Part shown: in pieces, positions 1 to 64,000 of the stretch | Layout: each line of letters starts with the position of its first letter | Numbering within the stretch: the first letter of the stretch is position 1 | Assembly (NCBI RefSeq): GCF_006345805.1 | Contig: NC_043007.1 | Coordinates: forward strand, 42,470,001 to 42,534,000 | Source: Octopus sinensis | Taxonomy: Eukaryota | Direction of reading: 5' to 3' | Length of the DNA stretch: 64,000 nucleotides | The notes under the pieces: model-generated | The model's database searches: none | What the model was told of the DNA's origin: nothing | What the model saw: the letters and a program-made list of their open reading frames with translations, nothing else | Program-made: the position numbers and the translations under genes

Positions 1-14
1 ATATTATAATCAAG

Positions 15-50
15 CATTAAGAGAAGGGATGGAGACCTAGAAAAAGCTTT
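15..50 (+). CDS. SPATA17: SPATA17 paralogue A, candidate 36-nt exon (xIKRRDGDLEKA-L)
   Basis: caag|C...TT|gtatct, phase 2-2. Joins in frame to exon 284. Same length and phases as the 36-nt exon of paralogue B (30722-30757). Acceptor is AAG; in-frame TAA at 7-9 limits the 5' edge. Confidence 0.55.
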
Positions 51-283
51 GTATCTACTGTTAAATTTCCTTTCAAATGTGCAGATTGTTTATAAAATTA
101 CTTTCCAGTGAAATTAAATCTGTTTTCACTGATAGAATTAAATATCTCTCACTTTCTGTTCAAAGATTTACATAATTTTTTTACGAAGTTTGAATAATTA
201 GCAATTCTGGAGTTTCAAGTTAAGATTAAGAATTAACCAAATAGAAAGTAGATCAACTGATTTCTGCTCTTTTAATATTCAAG

Positions 284-413
284 GAAATCAAAGCAAACAG
301 AAATCTATCACTCACTTTATGATTTAAAGCAAGGCACACTCCAGATCTCCACTGATAACGGATATCAGTTAATTCCTCCAAAAACTTTGCCGCCACTTCC
401 ACAGAAACCTCAA
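284..413 (+). CDS. SPATA17: SPATA17 paralogue A exon (KSKQTEIYHSLYDLKQGTLQISTDNGYQLIPPKTLPPLPQKPQ)
   Basis: Donor CAA|gtaaga, phase 0 into GPFLDP exon. Ends in QKPQ as in paralogue B. Pyrimidine tract then caag acceptor; in-frame TAA at 273-275 bounds the start. Confidence 0.75.
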
Positions 414-918
414 GTAAGACACCATTTTACTTTATTAATGTCCAATCAGGGTTCCTTCATCCAGCTCATTAATTATTATCACTTCATTTACTTATATATT
501 ATCTTCATTGTTATGCAGAATTTGCGATGCCATTGTATTGGGTGTCACTGTAACCTTGTATAAATTTCTTGTTTAGTTGGAAAATATGATCATGTTTTGG
601 GAAATTTTCAAAAATTTAATCTGTGTAAGAAATTATTACTTCCACTATTAAACTAAAAATTTATAATTTAGCAACTACATTCTTTTTATTAGGTTTAGAT
701 TTAGGCAATAATGTGATCTAACTTTCCTATTGCACCTAGTAAGGCTTGTAAACTTTGGCATGATGCCTATTTGGAAAGGAGACCATTGAAACTAGGTTAT
801 CTGTTTATTGCTGTGGTTCTCAAATTGTGTGCTGCAAAGCACTGGTGCACTCTAAATATTTAAATAAAAATATATAATTTTAGGCTTCAGAAAATTCATT
901 CCAATATTATTTTATTCA

Positions 919-920
<2 letters not shown>

Positions 921-994
<74 letters not shown>
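921..994. repeat. (GT)n microsatellite
   Basis: Pure GT run of about 37 units. Confidence 0.95.
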
Positions 995-997
<3 letters not shown>

Positions 998-1084
998 ATC
1001 ATCATCATTTGACATCCACTTTCTATGTTGGCATAGGTTGGACAGTTTAACAGGAAACTGGCAAGTTTAGGGCTGCATTGTAGA

Positions 1085-1405
1085 CTCAGGTTTGAGTTCA
1101 GTCCTACTGCATGGCACTTTGGGCAAGTGTCTTCTACTACAGCCCCAGACTGCCTTGTGGGTGAATTTGGTTGACAGAAACTGCATGGAAGACAATTGTG
1201 TGTGTGTGCTCCGCACCACTTGACAACTGATGTTGGTTTGTTTATATCCCCATAATTTAGCTGTTTGGCAAAAGGAATCAATAGAATAAGTACTAGACTT
1301 GAAAAGGAAACTAAAAACTGGGGGGTCGACCTGTTCAACTAAAAGCCATCAAGGCAATGACCCAGCATGGCTACTGTCCAAGAACTAAAAAAAATAAAAG
1401 ATACA
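1085..1405 (+). mobile_element. Degenerate CORE-like SINE
   Basis: ggttcagtcc..ttgggcaagtgtcttctactacagccc...atagaataagtactag...cagcatggc blocks shared with 58678-59098. Confidence 0.75.
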
Positions 1406-2485
1406 GTCAAACAGAATCCAAAAAGACTGGTTTTGGTCTGTGTTGGCAAGATTTGTAATATTTAGTAAAGTCAACAAGAGTACAGAGAACTTGCTTTGGG
1501 AAGTGGAAAATCCAACATTTCAAAAAGAGTCTTTCTGAGTCCTTCAACAAAAGGTTGATTGGAGTGAAATTGAAGAGACAGTAAAGATTTACATTATTTA
1601 TGTTAGTAAAACTGGCTGCAACTGATAAGGAATGCAGGACCACAAGAGCTTCATACAGGAAGTAGGAAATAAAAACTGGGAAATAAAAAAAAAGTGTCAT
1701 TGTCAATTGTCATTCAGGCAGTGTCCTTTGTTTCCAGCCTACCAAGACATTTGGTCTAGGAGAAATATTATCTTCTTAGGAAACAGGTGAGGATTGGTGA
1801 CAGGAAGGGCATCCAGCTGTAGAAAATCTATCTCAACAAATTCCAGCCAACTCATGCAAGCATGGAAAAGTGTATGTTAAAACAATGATTATGATCATGA
1901 TATATATGTGTCGGTGTTTGTCTTCCACAGTACTGTTAGTTTGTTTAAATACCCATAAAGAGTTCAGTAGAATAAGTACTAGAGTCGATTTGTTTGACTA
2001 AACTCTTCAAGACAGTGCCACATCATGGCTGCAGTCCAATGATTAAAAACAGTAAAAGAATACCACATCATAACCAATTACAGCAAGCAAACCAGGATAA
2101 TTTCACCAGCTAGCATACACAGATGATTCGTTGAGCCGTGCACACACTTCTACACTCTATACATACAGTTTTAGATACCACACATTCACACACACACTCA
2201 CACTTTCCAATTCTGAAATTTTTATATCTTTCTATATGAAATGTACCAGTAGGTTTTAATGTTCCATGCATAGTGTGCCAGTTGATTTTTTTTTCACTTG
2301 ATCTCCCATGCACTACAAAGTCATAAAGATTAAGGACTAATAGTCTATTCAAATGCAAAGTAACATACTAATGGCCCCCTTGGATTTTAAATTTTGAGTG
2401 AAACTTCCTCCTCTTTTGTATGCTTAGTCAGAATAAATCTTTACAATTACTGATATTTTCTTTTTATTTATCTTCAAATATTCAG

Positions 2486-2634
2486 GGTCCTTTCCTTGAT
2501 CCTGCAATTGTACATTTGCAGCGCTACAAACCTCTGAAACCCACACTTCGAGTAGAAACTAGTTTTGATTCTTTAGAAAAAGCAAGAAAGGAATTAAAAA
2601 TGGAAGAATGGGCAAAAAGACTCCATGATGATAA
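2486..2634 (+). CDS. SPATA17: SPATA17 paralogue A exon (GPFLDPAIVHLQRYKPLKPTLRVETSFDSLEKARKELKMEEWAKRLHDD)
   Basis: ttcag|...|gtaagt, 149 nt. Closely matches the recalled SPATA17 motif GPFR....V..QRYRPLEPTLRV......L..AREEL..EEW. Confidence 0.92.
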
Positions 2635-3175
2635 GTAAGTTTGATATAAATCTCCCATTTTACATATTTCTGTTCTAATCTAGTGTAAAAATGATTCTGA
2701 AGAACTGTTAAAAATTTCTCTTCTCCTTATATATGTCTGAATATATATTTTACACTACATTAAATTTTCATACCTCTACTCCAGCCTTCTGATCTAGTAA
2801 CAACATCCCTTTTCCCCAGACAATCATAAAAGAGAGTCAACACTGTTATGATCTAAGTTGTATATCGATACTCTTATTTTCCGTTTTGATTTTTAGTTTT
2901 AAGAATATTTTACCTTAATATTATAAATGGGAAAAGGCTTTCCTTTACATACATGAAGAGTTCAATTTATTTATTTTATTTCTATATTATGCAAGAATTT
3001 TTTTTGCAGTCCATTGTCCTTGAAATCAGTTGTAAAATAGAAGAAATACATATTGTTAATCAAGCATGCGGAGATAAATCTTGATAAGATTTGTTTTTCA
3101 TCTCGAAAAATTTTTTAAACTATAAGCTTCAAAATAAACTTGATATTAACTTCAGTCTTTTAATATCTTTTCCAG

Positions 3176-3305
3176 TTTCATATCACCTAAAAACTACCCA
3201 ACAAAATACCAACCTCTTCTCCATACAAAGTCTGAATATGGTCACAGACCATATGGCATGAAGTACTTCAGAGAGACGAACCACAAATTATTCATATCAG
3301 ACAAG
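3176..3305 (+). CDS. SPATA17: SPATA17 paralogue A exon (N-FISPKNYPTKYQPLLHTKSEYGHRPYGMKYFRETNHKLFISDK)
   Basis: tccag|...AAG|gtaaga, 130 nt, phase 2-0, open frame. KY.P..H..S.YG...FR..N.K..I.DK motif. Confidence 0.9.
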
Positions 3306-3877
3306 GTAAGAGAGCCAATATCTCCCTAACTTTATATACTAAAGTAGGTGTCTACCTCAAGCCAATGAGAAAACATTTATGCAATTATTCAATCTGCAAG
3401 TAGTAGTAGTAATCAAATCTCCCTCAAATCACAGTACTCTTTAAAACAAAAGAACATGTAAGATAATATAGTCCTAGATAGACTAAGCCTCAAAACTTAA
3501 ATATGGAATATCCATGTCAACAAAATTTTTTGATCATAGGTGAGCTCAAGAACTCTGACAATGCAACTAAACAGCAACAATGAGTCAATGAATGAATACG
3601 GTAGCTCAATTGGTGAGAAATAACCAAATCTCTCTTAAATCATACCCTTTTGTTTTAAAAAAGATAGCGAGAATACAAGTTAATGTCATCCTTGACACAC
3701 TATGTGCAAAAAAAAAAATGTGTTGATCATAGCTGAAACACTATTGATCATATATCTGCTCAACCAGATCTGACTTTTCTGTTAAACAACAGTAACAGTT
3801 GTCTTCCTTTAAATCAAGCTGTTTCTCTGTATTACATCCAAGTACTTCATTTCTTATTCTAAACTCAGATATTTTGT

Positions 3878-4052
3878 CTGCCTTTACGTTCTGAGTTCAA
3901 ATTCTGCTGAGGTCGACTTTGCCTTTCATCCTTTCGGGGTTGATGAATTAAGTACCAGTTACGCACTGGTGTCAATGTAATCAACTTAATCCGTTTGTCC
4001 TTCTTTGTCCCCTCTATGTTTAGCCCCTTGTGGGTAGTAAAAGAAATAGATG
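3878..4052 (+). mobile_element. 5'-truncated Meta-type SINE
   Basis: ttacgttctgagttcaaattc..gtcgactttgcctttcatcctttcgggg..agccccttgtggg, same family as 16842-17078. Confidence 0.85.
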
Positions 4053-4114
4053 TACTCTGTAAAATCTTCCCTCTACATGAATTTTATTGTATCATTGAAT
4101 TTTTTATTTTTCAG

Positions 4115-4153
4115 GACTTCAAGACATGCATATCAAACAGTTCCTATGCTTGA
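4115..4153 (+). CDS. SPATA17: SPATA17 paralogue A last coding exon (DFKTCISNSSYA*)
   Basis: Strong T-rich acceptor ttcag|GAC TTC AAG. DF(K/Q)T motif. Stop at 4151-4153 (see frameshift finding). Confidence 0.8.
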   Translation, partial: DFKTCISNSSYA

Positions 4154-4730
4154 ATCCACAAATATCTCACATTAGGTCAGGTTTATCCAGATTATGATTT
4201 TTAGAAGTATCTAATTGTTCAAATCTGCTGAGATTATGCACAAATCTAAAAATAATACCACCAGATACTGATTGAAGATCAAATCAATCAAAATATGAAG
4301 ACAAAAATATTGATGATTTTCTTAACACTACAGATGAGGTTAATAAGTTCAAACCATTATAAATGTTATTTACAACTTATCTCTGACATTTATGATTTAA
4401 TCCAGTTAAGGACATTTTTTTAATAAAATAGAATAAGTACATAATACATAGGTTACAAGAAGAAAAATTTTATAGCACTAAAACATAATTTAAGATAAAA
4501 AATAATACTTTTTCACAGCTCTGGATTTTCATTAGTCCTAAATGAATTTGTTAAGATTTTTGAGTTGTGGCTAAATCAACATTTGGTATTTTCCTAATTA
4601 TTTTATTAACTGTATATTATTTTATTAACAGACAATATTACATGACAAATTTCAAAGTTTGTTTTTATTTTGTTTTTTTAATAAATCTCTAAAATAAAAG
4701 TATTGCCTGCTTTTGGTCTATACATATCTC

Positions 4731-4956
4731 ATCATCATCACCATTTAATATCCATTTTCCATGCTTGCATTCATTGGACAGTTTGACAGGAGCTGGTGAG
4801 TCAGCAGACTGTGCCAAGTCTGCTTTGGTATGGTTTCTAGTTGGATTCCCTTATTAACAACATTATTTACAAAGAGTACTGAGTGCTTTTTATGTGGCAC
4901 CAGCACAAGAACAACTCTTCTATAGCAGACCATGTATGTATGTATGTATGTATGTA

Positions 4957-5000
<44 letters not shown>

Positions 5001-5036
5001 TAGACAGGCAGATAGATATGTATGTGTATATATATA

Positions 5037-5089
<53 letters not shown>

Positions 5090-5275
5090 ATGTGTGTGTG
5101 TGTATATATATATCATCATTTAACGTCCATTTCCATGCTAGCATGGGTTGGACGGTTCGACCGGGGATCTGGGAAGCCAGAAGGCTGCCCCAGGCTCCAG
5201 TCTTATCTGGCAATGTTTCTACAGCTGGATGCCCTTCCTAACGCCAACCACTCCGTGAGTGTAGTGGGTGCTTTT
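4731..5275 (-). mobile_element. Two RTE-tailed SINE copies separated by a compound (ATGT)/(GT)/(GA)/(TA) microsatellite
   Basis: catcatttaacgtcc..ttccatgctagcatgggttggac..ggatgcccttcctaacgccaaccac motif; microsatellite at 4933-5112. Confidence 0.8.
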
Positions 5276-6205
5276 ATATATATATAAGTGAGTACTATAT
5301 ATATACATATATATCTTGTTTGTAGAAATACATAAATCCAGAGGAGAAGCACACTCTAAGATGTAGACCAGTTAATATTATAGAGGGGTAGGCCGGTTTA
5401 TCTAACTTCTCTCAACGTAACAGATTTGGTCAATTTAAAAAGTTTTGTGGCTGTGTGGTTAAGAAGCTTGCTTAGCAACCACTTGGATTCAGGTTCAGTT
5501 CCTTGGGCTAGTGTCTTCTACAATAGCTCCAAGCTGATCAATGCGCTGTGAATAAATCTGGTAGACAGAAACTATGTGAAAACCTACAGTATAGGCATGT
5601 GTAGTGCCCCAGCATGGCCACAGTTCAATGACTGAAACAAATAAAAGATAATAGAAACTGTCACATTTCCTCTGTAAAACTGGGATAACAGTGACCCATC
5701 TGAGAAATGAACACCACAAAGTGGGGTGGCTGTTGCTGGCCATTCTCTGCAGCAACACCTTTGTAATTTTGTCTGTGAGGCATAGCTGAACATGCCATTT
5801 GGTCTGGGGTGTACAACTTGTTACTCCCTTCCATCTTTTTCTTCTTTCTTTTTTGTTTCCTTGGTGAGGTAGTTCTTGAAGAGGTTTTCTCAATAATGTC
5901 ATCTTATATATTTTTTATGTTTTTGTTTTCTTTTCCTCCTGTAAAAATATATATCTAAATAAAAAATTTTAGTACATAAGATGTAAAACTGAAAAAATTC
6001 TAGTGCAATCACCTTAAGTAATCACAGACAGCCTGGCATTGATCAATATATTTATGTAAATATGTTGATTGCTAAAGATGGTTAATGACTGCGCAGAATT
6101 TTTGAGGAATGTGTTAAGAGAGTTAAGAAATGGGAATAATGAATAAAAGGCTAAAATGATATTATTTATTTTTGTCTTTGTCCTGTTTATATGTATACAA
6201 AACAG

Positions 6206-6481
6206 CGGTGATTCTCAACTAGGGTCTGTATGGCCCTTTGGGGAGTCCATGTAAGATTTTGTTGTAAAAATTTATCTGCAATAAATTGGTTATTCTGCTA
6301 CAATACACAAAATATTTTAACAATTCTTTTTATACAATTCCTAATATTATTTAGTTATAAAAATATAAAATGATTTTTTAAACAGTGGTTATGAGGGTAC
6401 ATCTTATGTACTAAAATTTTTTATTTAGATATATATAGGAATCAAAGGAGTCTATAGGTAAAAAATGGTTGAGAAACACTG
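6206..6481. mobile_element. hAT-like MITE
   Basis: Terminal inverted repeats cggtgattctcaac / gttgagaaacactg. TSD not recognisable. Confidence 0.65.
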
Positions 6482-7531
6482 TAGTAGAGTATGTAGTTTT
6501 AAATGTATTTTTATATTAATGTAGGGTACAAATTTTATTGTACAAAACTTGTAATTCTTCACAAAACTTTTTAATATTTACATTCTTTTACAACTCTGCA
6601 ACAAGTGATCACCAGTCTCAGTGTCTGTTCATAAAAAAATTCACTCTATCCTACAGTGACAAAATTTAAGTTGATGATGATGAAATTGAGATAGACAAAG
6701 TAATCAAGGCTGGCAATAATGAAATTGAGGTTGACATTGAAAAATATATCAAATTTGAGGGGAAAACCATGTTAATCAGTTTGAATTTCAGAGTTGTCCC
6801 CTTGTTTTTAACTATCGTTAAGCATTAATATTAAAGTATTTTTCCCTCATTACAGATGTAATTTTGATTAAAAATTTGGGATGACTCATTAAAATATGAT
6901 AATTAAAATATGAACTATTGACTTATATTATTTTTACCTCACTGAATGACTGTTCCATATTAACTTTTTAATGCTCACTGCATTAAATATATCATCACCA
7001 ACTTAATTAACTGATTATTGTTATTAACCACATTATATGAACTATTTTAGTTCCCACTTAACATATGTTCTCCATGTAGAATGGATCCCAGAGAAATCCC
7101 ATGTTTTTGGAGAGATTTTTAATTATTTAATCAGTGAATGTTTTTTTCTTTAAAAACCTATATATTCCTGTAGTTATGGTAAGTATGAGTAAGACTATGC
7201 TTAGCTGAATAGATCTCATAAGATAGAAATATGTCCAGCGTTGCCACCATACATATTTCATTCCTATTATATACCTCTTTTTTAATTGTTAATCAGTTTC
7301 ATATTGCAGTTTTCTGTCTAGCCATTGGTATGAATTATCATTAATGCTAATGATTTCTGTTTTTATGACATTGGAGAGCTGTCTTGGCAGTGTAATTTTT
7401 ATTGATTATACATTTAGTTCTCAATTGTTCTTCCTATAGATGGTATCCTTTGGGAATTTTTTACTGTTAATGTAAAACAACTTCTATCAACTTATACTGA
7501 CATAACTAACATGAAAAGAAAAAGAATATAT

Positions 7532-7757
7532 TTAACTCAATAGTATTTAAACCAGCTATATCAGGCCCATTTTAGGCTCAAATAATCTACTTGAAACCTG
7601 TCAGATTTGCATTCTCTCACCTATCCTCTAATGTCATTCTAAAAATAACAATTACATCTCAAAATCTTGGAGCTACAAGATAATGCATGATTAATTTGAG
7701 ACAATGTGAATAAATAAGCATTACATTTGACAGACTAATCTCAATGCTAAACAGTTA
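7532..7757. mobile_element. piggyBac-like MITE (family also at ~24305-24530, 30363-30578, 37400-37525, 51996-52215)
   Basis: Shared internal text (tttaaaccagc..atatc..caatgtcattctaaaa..gataatgcatgattaatt..tgaatgctaaa); decayed TTAA/CCCT ends. Confidence 0.65.
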
Positions 7758-8909
7758 AAGATAAACAGTGTGTTACTGTAACAAGATCTAACTTATACAG
7801 CTCCTGCCTCCACCTGCACTGTCTCATCAGCATGAAACATATCTACCTCAAAGTAGATTTAGCTTTTTCATGTTCACTGCATTAAACAGGTTAGCACTGA
7901 CTTAATTATTGCTTTTTATGTTGGTGACATCTTCGAGTAATTTATTCTCTTAAATATGTTGATTTTCTACATCAACTAGTGTATATTTACTTAGTGATTT
8001 TCAGATCACTACTTTGGAATATATACTGAGGTACAATAATAAGATTCAATGAGGTATAATGTTCAGAGTTGTCTTCCATACTTATTAAGGATAATTAAAA
8101 TATGAACCATTGACTTATATTGTTTTTACCTTACTGAATAACTATTTCATATTAACTTTTTAATGCTCACTGCATCAAATATATCATCACCAACTTAACT
8201 TATTATTGTTATTAACCACATTATTTCCAAGCAATAACTCTGTACTAAATTATACAATATCAATAAGCTACACAGGAATAATAACTGTGATACTTTGGTA
8301 AAGTATTTGGCTGCCTCTGCTCTGGTTATCACCAGAAGAAAAGCTCTACTTGATCATACGACCTGCAAGAAATAGCAGCTAAATTTCCTTCATATTACAC
8401 CTTATTGCCTTAAAAAGGAAGGACTAAATGGATAATGTAGTTCTAGATCAGGGATTCATAAACAGACCCCTAAAGGCCAATGGAACTATGTGGCATGGAG
8501 GGAGGGTATCAATCAAATTCTGAATTTCAGCCACATGACATCAGGTTCAGTCCCACTGAACAGCAAATGCTTTCTACTATAGCCTGAAGCCAACTAAAAC
8601 CTTGTGAGTGGATCTGGTGGTTGAAAATTGAAGATTGTTGTGTATGTGTGTGTGACAAGAGGAGATGACAAGGGGTCGAGATTTCTGGTTGAGAAGACAT
8701 GTCAAGTAAAGTAAAATTGTAGCCGTCTATGCATGCAGGAATGTCCTCTACATCCCTCTCTCAACAGAGAGATCCTAGTCTTGCAGGCTTGTGGGTGCTG
8801 GTGTCACATAGAAGCACCCATGCCAGTGCCTGTACTGGTTGCATTTTTAAAGCACCCAGTACACTCTGTAGAGTGGTTGGCATTAGGAAGGGCAACCAGC
8901 CATAGAAAC

Positions 8910-9298
8910 TATACTCTTTTACTTGTTTCAGTTATTTGACTGCGGTCATACTGGAGCACCACCTTTAATCGAGCAACTCGACCCCGGGACTTATTCTTTT
9001 GTAGGCCCAGTACTTATTCTATCGGTCTCTTTTGCTGAACCGCTAAGTAACGGGGACATAAACACACCAGCTTCGGTTATCAAGCAATGCTAGGGGGACA
9101 AACACAGACACACAAACACACACACGCATACATATATACGACGGGCTTCTTTCAGTTTCCGTCTACCAAATCCACTCACAAGGCTTTGGTTGGCCCAAGG
9201 CAATAGTAGAAGACACTTGCCCAAGGTGCCACGCGGTAGGACTGAACCTGGAGCCATGTGGTTGGTAAACAAGCTACTTACCACACAGCCACTCCTGC
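8910..9298 (-). mobile_element. CORE-like tRNA-derived SINE, near full length
   Basis: Reverse complement of 58678-59098; sits inside an RTE-tailed SINE whose halves lie at ~8790-8908 and ~9300-9395. Confidence 0.88.
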
Positions 9299-10769
9299 AC
9301 CAAAACATACAAACAAAATCTGGGTAGATCTCCAGCAAGCTCCTGTCAAACCATCCAACCCATACCAGCATGGAGAATGGACTTTAAATGATGATTGTGT
9401 GTGGAGTACATCTGTGATCATTTGTATGAAATTGCTGTGGACTGTGTTGTTAGTTGCTCTTGTCAACAAATCGTCTACTATTTTCTTTCGTTCCTTCGAT
9501 CTTCATAGAATAAGGGATCTCTTACTTGAAAAACAGGTATGGGTAGCACCAGAAAGGGCACCTGCCTGTAAAACGATGCCTCAAATAATATATTCATCCA
9601 ACCCATGCAAACATAGAAAAATGAATGTAAAACCAACAAAAAAAAAATCATATATAATCTGTGCTTTTATGGTCTGCGAAATGTACCAAAGTTAGAAATG
9701 TCATTTCAAATCACAAGAAGTGATTTGAGTGAAATTTGGTGAATAATTTTAAAATCCTTCTTACTGTCAGAACATTTTCAAATGTTATACACTGCTGCAG
9801 GTGTAATGCATCTTAGACCCTATTGTTCATTGTTCCATTTTTAAAATAGTGGGATCTGCTTATTTGTCTCACCAGCAAAATTATGACGATTTCCTTAATG
9901 ACCTTTCCTGTTTCTTTTGTTGGTATTTTACAAACTAAACACTTTACAACATTTAGTTTTGGCATTTGTCTCTGTACATACACTGAGAATCAATTCAGAC
10001 TACTGTATCAATGTTTCTCATTGAGAGAGCAGAACGTGTATAGGGGCTACGAGAATGGAAAAGAGGACAGACATATCATTTTTTAATACAAGTAATATGG
10101 TTTCCAACTTTTAAGATCTGTCCAACAAATAAAAGAGATTTATATGTATGCATAGTCTATTTTATGTTCACATTAATAAAGGGTGGGGTGTAAAATAATT
10201 TTACTAATATTCTTGGGGATGGGTTGGGATGGGACTGATATTTATTTCTTTGAGAATTGCTCAACTATATACCTCCTTTATAAATCTATGGCCTTGTGCC
10301 AGTCGTCTGGGCTAATATATTTCATTTTCATGTAGTAATGTTCAAAAATATATGTACTGCTGATAGAAAGAAATCAATAGAAAACAAAAACAAGAAATCA
10401 ATATTTTTTCTTATTAGTGTTGCTCCTGATAAATCCCCAGGTCAATCATGATCTAGCAGCCTTATAATGCATGTTAATCATTTAAATGATGAGATGTGAT
10501 TTGTAGATAATGCTTAATTGTAAAGATATCATGTCTTCTGATGGAGGACCATACTTTGTACTCCAAACTGCAGTGGTTTATTTATTATATGGGAATGGAA
10601 TATGTTAGTCTGGGCATTTAACTTTTTTGTTTTTTCACCATCAGATCTGTTTTTGAAAGCTATGAATGCAGTAATTGTTGTTTTGGCCCATGTCAAACCT
10701 GACTGAGCTGACCTATGCATGACCCACTGCATTTCAGTCTCAACCATCCTGTTCTAAAATTGGTTTCAA

Positions 10770-10975
10770 AGATTGGCACAAGGTCAGCAAGTTCGGGGAA
10801 GGGGTAAGTTGATTACACCAACTCTAGTCCTCAACTAGTACTTACTTTATCGACCCCAAAAGGATGAAAGAGGAAGTTGACCTCAGTGGAATTTGAACTC
10901 ACAATGTAAAGACAGACAAAATGCTGCTAAGCATTTTGCCTGGCATACTAAAGATTCTGCCAGCTCACCACCTTA
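10770..10975 (-). mobile_element. Meta-type SINE
   Basis: ttatcgaccccaaaaggatgaaag..ggaatttgaactc..ttctgccagctcaccacctt. Confidence 0.8.
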
Positions 10976-12013
10976 TCCCATTTTAATATTAGTATGACTA
11001 CACTATTCAGTGTGTCAGTTCTTTTCTCCAAGACAATAGGTTGTGATTTAAGGGAGATTTGGCTGCTGTTTCTAGTTGAGCAATCATGAGCAAAATGTGG
11101 TCTGTGGGACTTTCTGAATGGCACACTAATGAAAAATTACCTTGAATTTTTTCAGTACTGCATTCACCTAGAGTGGGTTGAGTTGACTCTGACCAACAAG
11201 TTTACCACATCCTTCAAGATTGTTGACCACATCCGATGGCCGTCTGTAGTAAATTTCCCAACTTTAATTCCAAGTAACATCAGATTCTTTAATTTACGAG
11301 ATAAAAATAAATTAGCTGAGCAGAATCAAAATTCAGAACTGCATCCATACACCAAAATTTAAAACAGTCTGAGCAAAATTAAAGGGGACTGATTTTGTGA
11401 ATGAAACAAACTAGATCCGCTGTAGCGAATGATAGTCAGGAAATTCCAGCTAGCTCAAGAATAAAATAAATTTTATGTTCGGTTAATTTTAAAAAAATTC
11501 TTTTTTTATTTCACCAACTTCTAAAGAGGCTCAATCTGCTAGAGATAACAGCCTATTTTTCATCAAATCACACACCATTAGCTTTAAAGAGCATTTTATT
11601 AACACTTATTTCTTCTAAATAGTCTTCATACCACTGGATCGTTTATCAAAATGGCAAATTATATTTTATGGTTAAAAGGCAAAAATAAATCTTCAGTGGA
11701 AATTGTAATTTTTCAACTAGAACTGCCATAGTTTTGACTTTATGCTCATCATCTTTACATTAACTGCACTTTCACGATTTCTTCCTTCTTAAATTTGGTT
11801 AGGTTATCTTGTTTGTTTGTCTTTTAAGAATATTTCATTTTTGTACAGGCTGGGTGCCAAGATTACAACATCATCTCGGCTCATTTTTAATTCAAAATTA
11901 GAAGTACACAAAAACAAGTATGAAAACACACGAAATCAATAATTTGGACTATTCCATACATTTAAGCTATATGGATGTCTGTATTTGCACATATGTGACT
12001 TTTGGATATATAT

Positions 12014-12350
12014 CATTGTTTAACGTCTGCTTTCCATGCTAGCATGGGTTGGACGGTTCGACTGGGGTCTGGGAAGCCAGGAGGCTGCACCGGGCCCAGT
12101 CTGATCTGGCAGTGTTTCTACAGATGGATGCCCTTCTTAACGCCAACCACTCCATGAGTGTAGTGGGTGCTTTTTTACATGCCACCAGCACGGTGCCAGG
12201 TGAGGCTGGCAACAGCCACAATTGGCTGGTGCTTTTTACGTGCCACCGGCACGGAGGCCAGTCAGGGCAGCGCTGGCAACGGCCACATTTGGATGGTTCT
12301 TTTACGTGCCACCGGCACTGGTATCACAACTACAATTTCCATTGATTTTT
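12014..12350 (-). mobile_element. RTE-tailed SINE with internal tandem ttttacgtgccacc units
   Basis: High similarity to 5113-5275 and 59239-59590. Confidence 0.85.
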
Positions 12351-13529
12351 GAGTGAATTCAATTTCGATTCCAATATAAAAGAAATACATAAATTATAAA
12401 AACTCCAGTTGACTGGAATATTCAGAAAAACACACTGGCCTCGACAGTTACATATTTTCCATTTTGAATTTTTTAAAAATAAGTATAATATACATAAGGA
12501 GAAGGAAGGGCACTTGTCAGAATCAACCCGTGAAGAGGACATTGTCATTCGTTCTTTGTCGACTCAAGGTGGCATGCTAGGTAGGTATTAATAACCTTTC
12601 TGGCCTCATACCTGGGTTACAATGAAGTCCAAAGTCCAGTGGAGCAGGTAGAAATGTATCATATACCATCAAGGGTTTGCTACCTCTAATTGTCTCAGAC
12701 CCCTTGCTATCTCAAAACCACCTACAAGCGTCCCTTAAATTATAGATCCTACATTGTCACATGCAAATCCACAGAAGTTAAATCTAGTGGACAATCTTCT
12801 TTAACTTTTATAGTCTTTTCCAGCACATCTCCCTCACTATCATCTGGAGCAATGCCTTTTCCATTTTGTCTGCTGGCGCCATGAGATGTTTTTTTTATAT
12901 TGTGAGAGGCAAGATTCTCTGATAGAACAGTGAGTCACAACAAAATGTTGATAGCTTATACATAATAGACTATCCTTTTATAGTCCAAAATTATCATTTG
13001 TTTCATTGCTGGACAACCACATGCGAAAATTGCTACTGTCGACCCAAACAAGATACTGAACATTGCTGTTAAACACCAAGAAGATTGGACAGTTGTTGAT
13101 TTGGTACAAACTCTGGAATTAGATGTTAATTGTATTGAATGGTGCACAAAACGCCAATTAATTCACAACAGTTGTGCATGCAAACAGCATGGAGAGCCTG
13201 TCAGACAAATTTCACATAAGGAACATTGAGACAGTTACCTATGGAAATATGCAGTTGATGTAATTGCATAAACCAATTCATTAAGTTTCATTTTTTTTTT
13301 ACTGATGACATGTGGCCTACATTACTGGGTGTTTGGAGGTATTGAACACGGAACGAAAAAGTGCTACTTCAAATTATCCAGAACTGATGAAACTTGACAG
13401 CTACTATTAACTGAAAGGCTTGTTGCCCCTGGCTAATTCTATCATATTTTAGATGGCTGACATGCCTTGAAACAGCCAGAAAATTTTATGCACTCCAATG
13501 TTCCTTAAGTTCACAAGCAATTATTAAAG

Positions 13530-14400
13530 AAAGAAAGAGCAAAAAATATTTGAAAATGGGGGTGGGAGTGAAATTTCCAAGGTTTCCACCCCGTCCTGCC
13601 GTTTTCCGGACCCAAAAAAAGGTTTTGTAGTATATTAGGTCACCGCAATACATTCAATGAAAATTTTTTTTAATTTCCCAAGATTCCGGGATGTGGGTGG
13701 GATCCAGTTTCCCCCACCCCTTTTTTTCCAAACAAAAACAAGGGATTTGCAGCATATTAGGAGATCAGGGTACTTGATTCCATGCAAAAAATTCGAATTT
13801 TTTTTTCTTAGAGAAAATCATGTGGGTGAAAGGATCAAAATTTACCAATTTCATTTTAATCATAATCTAGGCAGTTTGAAAAGTATTTATATAAAAATTT
13901 CATTAGAAAAAGCCATTTTTCTAAAAGTTATGAAGGAAAAACTCGGATCTTGGTCAGTTTCTGAAAGTCCTCTCCCCACTCCGGTTGGTTTGCCCGCATT
14001 TTTGTTTTCATATTTGTTTCATACATATTTTTTTACGCCTGTTGCACTAGTTTTTTTTTTTTTTTTTCTCTTTTGTTTTCATGACCGGGTAATAAAGTAA
14101 ACATTAAGCAAAATTTTTTAAAACTTCCGATGTAATCGTAATTTACACCATCTGAAAAGTATTTGTAGAAAATTTCATTAAAAATATCCATTTTTCTGAA
14201 TGTCATGAGAAAACAAAGATGGAGTGGACACACTTGTGTAAGTATGCAAGTATAACGTGGGAGTTCATCGTTCTTTTGAAGAAATTTTGGCATGTCACTG
14301 ATATTACTTCCGGTTTCTATCACAATTTACTTTTATTTTTTGGACAGTTTACTTTCACTTTTTTTTACAACGGTTAACTGCATGTTAACCCATCAGCGGT
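13530..14400. mobile_element. Uncharacterised DNA-element-like repeat with an internal direct repeat
   Basis: 13876-13935 resembles 14151-14210 (tgaaaagtattt..aaaatttcatta..ccatttttct); related text at 16537-16620. Confidence 0.45.
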
Positions 14401-14810
14401 AGTGTTGAATATCAGAAGCATAGAATATTTGAAGAATACGTCTGTATGTGTACACACAGCTGACACATAGTTTATTCCATGCTTCGACAATTTGGAGTGT
14501 GAAAAAATGTTTCCGAAAGTCATGGGTGCTACGGTGTTTTTAGATTTTTAAGCATGTCGACGGGACGAGTAGTAGAGATATTAAATTTCAAAAAATAGCC
14601 AAAGTTTGTGTTTAATCTTGTGGGATTCTATTAAGTCAGCTGCTAAACTCATTTTTTGTTCACGCCTGATTTACAAAAAAAATATCGAATAATTACGCTT
14701 ATTTTACTTCAAATAAATAAATGAAATATTCTGATATTTTACATATGAAAAATCTGAATAATTTATATTGTTTTACCTCATAAAACAACTTTGTAGAACT
14801 AAAAATTAAC

Positions 14811-15036
14811 AACAAAGTGCCGCGATCTATCGGTCAACTACATTTTCCATCCTGTGGCATTCGAGACGTTTGGTAGGGTCGGACCACTGACTGCGTGATT
14901 CCTGTCTTCTCTGGTAGCTTGCCTTCAAGAGGTAACTGGTGAAGCTCGTGATGACGCTCTCTTGTTCCAGCGCATCAACCTCGCCATCACCCGCGGCAAC
15001 GCTGCAAGCGTGCTGGCGCGCTTCAATAGTCATTAA
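14811..15036 (+). mobile_element. CRE-clade non-LTR retrotransposon 3' fragment (restriction-like endonuclease end)
   Basis: Translates KCRDLSVNYIFHPVAFETFGRVGPLTA*FLSSLVACLQEVTGEARDDALLFQRINLAITRGNAASVLARFNSH*. F.P.A.ET.G..GP and QRI..AI.RGNAASVL are CRE-type motifs; one internal stop. Confidence 0.8.
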
Positions 15037-16009
15037 AGAGGTTTCCCAGCGCCCCAAAATTTTCAGTCTAAGGTTGTGAATCCCACCCCCCTTCGGATCT
15101 TTTCCTTTTGGCCTTCAAAAGGAAAAGATCCCCCACTTCTTCTTACTCTTATTTATATAAAAAGAAAACACCCTGTCGACAAGATCACAGGGTGGCCGCA
15201 AAAACAAAGTTCGTATGCCAATACCATTTCTTGAGTGCTGCCAACGATGTTGAGGTGTGTTGTACGATATATAGTTATTCGTATTTGCATGACCAAATAA
15301 TGAAGTTGTCTGCTCCAAAACAGACTTACACAAAAAAAAAAAAAAAAAAGAAAGAGAAAAATCAACGCACTCTTCGTAACAAACCTTAACATTGTTGTGC
15401 GTTCTGAAATTTGAACGCAACGAATTCCTCGTTAGAAATTACTAAGGAAAAGTGAAAGGAAAAGAGGTTTTGCCCATTTAATTAATCGTGTTAAGTGGTA
15501 GCTGTGTCATAACCTCTTGTCAGCGCAGGGAAATTAATAACGAAAAATGTCACATTTACAGTATCTCAATTTCAGGGTGGAGTGCCAGCTTATCAAACAG
15601 CTTTATGTTAAGAGAAAGTAAGTTACATCGAGATATTTCTTCTTATAGTTATTACCATTGTTGTTCTTTTTATTATTAAAACAGGGAGCTGGTACAATTG
15701 CTAGAGCATCGGAAAACTACTTTGCAGTATTTGTTCCGACTCTCTTCATTCTAAGTTCAAATACCGCCCATGTCAACATTACCTGTCATCTTTTCGGAGC
15801 CAATAAAATAAAGTACAAGTGTACTTCTTAAGCAGATCAGGTCAAAAATGTCGCTAGAAGCTGGGATCACCAAGCGTAGATTGGCATATTTCGGTCTTCG
15901 ACTGAGCGGATAGAGAGAGAGTAGTACTGTGATCGATCTAATCGACTAATCCCTACCCCTAAAAATTGCTGACCGTGCAAAAATTTGAAGCAGTCGTCAT
16001 TATCATTAG

Positions 16010-16225
16010 ACAAAGGCAGTGAGCTGACAGAATCGTTATCGCGTCGGGCAAAATGCTTCGTGTCATTTCTTCCGCCTCTTCACTTTTTAGTTCAAATCCC
16101 GCCGAGGTCGACTATGCCTTTCAACCCTTTCGGGGTCGATAAAATAAATACCAGTTATGTCCTGGGGTCAATGTTATCGATTAACCCACTCCCCTTAAAA
16201 TTTCTGGTCTTCTGCCAAAATTTTA
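16010..16225 (+). mobile_element. Meta-type SINE
   Basis: aaggcagtgagctgacagaatcgtta..gttcaaatcccgccgaggtcgac..tttcggggtcgataaaataa. Confidence 0.8.
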
Positions 16226-16663
16226 AACAGGCGATAAGAATATGGAAAAAAGAAAATAATTAATTTCAAATATTCTATGAGGAAACTCCAAAATTGATTC
16301 ATACACCCCTCACAACCCCATCCCACTATCTAAAAGTGAAAATGAACGGCTTGCAAATATGAAAGGCTATTAAATGTGTGAGAGCTGTTCTAATGTGAAC
16401 ATAAGTGAGGGACCAGCAATTTTTTTTTTTTTTTTTTGCAGCAGTTAAGAATATGAAGTCTGTGAAAGCCCCTTGTCCATCAGGAATTATTTCTAAAGTG
16501 CATAAAATATGTGGCATAGTAGGATACGGTCTAATTTGGGGGGTGGGGGTGGGGGAATTTCGGAAAATTCACCGGAGCCCACGTCATTTCGTCTTAACTT
16601 TCAAGAAAATGGATATATTTGGCGATCATTCGGTACTAGTTACATAGCTGTCACTTATAAACC

Positions 16664-16806
16664 CACGTGGGTTTATTTACATTTCCGAAGAAAAAAGAAA
16701 ACCTTCACCCCAACCCTAAACGTAACCCTAACCCTAACCCACTTATATAAAAAAAAAACTTTTACGGAAAGTGACAATCTTCTTCAAATGTAAACAAATA
16801 CACGTG
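16664..16806. mobile_element. MITE with CCCTAA repeats inside
   Basis: Inverted repeats cacgtgggtttatttacattt / aaatgtaaacaaatacacgtg around aaccctaaacgtaaccctaaccctaaccc. Confidence 0.65.
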
Positions 16807-16841
16807 ATGTAGTGTAAAATAAACATTGGTAGATCTGTCAG

Positions 16842-17078
16842 TGGCGTAGAGCTGGCAGAAACGTTAGCACGCCGGGCGAAATGCGTAGCCGTATTTCGTC
16901 TGCCGTTACGTTCTGAGTTCAAATTCCGCCGAGGTCGACTTTGCCTTTCATCTTTTCGGGGTCGATATAGTAAGTACCAGTTTCCCACTGGGTCGATATA
17001 ATCGACTTAATCTGTGTGTCTGTCCTTGTTTGTCCCCTCTGTGTTTAGCCCCTTGTGGGTAGTAAAGAAATAGGTATA
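16842..17078 (+). mobile_element. Young full-length Meta-type tRNA-derived SINE
   Basis: A-box-like gagctggcagaa, B-box gagttcaaattcc, gcctttcatc.tttcggggtcgata central domain; CpGs retained. Confidence 0.9.
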
Positions 17079-17644
17079 CTTCGATTACAATAAAGGCCGT
17101 TCTTAACATCGTTATCGGCCCTTGGGAAAATCAGTACACTGGGCCCTGTAGTATTTATTTATTGACAGCAAGCCACAGCATACATAGATCAGAAATGGGC
17201 CCCTAGATTTGTGAAGCACCTGGGTGACTACACAGTATACCTATGCCTTAAGACTGTCCTAATTACAGTATATGCACATATAAAGTGGCCACCTTGCTTG
17301 ATATGCACACCCTATGCTACTCTACTGAGGCATAGCTAATATAGTTTAACTCAAAACTATTGATGACAAAAAGCGTAAACTGGTTGAGAGACGAGCTGGC
17401 AGAGTGGTTAGCACGTCAGAGAAAATGGTTAGAGGCATTTCTTTTATATTCTGAACTCAAATCCCGCCAGCATCAACTTTGACTTGCTTTCTTTTGGAAT
17501 CAGTAAAATAAAGTACCAGTCAAGATGTTTTTTAGCCTACAATATAGCAAGGTCATTCAACTGAATATTTTAAGTTTACTGTTGACGAAAAAAATCACTA
17601 AACCTTGAAAAATACCTAACTCAAGTTTAAAATGTTTGAATCTA

Positions 17645-17872
17645 ATACCTATTTCTTTATTACCCACAAGGGGCTAAACACAGAGAGGACAGACAAACGG
17701 ATTAAGTCGACTATATTGACCCCAATGCGTAACTGGTCCTTAATTTATCGACCCCGAAAGGATGAAAGGCAAAGTCAACCTCTGCGGAATTTGAACTCAG
17801 AACATAGCGGCGGGTGAAATACCACAAAGCATTTCGCCCGGCATGCTAACGTTTCTGCCAGCTCGCCGCCTT
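17645..17872 (-). mobile_element. Young Meta-type SINE with 17-bp flanking direct repeat
   Basis: Reverse complement of 16842-17078; gtttgaatctaatacct at 17634-17650 and 17881-17897. Confidence 0.9.
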
Positions 17873-18079
17873 AAATCTAAGTTTGAATCTAATACCTTAA
17901 CAAAAAGAACCAATAAGTCTTTGCTAAAACTTAATATACTTAATTCTTTATGTGAATTTTCTGCAGTCAAAGATTACCCAGATGCAGAGTTTATTAGAAT
18001 TAACTTTTATTAACATAATTAATTGTACTCGAACAAAATTAAACAGTCCTTACCAAGTGTGGAACAAATTGTATTACTT

Positions 18080-18378
18080 GCTGACCCTACCAGTGCTGGT
18101 GCCACATAAAAAGCATCCAGTCCACACTGTGAAGTGGTTGGCTTTTGGAAGGGCATCCAGCTATAAAAACTTTGTCAAAACTGACCTCACCTGTACTACT
18201 GCCACATAAAAAGCACTCAGTCCACTCTGCAGGGTGGTTGGTATTAGAAGGGGCATCCAGCTGTAAAAACCATGCCAAAACAAACACAGAAGCCAGGTGT
18301 AGTCTTTTGCCTGGCTGGCTCCTACCAAACCGTCCAACCCATGCCAGCATGGAAGGCAGACTTTAAATGATGATAATG
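18080..18378 (+). mobile_element. RTE-tailed SINE with an internal ~100-bp tandem duplication
   Basis: gccacataaaaagca..agtccac..tggttgg..gaagggcatccagct..aaaaac occurs twice; ends taaatgatgat. Confidence 0.8.
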
Positions 18379-19874
18379 AATGTCTCAAGAATAATGTTTC
18401 AAAAAGGAAAATGTGAAGCATTCAGTCATACATTTGATAGTACACGGAGAAATTGAACTTGAAGTTTATAGAGTGATGTGGTGTGTTGAAAGATTGAGAT
18501 ATTTTCTATTAGGTAAATCTTTCACACAGGAGAATGATTAGTTGTTTGATTTATTTTTTACAAAGGATATTGATGTTTCTAGATAAGCCTCATGAGATTA
18601 CTGGCTAGGCCCTTAAAATGATTCCCAAATCATTCACATACCTGATTTTAGTACTATTCATACTAAAGTATGACTCAATTCAGTTTGATGCAATGTTTGA
18701 TCTGACTTAGTTCATGATGAATTAACTTTTACTAATGTTCAGACAGTTGAAGACATTAAAAATTATTTTAAAACATGTATTCTTTATGTTTACTTAACTC
18801 TTTAGCTGTCCTGTGTATAATATGATGCACAAGACATTTCCTTGGCATCCATGCATCATATATGATACACATTTCCAATTTCTTTTCATCCACCAGAGTA
18901 ACTTTGGCTTTATGAAAGAAAAGCTTTACATTACACAGAACACAGGAAACAAGGGCTATCTAAAAATCTGAAAACAAAGATGTTTAAGACAAACTTATGA
19001 AAATGCTTTGGACAGGCAAAGGATTAAAGAACTGCATTGACAGTTCTGAGAGTAGTTTAGACCAACTCCTTTAGAACAATTTTTTGCCAGACATTTTCTG
19101 AACCTATTTTAGAAAATGACCTTATCTGTAATTAAAATAGGCAATATATTCCTGAATCTTATGCAAAAATGATTTCTACAATTTATGACACATATGAGAG
19201 TAAAATAAAATAAGGGCTTGTATTTGGTGGCCTAATCTTAGCAGAGATACTGAAGAATTAAATCAGATCTTGTGACATGCACTGACAATAGATTTGTGCA
19301 GTAAGTAGGCTACTTCACAACCCTGGGAAGGTTACATACAGACTGGGGATGTGTACAAAATGTTGAAAATGGGTCAATGATAGTTGACTCAGCCAGTGCT
19401 TGGACTGAAACTTTTCAATATTCCAGGGAGAGCTCAGAAAATATAAGGAAATTAGTATTTTTCATTTTGGTGTTCTAATAGCAGTGATATCAGACAAAGA
19501 AGCAAAATTCCTCAATAAAAACTGCTCTTTAAAACCAATTTGGTTATAAGAAAATTGGAAGTTTGACCTTCAATATAAAACCTAATAATACAACAGAAAG
19601 TCTGCATTAAAAATTCCATCAATTGGAATGTCCAAGTATTTGTTAAAGGCTCTTTTTAGTCATTGCTTTTCATCTAGGGCTGCCAGATAATTATAAAACT
19701 GGACAAATAATTCATTATAAGGATAATATACTAAAATTTCCTACAGATGCACCTTAATTAATTTATGCTGATAAAAACGAAACCTGGATTAAATTTGATT
19801 ATGAAAAATCTCAGAATCAGTTGAACAGATGGCTTTTAAATATCCTTTGCCAAGTTTAACATGTTAATGTTATC

Positions 19875-20986
19875 AGTGGGTCTTCATTATTAACTTCTCC
19901 ATCTGTAGAGAGATCGGTGGTCTGATTTCTTAGAGAAATCAAACCATTGATCACATGCTTTCAGTACAAATTCATTGCAGGCTTTCAGTACAAGAACACC
20001 ACTCTATCATTTAGAAATGTTTATGAGTGGATTGAGAAGTTTAAAATGGATGAACAATAGTAATCACAAAGAGGGAGTAGGATGCTAATCAACCTCCGCC
20101 GCTGACATGAAGACTCAGTAATCTTGAGAGATGGTTCTGGCGAACAGATGAGTGACCATCAATGAGGTGGCATGTCCCCTTCAAATTAGACATGGTCCTG
20201 CATACAAAATCCACAACAAGTTTTGTTTGTGTAAAGTCTGTGCAAGATGGGTGCCAGAGAGTTTACTGAATTGCATAAGCACAGTCATGTGGAGATCTGT
20301 CAATGCTTAGTCAACCACTATAGTGATGAAGGCAAAGTGTTTTTTGGAACGAATATTCAGTCTGAGCCAGAATCTAAAAGGCAGAGCATGGAGTGGAAAC
20401 ACCAGAAATCACCAGTGAAAAAGAAATTCAAGCCTCAACCTTCTGCAGAATGTGATGTGAACCATTTTGGGGAGCACAAAAGGGACATATACTAGAAGAT
20501 TATATGAAGAATATGGAGAAAGGGGTCTCCTGTCAGCAGTGAAATGCTGGCCAACAAACTGAAACCAGCAATTTGCACCAAACATCAAGGTCTATTGTCA
20601 TACCAAGTGTTAATGTTACATGACAATGAACACATATGATCCCTATGCACTGTTGAAACTATTGAAAAATTGGGTTTCGAGTTGCTGGAACACCCTCCAT
20701 ACAGTCTAGACCTTTCCCTTTCTGACTATCACCTTTTAGAACTGCTCAAACATCCTTAGAGAGGTTGTCGAATTGCTACGGACAAAGTGCGAGAAGTGGT
20801 GCATTAATAGCTGCACGACCAGCAGAAAACCTTTGCTGTTGAAATAAGCCAGCTGGTGGGCCACTGGAAGAAGTGCATCAAAGAGTAAGGAGACTATATT
20901 GAAAAATGGTGTCATTGTTCAAACCCTGCTTTTGTTTTAATAAATTATAGAAAGAAAAGTGCATATAATTTTTGACTTATCCTCGT
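19875..20986 (+). mobile_element. Mariner (DD34D-type) transposase pseudogene
   Basis: Fragments VCARWVPR, EPESKRQSMEWKH..SP.KKKFK.QPSA, LHDN..H, GFELLEHPPYSLDLSPSDYHL; 3' TIR-like aatttttgacttatcctcg|ta. Frameshifts and stops throughout. Confidence 0.9.
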
Positions 20987-21375
20987 ATATTTATTGTATT
21001 ATTAACATTTAAATGTATTTGGTCAATATTTGCACACTATATCTATCTAGCCAATCTGTTATCATTAAGCTAATGTTGCATGGTCAGGACTGTTTAAGGT
21101 GACTACCAATTTGTTGTTAAACACAGTTTCATTGTATACTACTTGGATAACATTGACAAACTATAATAGTCAGTTAGAACTGCTCTCAGAAGTTTTGAAT
21201 TTAATCACTGTTGTGGACTTATGTAATTAATATAAGCACAACATTTATGAATTTGATGCATGATGTAATGATAACATTTCAAAATATCATTCTGAGGATC
21301 AAATTTGAAAACAAATTTAATATTTTTATTTAAAAATTTTTTTTTATTTTTAGCCGTGCTCAAAGGCCATTGAGC

Positions 21376-21422
21376 ATGCCTCTTTACAAACTCAAAGTTT
21401 GGATAGAAGATTCAAAGTTTGC
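21376..21422 (+). CDS. SPATA17: SPATA17 paralogue B, first identifiable coding exon (MPLYKLKVWIEDSKF-A); exon runs 21354-21422
   Basis: Strong acceptor ttttag|, donor GC|gtaagt, phase 2 joining the IQ exon at 23349. The frame is also open upstream to 21354, so the true start may lie in an earlier exon. Confidence 0.65.
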
Positions 21423-23348
21423 GTAAGTTAAAGCAATTTATTTTCTTTATACATTTTTCCTACTTTCCTTTTTTATTTTGTTTTCTTTTTGTAAGCTGTA
21501 AGCTGCCTACTTATAACAATTATCACTGCAGTTTTCTGTCCCTTTTGTTCTGCACATAAGCTAGAAAGTTCTCAACATCTCATGAACTTGCTCACATCAT
21601 TTCTCATAGCTTTTCACAATAGGCATCATATGATCATTTGGAAATGTTATTTGTAGTAGGCCAGTATCCTATCCAAAGGAAGATTTATATCTCTTCCATT
21701 TGCCAAAGCAGACATTGGAGTACGATGCTGTCCTTGAACCCTTTGGATCCTGTCAAACTGTCCTGCACATGCTAGTATGGAATTTGGATGTTGAATAATG
21801 ATGATGATGATGAAAATGGGAGCTGAACCATAAAAAACCCTTTGGACTTAGTTAGCTATAGGAATCTAACATCTAAACACCTGTAAAAAAAAATGAAAGA
21901 TAAAAGCATAGAAAGCTATACGAACCAATTGCATAACCTAAATATACTTACTCATCTTTCTACCATAAAAAGAGAAGAACATATGGATAATGTAATCCTA
22001 GATACAGTTGCATGAAAAACAAATCAGGGTAGTTACAACAAGAACACCTTTGATCATATTTCTGGAGGATTAGGGTGAACTAGAACTACCTAAACAACAT
22101 AAGAAAAATTAAACATATTGAATAAATAGTTACAAAATTAGTTAAGTTTATTAATTCAATGTTGTGATTTTTGTTTTGATTACGTGATTTTGATTGTCTC
22201 AATTGCTGTTATATGCCTGCAGTGCAACTGCACGGAGTTCTGTTCTGTTTGCGTTGATTTTAGTTAGTCTAGAATGTAGCAACTCGCTGCATAAAAATGT
22301 TATTGTGTTGAAGTTTGGTTTTGCTTACAATTTAGCAATCTTTGTTTGTATTGTATATTGCTGTATTTTTAGTTGATTAAAACCTTCTAAACTTTGATAT
22401 TCGAGTTTGGGTTTATAACATTCATAAACTGTAAAGTAACCCTTTTGTCACTATATTTCTGTTTAAAGACCACTGTCTTTGTTTCAATTAATTTTGAAAA
22501 TAATGAAGAAACTTTGTCATTATTAAACTGGTGTTTGGAACATAAAGTAACATGAAGTTTTGATGGGAACTTTTAATTCAGATCACTTTAAAATAGAATG
22601 TTTGTATCACAGATCCAGAAGTGGTTTCTGGCAGGATAGTATCAAAAGGGTTAGTTATGCAAATGTGTGTATGTTTATTCTGTGGATTTAAGTACAAAAG
22701 ACTCTACGTAACACAAAGTGAAAAAGAGAGTAGCTTGTGGTACAAATTGTTCATTGATGACCTGATGGATTGATTTCAATATACTTACTCATCTTTCTCC
22801 CATAAAAAGAGAGCATATGGATAATATAATCCTAGATACTGTTGTAATGCATGCTTCATATATTCTTCATTAAGCCCCAGATTAAATCTTCAAATAATGT
22901 AAGATACATACATGCACACACACACACACACACACATATTGTATATTGCTTCATCAATTGGTGGGATCAACAAAAAATGTGCTCTATCTGATGAGAGATA
23001 AATATCATAATATACAGTGTTTAAAATTGAGCTTCTATCATTTTCATACTTAAAATTGTACTATTGTCAGGTGACTTTGTATAGTATGTCATATACTATC
23101 AAGTAATTTTTCATCTTGTCTTGCTTTTTCTCAGAGAACAACTGTGTTGTATCCTGAATCTGAAAGACTGCTTGATGGTACATGGCACACTATACTATAA
23201 TACATGGCACACATCTATAGTACTTTTTGTAAGCATGAAACTTATAGTAGCTTAATTTTAAATCTTGTATCTATTAAATCTCACAAACACACACACACAA
23301 TTCCCATTTGCGAATTCTGTAATCTCCATAATTTCTCTCTTTTGGTAG

Positions 23349-23430
23349 ACTCCGCACTGATGCTGCTATTGTTATTCAGCGAAACTGGCGAGGGTACAAA
23401 GCTCGTGTCTACTTCGCTCATTACTTTTGG
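23349..23430 (+). CDS. SPATA17: SPATA17 paralogue B IQ-motif exon (LRTDAAIVIQRNWRGYKARVYFAHYFW)
   Basis: ggtag|...TGG|gtaagt, 82 nt, canonical IQxxWRGxxxR. Confidence 0.92.
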
Positions 23431-23859
23431 GTAAGTGTTGAAACTCATCTGTCATTCAGTGTAGATGATTGACTGACTGACTGTCTGTTACTGCTTTGAT
23501 GGGCTGACATGCTTTAGCTGCTGGATAAACAACCAGACTGGTTGGTAGTATCTACCCTGTCACCAGTATTTGTACTAATTGCAATGTCATTACCAGTTCA
23601 AATATGCTTGTGGTATGTTTGGACTCATGAACAAACCATTCACTGTGTTTTGTCATAGAGAAAATTTCTTGCAGTAGACAAATGGTGTAAATACACCTAA
23701 ATCAGTTCATGGTGCCACCTATCTGGATTGTGAAATGCAAGCATTTTGGAGTGGTTATCTCCTCTTTGGTCACAAACACCTAGGCAGTAGATGCTGTGAA
23801 CTGATAAAAGTAATTCTTTCTCTTATGTTCTTTCAGTCACTGTACAGTTACTGATAGTA

Positions 23860-24190
23860 CTTGTGGGATGACGTCAGCAGCTGGGGGTGCTGACTGGAAC
23901 TTGGGAGCTGACCGGAAGAGGAAGGGCGCAGGAATGACACATGCCCAGGCAGGGGACGATTGGGCTTTTTTTTCAATCGGGGTAGCCGACAGTGCTGGAC
24001 GTGTGAGCGCTTCGACAAGATGAGGGAAAAGCAGCTGCTATTTTTAGCATTCAGGTTGGGCCACATGGAAGGGTGCATTACCACCGGAGAGGTCTGTGTG
24101 GACAAAGAGAAGGTAGGTGTCTTACTTCAAATCTCCCATATACACCACAAGCTGCCGAAATAGCTTGTGGTGTATGCGGGGGATTCTACA
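23860..24190. mobile_element. GC-rich intronic insertion (possible LTR-like fragment, TGTAG end on - strand) with terminal hairpin
   Basis: Abrupt GC/CpG rise; ends ...ggattctaca; no TSD found. Confidence 0.4.
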
Positions 24191-25051
24191 ATATGCAATT
24201 AATTAAGGAAATTAGTTCAAATTTTGTAGCAGTCATCAGTAAGCTGAGTTCCAACAGACCAGACATATCACACTGATGATTTTGGTCCTCAATCTAGGTT
24301 CCCTTGACGCCTTATCATTTAAACCAGCTATATCCAGCCAAAATATTCTTCTTTTTGTTATGTTCAAACTGGCCTGATCCAACATCTCATACCTACTTTA
24401 CAATGTTATAGTAAAAATAAACATCACATCACTGAAATCTTGAAGCCACAAGATAATGCATGATTAATTCAAGATAATGTGAATAAATAAACATTGCATT
24501 TGACAGAATAATCCGAATGCTAAAGTTTTAAATAAAACTTAATCATTAACTTACTTCAATTAATCTAACTACTTATCTTAGACAAAGCATACAGCATCGC
24601 TTATCATAGTCAAACTTCTATATTCCTTAATTTAACCAAATACCTCATTATATAAAAATCAGTTATTCTAACAATTTGTAGAAGCATCAAACCCATGCAT
24701 CAACTCTGTAGAACTATTTAATAATATAGTGTCACTTCAATGTATAAAGCAAAGTGATTGACTGAATTGGTTGGGTGCCAGACAACATGTTGTGTGATAA
24801 TTATTTAGTGTTTTAAGTTCTGAGTTTAATTACATCTGGGATCAACTTTTCTTTTCATGCTTCCAGAATAGATTTAATCAATGATACACCCCACTAAAAC
24901 ATAAAATAAATCAAAATAAATCGAGTGGCCTTGTGCCAAAATTAGACATCAATATTTCAGTATACAGCCTTCCACAAGCTGAATGTTTAGTCCTTATTTT
25001 GATTCTAAATTCTTCATTATTGATCTTCTTGTTACTTTTTATCTTTTGTAG

Positions 25052-25102
25052 ACGAGATATTATGAAAAATGTATAAATCATTATGAAAAAATGGCTACTA
25101 AG
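25052..25102 (+). CDS. SPATA17: SPATA17 paralogue B exon (TRYYEKCINHYEKMATK)
   Basis: ttgtag|...AAG|gtttgt, 51 nt, phase 0-0; resembles recalled VAYY......YNAMAVR. Confidence 0.88.
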
Positions 25103-25479
25103 GTTTGTTTCTTCTACTCTTTGAAACTTTCCCTCTTATTTTTTTATCCTTTTTCTACTGATAGCAGTTCCTCACAGTGGACTATCTAAGTTGAGTTTAT
25201 CAGCCCCAATACTTTCTGAGGTACTTTTTTTATCCATCTCTATTTACTGAATGGTTATGTCCACCGAAGTAATATAAGCACAAAGTATTTTTGTCTAATG
25301 CACCAATTTATTGACTATCCTCATCCTCCTTCAACTCTCTCTCTCTCTCTCTCTCTCACACACATACACACACACGCACGCACACACACACACAGTGAAG
25401 GAAGGTGCAGTGAAAGAAAAGTATCCACAATCAAAACAAGGTGAAAAAAGTTCAGAGTGGTATTACTTCTGTTGATAAC

Positions 25480-25962
25480 AAAGAGTAGATTCTTGAAGCA
25501 TCATCTACCTCCAAACAAAAGCAGATAATCCTTATATATGAAGTGCAATGTTGTATAGTAGCAAAATATGGACATTGGATGGAGAGGATGTGTAAAGGCT
25601 ACAAAGAAATGAAGTGAACATGCTCCACTGAATATGTAATGTCAGTGTATATGAATGATGATGCACATATCAAACAAAAACTGGATAGGAGAGTAATCAG
25701 AAGTAGTGTATAAGACAGCGTTGGTATGAACATATGCTTCATATAATTGATGATAGTTGAGTAAAGAAGTACCTAAACATCAAAGTGGAAGGGAGCTGCT
25801 GTGGGAAAGGAAAATCAAAGATGGCATGAACAGCAGAAGTGGTGAAAACTGATATCAGGTTGCTGAACCTAACAAAAGGAAATGACAAAGGAAAAGAACA
25901 AGTGGCACAACAGTGTTGGAAAGGAGCCATCCAACCCGTGCAAGCATGAAAAATAGTCATTA
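25480..25962 (+). mobile_element. Degenerate RTE LINE 3' fragment
   Basis: SAMLYSSKIWTL..EDV*RLQRNEVNMLH*ICNVSV resembles the RTE RT C-terminus; ends in the ccaacccgtgcaagcatg tail shared with the SINEs. Confidence 0.7.
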
Positions 25963-26274
25963 AAAAAAAAAAATGTTGCGGATTTGATAGTGTTTTGAAT
26001 GAACATTCTTTAGGGTGTTTTTTTTTCATTCACATTCCATCCTATATACTGACATATTTCCACTTTTACAAATGCACACACACACACACGCAAACAGCTA
26101 TGTATATGATTTCACCTTTCATTCATCTGTAATTTTCTGCATTCCAGTTGCAATGCACAGTAAATAAGGTGACAGTGTGCATAAGATAATACTCCCTCAC
26201 TACCACAATTTTTAATGTTCATTTCACTATGCTTGCTTGGGTGAGCAGGTCATCTTCACCACATCAGAAGTCCT

Positions 26275-26671
26275 CTTCGGCTATCATGATTAAATGCTGA
26301 GCAAAACTAACAAAAGGGATCTTGTTTCACAAATCTTCGTTTCAATGGCTGCTGTGCATGACTGTGGCTTTGAATTGATTGATTAACCTCCCTTCCTGAT
26401 TTGGCCCCATCTGATTATCATCTGTTCTCCAACATGATAAAACACTTGTCTGGGAACCAGAATAGTAGTAATGATGACCTCATATATGCTGTAGAGGACT
26501 TTCTAAACAACAAGATGAAATCTTCACCAATGGAATCCAAGCACTGCAACACTGATGGAAGAAATGTGTGGAGGGGAATTATGCTGGAACTATGTTGAAA
26601 AATAAACCTCATTTCCTCACATTCCATGAGAGTGTCTTAGTCAACCTAGGAACTTTTCAGCTGATCCTCGT
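26275..26671 (+). mobile_element. Mariner 3' fragment
   Basis: PDLAPSDYHLFSNMIKHL motif; TIR-like aacttttcagctgatcctcg. Confidence 0.8.
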
Positions 26672-27261
26672 GTGTGTGTGTATTTATTAATTGAAGTGTA
26701 CAGTATTATATATCTATTATGGCCAATCTTACTAATCAGTTTTGAGTGAAGTTCGATGGAGTATTAGGTAACAACCTGATTATGCAACTATGCACTCTCC
26801 AGAGATAGCAGTTATGGAATGAAATATGGAGACTGCTCTCTATTGTTGGAGGTGAACAGACACATTCGGTTTGTAGTTGCTGTGTAACAGATGATGAAAC
26901 GAACCAAGCAAGGGTTAATTTAAGAGTTATGTCCCTTGGCACCAAAGTATCATCATCTCTGGGTGTGATGTGAGGGAACAAGAGTTTTCTGGAAAAGAGT
27001 GTATGGGAAAATGTATGTTTTAGAGTTGGTTTTCCTATAGAACTAGAATGTGTGCAGTGGTACTATATGTGCAGCATTTCCAAGGTGGGTACCAAAGGCT
27101 GCATAGGCATCTGTGTGTTCGTTTGTGTGTTTTTGTTTATGTTTTAGTTAAAACTTTGGTTAAATTCTCTGGGGGCATGTATGCATGGGGTGTGGAGGGG
27201 TAGAAAAGGGTTTATTGGGTGGGTGCTTGTCATGTTAGGGCATGTGTGTCTGTGAGTGCAT

Positions 27262-27776
27262 CTGAGCTAGAAACATCAATGTCCGGGAATCCTAATAGAT
27301 GGTGACACTGAAGAGATAGGGTGTTTCCACACCTTTTACCATAAGAAAAACATTTTCTCTATGTTAACTGCAGTGAATTTGCCTTTTCACAGTTGAAATA
27401 TGTCACAAACATTTTCTAACTAATCTAAACTTTGCTTCTGCCTAAACACTGTTTGGCGCGAATATTTCAGTAATTTCCACAATCTGGTGATCTACCAGCA
27501 CAAATCAGTCAATGTCGTTGACTGTATTTTACATGAAGCTTTTGTTTTATAAGATCTGTTCAGAGTTGCCTCTCTTAAGTACTTCCCATTGATAAAAGCC
27601 AATGAGCTAGAAACATTGATGTTTGGGAATTCTAATAGATGGTGACATTAAACAGATAGGGTGCTTTCACACCTTTTTACTATAAAAGAAAAGTTTCCTC
27701 TACAGTAACTGCAGTGAATTTGCCTTTTAGCAGCTGAAATATGTCACAAACCTATGTTACCTAACCTAAACTTTGC
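27262..27776. repeat. Diverged ~175-bp direct repeat pair (27262-27435 and 27603-27776)
   Basis: tgagctagaaacat..aatagatggtgaca..actgcagtgaatttgcctttt..gaaatatgtcacaaa..ctaaactttgc occurs twice. Confidence 0.85.
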
Positions 27777-27799
27777 ATATATATATATTACTCATACAG

Positions 27800-27903
27800 A
27801 TTCAGAAGGTATGGAAAGGATATTACAGTCGGAAATACATTCTAAATTTCTACAAGCGTAAGGATCAACTGAAGTTGATTATTGAAAAGAATTCTTACTA
27901 TCT
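27800..27903 (+). CDS. SPATA17: SPATA17 paralogue B IQ-motif exon (IQKVWKGYYSRKYILNFYKRKDQLKLIIEKNSYY-L)
   Basis: tacag|...CT|gtaagt, 104 nt; IQ..W.GY..RKY..N.Y motif. Confidence 0.93.
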
Positions 27904-28969
27904 GTAAGTAGACTGATTCTCTGATCATTTTTATTAATATGTCTTTTGTGATCTAGATCTGTTTTATAGACTTACCTGTAGCTTCTGTCACAATCCAATG
28001 AAGGAGCCTGAATGCATTTACTTAGTTGTATGTCTGCATGCTTGATCAAACCTGACCTGGTGTTTAACAACAATTCTATCAATTAATATTATGCAATCAT
28101 AAAGCTAGAACATTTCTATGCCTTTCTACTATCAGCTACCTCTATTCTGGTTACTATTTGTTCTTATTGCATATCCATGGGAATGAGCATTTCTGTGCAG
28201 TCTAGAAGTTTGCTTCACAAATATAGTGTTTCAGGTTTGATCTCATTGGATGGCATCTTTGTCAAGTGTCTATTATCATAGCTTTTGATCAACCAATGGC
28301 ACATGAGAGAAATTTTGTTGCAGAAAATTGTTTGGAAACCTATCAAGGAAACTGTTTCTGTTCTTGGATAGTAGATATCATTTGTTGCCCAGTTTAATAC
28401 TGCAGTGAAGTCCATCTCTGCTACAAGTGTTCAGGCCTAACAATAATACCTTTCCTCCCTTCCTTCTACCAATCATAGAGGCCCTGAAAAAAGGTTGTAT
28501 GTACTGCACTCCCTTGTCTGAATAAGTCATCACAAAAATAATTTAATAATTCCTGGGCCTGGGTGAAGGTGGTATGAGACCAGCCAGCTCTAAAGAACTG
28601 AGGCTACTATGGCAGTGATAGAAAGACAGTGAGAAGACAATATGCTGTGGACCAGAATTTCAGTGTGTTACTGCACATTTCAGTTGGGTGGATTGTTTTT
28701 CCATTTTCTCTGTCTATAATGTTTATATATGCAGCAACAACACTGTTTCAGATATGGAAACAATACTCCATTGTAAAAAGTTAACACATCAAGTATTTTC
28801 ACTGCTTGAAAAAGAGAGCTCAGTTTTTGTGATGCAGTTTTGCTATATTTTGTATGCGAAATCACTGAAAAACATCAATGATTTGTAGTAACCTTGAGGG
28901 TTTTAGATGTGTGTTGTTCATGAAGGACTATCTGACTACTGGAATCTTGTCTCTTTAATTTTATTTTAG

Positions 28970-29122
28970 TACACACATTACTGAATTTGTAAAGAAAAAG
29001 AGTGATATTGAGAAAGAAATTCTCATGAATTATAAAAAAGAAGTCCAGAAAACTCAAGCTTATAAGAAACATCATCTAATAAGTACAGCAGTCATTCCTG
29101 GTGTTTATAATTCACCATTCGG
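28970..29122 (+). CDS. SPATA17: SPATA17 paralogue B exon (THITEFVKKK...AYKKHHLISTAVIPGVYNSPF-G)
   Basis: ttttag|...GG|gtaagg, 153 nt; hallmark H.L.ST..IPG.YNSPF. Confidence 0.93.
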
Positions 29123-30721
29123 GTAAGGCAGTTAATAGATTTCATTCCACATATTGTTACCTGTTAATAACAGATGAGAACACTTTGTAAATTTAACCAC
29201 TATCTCATAAACTTTTGTGTAGTAAAACATCTTGGAATATTCCCTTTCAAACTCAGAGCAGCCCATAACATTGAAAGGCCACACCTGAAATATTTACTTC
29301 CACTTTTTTTCACTGCATATCAAACATGCTTGTCCCAATTGTATATTTACTAACTGATTTCTGCTAGTATAGACCATTACTATCCCCCAATTTTGGTAAC
29401 TAAGCTTGTTTAGCACTGCAAAAATATTTGCAAAATTCTGAGATTATACAATAATAAAATTCACAATTAAATTCTCTCTGTTATACTATCACTCAGTTGT
29501 GGGGTTCTTTATCTTACAAGTTGCAGAGTGACTTCATTAATGCTGCTGCCATGAGAAAAAAGCACCCTGTACACTCTGCAAATTGGCTAGCATTAAGAAG
29601 GGCACTGAGCCACAGAAACCATGCTAAAGTAAACATTGGAGTATGACACAATCATCTAGCTTGCCTGCTCGTGTCAAACCATCCAACCCTTGACAGCATG
29701 GAAAACATGTTAAGTGGTGGAGCATATTTGATTTTAACTTTTTGTATTTTGAATTAATTCTAATTCTGTTAGAGTTTTCATCATTCTGCTCAACTAATTC
29801 TGTCTTTCTGTAATGTGTATTGTAAATCACAGAATTAGTTTTGTTAGTTTTCAATACTGAATTCAGGTTCTTGTAAGGGTTAATATAATTAAGAGTCAAC
29901 TACTCCAGAGTATCTTTTCTAAGAGCGTGTGGAATGGTTGGAAATTTAGAGTTCAGTTTCCCCTATGATATTTTTAATGTTTCTATTTATCATTCAAGGG
30001 ATAATAAAACAGATCACAAATATATATGTGGAAGAGAAGAGACAACTGATATAATCCATTGTCTCTTGCAATTTTATGGCATTATACCAATGTAAGTAAA
30101 TTGCTGATATGTGGAGGTAGTTCAGTAATATAGGTTCATCAGGTCTGTGAGAAAGTTGCCATTAGTGAGTGCTGTTTTCAGGGGATGACTCCTTAGTCTT
30201 TAACAGGGAGTTTTGTTTCAAAAATTTTAATTCATGTAGTAAGAGGTAGCTATGAAGGTTGATATCAGAACGGTCATCTCTCCATAATACACTACTCCAA
30301 AAAGTCCCATCCAACCCATGCCACATGGAAAAGTAGACATAAAAATGTTGATGATGGTGTTCAACAACTTAGCATTTAAACCAGCCATATTTGGCGTAAA
30401 TATCCTATCAGCTTTATGTTCAAACTGACCAGATCTAGCCTCTTACACCTACCCTACAATGTCATTCTAAAATTAAACAATCACATCATTGAAATCTCAG
30501 AGCTTTGAGGTTAATTCAGAACAATGTGAACAAACAAGCATTACATTTGACAGTGTAGTCTGAATGCTAAAGGATTAAATGGTATTTGATTAAAAATAAC
30601 TTGTTTGTATATACTTGATAGTATATATTTTCAATATATTCTGCTGGGCTGTCATGTTTCCATGTTTACAGTCAACATTGTATTGTTTTGAGAGTGAACT
30701 TATTTGTTATGCTACTTTTAG

Positions 30722-30757
30722 CTATATGATATCAAATCATCTATCCAAACAAATAGA
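30722..30757 (+). CDS. SPATA17: SPATA17 paralogue B candidate 36-nt exon (YMISNHLSKQI-E)
   Basis: tttttag|C...GA|gtaaga, phase 2-2, frame-preserving; 100-nt intron to the next exon; same size as exon 15-50. Confidence 0.6.
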
Positions 30758-30857
30758 GTAAGAGCCCCAGACGACCCAAAACTTTAAAAATGTATGTAAA
30801 TTTTGTCTGTATTTATGTGTATGAAAAACTCCATTTCACTGTTTCCTTACCTAATAG

Positions 30858-31026
30858 AAAATATCTAAAATATTTGTTTTGTGTAAGTCAGAACCATGAA
30901 GCTGAGAATTTCCTGAAATCTTTGTGCTTCACTGGAAAAAAACCTAGGAAAAAGCCACCAGATATTACCCATGAGGGATATGAACAATTAGTCTCGGAAA
31001 AATCAGCTGGTCTTCAGAAGCCTCAG
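30858..31026 (+). CDS. SPATA17: SPATA17 paralogue B exon (KYLKYLFCVSQNHEAENF...SAGLQKPQ)
   Basis: cctaatag|A...CAG|gtagaa, phase 2-0, open frame ending QKPQ. Confidence 0.8.
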
Positions 31027-31051
31027 GTAGAAATTCTTTTTAATTAATCAT

Positions 31052-31262
31052 AAGGCAGTAAGTTGATTGAATCATTAGCATGCAGACAAAATTCTTAGTA
31101 GCATTTCATCTATCTTTACATTCCAAGTTCATATTCTGCTGAGGTCAACTTTACCATTCATCCTTTTGGAGTCAATAAAATAAGTACCAGTTGAGCACTG
31201 GGATTCATGTAATCAACTAGCTACTTCTCCAGAAATTTCAGGTCTTGTGCCTACAGTAGTAA
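31052..31262 (+). mobile_element. Degenerate Meta-type SINE
   Basis: aaggcagtaagttg..gaggtcaactttaccattcatcc..aataagtaccag. Confidence 0.7.
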
Positions 31263-32404
31263 AAATTAGCTAATTAATCTAAAGTTGGTTATGTTGATAG
31301 CATGTTGAACTGGTGAGTGGAAGATTGATGGCTCATATTCTGTCATTGGCACTAAGCCCATGAACATTTGCCTTATGCAACATCAGTTCGCCTCCAAGTA
31401 AACTGATGCTGCAAAAGACATAATGTAGATGTTCTTAAAGAAGGCATGAAAAAAATCATTCTTGTATATTCTTCTTTTGACCAGATCTCTTCAGTGGTGT
31501 ACCAATGATCCATTAGAGTTATAGGTCCATTCTGTTAATCTACTATCTTATCCTTCTGTTACTAATTCTATCATTCTTTAAATCACTGAATTAATGAGAC
31601 TTTTGTTAGCTTGCAAGTAAAGCTCAAGTTTTTGGGAGGACTATAAAAGTAGAAGGAAACCTTTCCAGAATATCTTCTGCAAGAGATCTTGAGTTCACTT
31701 GGAACACTTAGTGTTCAATATCCTCATGAAACCTCAATCTGTTTAAATCGGTTTAGAAAATAAAATTAGTTGATTTTTCCACACTGGAAACAATAAGGTT
31801 ACACACTGAAATCTTCTATGAGCCATTGTCAAATTGTTTCAGTTTAACTGTCTGTAAACTAAACATCATTTCACACTTGAGTGGCTGTTGAGAATAAGAG
31901 CATCAAATGCCAACCTCCTTTTCATAGCTACAATGTTTCACTATGAAGCAAGGCACATCCTATATCTTTCACGCTACCCAACTTAAAATCAAGCAACCCC
32001 CCCCCCTCTCTCTCTCTCACATGTGCACACACCATAAGCTAATGAAGGAGCCTCTATGCAGTCAATTGACAAGCTGGAAATAGCTCACCTTACCAACACC
32101 AAAAACAAAAGACATACTGCTTACTTTAATTTCTTTGATCTTAGTATTAGCCTTGTTTGAAATGGATGGCACCTCTCATTTATAAATGCTTTTATCATAA
32201 TTCAACTGAATCTTTTTTTAATTCTACAAACTACTTAAAAGAAAGCATTATTGTCAAGAATATAAGCTAACCCAAAGACACAATCTCTGATGATGCAAAA
32301 GTGGTGTTATATACAATATAAAAGTTAATAGGTAATTGAGTGAAAGGGATTTCTTCCTATATGACTTTCCAAGGCCTGAAAAGTAAAACCAAATCAAAAG
32401 ACAC

Positions 32405-32627
32405 TGTTTCTATTAGTCCGACTGGTGTCCTCATCTTGATTGTTGCTTTCATTACGTTTTGGCTTTTGTACACTCCAACCTTCTTCAGGTGTCTTTTGTT
32501 GAACTCAGTTGTGTCAGAATTCTGATACAACTAAATTCAACACAAGAAGAAGGCTGGAGTGTAGAAAAGCCAAAATGTAAAGGGAGTAACAATCAAGATG
32601 AGGACACCAGTCCAACTAACAGGAACA
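32405..32627. repeat. Palindrome of a Penelope-like terminal repeat with a decayed hammerhead ribozyme core
   Basis: Arms of ~110 bp meeting at GAATTC (32517-32522); - strand reads CCTGAAGAAGGTTGG-AGTGTAC-AAAAGCCAAAACG. Confidence 0.65.
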
Positions 32628-32719
32628 TAATATATTAATAGAAACATAATATAAGTTTCTCATCTCAGGAATATAGAATTGTAGAAGCAATGTAGGATTA
32701 AATTTCCTGTTTAAAAACA

Positions 32720-33144
32720 TGTAGTGACGCCATCTTGGAAATCTTCAGCATGCATGCGCAGAGTTGGATTCCTTCGGGCGGCCTGCCAGAAGTTCCCTCA
32801 TGCGCCTGCACAGAAACTGGAATTTTCCCTCGTATTGACCTCTCAAACACTGGCAGCCGAATAAGACAGTCGTGTTTTAGCAGCTCTCTCAAGCTGCTAC
32901 CTCGTGGCATTTTCTATGCTATGCTTGAACGGACAGGATTTGGCTCACTCCACTTGACTACTGCGATGAGCTCCTGGGCTGCCGATTCGCCCTGAAAGAA
33001 GAATGTATATACTGCAAATTCAGAAATAAAATATTTATGCTGTTGAAATTAATCGGAAGTCTTGACTCTTTCCTTTGGTTAATATTTTAATGTAAAGATG
33101 TAAGCTGCACCCATCCAGTGTTATAGACCTCTCATCCTGTTACA
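32720..33144 (+). mobile_element. Solo LTR (probably Ty3/Gypsy)
   Basis: TGTA...TACA termini, perfect 4-bp TSD AACA (32716-32719 / 33145-33148), internal AATAAA, GC-rich 5' part. Confidence 0.85.
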
Positions 33145-33376
33145 AACACAAAGAAACATTTTTAGTAGATTTGGATATCTAATACATGTTACAGAAGTAC
33201 TAGACTTTAGGCACTCAACCATTTCATCCATCACTCCAAATATGTTTAGCCAAAATCAATGATTGCACACACACATGCACAAATACACACACACACAGAT
33301 TACGTTTCTAACTGAATACAAAACTTGGAAATATCTACTATTTATTGTTAATTTTCATGCCTTTCTTTGTTAACAG

Positions 33377-33522
33377 GGGCCATTCCTAAATCCCGAACAA
33401 GTGATGCGAAAGCGCTATAAGCCTTTAAATCCCAATCTACAAACTGAAACAGATGTTGACCATCTGGTTAAAGCTTGGAATAAGTTTAAGACAGAATTAT
33501 CTCAGAAACATTATGGAAATTT
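33377..33522 (+). CDS. SPATA17: SPATA17 paralogue B exon (GPFLNPEQVMRKRYKPLNPNLQTETDVDHLVKAWNKFKTELSQKHYGN-F)
   Basis: aacag|...TT|gtaaat, 146 nt; homologous to 2486-2634. Confidence 0.92.
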
Positions 33523-34358
33523 GTAAATAATTTTTTCTTTTTCTTTCTTACAATAATCTTTGATATACTGATGAGGTAACTGTGTCCAATAAGGTCTTTA
33601 TAAAGGGATTTTTTTAATAACTTTGGTTGGATTTAAATTCAAGGTGCAATACTTTTCAGGGAATTCTGTTACACAAAACTTCTCAAATTTCTCCAAATGA
33701 ATTGTGAGAGTTATCTACAGGTAGTCAAGTCAATGGGTACTGGATAGCTTAAAGATTGGTGACTCATTTGTAGTCAGTAGCATTTTGCAATGCCCAAGAC
33801 ACTTACTTGTTTTTCAATGGTCTAGGTAACTCAGGCTGGTATAACTGACTGTGCTACGTAGGGGTGTCATTCTAAAACTGATACAGATTTTTTGTACTCT
33901 ACCAGTATTGACTGAAGTCAACTGTTGATGTAGGAAAGATACTGGTGATAGATTTGTGTGAGGTAAATCCAAAGAACATTACTACTTTGGGTAAAATGAA
34001 ACAGTAAAATAAAACGGGTAAAATGTGAGACCAATCGGAGTTTTGTAGACTTCATTTTTATGACATGTAAGAAAGTTGGCAGTACCCACTACGTGTATAG
34101 TCCAACAACTAACCCACTACACATTGAAACCTAGATACTAATCCATTTCCCTGTACACTAAAATCTAACAACCCATTCTGATTGTAAACTGTGACCCAAC
34201 TACCACATTAACCATCTTCAACTGTACAGTATACTCCAGCTAGTCACCTCTAGTATTCCTTGCAGATAAACTATTTCCACTTTATACGGTAACGCTATAT
34301 TAATCCAGCTTTGTTTACTGTATTTGTGTAATTAACCCAGAATTGTTTACCATTCCAG

Positions 34359-34488
34359 TTGCTTACCAAGCAAGGTTGATGAACCAAAGTATGAACCACG
34401 TATCTGTAATGATACCCCCTATAAACTCCCTGTGTATGGAAGACTGAACTTCAGGGAATACAAATCCTGTTTGTCCACAGGAAAGAAG
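34359..34488 (+). CDS. SPATA17: SPATA17 paralogue B exon (CLPSKVDEPKYEPRICNDTPYKLPVYGRLNFREYKSCLSTGKK)
   Basis: ttccag|...AAG|gtaagt, 130 nt, same length and phases as 3176-3305. Confidence 0.9.
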
Positions 34489-34706
34489 GTAAGTTGTTCA
34501 ATAAAATAGGTGAATAGATTGTTGAGTGATGGGGTTGACAGCAGTAGACAACAAAAGTTACAGCTTCTGAGTACAGAAGTTTCCAATTTCTGGTCAATAA
34601 CCTTTTGAATTTTTTCACCTATGATGGTCCAGGGATAAGCTGATTCTGAATGATCTAGTTCCCTTATGTGTAAATATTTACTATGGAGGCACAATGGCAG
34701 CAAACT

Positions 34707-35015
34707 TGTTTTGATTCCCAGACCTGGATTGTGAGTGTTTATTGAGTGAAAACACCTAAAGTTCCACAAGGCTCCGGTGGTGGCGAACCCTGCTGTACCC
34801 TTTCACCACAACTTTCTCTCACTCTTTCTTCCTGTTTTTGTTGTACCTGTATTTCGAAGGGCCAGCCTTGCCATACTCTGTGTCATGCTGAATCTCCCCA
34901 AGAACTACGTTAAAAGTACACATGTCTGTGGAGTGCTCAACTACTTGCACGTAAATTTCATGAGCAGGCTGTTCCGTTGATTGGATCAACTGAAACCCTT
35001 TGTCATAACCGTTGG
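34707..35015 (+). mobile_element. SINE-like interspersed repeat of another family
   Basis: B-box-like ttgattcccagacc followed by a GC-richer body unlike the flanks. Confidence 0.5.
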
Positions 35016-35587
35016 AGTGCCATGAGAAATATTTACTGTCAAGAAGCATCAAGTTGTTGCTGTTGTTGGTTGTTTAGTCCATGTTATCCTTGATCAAGCA
35101 GAAGTTATAGTCAAAACTCAGAATATAAAACCAAAGAAATGCTGTGAAACATTTCGTCCAGATAGTCTCTTTAGCAGAACATACTTCTACATTTTTCTTT
35201 TGTTTCTTCACCTACAAGACAGTAAGGTGTGATTTGTGTTAAGATTTGGCAATTATTTGTAGCTGGTCAAGCCAAGCAACAAAATAGAAACCTGTTTATT
35301 GCTCCTGTCTTGTGGTTTAGTCCCAGTTGAACTCTGATCAAGCAGATCTATGACTAAAAAGCAGTCCATCCATGGATATTCATCCTTTATGTTTCCAGAT
35401 ACAGTTTATCTAGGATCATATTATCTAATGTCTTTTCTTTTAGGATGGATGGCTTTATGATTCCCAAAGATGTGGTTTCAAGTTTTGTCCTACTGTGTAA
35501 TATATTGGACAATTGTCTTCTACTATAGCCCTGGGTTAACCAAAGCCTTGTAAGTGGATTTGGTAGATGGACACTGAAAAGAAGGCC

Positions 35588-35625
<38 letters not shown>

Positions 35626-36378
35626 CATGCATGTATCTGCATGCTTATTTACATCTGCTCTTCCTTGAAATTCTCGTTAGAATCAGTGATGCTGTCATTA
35701 TCCTTGTCAATAAGAAGTCATGAGAAATGAGTGTCAGTGACAAGAGCATATGCCTGTAAAACAATACAGTGGACAGTAGTTTGATTGATGATTTAGTAGA
35801 GTGTCCCTTGAGGTCTGACAATAACACACACACATACACTGATGTGCATATATGCAAGCAAACATATTCATAGGAACGATGTGGTGGAAGTGTCTGCTTA
35901 TAAAATCCATGTTTTGTTTGTTATATGTAATTGATTAAATATTGCTAAGAATGGATGTAAAAAGCACCTGTGCTGGTACCACATAAAGAGCACTTGTGCT
36001 GGCATTATGTAAAAATACACTCTGTAAAGTGGTTGGCATTAGGCAGGACATCAAGCCACAGGAATCATGCCAAAACAGAAAATTGGAACTTGGTGCAGCT
36101 CTCCAGCTTGCCAGCCCCTTGTTAAACTGTCCAACTCATGCCAGTATGGGAAACAAACGTTAAATGATGGTGATGATGATGATCATCATATCCAGAGGTC
36201 ATGTTACCCAAATGTGAGTATCCTGAATGATTAAGAGCTTCACTAATGGTCAAAACTCAGAAACATCATGCATAACACATACCTTCATACACCCACTTGC
36301 ATGCATACACGCACCCTCTGTAAATTTTAAAATTTCAGCAAGTCAAATCTGTTAATAGTAATTTCTCTCTAACTGTAG

Positions 36379-36441
36379 GATTTCAAAAAAATATTGCCAC
36401 CAGTTTCTGTTGTTGATAAATGTAAACAAGAAGCTGGGTGA
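36379..36441 (+). CDS. SPATA17: SPATA17 paralogue B last coding exon (DFKKILPPVSVVDKCKQEAG*)
   Basis: ctgtag|GAT TTC AAA, phase 0; tandem TGA TGA stop. Confidence 0.87.
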   Translation, partial: DFKKILPPVSVVDKCKQEAG

Positions 36442-36583
36442 TGAATGGAGCCAAACAGATGATACCCTCACTGCTGACAATTCCTTCCTGATTATTCAAG
36501 AACATGCTAATTTTTAAAAAATATATATATATATATATTTATATTACAACCATATTAATATATATTATTTGATATTCGTAATC

Positions 36584-36589
36584 AATAAA
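36584..36589 (+). terminator. Candidate poly(A) signal of SPATA17 paralogue B
   Basis: First AATAAA ~140 nt after the stop, followed by T-rich sequence. Confidence 0.5.
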
Positions 36590-38909
36590 AGGAAATAATG
36601 AATTTGCAAAATTATCATCAAGACTTTCTTTTCATTTGATCTCAGTTTTTCTATGTAAACCTTTAAAGTCTTGTTCATAATTAACAGCAACTGTTGCAGT
36701 TTATTAAGTAAATGTATGGGTATTTTTCCTTTAATTTTTGAACATCATGGCAAATAATGCCTCAAACATTGAGTTAAAGCTTGGTAATATTATTCATTAA
36801 TGATTTAAATAGTATTTGAGGGAAAGAGCTTAGACTTGGAAAAAATAATCAGTAACATTTCAGTATCTTCTGTACACGTCAGCATGAAATTTATAGAGAT
36901 TTATTTATGAAGGAGTGCATTGATGCTTTTACTAGTAAATGGTGAGGATTAAAAAGAACATTACTTTATTGATATAATGGTAGGTTTATTATTGTGATGA
37001 GAGTAAATAACACTAATTTATAATGTAGGCCTATCCTGGAATGTTTTTTTAATGAGAGTTGTGCAGCGTCCAAGTTAGAGATTACTAGAGCACAAATTAA
37101 GCTCTATGACAGGAAATCAACACCTAGAAATCAATAACTTGTAAATATGTGAAAATCAACTTACCTGGGCAGGTGAAAATGATGTGACAATAGGTAAAAA
37201 TTACAACAATAGGAAAAGCCCAAACTTATAATGTTCACCAACTGTCATTGAAAAATCATGCAATAGCTATCTTCACGGTTTTTACACTGGATTGACTGCA
37301 TTTCATCAAAATTTCTGGTTTCTAACAGGATTGGAAAATTTATTGAGAAAGCACTTTTGTCGAATGTATTTCTTATTTATATTGTTTTGAATTGATTACA
37401 CTTGTAGCTTCAAGATATCAAAGATGTGTTTGTATATTTTTAGAATGACGTTATAAGGTAGGTTTTAAATAAAACAGGCAGAATATTTGGGCTGATTATG
37501 GCTAGATTAAATGCTAAAGGGTTCAATTAATATTAGTTTAATGTGCTATAAAGACCCTACTGAGCCACGGATTATTCATGTTCATTTCTAACTAGAATAG
37601 CTTCTAATTCCGCATTAGTCTATGGAATGAGAACCAGGGGAAATAACTCTACAGTGTTGTCCATTGAATTGCAAATAGTTTAGACAATTGGACTGCTAGC
37701 TGAAGGCTCACTACTCCATATCCTGCCACAGACACTGCATGGTATCTATAACTTGGTCCAGATTGCAGTAAAAAGATACCAATTTTTGAAGCTGTGAGAA
37801 GCAGAGTTACTGTAAATTAACAAATGTTTAATTAGCTTACTTATTACAGTACTGAAAAAAGCAACAAGAAGCTGCTCCAGTATTCACATCAGCTAGTTCT
37901 GCCTTTCAGCCTAAGCTCTCATTACTGGCTTCTGGTGGTTTTGAGCATAGACACAGGACTACACGTTTGGGGCATGGAACAGTTGATTATAGTAGTCCCA
38001 GTGTTTGACTAAAAGATAGAGTTGAACATAGAGTATAAAGTGGCACTACTAAACACTGCAAGATATTTTGTCCAGCATTCTCTAAATTTTGTCAGTCCAC
38101 ATGTGTCAAAAGCGAGATTTGTATTAACTCTCATGAAATCACTCTGCCACTTCCTGCTTTAAATTGATCTAAATAAAAACCTTCCTTAAAAATTTCATGT
38201 TAATTTGTGTTCCAAATACCAGCTCAGTAATGACAAAATTATTTTATTAAATTATTCATTATTTTCAAAATTGATTAAAACAATGGCAGGGTATTTCAAC
38301 AGAAATATGAAAACAAATGGGGTTCATAAAAACATCTCTTTATAGTGGAAATAACTTGGGCAATTTGATTTGGTTTTAATAAGTAAATAGATATTTTTAT
38401 GTTTTAAACATTCATTGAATTAGATAAAATTCCCCAAATTTGGCATAAAGTCAACTGAATTGATGCCAATACTGGTTCTTTTTCTTCTTCCTGTGGTATG
38501 ATAAAACAAATCAATTCCAGATGATTTTCACTCACAATGTAAAGATACATAACTGAATACTGCAACCCATGTAGTCCATAACTGTAATGTTTCTTTTATA
38601 ATAATGATGATGAGTTTCTAGCATACACACAAGACCATTTCTTTTTTAAGGACAAGGTTGGGGGCAAGGAACAATCAAATCAAACCCAGTACATAATTGG
38701 CACAGTACCAAATCTCTTATCTATCTTCCAGAAATCTAGAATTTCCAGGAATACTGTGTAATATCATGCAATATATTGTACCCTATATTTTGTAAACAGA
38801 CCTTGTTTGTGAAGATAGTTAATTTGCATACAGTGTGTTAAACTAGTTTTGTTCTTTACTTTTTTATGTGGATTGTTAAAAATTAAATACACTCTGCTTT
38901 AGAAGCATA

Positions 38910-39250
38910 CTAGCAGTATCGCCTGGCATTGCTCGGGTTTGTTTCAACCCTTTAGAATTGGAATTTTTGGAAAGTAAAAATTTTGCATTATGTAGCTTGT
39001 TTTTCTCTTTAAGTCAACATTTTTCTGGTTGAAATACACCGAAAAATGACAACACAGCAGTAAAAAAATTTTTAAAATAGGGATTTTCATAGAAAAAAAG
39101 CACCTTTTTGATGTAAATAATTTTTGGTGTTAACATGGTCCGATTTGAATTTTGGTCAACTTGTGCCGCAGGGTCTCGGAGGAGATAGTGTTAGTTGAAG
39201 GCTGTTAAACCTGCCATACACAGACAGCTTCAGCTTTATATAAAGAGAGA
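38910..39250 (-). mobile_element. Non-autonomous Helitron
   Basis: On -: A|TCTCTCTTTATAT...subterminal GC hairpin (cccgagcaatgccaggcg)...CTAG|T, inserted in an AT site. Confidence 0.85.
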
Positions 39251-39769
39251 TTAAATTGTATCTATATCTGTTAAATAGGAAAAAAGGTTCTTTACTTTTC
39301 TTCGTTTAATTTTTATCCAACAACCTTATACTGTATATATGGTGCAGTATGATATATTTTAAGAAGTTTAAATGGATTAATAAATATCAAACAAACCCTG
39401 TTTTAGACATGTATTAATTTGAATCCGTTAAATACAATTTAGTTCATTATTTTTCAAAGTTTATTTTATATTCTAAGTATATATGTAAAAGCTGCCTCCA
39501 GATTCCAGAAAATCCAGGTCACTTCCGGTCCCAAGCTTGATGGATATTTGGTTCGATATTGTATTTGGTTTCATTGAAGGATTTGAACTTGGACTATAAA
39601 GTATTTTGTTCAAAAACGAGGTATTTTGTTCAAAGGGACACTCTAAATCAGCAATCAAACTACTGTCCACTTCTCCATGATAGCATGGGTTAGAATATAA
39701 AGAGCTGAAATAAATACTGCAGGGTTCTAAAAATTCTGTCAACGCACTTCTCTTTCTATAGTAGCAGAA

Positions 39770-40300
39770 GTAGTTCTTTCTACTACAGGTACAAGGGCCT
39801 GAAATTTTGGCGGAGGAGGCTAGTTGATTACATCAACCCCTTACACTCGACTGGTAATTTCATTGACCCCAAAAGAATGAAAGGCTAAGCATTTTGTTTG
39901 GTGTATTAATGATACTACCACCTTAGTAGTAGTAGAAATTTTAAATTTTGGCACAAGGTCAGCAATTTTAGCCAGAGGGAGCAAATCTATTGCATCAACT
40001 TAGTATCTGTCTGGTACATATTTTATCAACCCCAAAAGAATGAAAGGCAAAGTTGACCTCAGCTGCATTTGAACCCAGAATATAAAGAGCCAGAAGAAAT
40101 ACAGCTAAGTATTTTGTCTGGCAATGCTAATGATTCTGCCAGCTCATCACCTCAATAATAAGCCCAATTTTTAGTGATAACTTCCCAAGAGAGGATAATG
40201 CATAAGCTAACTTACTAATGGAGTGACAATAATATGATTCTTTCCAAAATAGGCACAAGGCCTGAAATTTGGGGGGAGGGAGCCAGTTAATTACATTAAT
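39770..40300 (-). mobile_element. Cluster of Meta-type SINE fragments
   Basis: Repeated ggcacaaggcctgaaattt..gattacatcaaccc..aaaagaatgaaaggc blocks. Confidence 0.75.
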
Positions 40301-43300
40301 TACAATGGATCATTGGGGATATCTAATGCAAAGGTTTTAAAAAATGATTTAACATACATAGGAACAAATGATATAAACTTGTTTGGAAATAGACTGGAAG
40401 GAGCTCTAAACACAACACCAGCAGTCATCCATTTAACTATACACACACAAACACTATATATATATATATATATAATATTGTAGATATGTGTATATCTTTT
40501 GGTGAAGAATATAAACATTGAGAAAAGTAAAAATTTGTTGCATTAAAAAAAAAAGCCCCTTACATAATTTGTTTTCTACAGTGTTGCAGTTCACAAGTTG
40601 TTGTTCAGCTCTTGATCAGCTTTAATTGAGAAGTAAACTTAATCTATTTAAAATAGTCATGAGCAAACTGCAGCCTATAGGATTTTCTGAATGGCACACC
40701 AACAAAATATAATTACCTTTAATTTTTTTTTAATAGTGTGGCCCACATGATGATGAGCCATGTCTCATGCAGCCTGCTTCTCGTAAAAGGTATCCCATGC
40801 CTAAGTTAAGAACGTCTCAGCCTTATCTTACATTGTTGCAAGTATTTAAGTTAGATCTCTCATCTATGGATAACTTCTTTCCTTCCTCAAAGTCCTTGAA
40901 AAGGTTCAAAGTGCTGTTGTTCTTGCGGTGACTTATAATTGAAAGTGTTCTGTCTATAAAAATCCTATCTTTCTTTCATACAGTATAGCTAGGACTACAT
41001 TATCCAATATGTTCATTTTCACTGTTTTTTCAGCTGATAGGGTATAATTTGAAGGAGATGTTACTACTATTTCTAGCATGCAGTGTGATACAGAGGACTT
41101 TTTCATTGGTCTGTTTTGATATATGTCTGTAACATAGGTGCAATTTCTAGTTGAAACAGTTTATTTTCCCCTTACCTCTTGACTTCTGGATATAGATAAT
41201 ATCTACAGAGATTATTGTCTATATCCAGCTGCAACTGGCTGGCTTGTTCTCATTCAACAAGAACTAAGTTTATTTCCCTACGTGAAAAACTCATGTCTCA
41301 ACAGTTTTTCAACTAGGAAAAAATGTTCTTATATAGCATAACATCAAACAGAGGTGATGGATAAAAAGAAAACAAGTTTGAATAAAGTATTCTTGACATT
41401 AAAAATATTTCACAAGGATTGCCAAATTTCTCTTAGAAAATTGTTCTTTGTAGCAATGTTGGTAGAATGTTCTGAAGTTCTGAAGTCATACTGATAATGC
41501 ATGAGCACCTGATGGAGATTGAGCTTTTTTTTTTTTTTTCAATTAAAAAGATTTAAAGTGTAGCCAACAAAAACCGTTTTATTAAAACAAATTTTACAGA
41601 TGAAAAAAAAACATGTTTTGGGGGAGTTTTAAAAAATTTTTCTTCCTCCCAATGAAAGAAAGAATAATAACTTAAATCTGATTATTATTGAAGTTTTCAA
41701 ATCTGTTTTGAATAAATTTTAAACTGCTCTCTGCCCTGACTGTTTTTGCCTTCCCCAAACTGATCTCTGCCCAGACCATCTTGCCTTGCCCAAAGCTAAG
41801 TTCAGATGAATGAGAAAGTGAGCTCAATAGGAACATAGAGTTTTTTTTTTATTGTTCTAATCAACCAATCAATATAGATGAGTAGAAAGCCTAAAGCTAA
41901 TGTTTCCTTGCGTAGAGAAAAGACTGCTGCTTCTACTTACTGGCATTAATCATTGAAATGAAGAAAATCCATAAAGGCACTTGATGACCATGGGGGAGGA
42001 GAAGTTCACTCTCTATTTAGAATTTCAACCAAATCCTATAAACAAGCTATATACATCCACTCTTATATTATTTGGCTTTGAAATAAAGACTGGCATGCCA
42101 ATAAATAGCAAGCTTTATTTATTTTTTTTTTTTTTTTTTTTTTTTTTTGTCAATTGCAAAGCTTATTTAGAATTTCTTGTTTGAGAAAGCCAAACACACA
42201 TGCACACACATAAAATACAGACACACACATGAATTAATGTTTACATGTGTTGATTTCAATACTTGTATACATACACATACTTGCATGCATACATACACAC
42301 CAATGATCACTGGGAGATTAAAAGTCTTGGCTTTTCAATAGCTACATCATGATTCTATATAATAACCAATACTGATGGTAGACTACAGCAGAAAATATAA
42401 ATATATGTCTCTCTCTAAACAGTCACACTGCCCAATCTGATAGCTAAGAGGCTAAAAGTGATAAAATGGTTTTCAAAATCAGAGACTGAAACAAAGGGAT
42501 GCATGTGTGAGGACAAGGGAAAGAGAGAGTGGATAGTGTTTAAAGCTGATTTAATAAAAACCAAGACATCAAGAAACTTGAAGGCATTCAGAAATCTGAG
42601 TCAGGTTGTAGAAACAATGCATATTCAATAACAGCCAAGTTTTTTCTTTCTTTTTTGTTTTTAGAAACAACTCATATATAAACAACATGACTGGAATCAA
42701 AGTAATGATATTAACCCTATTAACACCAATCCACTTGAGACCATCCATACTAAAATAACCATATTAAAACTGAAATCTCAATCCAAGTTTTATAATTTGA
42801 ATATAAGGAAATTTGAGTTGGTCAACATTAGCATAACATATAACAATATATAATGTTGCCGAGGTTACTTAAACTCCTCCAAAATTTTGATTATACTGAA
42901 AATCAGATTGAAGCACAAGTAATCTGTTCATTAAAATGAAAGAGTTATCAGAAAGAAAGGATATTTATAAAAGCAAGAAGAAAATCAATCAACATAATTA
43001 TTCTTTCTAATGCTTTTTACCAATTCTCACTAGGCACAAAAGCCCTATATTTTAGGGATGGTTAGATGACAATTAAGAATCAAAACCAAACTAGGTTTGC
43101 AGACTAAGTTTACTGGAAATTTACCTCTTTACTTTAAGGGGTTTGTCACTTGATTTCTTTTAACTGTACGCAAAGGCAATTTTTGTAGAGCAAGGGACTT
43201 GGTCAACTGAACTGAGGCAAAAGTGACCATAGGTGGAATATAAAGCTAGAACAATGACACACAATATTAAATAAAGCTTGTTGCTCTTGTTAGGCTGGAC

Positions 43301-44563
43301 AATTTCCACTGTTGAGGGGTATGGAGTTTGGTGACATCACTAGTGCTGGTAGCACAACAAAAACACCAGTACATGCTGTAAAGTGGTTGATATTAGGAAG
43401 GGCATCAAGCCATAGAAACCAGGCCAAGGCAGACACTGGAGCACAATACAGTCCTTGGACCTATTGGATCCTATCAAACTATCCAACACATGAATTTCTA
43501 AAGATGATGAAAAAGGAGAGATATGTAAATTTCAACACTCAGTATTTTATAAGGAAAGGAAAAGAATAATTAGAACAGGCATAAGAATGAAGCAGTTCAA
43601 ACCAGGAATCAAGACTTGATCATGAATTTGATTTCACAATAAACATACAATAACATGATCACCATTATCATCATCATCATTTAATTCAACAGGTTTTCCT
43701 TTTTCAAGCTGACATGGTGTTACAACATTGAATGTCCTGCAACGAGGCAATAGTGTATAGTGTAATTCTGGAATTGTCATACGCCTTGTCTAATACTAAC
43801 CATAGCCAACAGAGTGTCCTGTAAACACATTTGAATGTTGTGACACCACTGTTTTAGATCATATCTTTGTATAGTGTATCAAAGAAGCAAGCAAATCAGA
43901 CTAAAGAATGCAATTTATTCTCTCCTTCTTTCTTGAATCTATAACCATAAGACAGTTTGAACTCAGTATTTTTTTGTGCTCCTGCTGTTTGTAGAAGTAA
44001 GCTGTACCACCTCAAATCACACATTTATGGCTAGGTTCCTTGAATATTAAGAGATGAATATATTTGCCATAAACAACATAGAGTGATATCACAACAAAAA
44101 TGGGATGGTCTTTATCCAAACGCTTTTAATCGTAGGTCTGCTCATTCTGATTGAACCTGGAGTTAAATAACAATGACTATTAACTCTTTTTTCAACAAGT
44201 ATTTTAACATTCTATTGACTCAGTTCAATGTAATTCATGACAATTATGACCTAAATCTATATCTAATCTGTTGAAGATTTAGTTTCAATAGAATAATAAA
44301 GATATATTAATAGCAAAAGACTACACAGATATGTAGGGTAAGAGGTATAGTCAACCGAGTCGAGCAACTATATAACTTAGTTGGATCTGGAGGGAAGAAA
44401 GGAAAGGTTGAAACCCACCCTATGAGATTTGTACACAGAATGTAGAGGGATGAGACCAAATACAGCAAGGCATTTAGTCCAGCACTCTACCATTTCTGCT
44501 TCTCCACTACATTTTTATGCCATTAAAAATATAATTTAGAAACAATTCTGATTCATAACATAC

Positions 44564-44744
44564 ATTTCCACTGTTGAGGGGTATGGAGTTTGGTGACATC
44601 ACTAGTGCTGGTAGCACAACAAAAACACCAGTACATGCTCTTTACTTTAAGGGGTTTGTCACTTGATTTCTTTTAACTGTACGCAAAGGCAATTTTTGTA
44701 GAGCAAGGGACTTGGTCAACTGAACTGAGGCAAAAGTGACCATA
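44564..44744 (+). repeat. Templated insertion copying 43302-43377 then 43125-43231
   Basis: Exact copies in swapped order; catacattt on both sides. Confidence 0.9.
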
Positions 44745-45564
44745 CATTTTTCAATGTATAAGAAGCTGATGTGATGTAAGCCTTGATTAATGAATTTTTC
44801 ATTTCTCATTTTTAAAGTGAAATATACCATTTCTTTTGTCATTCAGCACTGATATTATTATTCTTGTCAAACCCGAGGCTTTTTTTTTTTCCAAAATTAC
44901 ATGCCACCTATATTTGTGGGATAAGTTATTGCTTGAAGTAGTTTAAGGTTTGTTGTAGACTGACAAATACAAAAGCCAACATAACTAACATTCGAGAAAA
45001 CCCAACAAAGTACAACATATTCTTTTTTCCAATTCTTAAAAATGAACCAACAATGAATTAGGAATGTTTGGGGTTGCAATAAAACAAGAAATAGTCATGT
45101 CCCTGCATTGCAATTCAGTTATGATACTATGAGTATGACTTGAAGAATGACTACAAAAAAAAATGAGAGAGAGAGAAAAACACTGTGTATTTCTAAAATT
45201 AAAAAAGAAATGAGGCAATTTAAAGACTCAATTTCAACTAGTTACATTTTAAAATTTTTTAAGAAAATAATTAAAAAACAGAATTCTATAAAAAATGTCT
45301 GGAAATCCCTCCTAAATATGAAGTATAGAGTAAATATTCTTTGTCACGTAATATGAATGTAATAGTTACCTGACTATAAATCATGAAACAATAAAAAATA
45401 TCCATGTCACATTCAGTGGATCAATAACAGATTGCCTTTCTGAAATAAATCTCAACATCCCATCAGTTATTCTCATATTTCATCATCTTTACAGAATACA
45501 CATACTAAACATATGCTAAGGTAGCTCAATACACAATATACATAACATTAAGGAAGCCTTTTCT

Positions 45565-45830
45565 GTTTACTTTACAGAGTGATAAGGAGTTCTGTTAAAA
45601 CAGATTTATAAGATATACTGCAAACTATACTTTTCAATATAGTTTACAAAGTAATTAAATGCCATATAAGTATAATGCTTGGGTTCATGATGCAAGGAAG
45701 AGGCATTCCAGAACAATTTACAGAACAGTAAGGAGCTGTTTCAATATAGTTTGTAAAGTTATAAAGGGGCCATATCACTTCAGTTTATAGAGTAATATGG
45801 CATTTTTAAGTATAGTAATAATAAGGGGCA
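45565..45830. repeat. Degenerate ~30-bp minisatellite (agtttacagagtaataagg-like)
   Basis: Recurring tttacagag/agtttacaaagtaat/tttcaatatagttt units. Confidence 0.5.
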
Positions 45831-46257
45831 GTTTTCTTTTGAAAACATCCAGATATTTTTATAGACAAAATTGAAATGTGGATAAGCAAGACAAATTATA
45901 AAGAATAAAAGCTATGAGCCCATGGTCAGGTTAGGGTTAAAATGAAGGTAAGGGTTACAGATAAATATCCCCTTTACTTCAACAACTGACCTTCTAAGAA
46001 CAAACCTTAAAAACTCACAATAAGATTAGACTTAATTGTTCAAAAATTTTAGCAACTATGTCTCAAACTAGCATGTGTAAAATATTGATATTAATTATCA
46101 TTTTTCATTAGAATTATTAATTATTTTCAATAATATAACAAACAGAATTAAATTAAACATGAAGCCGCTAAACCAAGAGTATCTCTATATAACATTAAAG
46201 CATAAAGTTCCGAAAACCTAGCAAAAGATAAAACAACAGCTTCTGATATAAGGCTCA

Positions 46258-46439
46258 AGGTAGTGCTACTTTAGTGTGTGGTCTACCACAATATCCAAAG
46301 TTTACATTGTAAAATGAACTGATTTAGGTCAGGGTTTAGGGTTAGGTTAGGGTTTAAGGCTAGGATTAGGTTAGGGTTAGGGTTAGACTGCATGCTTTAG
46401 TGTAAATGGCCAGGTAAACTGCACACTAAAGTGATACCT
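46258..46439. mobile_element. MITE containing a (TTAGGG)n array
   Basis: Inverted repeats aggtagtgctactttagtgtgtggtctacc / ggtaaactgcacactaaagtgatacct around degenerate TTAGGG repeats at 46324-46386. Confidence 0.7.
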
Positions 46440-47740
46440 AGAAGGCTTTATCAAAAAGAGGAAGAAAATGATATGCTTGAAGTTAATAGGTATTAGTGAA
46501 ATAGCTAAAGTTGGGAATCAAAACTGGGCTGTAGATTAGACTCAGTTCAACTTAGCATGCCTTGCACTCAACAGCTCTGACCCCCCCCCCCACACACACA
46601 ATTCATACAATTCTTAATCTAGAATAAGATTATGCAAAAAGATTTGAAAGAGAAAATAAGAAAAAAATACTATTTTACAGCCATTGCAAAATTACTTGGT
46701 TTGAGCTTGCTATTTAACAAGGAAATGTTTTTCTTATTTTGAAGGCAGTGATGGGGAAGAACTTGGTTATATATTTCTATATAGTTTTTTTTCTTTTTTC
46801 CTTTACTAACAGAATTAAAAAGATTATAATTCGCTTTCTTTCTTTCTTTCTTTTTTTTTTTTTTTTCAAAACTAGCTTAAGTCTTAATTCCTTGTAAGCC
46901 ATCAACAACAAAACCAACAAGTCGTTCCCTTAATTCAGGACAAGAAATGAAAATGACAAAAGTCTGCAGGAAATTAGGTGATCAAGAGTCAAAAACATAC
47001 AGCAGATTAAGTAGTGGCAAAATATAGCCAAACCCACAACAGATAAAACCAACTAAAATACTTTAAAAAAATTAATATATTTAATCATATATGGAAAGGA
47101 ATCACTTCTGGCTCCCAGTATATGATATATATACATACACACACATTTCACTCACACACACACACACATATATATATATACACACACATATGTTTCCTTT
47201 GCCTTGCCTTGGGCCCTCAACTCTTTGGTGGAGTCTCAGGGACACTATCATGATACAGTGTGTCCTGGGCATTTTTAGATTTTGTGGAACCCGTTCCTTT
47301 CCAGATCTGACTACAACTAGTTTCTTCAAGAAAGAGGGACAAACAGACAGAAAGAGTCAACCCCAAATCCGAAAGGATAAAAGATAAAGCTGACCTCAGC
47401 AAGATTTGAACTCAGAGCAAAAAGGATTACACAAGCAATCTAATCAATGCTCTAATGACTCAACCAATTTTTTTTTATAAATGCACGCATGCACACACAC
47501 ACACAAAATGACAAATTAATTGTCGTTTAATTTAGCTTTAATAGAATACATATTTCAAAACTGAATTTTTATCCATTCTTTCAAACACTGCACCAAACAA
47601 TCAATCAAATAAAGATAACATTTCTTCAAACAACATATTGCAATTGGGAATCCTTCATACATGCCTTTATAGTAACAGCTGCATCTAAATATACACTTAA
47701 CATATACAGCTATATCTAAAGTATGCTTAACATGCTGCCC

Positions 47741-47786
<46 letters not shown>

Positions 47787-48010
47787 TACAAAGATTTGTA
47801 TTCTACCCCATTCTCATCTACAAAGCCAAGCAATAAACAGAAGTATTTCTCTGTGAAATTCCACTTCCACCATGACATGTCAACAGTGACTTATATTTAC
47901 TTTTATAGAACAGAAAGAATGTCCACAGGGTCATCTCACTTGAAAATTTCTTCCACTCCCTAAACCATTCAGAACAATATCTTATACCAATCACATCCTA
48001 CTGTTAGCCC

Positions 48011-48067
<57 letters not shown>

Positions 48068-48590
48068 CAAAAACTGTCTTCCCTCTTCTTCTTTCATTTA
48101 CCTATTAAAAATAAAGCATAAAAGGAATGTATCCAGACCAGAATTAACTTCCCAATACCATTTTAGTTTTTTTTATTCAGTTTCTTTCAAGGATTTTGGT
48201 ATTTTTTTTCCTTATCTACAAGATTTATCAAAGTTTCATTGCTCAACATATCAGCAAGAGAAAGAAGTTCAATAAGGAAGCCTTCAACCTTTGAGGTTAA
48301 TCCCTCACACTCTTTTCAAAGGTTCTTCCCCTCCCCTACGAACTGGTTAAATTTTCAATGAAACAAACTTTTAACAGAAAAGTACTTTCAGCCTGGTTGT
48401 ACAAGAGAAATAAACACCAAATCAACATTGATATATCTCAGTTGCCTTAAACCGCAGAAACTACCAACGGTTTGTCGAGAAGAAGGTGTGTCATTATACA
48501 AGACCCTACCTCCATTTTCTGTGCTGCTTTTGTTTTCTTCTTGTTTTGTTATTTTTCTTTTATTGTTTGGGTCTTTTTTTTTTGTTGCTT

Positions 48591-48817
48591 TTAGTTAGTC
48601 TGACGTACTGGAAACATCAAAACTTTAGCGTGCATGAAAGACAAATCAGGAAGAGTCTGCAGTATTACAGTAGCTTCCTGACTCAAGTGCTCATCTGATG
48701 TGTGTCCTCTCTTCACGGTCGTCGACTTGGTGTTGGCTAACATGTCCTCAAGGGGCTGCATTGGCTTGAAAGAAGGTAATGGCTTCAAAGGGCCACCTAG
48801 CAGTTCGGACTCAAACA
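48591..48817 (-). CDS. AFTPH: Aftiphilin terminal coding exon (V-FESELLGG...EHLSQEATVILQTLPDLSFMHAKVLMFPVRQTN*)
   Basis: Pyrimidine-rich acceptor cttttag|TG, phase 1. EHLS.EA..V...LPDL.FMHAKVLMFP is the recalled aftiphilin C-terminal signature. Confidence 0.92.
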
Positions 48818-49399
48818 CTAAAAAGACAAGAGAAAATGAGAAGAAAAGCATTTTTTTTTTATTCATATAATTGTCAACTATAAAAATGGAGTGAATTCTA
48901 AATGCATCCATTACACAATTTACTCAAGTTGTTATAGATGAGCAGGCAACATGCAGGTTCAAGTTCAACAGAAGCACAATCTAGACAAACTGATGATTGA
49001 GCAAATAGCTGAGTGTTTAATTCAAACAATTTACCAAAACATTCCCGATTGTCATTAGTTTATGATAATACAACAGAACAAATGTCACCACTAGTACAGG
49101 ACCCAGTATTGAGAGGATTCCTAAGAAACAAAATGAGTATATTGCAGAACAAACAATTAGAAATACATTGGCCGAATCACTGAAGTGATATTTAATTACA
49201 GCTTTTTACATCCTGAGTTCAAATACCAGGGGTTAAAAAAACAAGTACCAGTCAATTACTGGAGATGTACATCACTATTCAGTAACAAGAAGATGCCAAA
49301 TAGCATTTATCTATGGAAGTTTACAGGTACTGTATTTGAAAGAATATACAACATAGGCACTCATTTGTATTATGTTGTCTGTAAAAAAAAAGCTACTGA

Positions 49400-49620
49400 T
49401 CTGTTACAGTGTTCAGAAACAACTACATACAGCAGTTGATGTGTTGCAGTGGACAGCAACAGCTATATACTGCAGTAGACATAATCAACTGCAAACTGCA
49501 GTTGATGTACTGCAGTAAGCACCTAAAGCTAAATACTGCAGCCAATGTGTTGCAGTGGATACTGCTGCTGATGTGTTGCAAGTAATATGCTATTACAGTT
49601 AAAATGCTGCAATGGACATG
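49400..49620. repeat. Degenerate minisatellite (gcagttgatgt(g/a)(t/c)tgcagtggac-like units)
   Basis: About 8 recurring tgcag-centred units. Confidence 0.65.
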
Positions 49621-49740
49621 TGGTAGTTAGTGTTTCCCTAGCTCTCACCCACAACTCATGCTAACAGTATTAACAATGTGAGTGAAAAAAGACCAATAAA
49701 TAGAGAATGAAAATCTGGGTGCTAGTCTAATCTGTGCAGA

Positions 49741-49792
<52 letters not shown>

Positions 49793-49795
<3 letters not shown>

Positions 49796-50352
49796 GCCCT
49801 GATGCAGTACCAGGCAGTGGCTCTTATGGCTTCTGATCTTAACTGATTGGAAGTGTTATCATGTACATTGTTTTGTCTTGGTATAAAAGATGGGCTACAG
49901 CAAATATTCTGCTCAATACCACAGATTTGCTTGTCAGTTGTTTGACCTTAACCAGTTGAGCATGTCCCTTAGTGGCTGATGATATGTGCATCTCTGATCA
50001 CGAGCAGAAGTAGTGGGGGAGCATCATAGCCATGTGTTGAGAAGGATTCTTTGGGGTTTGAATAATTCACCTCTGGAAACATGGGTGTTTCGTTCAACGT
50101 CCTTAAACAACCCTTATTCAGGGACCTTTTGAGCGGGATGGGTTACTCGATCTGAAGAAAATTCTAACTGGGCTCCACCTGCAAGGTCATGTGCTGTTTA
50201 TCTTGATATGAGATCACCATGTCGCGCACATATGGTTGTGATGCATGTGCCTGGTGTACCCTTATGAGATGGGTGGTCATGATGGGTATACTGGGCTTCG
50301 TATATTTTACCCCAGTGTCAATTTGATGGCATGCTCTGCTCACTCACTCAAT
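49793..50352. mobile_element. ~560-bp non-autonomous element bounded by (AAT)n; second copy at 51840-52623
   Basis: Two similar copies aatgccctgatgca..tcactcaataataat, both embedded in AAT repeats. Confidence 0.8.
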
Positions 50353-50386
50353 AATAATAATAACAACAACAATAACAATAACAATG

Positions 50387-50429
<43 letters not shown>

Positions 50430-50430
<1 letters not shown>

Positions 50431-51590
50431 CCTAAGTGCACAAGGCCTGAAATTTGGGGGGAAGGGGATTAGTCAATTATATTGATCCCAGTATTCCACT
50501 GGTACTTAATTTATTGACTCCAAAAGGATGAAAGGCAAAGTCGACTTCAGCAGAATTTGAATTCAGAACGTAAAGATGAAATGAAAGATGTTGGATGAAA
50601 TGCTTCTAAGCATTTCATCCAACATGCTAAAACTTTGCCAGTTTGCTGCCTGTATAATAATTCTTTCTACTAGAGAAATTTCTACCCCTGAAATTTTGGG
50701 GGGAGGGAACAATTTGATTACATCAACTCCAGTGCTCGACTGATAATCATTTTACTAACCTCAAGATGAAATGCCACTAAGGAAGTGGGTAAGTCAATTA
50801 CATTGACCTCAGTGCTCAACTGATACTTATTTTATCAACCCTGAAAGGATGAAAAGCAAAGTCAACCTCACCGGAATTTGAACTCAGAGAATAAAGACAG
50901 ACAAAATGCTACTTTTGCCTGGCAAGGAAATGATTCTGCTCGTTCACCACCTTAATAATAATAATAATAATAATAATGATGATGATAATAATAATGATCC
51001 TTTCTACTATAGACACACAGCTTGAAATTTTGGAAGAGAGGTCAGTCAATTACATTGACCCCAGTAATTATTTTATTGACCCTGAAAGGATGGAAGACAA
51101 AAATAAACTTAGTGGAATTTGAACTCAGAACATAAATAACCAGAAGAAATGCTTCTAAGCATTTCATCCAACATGCTAAGAACTTTGCCAGTTTGCTGCC
51201 TGTATAATAATTCTTTCTACTAGAGGTATTTATACCCCTGAAATTTTGAGGGGAGGGAATAATTTGATTACATCAACTCCAGTGCTCAACTGATAATCAT
51301 TTTACCAACCTCAAAAGGATGAAAGGCAAAGTCAACCTTGGCAGCATTTGAACTCAGAATGTAAGAAACATAAAGAGCTGAATAATAATGGTTTTAAATT
51401 TTGGTACGGGGCCAGCAATTTTAGGGGAGCAAGTAAGTTAATTGTATTGACCCAAGTAGTTTATTTATCAACCCCAAAAGGATGAATGGCAAAGTTGATC
51501 TCTGAGTCCAAATTCTGCTGAGATAGATCAACTTTGCCTTTCATCCTTACAGGGTTCATAAAATAAGTACCAGCTGAGCAGTAAGTTAAT
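50430..51590 (-). mobile_element. Head-to-tail pile-up of about 5 Meta-type SINEs with a local duplication
   Basis: Repeated aaaggatgaaaggcaaagtc..tttgaactcag blocks; 50597-50764 is nearly identical to 51146-51314. Confidence 0.85.
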
Positions 51591-51995
51591 GTAGTAGTAG
51601 TAGTAGTAGTAGTAATAATGATAATTTTCCTATTTAAAAATTTTTCCTTCTTTCCTTTTTTTCTTTCTTCCCCTTTTTTTCTACTACATGACTTTTAAAT
51701 GAACAACTTGGTGCATTTATTCTCATGGCCTACCAATGTATACAATGAGTTTCTTTGCCATAGGTGTCAGGAAGACACTTGGCAAGAAATGGAAACAAAA
51801 TTGAAAGAAGAGGATAATGAGAGTAATGATAATAATAATAAATGCCCTGATGCAATACCAGGCACTGGCTCTCATGGCTACTGATCTTAACTAATTGGAA
51901 GTATTATCATGTACATGTTTTGTCTTGGTATAAAAGATGGGCTACAGCAAATATTCTTAGTACCACAGATTTGCTTGTCATATGTTTGACCTTAA

Positions 51996-52215
51996 CCCTT
52001 TGGTGTTCAGATTACTCTGTTAAATGTAATACTTTTTCACTCAAATTGTTTTGAATTAATCATGCATTATCTTCTAGCTTTGAGGTTTCAGTGATGTGAT
52101 TGTTTATTTTTAGCATGGCATTGTAGGTTAGGTGTAAGAGACTAGATATTGCCAGTGTGAATATAAAATATTTAGAATATTTGGGCCAGATATGGCCAGT
52201 TTAAACACCAAAGGG
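51996..52215. mobile_element. piggyBac-like MITE nested in the second AAT-bounded element
   Basis: TTAA|CCCTTTGGTGTT...AACACCAAAGGG|TTAA; the sister copy shows the empty TTAA site (gaccttaaccag, ~49944-49955). Confidence 0.9.
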
Positions 52216-53269
52216 TTAACCAATTGAGCATGTCCCTTGGTGGCTGATGTTATATGCATCTCTGATCACATGCAGAGGTAGTGGGAGAGCATCACAGCCA
52301 TGTGTTGAAAGGAATTCTTTGGGGTTTGGATGATTCACCTTTGAAAATATGGGCGTTTCATTCAATATCCTTAAACAAATTTTATTCAGGGACCTTTTGA
52401 GCAGAATGGGCTCCTCGACCTGAAGAAAATTCTAATTGGGCCCCACCTGCTAGGTCATGCACTGTTTATCTTGATATGAGATCATCATGTCATGCACATA
52501 TGGTTGTGATGCATGTGCCTGGTGTACCCTTATCAGACGGATAGTCATGATGGGTATATTGCCCTTCATATATTTGTACCCCAGTGTCATTTTGATGGCA
52601 TGAGTTGCTCTCTCACTCAATAATAATAAAAATTTTAGCACAAGGCTAGTGGTTTTATAGGAAAGATGTTAATCAATTGCATTGATAACCAAAGTGGTAT
52701 CAACCCCAAAAGGATGAAGGTAAAGTCAACCTTAGCAGAATTTGAACTCAGAACATAAAGAATTGAAAGAGATGTCACTGAGCATTTTGTCTGATGTGCT
52801 AATAATTCTATCAATTTGCCACCTTAATGATGATGATGATGATAAATCCTTTCTACTATAGGTACAAGGCCTGAAACTTTTTAGTAGAGAGGGCCAGTCA
52901 ATTACATTGATGAAAGGCAAAATTCACCAAAGTAGAATTCGAACTCATATAAAGCCAGAGGCTCAAAGCATTCTGTCCAGCATGCTAACAATTCTGCCAA
53001 CTCACCACCATCATCACTACCATCATCATTTTTACAGTTACTTTTCCATGCTTATTGCTCACTTTTGCAGTTGTAAAAATGATAATGTTGGTGATGATAA
53101 TAGCCTGATTTTAATTCCCTATATGTTGCAATTATTTCTTTTTATATTTGTAATACTGTCAGTGTAGGGGGGGCAGGGGGAGGGGGAGAGACAAAGAGCA
53201 AGCCAGTAAGGTTAGGAGGAAAATGGCACAAAAGCAACTAACTCTGAAAAACAGAGGCCACTGTAGTAA

Positions 53270-53552
53270 AAGGTAAGGTAAAGATGCTCTTCAATCAAGA
53301 ATGACCATGGGATTACACCTAGAAAGTTACCCTCTGAGGCACAAGTACAAGCAAGGTTGTTTATGGAAGACCAGCAGTCGCCCATACATACCAGCCTCCC
53401 CTCTCCACAGCAGTGATGTTGCAACTCATTTCTACAGCTGAGTGAACTGGAGCAACACAAAATAAAGTGTCTTGCTCAAGAGCACAACACACAGCCTGTT
53501 CCAGGAGTCAAACTCACTACCTCATGATTGTAAACCCGACCCTGTAATCACT
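53270..53552 (-). mobile_element. SINE-like element
   Basis: tttctacagctgagtgaactggagcaa..aagtgtcttgctcaagagcacaacac core-like segment. Confidence 0.6.
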
Positions 53553-54232
53553 GTGGTAATACTAGTAGAAATAGTGTAGTGAAGGGACAACACATCTGTG
53601 GGCTAGACGTTGGAGTACACTGGCCAGTGACTTCATGCCAATTAGTCAGTTGATCTTTTTCTCTGAGAGAGATCTAAACTCTGTAAAGAGTAGGTAGAAG
53701 TATGTTCTGACCTTGAACAAACTGTAAGATAACAGAGAGATTCTCAACGAGAAAAAAAATCTCAAAATCAATAAGCCAGCTTACTGAGTCATTTGGCATG
53801 TTCAATATAGAAGTCAAAGCTTTTTAGAAAATGTTCTAATAGCTTTAAAATAGCGATTATATGAGTCAAGGAGGGAATTCTTTTCATAATTAAATTGGTC
53901 AATATCAAAATTAAATCAACCTCAATAAAATTTAGTGATGTTTTAAAAATCAAGACCATAAAAACAAGCAAGAAGGATAATATGTAGTCAGACTGTTCTA
54001 AGCAGCAGTCAAATCTCTCTCAACAAATACATTTCCCATTTTTTAAATCATAACCATAGGATTCAGTGAGGAATCTCTTTGTAGGCACTCAACAGAAAAA
54101 CTTCCTTCAATATCTTACCCATTGTCTTTAACCATTTTTCTTTTTCTGCGATATTTCTAATGAAATTTCTGCTCATGTGTTTGAATTAAAATTGAAAATA
54201 ATCAAGAATTTGGAGAAATTTAATAAACTAAC

Positions 54233-54272
<40 letters not shown>

Positions 54273-55193
54273 ATTATTATTAAAACTGTTTATAAACAAA
54301 AGGTTCTTACATAAAATTGTAATAAGAGATTTTGATTTAAGTAAAGCTCATTAAAAGAGGCATTTTTGAATCACAGAATCAAAGCAGGGTCTCAGGAGGG
54401 TTGATATCAAAATGGTTATTTTAGCATATTTTTTTTTAATTAGGACATTTCCCACAGCAAAAAACAGAATGGCTTTTGCTAGAGACACACAATGACTATT
54501 CTGTTCATTTAATTATATACAACATAAATGTAGTTGTACATAAGCAAAACTGGCCAACGACTTTGTGTCTAAATTTTTCTCTATGGCTTTTTGAAACATC
54601 AAAAGATCATCTATCAGGCTCTTAAGTAGGTCTAACCACATCTGACAAGTATTGTGGAACATATGTATACAAAAAACTGTGGCTACTATATAATTCACTT
54701 CATAAACTAACCTAAAAACTGTACTGTCTTAAAAAATTAGCATTTGATAAAAAGAATTTATAATTACTCTTCAAAAATGAAACTGAAAAAAGAATACCAA
54801 ATGAAAGTTTCAAAAAATCCCACCAAGTTAACCTTTTAAAAAACCAAAGGTTTATCTTATCACCATTTTCCAAAACAAAACTTAGAAGTATTTTTTCCCT
54901 AGAATTCTGTTGAACACAATCTGAGGGCAACAAATAAACCTCATTCACATGCATTATGCAATGGAAAGCCTGAAGAAGTCACAATCAACCAAACCAGCAT
55001 GCAAGGTGTTCACACTGAATTGAGTTAAGAGCAGTAAGCTAACTGTTTATAATTACACACACACACATATTATATACACACACATACACATAAAGAAATT
55101 ACTTGAGTGACAAGCAGAACAGGTTTCTCAAGTGAGTTAAGATCAGAAATAAAGAAATGAAGGAGAATGAGAAATCAAGCAGAGGATCCTTAC

Positions 55194-55208
55194 CCCAGTC
55201 CAGGTCAT
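55194..55208 (-). CDS. AFTPH: Candidate 15-nt aftiphilin microexon (D-DLDW-V)
   Basis: On -: ccttattttccctccatcccag|ATGACCTGGACTGGG|gtaagg; phase 1-1, matching both flanking exons; no stop. Confidence 0.65.
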
Positions 55209-55604
55209 CTGGGATGGAGGGAAAATAAGGTGAATTCAGTAAAAGGATTATTGATTTGACAAACAATCAAAATACTTGGATGTTTAATTCCAGAAAGCTC
55301 AATATAGTATCATAAGGACAAATTAAATTTATGATGAAATTAGCAAACATTCACACAGTGAACCAAAATGTGTTTGTAATTTTTCCTTTTTTTTTCTCTC
55401 AGATATCATAAATTCAAACATCAATCATAATGTCTCATGTTTGTTTTGCAATAGGTGGCATCATAGTTTTGACATGTCTGCAAGTTGTATATTGCCATTT
55501 ACCTCAGTCCTACATGACACTGACTATAAGGTCCAACATCCCTTTGTTCAAACCGCACACACTATTTCAATATATTTTCTTGATCTTCTTCTGGCACAGA
55601 TAAT

Positions 55605-55806
55605 CATAATTTTGGTTTCAAATTCAGGGAAGGGGTAAGTAAATTACACTGACCCAAGTGCTTGACTGGTACTTATTTTATCGACCCTGAAAGGATGAAA
55701 GGCAAAGTCAACCTAGGCGGAATTTGAACAGAGAATGTAAAGATGGACGAAATGTCATTATGCATTTTGCCCAGAATGCTAACAATTCTGCCACCTCATT
55801 GCCTTT
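55605..55806 (-). mobile_element. Meta-type SINE
   Basis: ttatcgaccctgaaaggatgaaaggcaaagtcaacc..attctgcca. Confidence 0.8.
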
Positions 55807-56285
55807 CAGATAATAGTAGCTTTGAATTCTAACATTGGCAAAAATCCCTGAGATTAAATCTATCTCAGCTCTTGACTGGCCCTTTATTTTATTGATGTTG
55901 GGGTGGGGGTGGGGGGTGAAGGATAAGATTGATCTCAACAGAAACTTGATTTAAAACCTAATGGATCATAACTAAATGCCACAAGGCATTTTATCCAGTA
56001 CTTATGATTTTACTGATACACCACCCAAACAGTTAATTACAATTTTGTCAGATTCTTTTATTTGCTTCTCTTACAATCATCATATTAAACATATTGAAGA
56101 AAATGCTAATACTTCACATCCATTAAGTGATATGCTCACCAGTAAATTCCTGTTGCACCACGTTCTCACTTTTAGCTGTCTACTCCATAAAGACTGCTTC
56201 AGTCCTCAATCAAACATTGCAAGAATCCACTCAACTAAGATCTATCATATGAGTGTGTGTCTATGTGAAACTGAGATGTTCGTGC

Positions 56286-57110
56286 CTATATAATATTATA
56301 TATATAAAACTCAACTTGTGTGTCTGTGTGTGTGTCTGTGTGTTTAACTTCCCGGCACATCTCCTCCTAGCCAACAAATCGTAGAACCACCAAAAATGGG
56401 TCACTTAAAGTTTAGGTGAATGAAAATTGAACTGCGCTATTTCTGTTCCGAAATTCATCTCGCAAGTGCAAAAATCGATAATGTGTTTGTTTAGGCCTTA
56501 TCCCATACATTGAATAGTGAACTTTACTCAGTCAGCTGTTTGACGTGAACTGTGTTTACCACGCGTGAAAACATGCGTAAATTGCATGAAAAATAAAAAA
56601 TCAAGATATAAAAACGAATCGCCGTAAACATTGTAGAAATTCGGCAAAGAAATGAATTTTCAGGATGTAGCCTGGAGGGTTTTTTTCGTATTAATCGTGT
56701 GGACTTTGTGAACACATACCAATTGTTTTCATAATATTTTTAATGCTTTGAATTAAATGTGACCATTTTGCATTGAGTCTGCAGTTTGAATCACTTTAAT
56801 CAAATTTTAGCAGGCCAGATTTTTGATCATCATGATACATCGCCAGCGACTCCCTGAAACTTTCCCCTGAAATCCCCGTTGAGAAATACTGATCTAAAAG
56901 AATAATTCAACAATGCAATTATTTGATCAACAAAAATTTATGAAACGCTTCTACATACTTCCTATTGAGGAAATGGAACACATAAGCACAAAAATAGAGG
57001 GCATTAAATGCTTGATTTTAAAACCAAAATGACTGAATTTTGATTGAACTTCATCCAAGTTTAGCTTAATTTGCGCGTGCATAGAACGCACGAACCAGGC
57101 AATACTGCTA

Positions 57111-57111
<1 letters not shown>
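56286..57111 (+). mobile_element. Non-autonomous Helitron
   Basis: 5' tatatataaaac..(gtct/gtgt)n; 3' hairpin cgtgc..gcacg then atactgCTAG|T, the same 3' end as the 38910 element. Confidence 0.75.
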
Positions 57112-57177
<66 letters not shown>

Positions 57178-57181
57178 TATA

Positions 57182-58053
57182 CAGGGTGTGGTGAATAAAC
57201 TGTCATATAAATTACGCAAAAATGAAAATAACACTGACATCTCGTTTTAACAGATATATTTACCTAAATTACATAAAAATATCTTGAAATACTAAAGAGT
57301 AAATTCATTCAATAAAATCGCCATTGGCTTCAACCATGGCCTCCAGAGAACTTCAGAATCTCCTGCAACCCTTCTGGCTGGTCTCCTTGTTTAAGTTGGT
57401 GAATGCTACCATAATCCTTACCTTCACTTTATCTTTGGTGTTACAAGGAGGTTTGTTGGTCTCTCGCTTAACTGTGCCCCACACATAATAATCAAGGGGG
57501 TTGCAGTCTGGGGAGTTAGCTGGCCAGATGTTAGGGGTGATGTGGTTGCAGGAATTGTCTGACAGCCATAACTGGTTTCTCCTGCTTGTGTGGTATGGCA
57601 GTGTCCTGTTGCTAGACATAGGGTTGTCTAGCAGCCATCCTCTTCACCCAGGGCAGGCACTTGATGTAGGCCTCCATGCTGAGTCTGAGGCCACATAGGA
57701 AGATGACTGGAAGCATAACATTGCCATCACTAGTGATTACTCCAAACACCATGATGTTGACTGGATGTTTGATTTTTATCACTGTTGGTACATGTCTGCA
57801 GATCACACTGTCCTCAGATTGACACCCAAATACTCTGAAATGTTTGTATTGGAGCTTCCAACGCAAATGCCAAGTAGTACAGCATGTTGTTTCCAAATTT
57901 CTGGCAGAGTGAATTGTGTCGTGGAGCTGTTTTTCTCACAGATGGTACCCAACTGACCCTACTATACTGTGTAGTCGACAAAATCAAAAACAAACAATGA
58001 GCATGCATGAAATTAAAAATACAAAATGGTGACAATTTACACATCGCACCCCG
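57182..58053 (-). mobile_element. Internally deleted Tc1/mariner (maT/DD37D-like) element
   Basis: TA-flanked TIRs cagggtgtggtgaataaactgtca / tgacaatttacacatcgcaccccg; transposase remnants KHPVNIMVFGVITSDG and WPANSPDCNPLDYYVWG. Confidence 0.9.
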
Positions 58054-58149
58054 TATATATAAAAATATACACATATATACATATATGTATAACAAACAAA
58101 AAATATGTATAGAGAAAATTAAATCTTTAACTGTAGAATTCACCTTTCA

Positions 58150-58352
58150 AAGTCAACAATTGTTTCTGTTGCATTTAGACAGAGAAAATATCATTGAAAT
58201 TAATATTTCAAGGTAATCAAAAATTAGCTAAATTCACCTTGAAACACATTTGAAATACATGTTAAATGCATATTTTTGGAAATGTTAATTTCAATGATAC
58301 TTTCTATATCTACACATGTTAATACAACAGAAACAATCATCAGCTGTGACTT
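58150..58352. repeat. Foldback/MITE-like inverted repeat
   Basis: tgtttctgttgcatt..atcattgaaattaatatttc pairs with gaaatgttaatttcaatgat..aatacaacagaaaca. Confidence 0.65.
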
Positions 58353-58608
58353 TCTCCAAACATATTTTGTTGTCTGATACTCTGAATTTCACGAAATTCT
58401 TCGAAATGATATATGGATCTATTTGTCATACACGAGGAATTACCTTGGACGGCTATTCTACTTGAATTTATTGATGTCCAATTGTTGGATATAGTTAACC
58501 AAATTCATTTAAAACTGAGTGCTTTATTGATATCTGCCTGGATTTTTTAATCCTATTTTTTACTTCTTATATATTTTGAGTGTGTGTGTGTGTGTGTGTG
58601 TACGTGCA

Positions 58609-58665
<57 letters not shown>

Positions 58666-58677
58666 ATATATATACAT

Positions 58678-59098
58678 AGGCGCAGGAGTGGCTGTGTGGT
58701 AAGTAGCTTGCTAACCAACCACATGGTACCGGGTTCAGTCCCACTGCGTGGCATCTTGGGCAAGTGTCTTCTGCTATAGCCACGGGCCGACCAATGCCTT
58801 GTGAGTGGATTTGGTAGACAGAAACTGAAAGAAGCCTGTCGTATATATGTATATATATATATGCAAGTGTGTTTGTTTGTTTGTGTGTCTGTGTTTGTCC
58901 CCCTAGCATTGCTTGACAACCGATGCTGGTGTGTTTATGTCCCCGTCACTTAGCGGTTCGGCAAAAGAGACCGATAGCATAAGTACTGGGCTTACAAAAA
59001 AAAGAATAAGTTCCGGGGTCGAGTTGCTCGATTAAAGGCGGTGCTCCAGCATGGCCGCAGTCAAATGACTGAAACAAGTAAAAGAGTAAAAGAGTATA
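58678..59098 (+). mobile_element. Young full-length CORE-like tRNA-derived SINE
   Basis: A-box tggctgtgtggt, B-box gggttcagtccc, (TA)/(TG) linker, tail aagtaaaagagtaaaagagt. Confidence 0.9.
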
Positions 59099-59238
59099 TA
59101 AGCAAGTTATTGATTTGTCTAACTTGCTTATCCCTACATTTACTTCTATACCCTCTCAAGTTTAAATCTCTTGAGCACTACCAAGTGTATTCTTTATTGA
59201 AAATATCTGATTCTCATCTATGAACTATATGTGCGTGT

Positions 59239-59590
59239 ATCATCATCATCATTTAACGTCCGTTTTCCATGCTAGCATGGGTTGGACAGTTTGACCGGGG
59301 TCTGGGAAACCAGGAGGCTGCACCAGGCTCCAGTCTGATCTGGCAGTGTTTCTACAGCTGGATACCCTTCCTAACGCCAACCACTCCGTGAGTGTAGTGG
59401 GTGCTTTTTACGTGCCACTGGCACGGATGCCAGTCAAGGTGGTGCTGGCATCAGCCACGTTCAGCTGGTGTTTTTTATGTGCCACCAGCATGGGTATCAC
59501 AACTACAATTTCCATTTGATTTTTATTTTTATGTACTTGACTCAATAGGTCTCCTCAAGCACAGCAGGTCGCCCTACGATCCAAGGTACC
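59239..59590 (-). mobile_element. RTE-tailed SINE
   Basis: (CAT)n tail plus body matching 12014-12350. Confidence 0.85.
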
Positions 59591-61023
59591 CTATGATCCA
59601 AATATATATATATATTTAATGCTGGTGTTAAACAACTGAGACATCATGTCATCATTCATATATAAACACTTTAATATCGGGTGATCTTAAGACAGTTGCT
59701 CTTATATTAAAAGAGTTAACAAAAAGATTTCACCTTACTATTAATGAATTTGGTATTTTTACAAAGCTCCCCATTAACCAATTGATCGCAATTTTGACCT
59801 TTATAGAAATTATTGTCATATGTTGGTACAAGCATGTTATAGTCTCAGGCATAGAGACAGATATGTGGTTAAGAAGTTCACTTCACAACAACAGGGCTTG
59901 GGGTTCAGTCCCACTCTACAACACCTTTGGTCACTATCTTCTACTGCCTCAAATCAATGCCTCATGAGTGAATTTGATAGACAGAAACTGTGGGAAGCCT
60001 CAGTGTGTATGTGTATGTGTGCATGTGTGTGTGTGGACATATGCTCGCATGTATGTGTGTTACTATCTACACTCATGCACCATAGGCAGCAGTACTGCCA
60101 TTCCCTGGCAACAAATCATCTGCTCATCTCACTCTGAAAACATACAAAACAAAAGATCCTCTGACCCCAAAACAGAATAGGGACAGTAACAGGAAGGGAT
60201 TCTGGCTGCAAAAACAACGTCCCACAATACACTTGTCCAACTCATGCCAGCATGGAAAAAAGGAATGCAAAGCAAATAAATCAATCAATACTTTAATGTA
60301 AGGAACACACATACACAAACATAGATGAATGTGTGTAAATATACATGTATATACACATACATGCACATGTAAATACATACATATGTACACACATATATAT
60401 ACTCAATCATAATTTAATCTAAAATAATTTTAACATAATCTAAAACAAACACAAAATGTAGCGATGCAGATTTATAGAAACTAAAGAGCATATAAAAAAA
60501 AAAAGTAACATATACAACACACATCTCAAAAAACCCATCTCAAAACCTTATGTTCTCACCAGCTGGTGTGATATCAATCAAACTTTTGTTTGTTTATATT
60601 ATATTTGTCTTTTATAGAAGTGGAAGTGTGTGGCTTAGTAATTAGGAGTGTTGGACTTATGATCGTAAAATTGTGGTTTTAGTCCACTCAGCTGGCAAAA
60701 ATGAGTAATCCTGTGGCAGACCAGTATCCCGTCCAAGTGGAGAATTCACATGCCACAGGAACTGGCCCTATGAATCTACATGGCTTTGGAAGGATCTTCA
60801 TCCTTTTCTTTTTTTTTTTATTCTATTACAGTAAGGTAACAAGGTAATGCTGTTAATAGGATAAGTATGGAGGAAGATGAAAGTGAAATAAAAATAAAAT
60901 AAAAAAGGGGGAAGATGAAAGAAATAAGATAAAGTAAAACAATATAAAATACAATAAAGCTAGTAGTAAAAAAGTTTAATTTCTTCAATAGGTTAATGGA
61001 TGTAAATTTTTTTTTGTTCAGGG

Positions 61024-61054
<31 letters not shown>

Positions 61055-62448
61055 CACACACACACTCATTCACACATGTACATAATTTATATTTTTATTT
61101 TACTTCCCCTCATCTTCCTCCCTGCTAATGACATTACCCTCTTATCTCATTAAAATCTAACCATGTTCCCTGAGATACACCAACACATTGCCCTTGTCTC
61201 TTATACTTTACTTTTTAATAACTAACAGAGGCAGAGGTTTCTTTTACCATTTTATTTTGGGAACTTTAGAGGCTTTTGTTTTTGTTTTCTGGAGGGGTTT
61301 TTTTTGTTGCTAATTTGGCATGTCAAATGTATTTTGTTTTGCTTTTTTTGTGGTGGGTAACTACAAGTCCTTCATACTAATAATCACTCCAGTGAAGCAA
61401 AAAAAAAAAAAATCCTGCTTGGAATTTAGACTGAAGGAAACAGAGTAATGTGTACTTTAGAGGAATGTAACAGAAAGGTTTGAACTTATAGCCTGGCTAT
61501 AATATTGAATAGTCCCTTACTTTATCCTGAAAACAATTATACTTCCCATTTCCCCATTATTTTAAGCATATATATATATATATATGGTGAAATCAGCAAT
61601 CTGAGCAAACTGGTGGTATGTGTCAGCCAAAATTAATCAATAAAAGAGTTTGCAGTAGAGTTTAATGAGCTAATTTGTCAAGAGGAATGAAAAAGTCAAA
61701 CATTTGCCCAACATCCAAGACAAAAACAGAGACAGAGAATTTATAAAAGTGTTGTCTCACTCACTCACACACACACAAACACACATCCCTTTAATTAGGT
61801 GATGACTATTTTTCAGCAAAACAAATCAAGGCACTTGCCTAAAAGTAGTAATAGCTATTTTAAGTTTAGAAGGGCTGAAACACAGAATTTAACTTCTCAC
61901 CTAGTGAGAAAGGGGAAGGAGAGAGAGAGAGAGTGTGTGTGTGTGTATATATATATACACACACACATACATGCATATATAAATACATATCTACGTACAT
62001 TCGTATATACATTAATACACACACACATATAAATTGAATAAAATAAGTAGGCAATCGACAGTACTGACAATGCTAAATTCAATTATATTTGATTGATGCA
62101 AAGAAGTTAAAAAAATTCAGTGACATAAATGTCTCCACAAATGGTGTGTGTGTGTGTGTGTTTATAACTGAATAAATGAAACAGACATCTGACAATACTC
62201 TGAATTAAATTTGATATTGATTGATACCGGGAAGTTAAAAATTAAATTACATATAAATGAAATACCATCTTACACACATATAAAAAAATAATCTAATAAT
62301 TCGCTATTTGGGCAGATCTTATAACAACAAACATATAGTCACACATTTTTGCTTTTGCACACTCCAAAAACAAGAAAATAAATGAATAAAATAAAATAAT
62401 ATTTTTGAAATTCTTTAGAAATTGAACAATGACAGCAAAAGAACTAAC

Positions 62449-62529
62449 CTCCAGTTTTTGATATCGTAGTTTCAGGAGAGTCTTTCACCACAAGGAAGTC
62501 CAAGTCCAAAGTATTTGCCGATGCTGCCG
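62449..62529 (-). CDS. AFTPH: Aftiphilin exon (xAASANTLDLDFLVVKDSPETTISKTG-)
   Basis: ttttcag|...G|gttagt, 81 nt, phase 1-1. LDLDF clathrin-box-like motif matches the recalled aftiphilin LLNLDF segment. Upstream exons lie beyond the window. Confidence 0.85.
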
Positions 62530-62621
62530 CTGAAAAGTTACGGAGATAAAAAAAAGGGACCAATATACTGACGTTAAGGAAAGAAGATTACAAATCAAAG
62601 ATTGAAAATTATTGGACAAAC

Positions 62622-63205
62622 TATCTTTTTATCTTTTATCTTTTTACCTGTTTCAGGCATTAGACTGTGGCCATACTGGGGCACTGCTTTGAATTTTTAG
62701 TCGAATGAATCAACTCCAGTACTTATTTTTAAGCCTGGTACTTATTCTATTGGTCTCTTTTGTCAAACTGCTAAGTTATGGTGATCTAAATACACCAACA
62801 CCAGTTGTTAAGTGGTAGTGGGGGATAAACACAGACACACACACATATATATGCAATGGGCTTCTTTCAGTTTCTGTCGATCAAATCCACTCACAAAGCT
62901 TTGGTCGGCCCAAGGCTATAGTAGAAGATACTTGCCCAAGGTGCCATGCAATGGGACTGAACCCAGAACCATGTGGTTGGGAAACAAGCTTCTCACTTCA
63001 CACCCACTCCTGTGCTTATATATAATATTAGCTTCAAATTTTGGGGGTGGGGGAGAGGGTTAGTCGATTACATCAACCCCAGTACTTATTTTATTAATCC
63101 TGAAAGGAGTAAAGGAAAAGTTGACCTCAAAACGTACAGAGTTGGAAGAAATACTGCAAAACTTTATCTGACATGCAAATGGTTCTGCCAGGTAGCCACC
63201 TTAGC
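62622..63205 (-). mobile_element. CORE-like SINE followed by a Meta-type SINE fragment
   Basis: Reverse complement similarity to 58678-59098, then to 10770-10975. Confidence 0.8.
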
Positions 63206-63709
63206 AAAAAAAAAAAAAAATAATGTATTAAGTTAGACATGGCCTAGGCTTATACTGGCCAAAAACTATCAAAGTTATTAAATAGTCAAAAAGTCAGTGT
63301 CATCAATATTATTATTAAAATGGCTAGCTGACAGAATCATTAGTATATCAAACAAAATGCTTTGTGGCATTTCTTCTGTCTTTACATCCTGATTTCAGAT
63401 TCTGCCAAAAGCAACTTTAAGCCAAGGGCACCCCTTTTTTTGGAGGGGGGGGGGGCACAATAAAATAAAATGCCAATCAAGTACCGGAGATTGTTGTAAT
63501 TGACTTAAAAGAAATAATTTCTTTTACTTGTCACATGAACAACAAATGAAGGATATATAACAAAAATAAATTACAGAAAGTGGGAAAGGGGTTATGTAGA
63601 ATGAAAAAGAGAAATTAAACAAGAATTTTTTTATAGAAAATTTATTATTGATGAAAGATTTTTAGATGATTACAATTAATCTTAAAAGTCGATATTTACT
63701 CATGTATAT

Positions 63710-63832
63710 TTTATCATTATTATTATTACTATTATTATTATTATTACAATTATTATTATTATTATTATTACTATTATTATTACTATTATTAATATTATTA
63801 TTACTATTACTATTATTATTATTATTATTATT
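63710..63832. repeat. (ATT)n microsatellite
   Basis: Imperfect ATT/ACT run. Confidence 0.95.
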
Positions 63833-64000
63833 AAGTCACACAAAGACTTGTAGAGAAATTAGCACACATTAAAGGTTAGGGGAAAAAAGAAAAAGAAAAA
63901 TGAAATAACTTTTTAAATTCTAACTTTTTTTTTCTTTTTTGCATTTAAAAATTTATTATTTGTTACAAGGATAACAAGTGAAGAAGAAATTACACAGACA

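What the first reader, a model, noticed from the sequence alone, without database searches (positions are those of the whole stretch)
55194..55208. Candidate 15-nt microexon in aftiphilin adding an acidic-aromatic DDLDW peptide
Seen: inside a ~13.6-kb interval there is a clean pyrimidine tract + CAG, 15 nt, and a strong GTAAGG donor, in exactly the phase (1-1) of the flanking exons. Inclusion gives ...SKTG-DDLDW-VFESELL, just after the LDLDF clathrin-box-like motif. Known: microexons are often neural and enriched in vesicle-trafficking genes, and aftiphilin binds clathrin and AP adaptors through short acidic-aromatic motifs. Inference: a possible neural switch adding a binding motif, easily missed by annotation.
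Basis: partly seen in the sequence, partly recalled or inferred. Interest (0 to 1): 0.75.

Follow-up and report, generated by a model that had tools for sequence, protein, structure and literature searches.

The report
Ancient mollusc microexon in octopus aftiphilin
A 15-base optional exon in the octopus gene for the vesicle-sorting protein aftiphilin is real, already annotated and shared with snails, limpets, scallops and oysters; it adds five amino acids that likely act as a switchable docking site, but its partner and its tissue are still unknown.

Summary
The 15-nt exon is at 55194-55208 (minus strand). It is the best of 2110 candidate AG..GT pairs in the intron, and 0 of 200 resampled introns match its score. 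It was not missed by annotation: Octopus sinensis RefSeq isoforms X1/X3 carry DDLDW and X2/X4 skip it; O. vulgaris also has both forms. The same cassette, read DEWDW (EWDW in an oyster), occurs in gastropods and bivalves, with include/skip pairs in 9 mollusc species counting both octopuses. The brachiopod Lingula has an acidic-aromatic 7-aa cassette at the same site. No insert was seen in 11 cuttlefish-type proteins or 125 vertebrate-type tails. Neural specificity could not be tested. The acceptor lacks most SRRM/eMIC hallmarks, but two Rbfox motifs lie downstream. No canonical clathrin or AP-ear motif is matched in 13 junction peptides. An Atg8-binding LIR core is matched in 12 of 13 and in Lingula, but not in octopus. 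Verdict: a real, old alternative microexon that likely tunes a binding site; a new member of a known kind.

The parts
55194..55208 (-). 15-nt cassette microexon, phase 1-1, adds D-D-L-D-W (residues 874-878 of the 953-aa isoform X1)
55209..55274 (-). Acceptor (CAG) with pyrimidine tract and a 64-nt AG-free zone; no TGC in its last 30 nt
55188..55193 (-). Donor GTAAGG; read-through would give DDLDW-GK..., as a Patella caerulea gene model does (DEWDW-GK)
54998..55003 (-). TGCATG (Rbfox-type motif), 190 nt downstream of the microexon
   Evidence: a motif match, not a test of function
54948..54953 (-). Second TGCATG, 240 nt downstream of the microexon
   Evidence: a motif match, not a test of function
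62449..62529 (-). 81-nt upstream exon carrying LDLDF; aligns with the optional 28-aa LLNLDFF exon of vertebrates and is skipped in an O. bimaculoides model
48591..48817 (-). Last coding exon of aftiphilin (VFESELL...LPDLSFMHAKVLMFP...stop); supplies the V-F after the insert
48818..62448 (-). 13,631-nt intron removed in the skipping isoform; rich in repeats

Best explanation
This is an alternatively spliced, frame-keeping microexon of aftiphilin, shared across three mollusc classes, whose inclusion puts an acidic-aromatic peptide into the protein's C-terminal tail, where it likely acts as one more weak docking site for the clathrin/adaptor coat, probably in only some tissues. Shown: the exon, its phase, annotated include and skip isoforms, and the counterpart in gastropods and bivalves (about 0.97). 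Shown: the tail holds three related hydrophobic-Asp-aromatic words (F-D-W, L-D-F, L/W-D-W), each on its own optional exon, so splicing can change their number. Inferred: the added word raises avidity for a coat partner, the clathrin terminal domain or an AP ear (about 0.4 for this partner class, about 0.85 that it binds some partner). Inferred: inclusion is the minor form in most samples and is enriched in neural or muscle tissue, helped by the downstream Rbfox sites (about 0.55).
For: Isoform pairs differing only by this insert: O. sinensis, O. vulgaris, Pecten, Argopecten, Saccostrea echinata (4 aa), Pomacea, Gigantopelta, Littorina, Patella vulgata. Inclusion is also seen in Aplysia, Haliotis rufescens, Biomphalaria and two unnamed proteins. 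D-W followed by V-F is invariant in 13 of 13 junction peptides, while the residues just upstream diverge. Frame-shifted Pecten isoforms X9/X10 differ by five residues too; combining both frames implies 12 of 15 bases identical to the octopus exon (my inference). The insert lies outside the Pfam PF15045 region (729-789), which overlaps the predicted HEATR5-binding helices (PMC10798858, passages). It falls in a segment with pLDDT under 50 and no helix in a low-confidence model of the limpet isoform. Aftiphilin binds AP-1 and is in a HEATR5B/gamma-synergin complex (PMC9988951, PMC10690479, passages); multiple weak motifs and avidity are general in this system (PMC5694535, passages). Only 1 of 19 assembly-derived mollusc proteins reaching the last exon has the insert (not independent samples). 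Two TGCATG lie within 400 nt downstream, against 0.7-0.8 per kb in the gene; downstream TGCATG marks brain, muscle and heart microexons in mammals (PMC4317164, passages).
Against: None of the clathrin box, W-box, WxxFx[DE], FxDxF, DP[FW], DL[LF] or a gamma-ear-like pattern is matched in any of 13 junction peptides. A LIR core fits 12 of 13 and Lingula better than any coat motif. No tissue data were obtained. The eMIC signature is mostly absent: nearest TGC 137 nt upstream, no CTCT in 300 nt upstream, and an acceptor stronger than both flanking acceptors; the AG-free zone (64 nt) is only slightly longer than the last exon's (58 nt). Two TGCATG in 400 nt is a modest excess (about 0.3 expected). 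The insert is absent from 11 cuttlefish-type proteins, 3 Ylistrum proteins, 7 oyster-like assembly proteins and single models of several other molluscs; this may be missing annotation or true loss.
Confidence: 0.5

Rival explanations
1. The microexon switches on an Atg8/GABARAP-binding LIR (acid-acid-aromatic-x-x-aliphatic), tying AP-1/HEATR5 carriers to autophagic membranes; octopus keeps a weakened or repurposed version.
For: W-D-W-V, completed by the next exon's V and preceded by D-E, fits the core [WFY]xx[LIV] (pattern recalled) in 12 of 13 mollusc junction peptides. The Lingula cassette at the same site, E-E-F-D-I-L-S, fits it with different letters. Octopus has a GABARAP-like exon.
Against: Octopus has Leu at the aromatic position, so the core is not met in the species at hand. 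The core is short and common; the upstream LDLDF exon already gives one (F-L-V-V). No aftiphilin-Atg8 link appeared in two paper searches (3 papers, 1 listed, passages read: 8 papers, listings only).
Confidence: 0.25
2. The peptide is a tryptophan-acidic motif for a non-clathrin partner: the kinesin-1 light chain TPR domain or the delta-COP mu-homology domain.
For: [LMW]-[DE]-W is met in 13 of 13 and W-x(1-6)-[WF] in 13 of 13. W-acidic motifs have a Trp flanked by D/E, often with L/M at -2 (PMC5450233, passages), and octopus has L-D-W. Acidic Trp motifs bind delta-COP (PMC7145657, passages; the spacing pattern is recalled).
Against: Strict [LM][DE]W[DE] is met in 0 of 13. The Lingula cassette has no Trp. 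The di-Trp pattern is loose, and the N-terminal half already has four WxxF/W words. Octopus has a gadkin/AP1AR-like exon, so no AP-1-to-kinesin link is evidently missing.
Confidence: 0.15
3. The exon is spliced at low level everywhere and its peptide has no specific partner (spacer, charge or near-neutral variation).
For: Absent from many mollusc protein sets; octopus changed two of five residues; no tissue pattern is shown.
Against: DEWDW is identical in all 11 gastropod and scallop junction peptides examined, while the upstream flank varies freely; frame is kept at 15, 12 and 21 nt.
Confidence: 0.08
4. The exon is a chance intronic match or an annotation artefact.
For: No raw junction read was seen here.
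Against: 0 of 200 resamples reach its score; it is annotated in two octopus species and has counterparts in ten other named mollusc genera.
Confidence: 0.02

Closest known systems
Neural microexons regulated by SRRM3/4 or the Srrm234 eMIC domain (PMC8797185, passages)
   Same: 3-27 nt size class, frame-keeping, long AG-free zone; the genome has an SRRM_C (PF15230) exon above the cut-off.
   Different: No UGC near the acceptor, no UCUC tract, acceptor not weak by my matrix; neural inclusion untested.
RBFOX-enhanced microexons of brain, muscle and heart (PMC4317164, passages)
   Same: Downstream TGCATG motifs, long flanking introns, insert in a likely disordered region.
   Different: Motif conservation and binding untested; those exons tend to have weak splice sites, while this one scores high.
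Vertebrate AFTPH cassette exon (mouse exon 8, 81 nt, in frame, changes in motoneurons; PMC4601534, passages)
   Same: Same gene, same tail, in-frame optional motif exon.
   Different: The vertebrate 28-aa optional exon aligns with the octopus upstream 81-nt LDLDF exon, not with the microexon (that it is the mouse exon 8 is my inference); 0 of 125 vertebrate-type tails held carry a matching insert.
Lingula anatina aftiphilin 7-aa cassette (RefSeq X1/X3 versus X2)
   Same: Same site after the LDLDF exon; acid-acid-aromatic-Asp-hydrophobic chemistry; a donor read-through model exists.
   Different: 21 nt rather than 15, no Trp; orthology versus convergence not resolved; not seen in 2 Owenia, 1 Capitella or 3 Tubulanus proteins.

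Membership tests
Alternative coding microexon | Exon of 3-27 nt with canonical splice sites | tested here: met
   15 nt, CAG and GTAAGG
Alternative coding microexon | Both include and skip isoforms exist, frame kept | tested here: met
   RefSeq X1/X3 versus X2/X4; pairs in 9 mollusc species. These are annotation records; no raw junction read was seen.
Aftiphilin (AFTPH) | Pfam PF15045 region, FDW-x-x-x-GLxNPL block and C-terminal LPxLSFM block | tested here: met
   PF15045 at 729-789, 29.1 bits over a 22.5 cut-off; alignment with named aftiphilins
eMIC/SRRM-dependent neural microexon | Neuron-enriched inclusion | not testable with these tools
   Run labels are coded and contigs showed no junction
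eMIC/SRRM-dependent neural microexon | Long AG exclusion zone | tested here: inconclusive
   64 nt, against 27, 36, 52 and 58 nt at four other acceptors of the gene
eMIC/SRRM-dependent neural microexon | UGC close to the 3' splice site and a UCUC-rich tract | tested here: not met
   Nearest TGC at -137; no CTCT in 300 nt upstream
eMIC/SRRM-dependent neural microexon | eMIC-type regulator encoded in the genome | tested here: met
   PF15230 match above cut-off, G000:C11337
eMIC/SRRM-dependent neural microexon | Inclusion depends on the eMIC protein | not testable with these tools
   Needs knockdown or minigene
Canonical clathrin terminal-domain motifs | Clathrin box L-Phi-x-Phi-[DE], W-box PWxxW or DL[LF] | tested here: not met
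   0 of 13 junction peptides (definitions from PMC5694535)
Canonical AP ear motifs | WxxFx[DE], FxDxF, DP[FW] (alpha ear) or a gamma-ear-like FG[DEP]Phi word (recalled) | tested here: not met
   0 of 13 junction peptides
LIR / Atg8-interacting motif | Core [WFY]xx[LIV] after acidic residues (pattern recalled) | tested here: not met
   Not met in octopus; met in the other 12 of 13 and in Lingula
LIR / Atg8-interacting motif | Direct binding to Atg8-family proteins | not testable with these tools
   Needs a binding assay
Kinesin light chain W-acidic motif | Trp flanked by D/E on both sides with L/M at -2 | tested here: not met
   0 of 13 strict matches; octopus has L-D-W but Val at +1 (PMC5450233)
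delta-COP di-tryptophan motif | Acidic W-x(1-6)-[WF] (spacing recalled) | tested here: inconclusive
   13 of 13 match, but the pattern is loose; the primary paper was not held

The most novel reading that the evidence does not exclude
A lophotrochozoan-ancestral neural microexon, kept from brachiopods to molluscs, switches an Atg8/GABARAP-binding LIR onto the AP-1/HEATR5 scaffold aftiphilin, coupling Golgi-endosome carriers to autophagic membranes in neurons. Octopus recoded the key aromatic residue, so the same switch would now serve another partner.
Probability: 0.12. Interest if true: 0.72.

Novelty: new member of a known kind. Interest (0 to 1): 0.42.

Why it matters
Conserved microexons are well studied in vertebrates and insects and rarely shared between phyla (PMC8797185 and bioRxiv 10.64898/2026.09.05.749416, passages). 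The 2026 study's species list, in the passage I saw, names one mollusc, O. bimaculoides. This one is shared by cephalopods, gastropods and bivalves, which split roughly 500 million years ago (date recalled), and possibly by a brachiopod. It gives a clean natural experiment: a five-residue on/off motif with natural variants (DEWDW, EWDW, DDLDW, EEFDILS) in the poorly understood tail of an AP-1 accessory protein, testable in Aplysia or Biomphalaria neurons. The isoform itself is already in public annotation. What my searches did not find in print is its conservation or any role.

Tried and rejected
RNA evidence: the look-up of sequencing runs listed 24 runs, none on record as RNA ('no RNA holder listed'), with coded sample names, so tissue could not be assigned. 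Contigs of 4 of those runs laid on 48400-55400 were swamped by intronic repeats and showed no joint at either microexon junction among the rows shown. In one run the last-exon contig ends two bases past the acceptor, which fits the skip or unspliced path but proves nothing about absence. The upstream junction was not examined with reads. Complex prediction of octopus residues 862-893 with a 117-aa animal GABARAP stand-in from a metagenome contig (97% identical to the octopus exon): no verdict, score 0.14 against a mark of 0.34, controls not folded, peptides untested by that tool; not counted for or against. No clathrin, AP-ear, KLC or delta-COP complex was predicted (one job only). The idea that the motif replaces a missing gadkin was dropped: an AP1AR-like exon exists. 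PDB sequence search gave no aftiphilin structure. The Atlas search gave only sub-0.9 aftiphilin-type leads. Pfam found nothing in 112 of 159 listed open frames scanned (those below about 48 kb). Three primary papers were not held and were not seen: Torres-Mendez 2019, Hirst 2005 and Suckling 2015. No supplements were read; bioRxiv supplements are closed, and the exon tables of the 2026 20-species splicing study and of the 2019 and 2022 eMIC papers could list this exon.

Full report
Observation. On the minus strand, 55208-55194 is a 15-nt segment between a pyrimidine tract ending CAG and a GTAAGG donor. It lies in a 13,631-nt intron between an 81-nt exon (62449-62529) and the last coding exon (48591-48817). 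Both junctions are phase 1, and inclusion inserts DDLDW between SKTG and VFESELL. With simple splice-site matrices of my own (generic frequencies, recalled) it ranks first of 2110 AG..GT pairs of 3-51 nt, 14.3 against 10.7 for the next. None of 200 order-3 Markov resamples of the intron reached that score, and it was the only such candidate on both strands of 144 kb.

Gene and annotation. The last exon is 100% identical to an Octopus sinensis protein named 'A-agglutinin anchorage subunit' in RefSeq, on a contig of the same length as the window's. It carries Pfam PF15045 at 729-789 and aligns with named aftiphilins. Of 5 O. sinensis isoforms, X1 (953 aa) and X3 (943) include DDLDW, X2 (948) and X4 (938) skip it, and X5 is frame-shifted upstream. 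One of 5 O. vulgaris models includes it, and 0 of 3 O. bimaculoides models do. So the exon was not missed by annotation, though the gene's RefSeq name hides its identity.

Conservation. At the same site, isoform pairs differ by DEWDW in Pecten (4 of 8 full-length isoforms include it), Argopecten (4 of 8), Pomacea, Gigantopelta, Littorina and Patella vulgata, and by EWDW in Saccostrea echinata. Aplysia, Haliotis rufescens, Biomphalaria and two unnamed proteins also carry DEWDW. A Patella caerulea model reads DEWDW-GK, the same donor read-through that the octopus sequence would give. Frame-shifted scallop isoforms also differ by five residues, and the two frames together imply 12 of 15 bases identical to the octopus exon (inference). 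Against wider reach: no insert in 11 cuttlefish-type proteins reaching the last exon, 3 Ylistrum proteins, 7 oyster-like assembly proteins, or single models of chiton, Lottia, Mactra, Mytilus, Solemya, Sinanodonta, Elysia, Physella, Bulinus, Babylonia and H. asinina. Single models cannot show absence. Outside molluscs, a profile search of 1.84 billion representatives (best 150 of 1214 hits listed) led to Lingula anatina, where X1 and X2 differ by EEFDILS at this site and X3 reads through after it. No insert was seen in 2 Owenia, 1 Capitella, 3 Tubulanus or 11 amphioxus proteins, nor in 125 vertebrate-type tails. Whether the Lingula exon is orthologous or convergent is open.

Anatomy of the tail. 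Mapping the isoforms onto the window plus 80 kb upstream shows two exons of 34 and 64 nt that are used one or the other (both 3n+1; using neither gives the truncated X5), then the 81-nt exon, the microexon and the last exon. The 64-nt exon carries the deeply conserved F-D-W block. The 81-nt exon carries L-D-L-D-F and aligns with the optional 28-aa vertebrate exon; mouse Aftph has an in-frame 81-nt exon 8 whose use changes in motoneurons (PMC4601534, passages). The microexon adds L/W-D-W. Three related words thus sit on three separately optional exons. The insert is outside the PF15045 region, which overlaps the helices predicted to bind HEATR5 (PMC10798858, passages). In an AlphaFold model of the limpet isoform (mean pLDDT 39.7, so weak) it lies in a segment with pLDDT under 50 and no secondary structure.

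Regulation. Not measured. Only 1 of 19 assembly-derived mollusc proteins that reach the last exon has the insert, which fits a minor or restricted form, but these are not independent samples and tissues are unknown. The genome encodes an SRRM_C/eMIC-type exon. Of the eMIC-target hallmarks listed in PMC8797185 (passages), the AG-free zone is long (64 nt, against 27-58 at four other acceptors). The nearest TGC, however, is 137 nt upstream, there is no CTCT in 300 nt, and the acceptor is not weak. Two TGCATG lie 190 and 240 nt downstream, where about 0.3 would be expected; such sites promote microexon inclusion in mammalian brain, muscle and heart (PMC4317164, passages). I put neural or muscle enrichment at about 0.55.

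Mechanism. Across 13 mollusc junction peptides the invariant part is acid-[W/L]-D-W-V-F. None matches the clathrin box, W-box, DL[LF], WxxFx[DE], FxDxF or DP[FW] (definitions from PMC5694535, passages) or a recalled gamma-ear pattern. A LIR core (recalled) is met in 12 of 13 and in Lingula, not in octopus. A strict kinesin W-acidic pattern is met in none (PMC5450233, passages), and a loose di-Trp pattern in all (PMC7145657, passages; spacing recalled). I commit to a weak, non-canonical coat-docking word that adds avidity (about 0.4). The grounds are that aftiphilin's partners reported in the passages read are AP complexes, GGA and HEATR5B, that the octopus word D-L-D-W copies the chemistry of the adjacent D-L-D-F, and that clathrin terminal-domain sites are more permissive than their consensus (PMC5694535, passages). 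The LIR reading (0.25) is the strongest rival and may describe the ancestral state. These steps are inferred; no binding was shown.

Literature. Searches for aftiphilin + microexon and AFTPH + microexon returned 0 papers. Searches on aftiphilin motifs and isoforms, octopus or mollusc microexons and aftiphilin with LIR or GABARAP showed no description of this exon in the listings. The 2026 20-species splicing preprint does not mention AFTPH in its main text (passages). Most subscription journals and all supplements were not seen.

Verdict. Real, annotated, and conserved across three mollusc classes; function inferred. It is a new member of a known kind (conserved alternative microexon in a trafficking adaptor), interest 0.42.

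Noticed in passing
G000:C11:42569629-42569662 and 42546721-42546784 (minus strand, upstream of the window): A 34-nt and a 64-nt exon are used one or the other (PAAAPVDMKAM versus VDIPPVQFDW...). The swap removes the most conserved FDW block of aftiphilin; cuttlefish-type proteins show the same two forms.
   Followed up: partly
window 62449-62529: The LDLDF exon is optional in many lineages: vertebrates, amphioxus, Owenia, Tubulanus, Aplysia, Gigantopelta and O. bimaculoides all have forms with and/or without it, suggesting a very old alternative exon.
   Followed up: partly
between the FDW exon and the LDLDF exon in relatives (P0060, P0011, P0149, P0190, P0199, P0340): Further short optional inserts at this other junction: VEEQ in frogs, a 10-aa insert in scallops, longer ones in abalone and amphioxus; a possible hotspot for new small exons.
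   Followed up: no
window 55194-55208 versus the LDLDF codons in 62449-62529: The octopus microexon's D-L-D-W codons match the upstream D-L-D-F codons at 9 of 12 bases (read); convergence or copying is untested.
   Followed up: no
P0242, P0265, P0292, P0146 (insect-type aftiphilins): A short A-A-W / A-G-A-W word sits at the end of the LDLD segment, near the microexon's position; could be a convergent Trp motif.
   Followed up: no
L010:1486-1665 (G000:C11337, minus strand): An exon matching SRRM_C (eMIC-type) above the Pfam cut-off.
   Followed up: partly
L023:1450-1620 (G000:C4, minus strand): A gadkin/AP1AR-like exon in octopus.
   Followed up: no
window 49800-53550 and around 55070: Intronic repeats with very high contig depth in all four laid runs; abundant repeat families.
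   Followed up: no
about 67400-69700 in window-extended coordinates (locus L002), minus strand: Broken open frames resembling a LINE-type reverse transcriptase inside the aftiphilin intron (resemblance judged by eye).
   Followed up: no
RefSeq names of P0003, P0031, P0067: Mollusc aftiphilins are often misnamed (A-agglutinin anchorage subunit, serine-rich adhesin, and the like), which hides these isoforms from name searches.
   Followed up: yes
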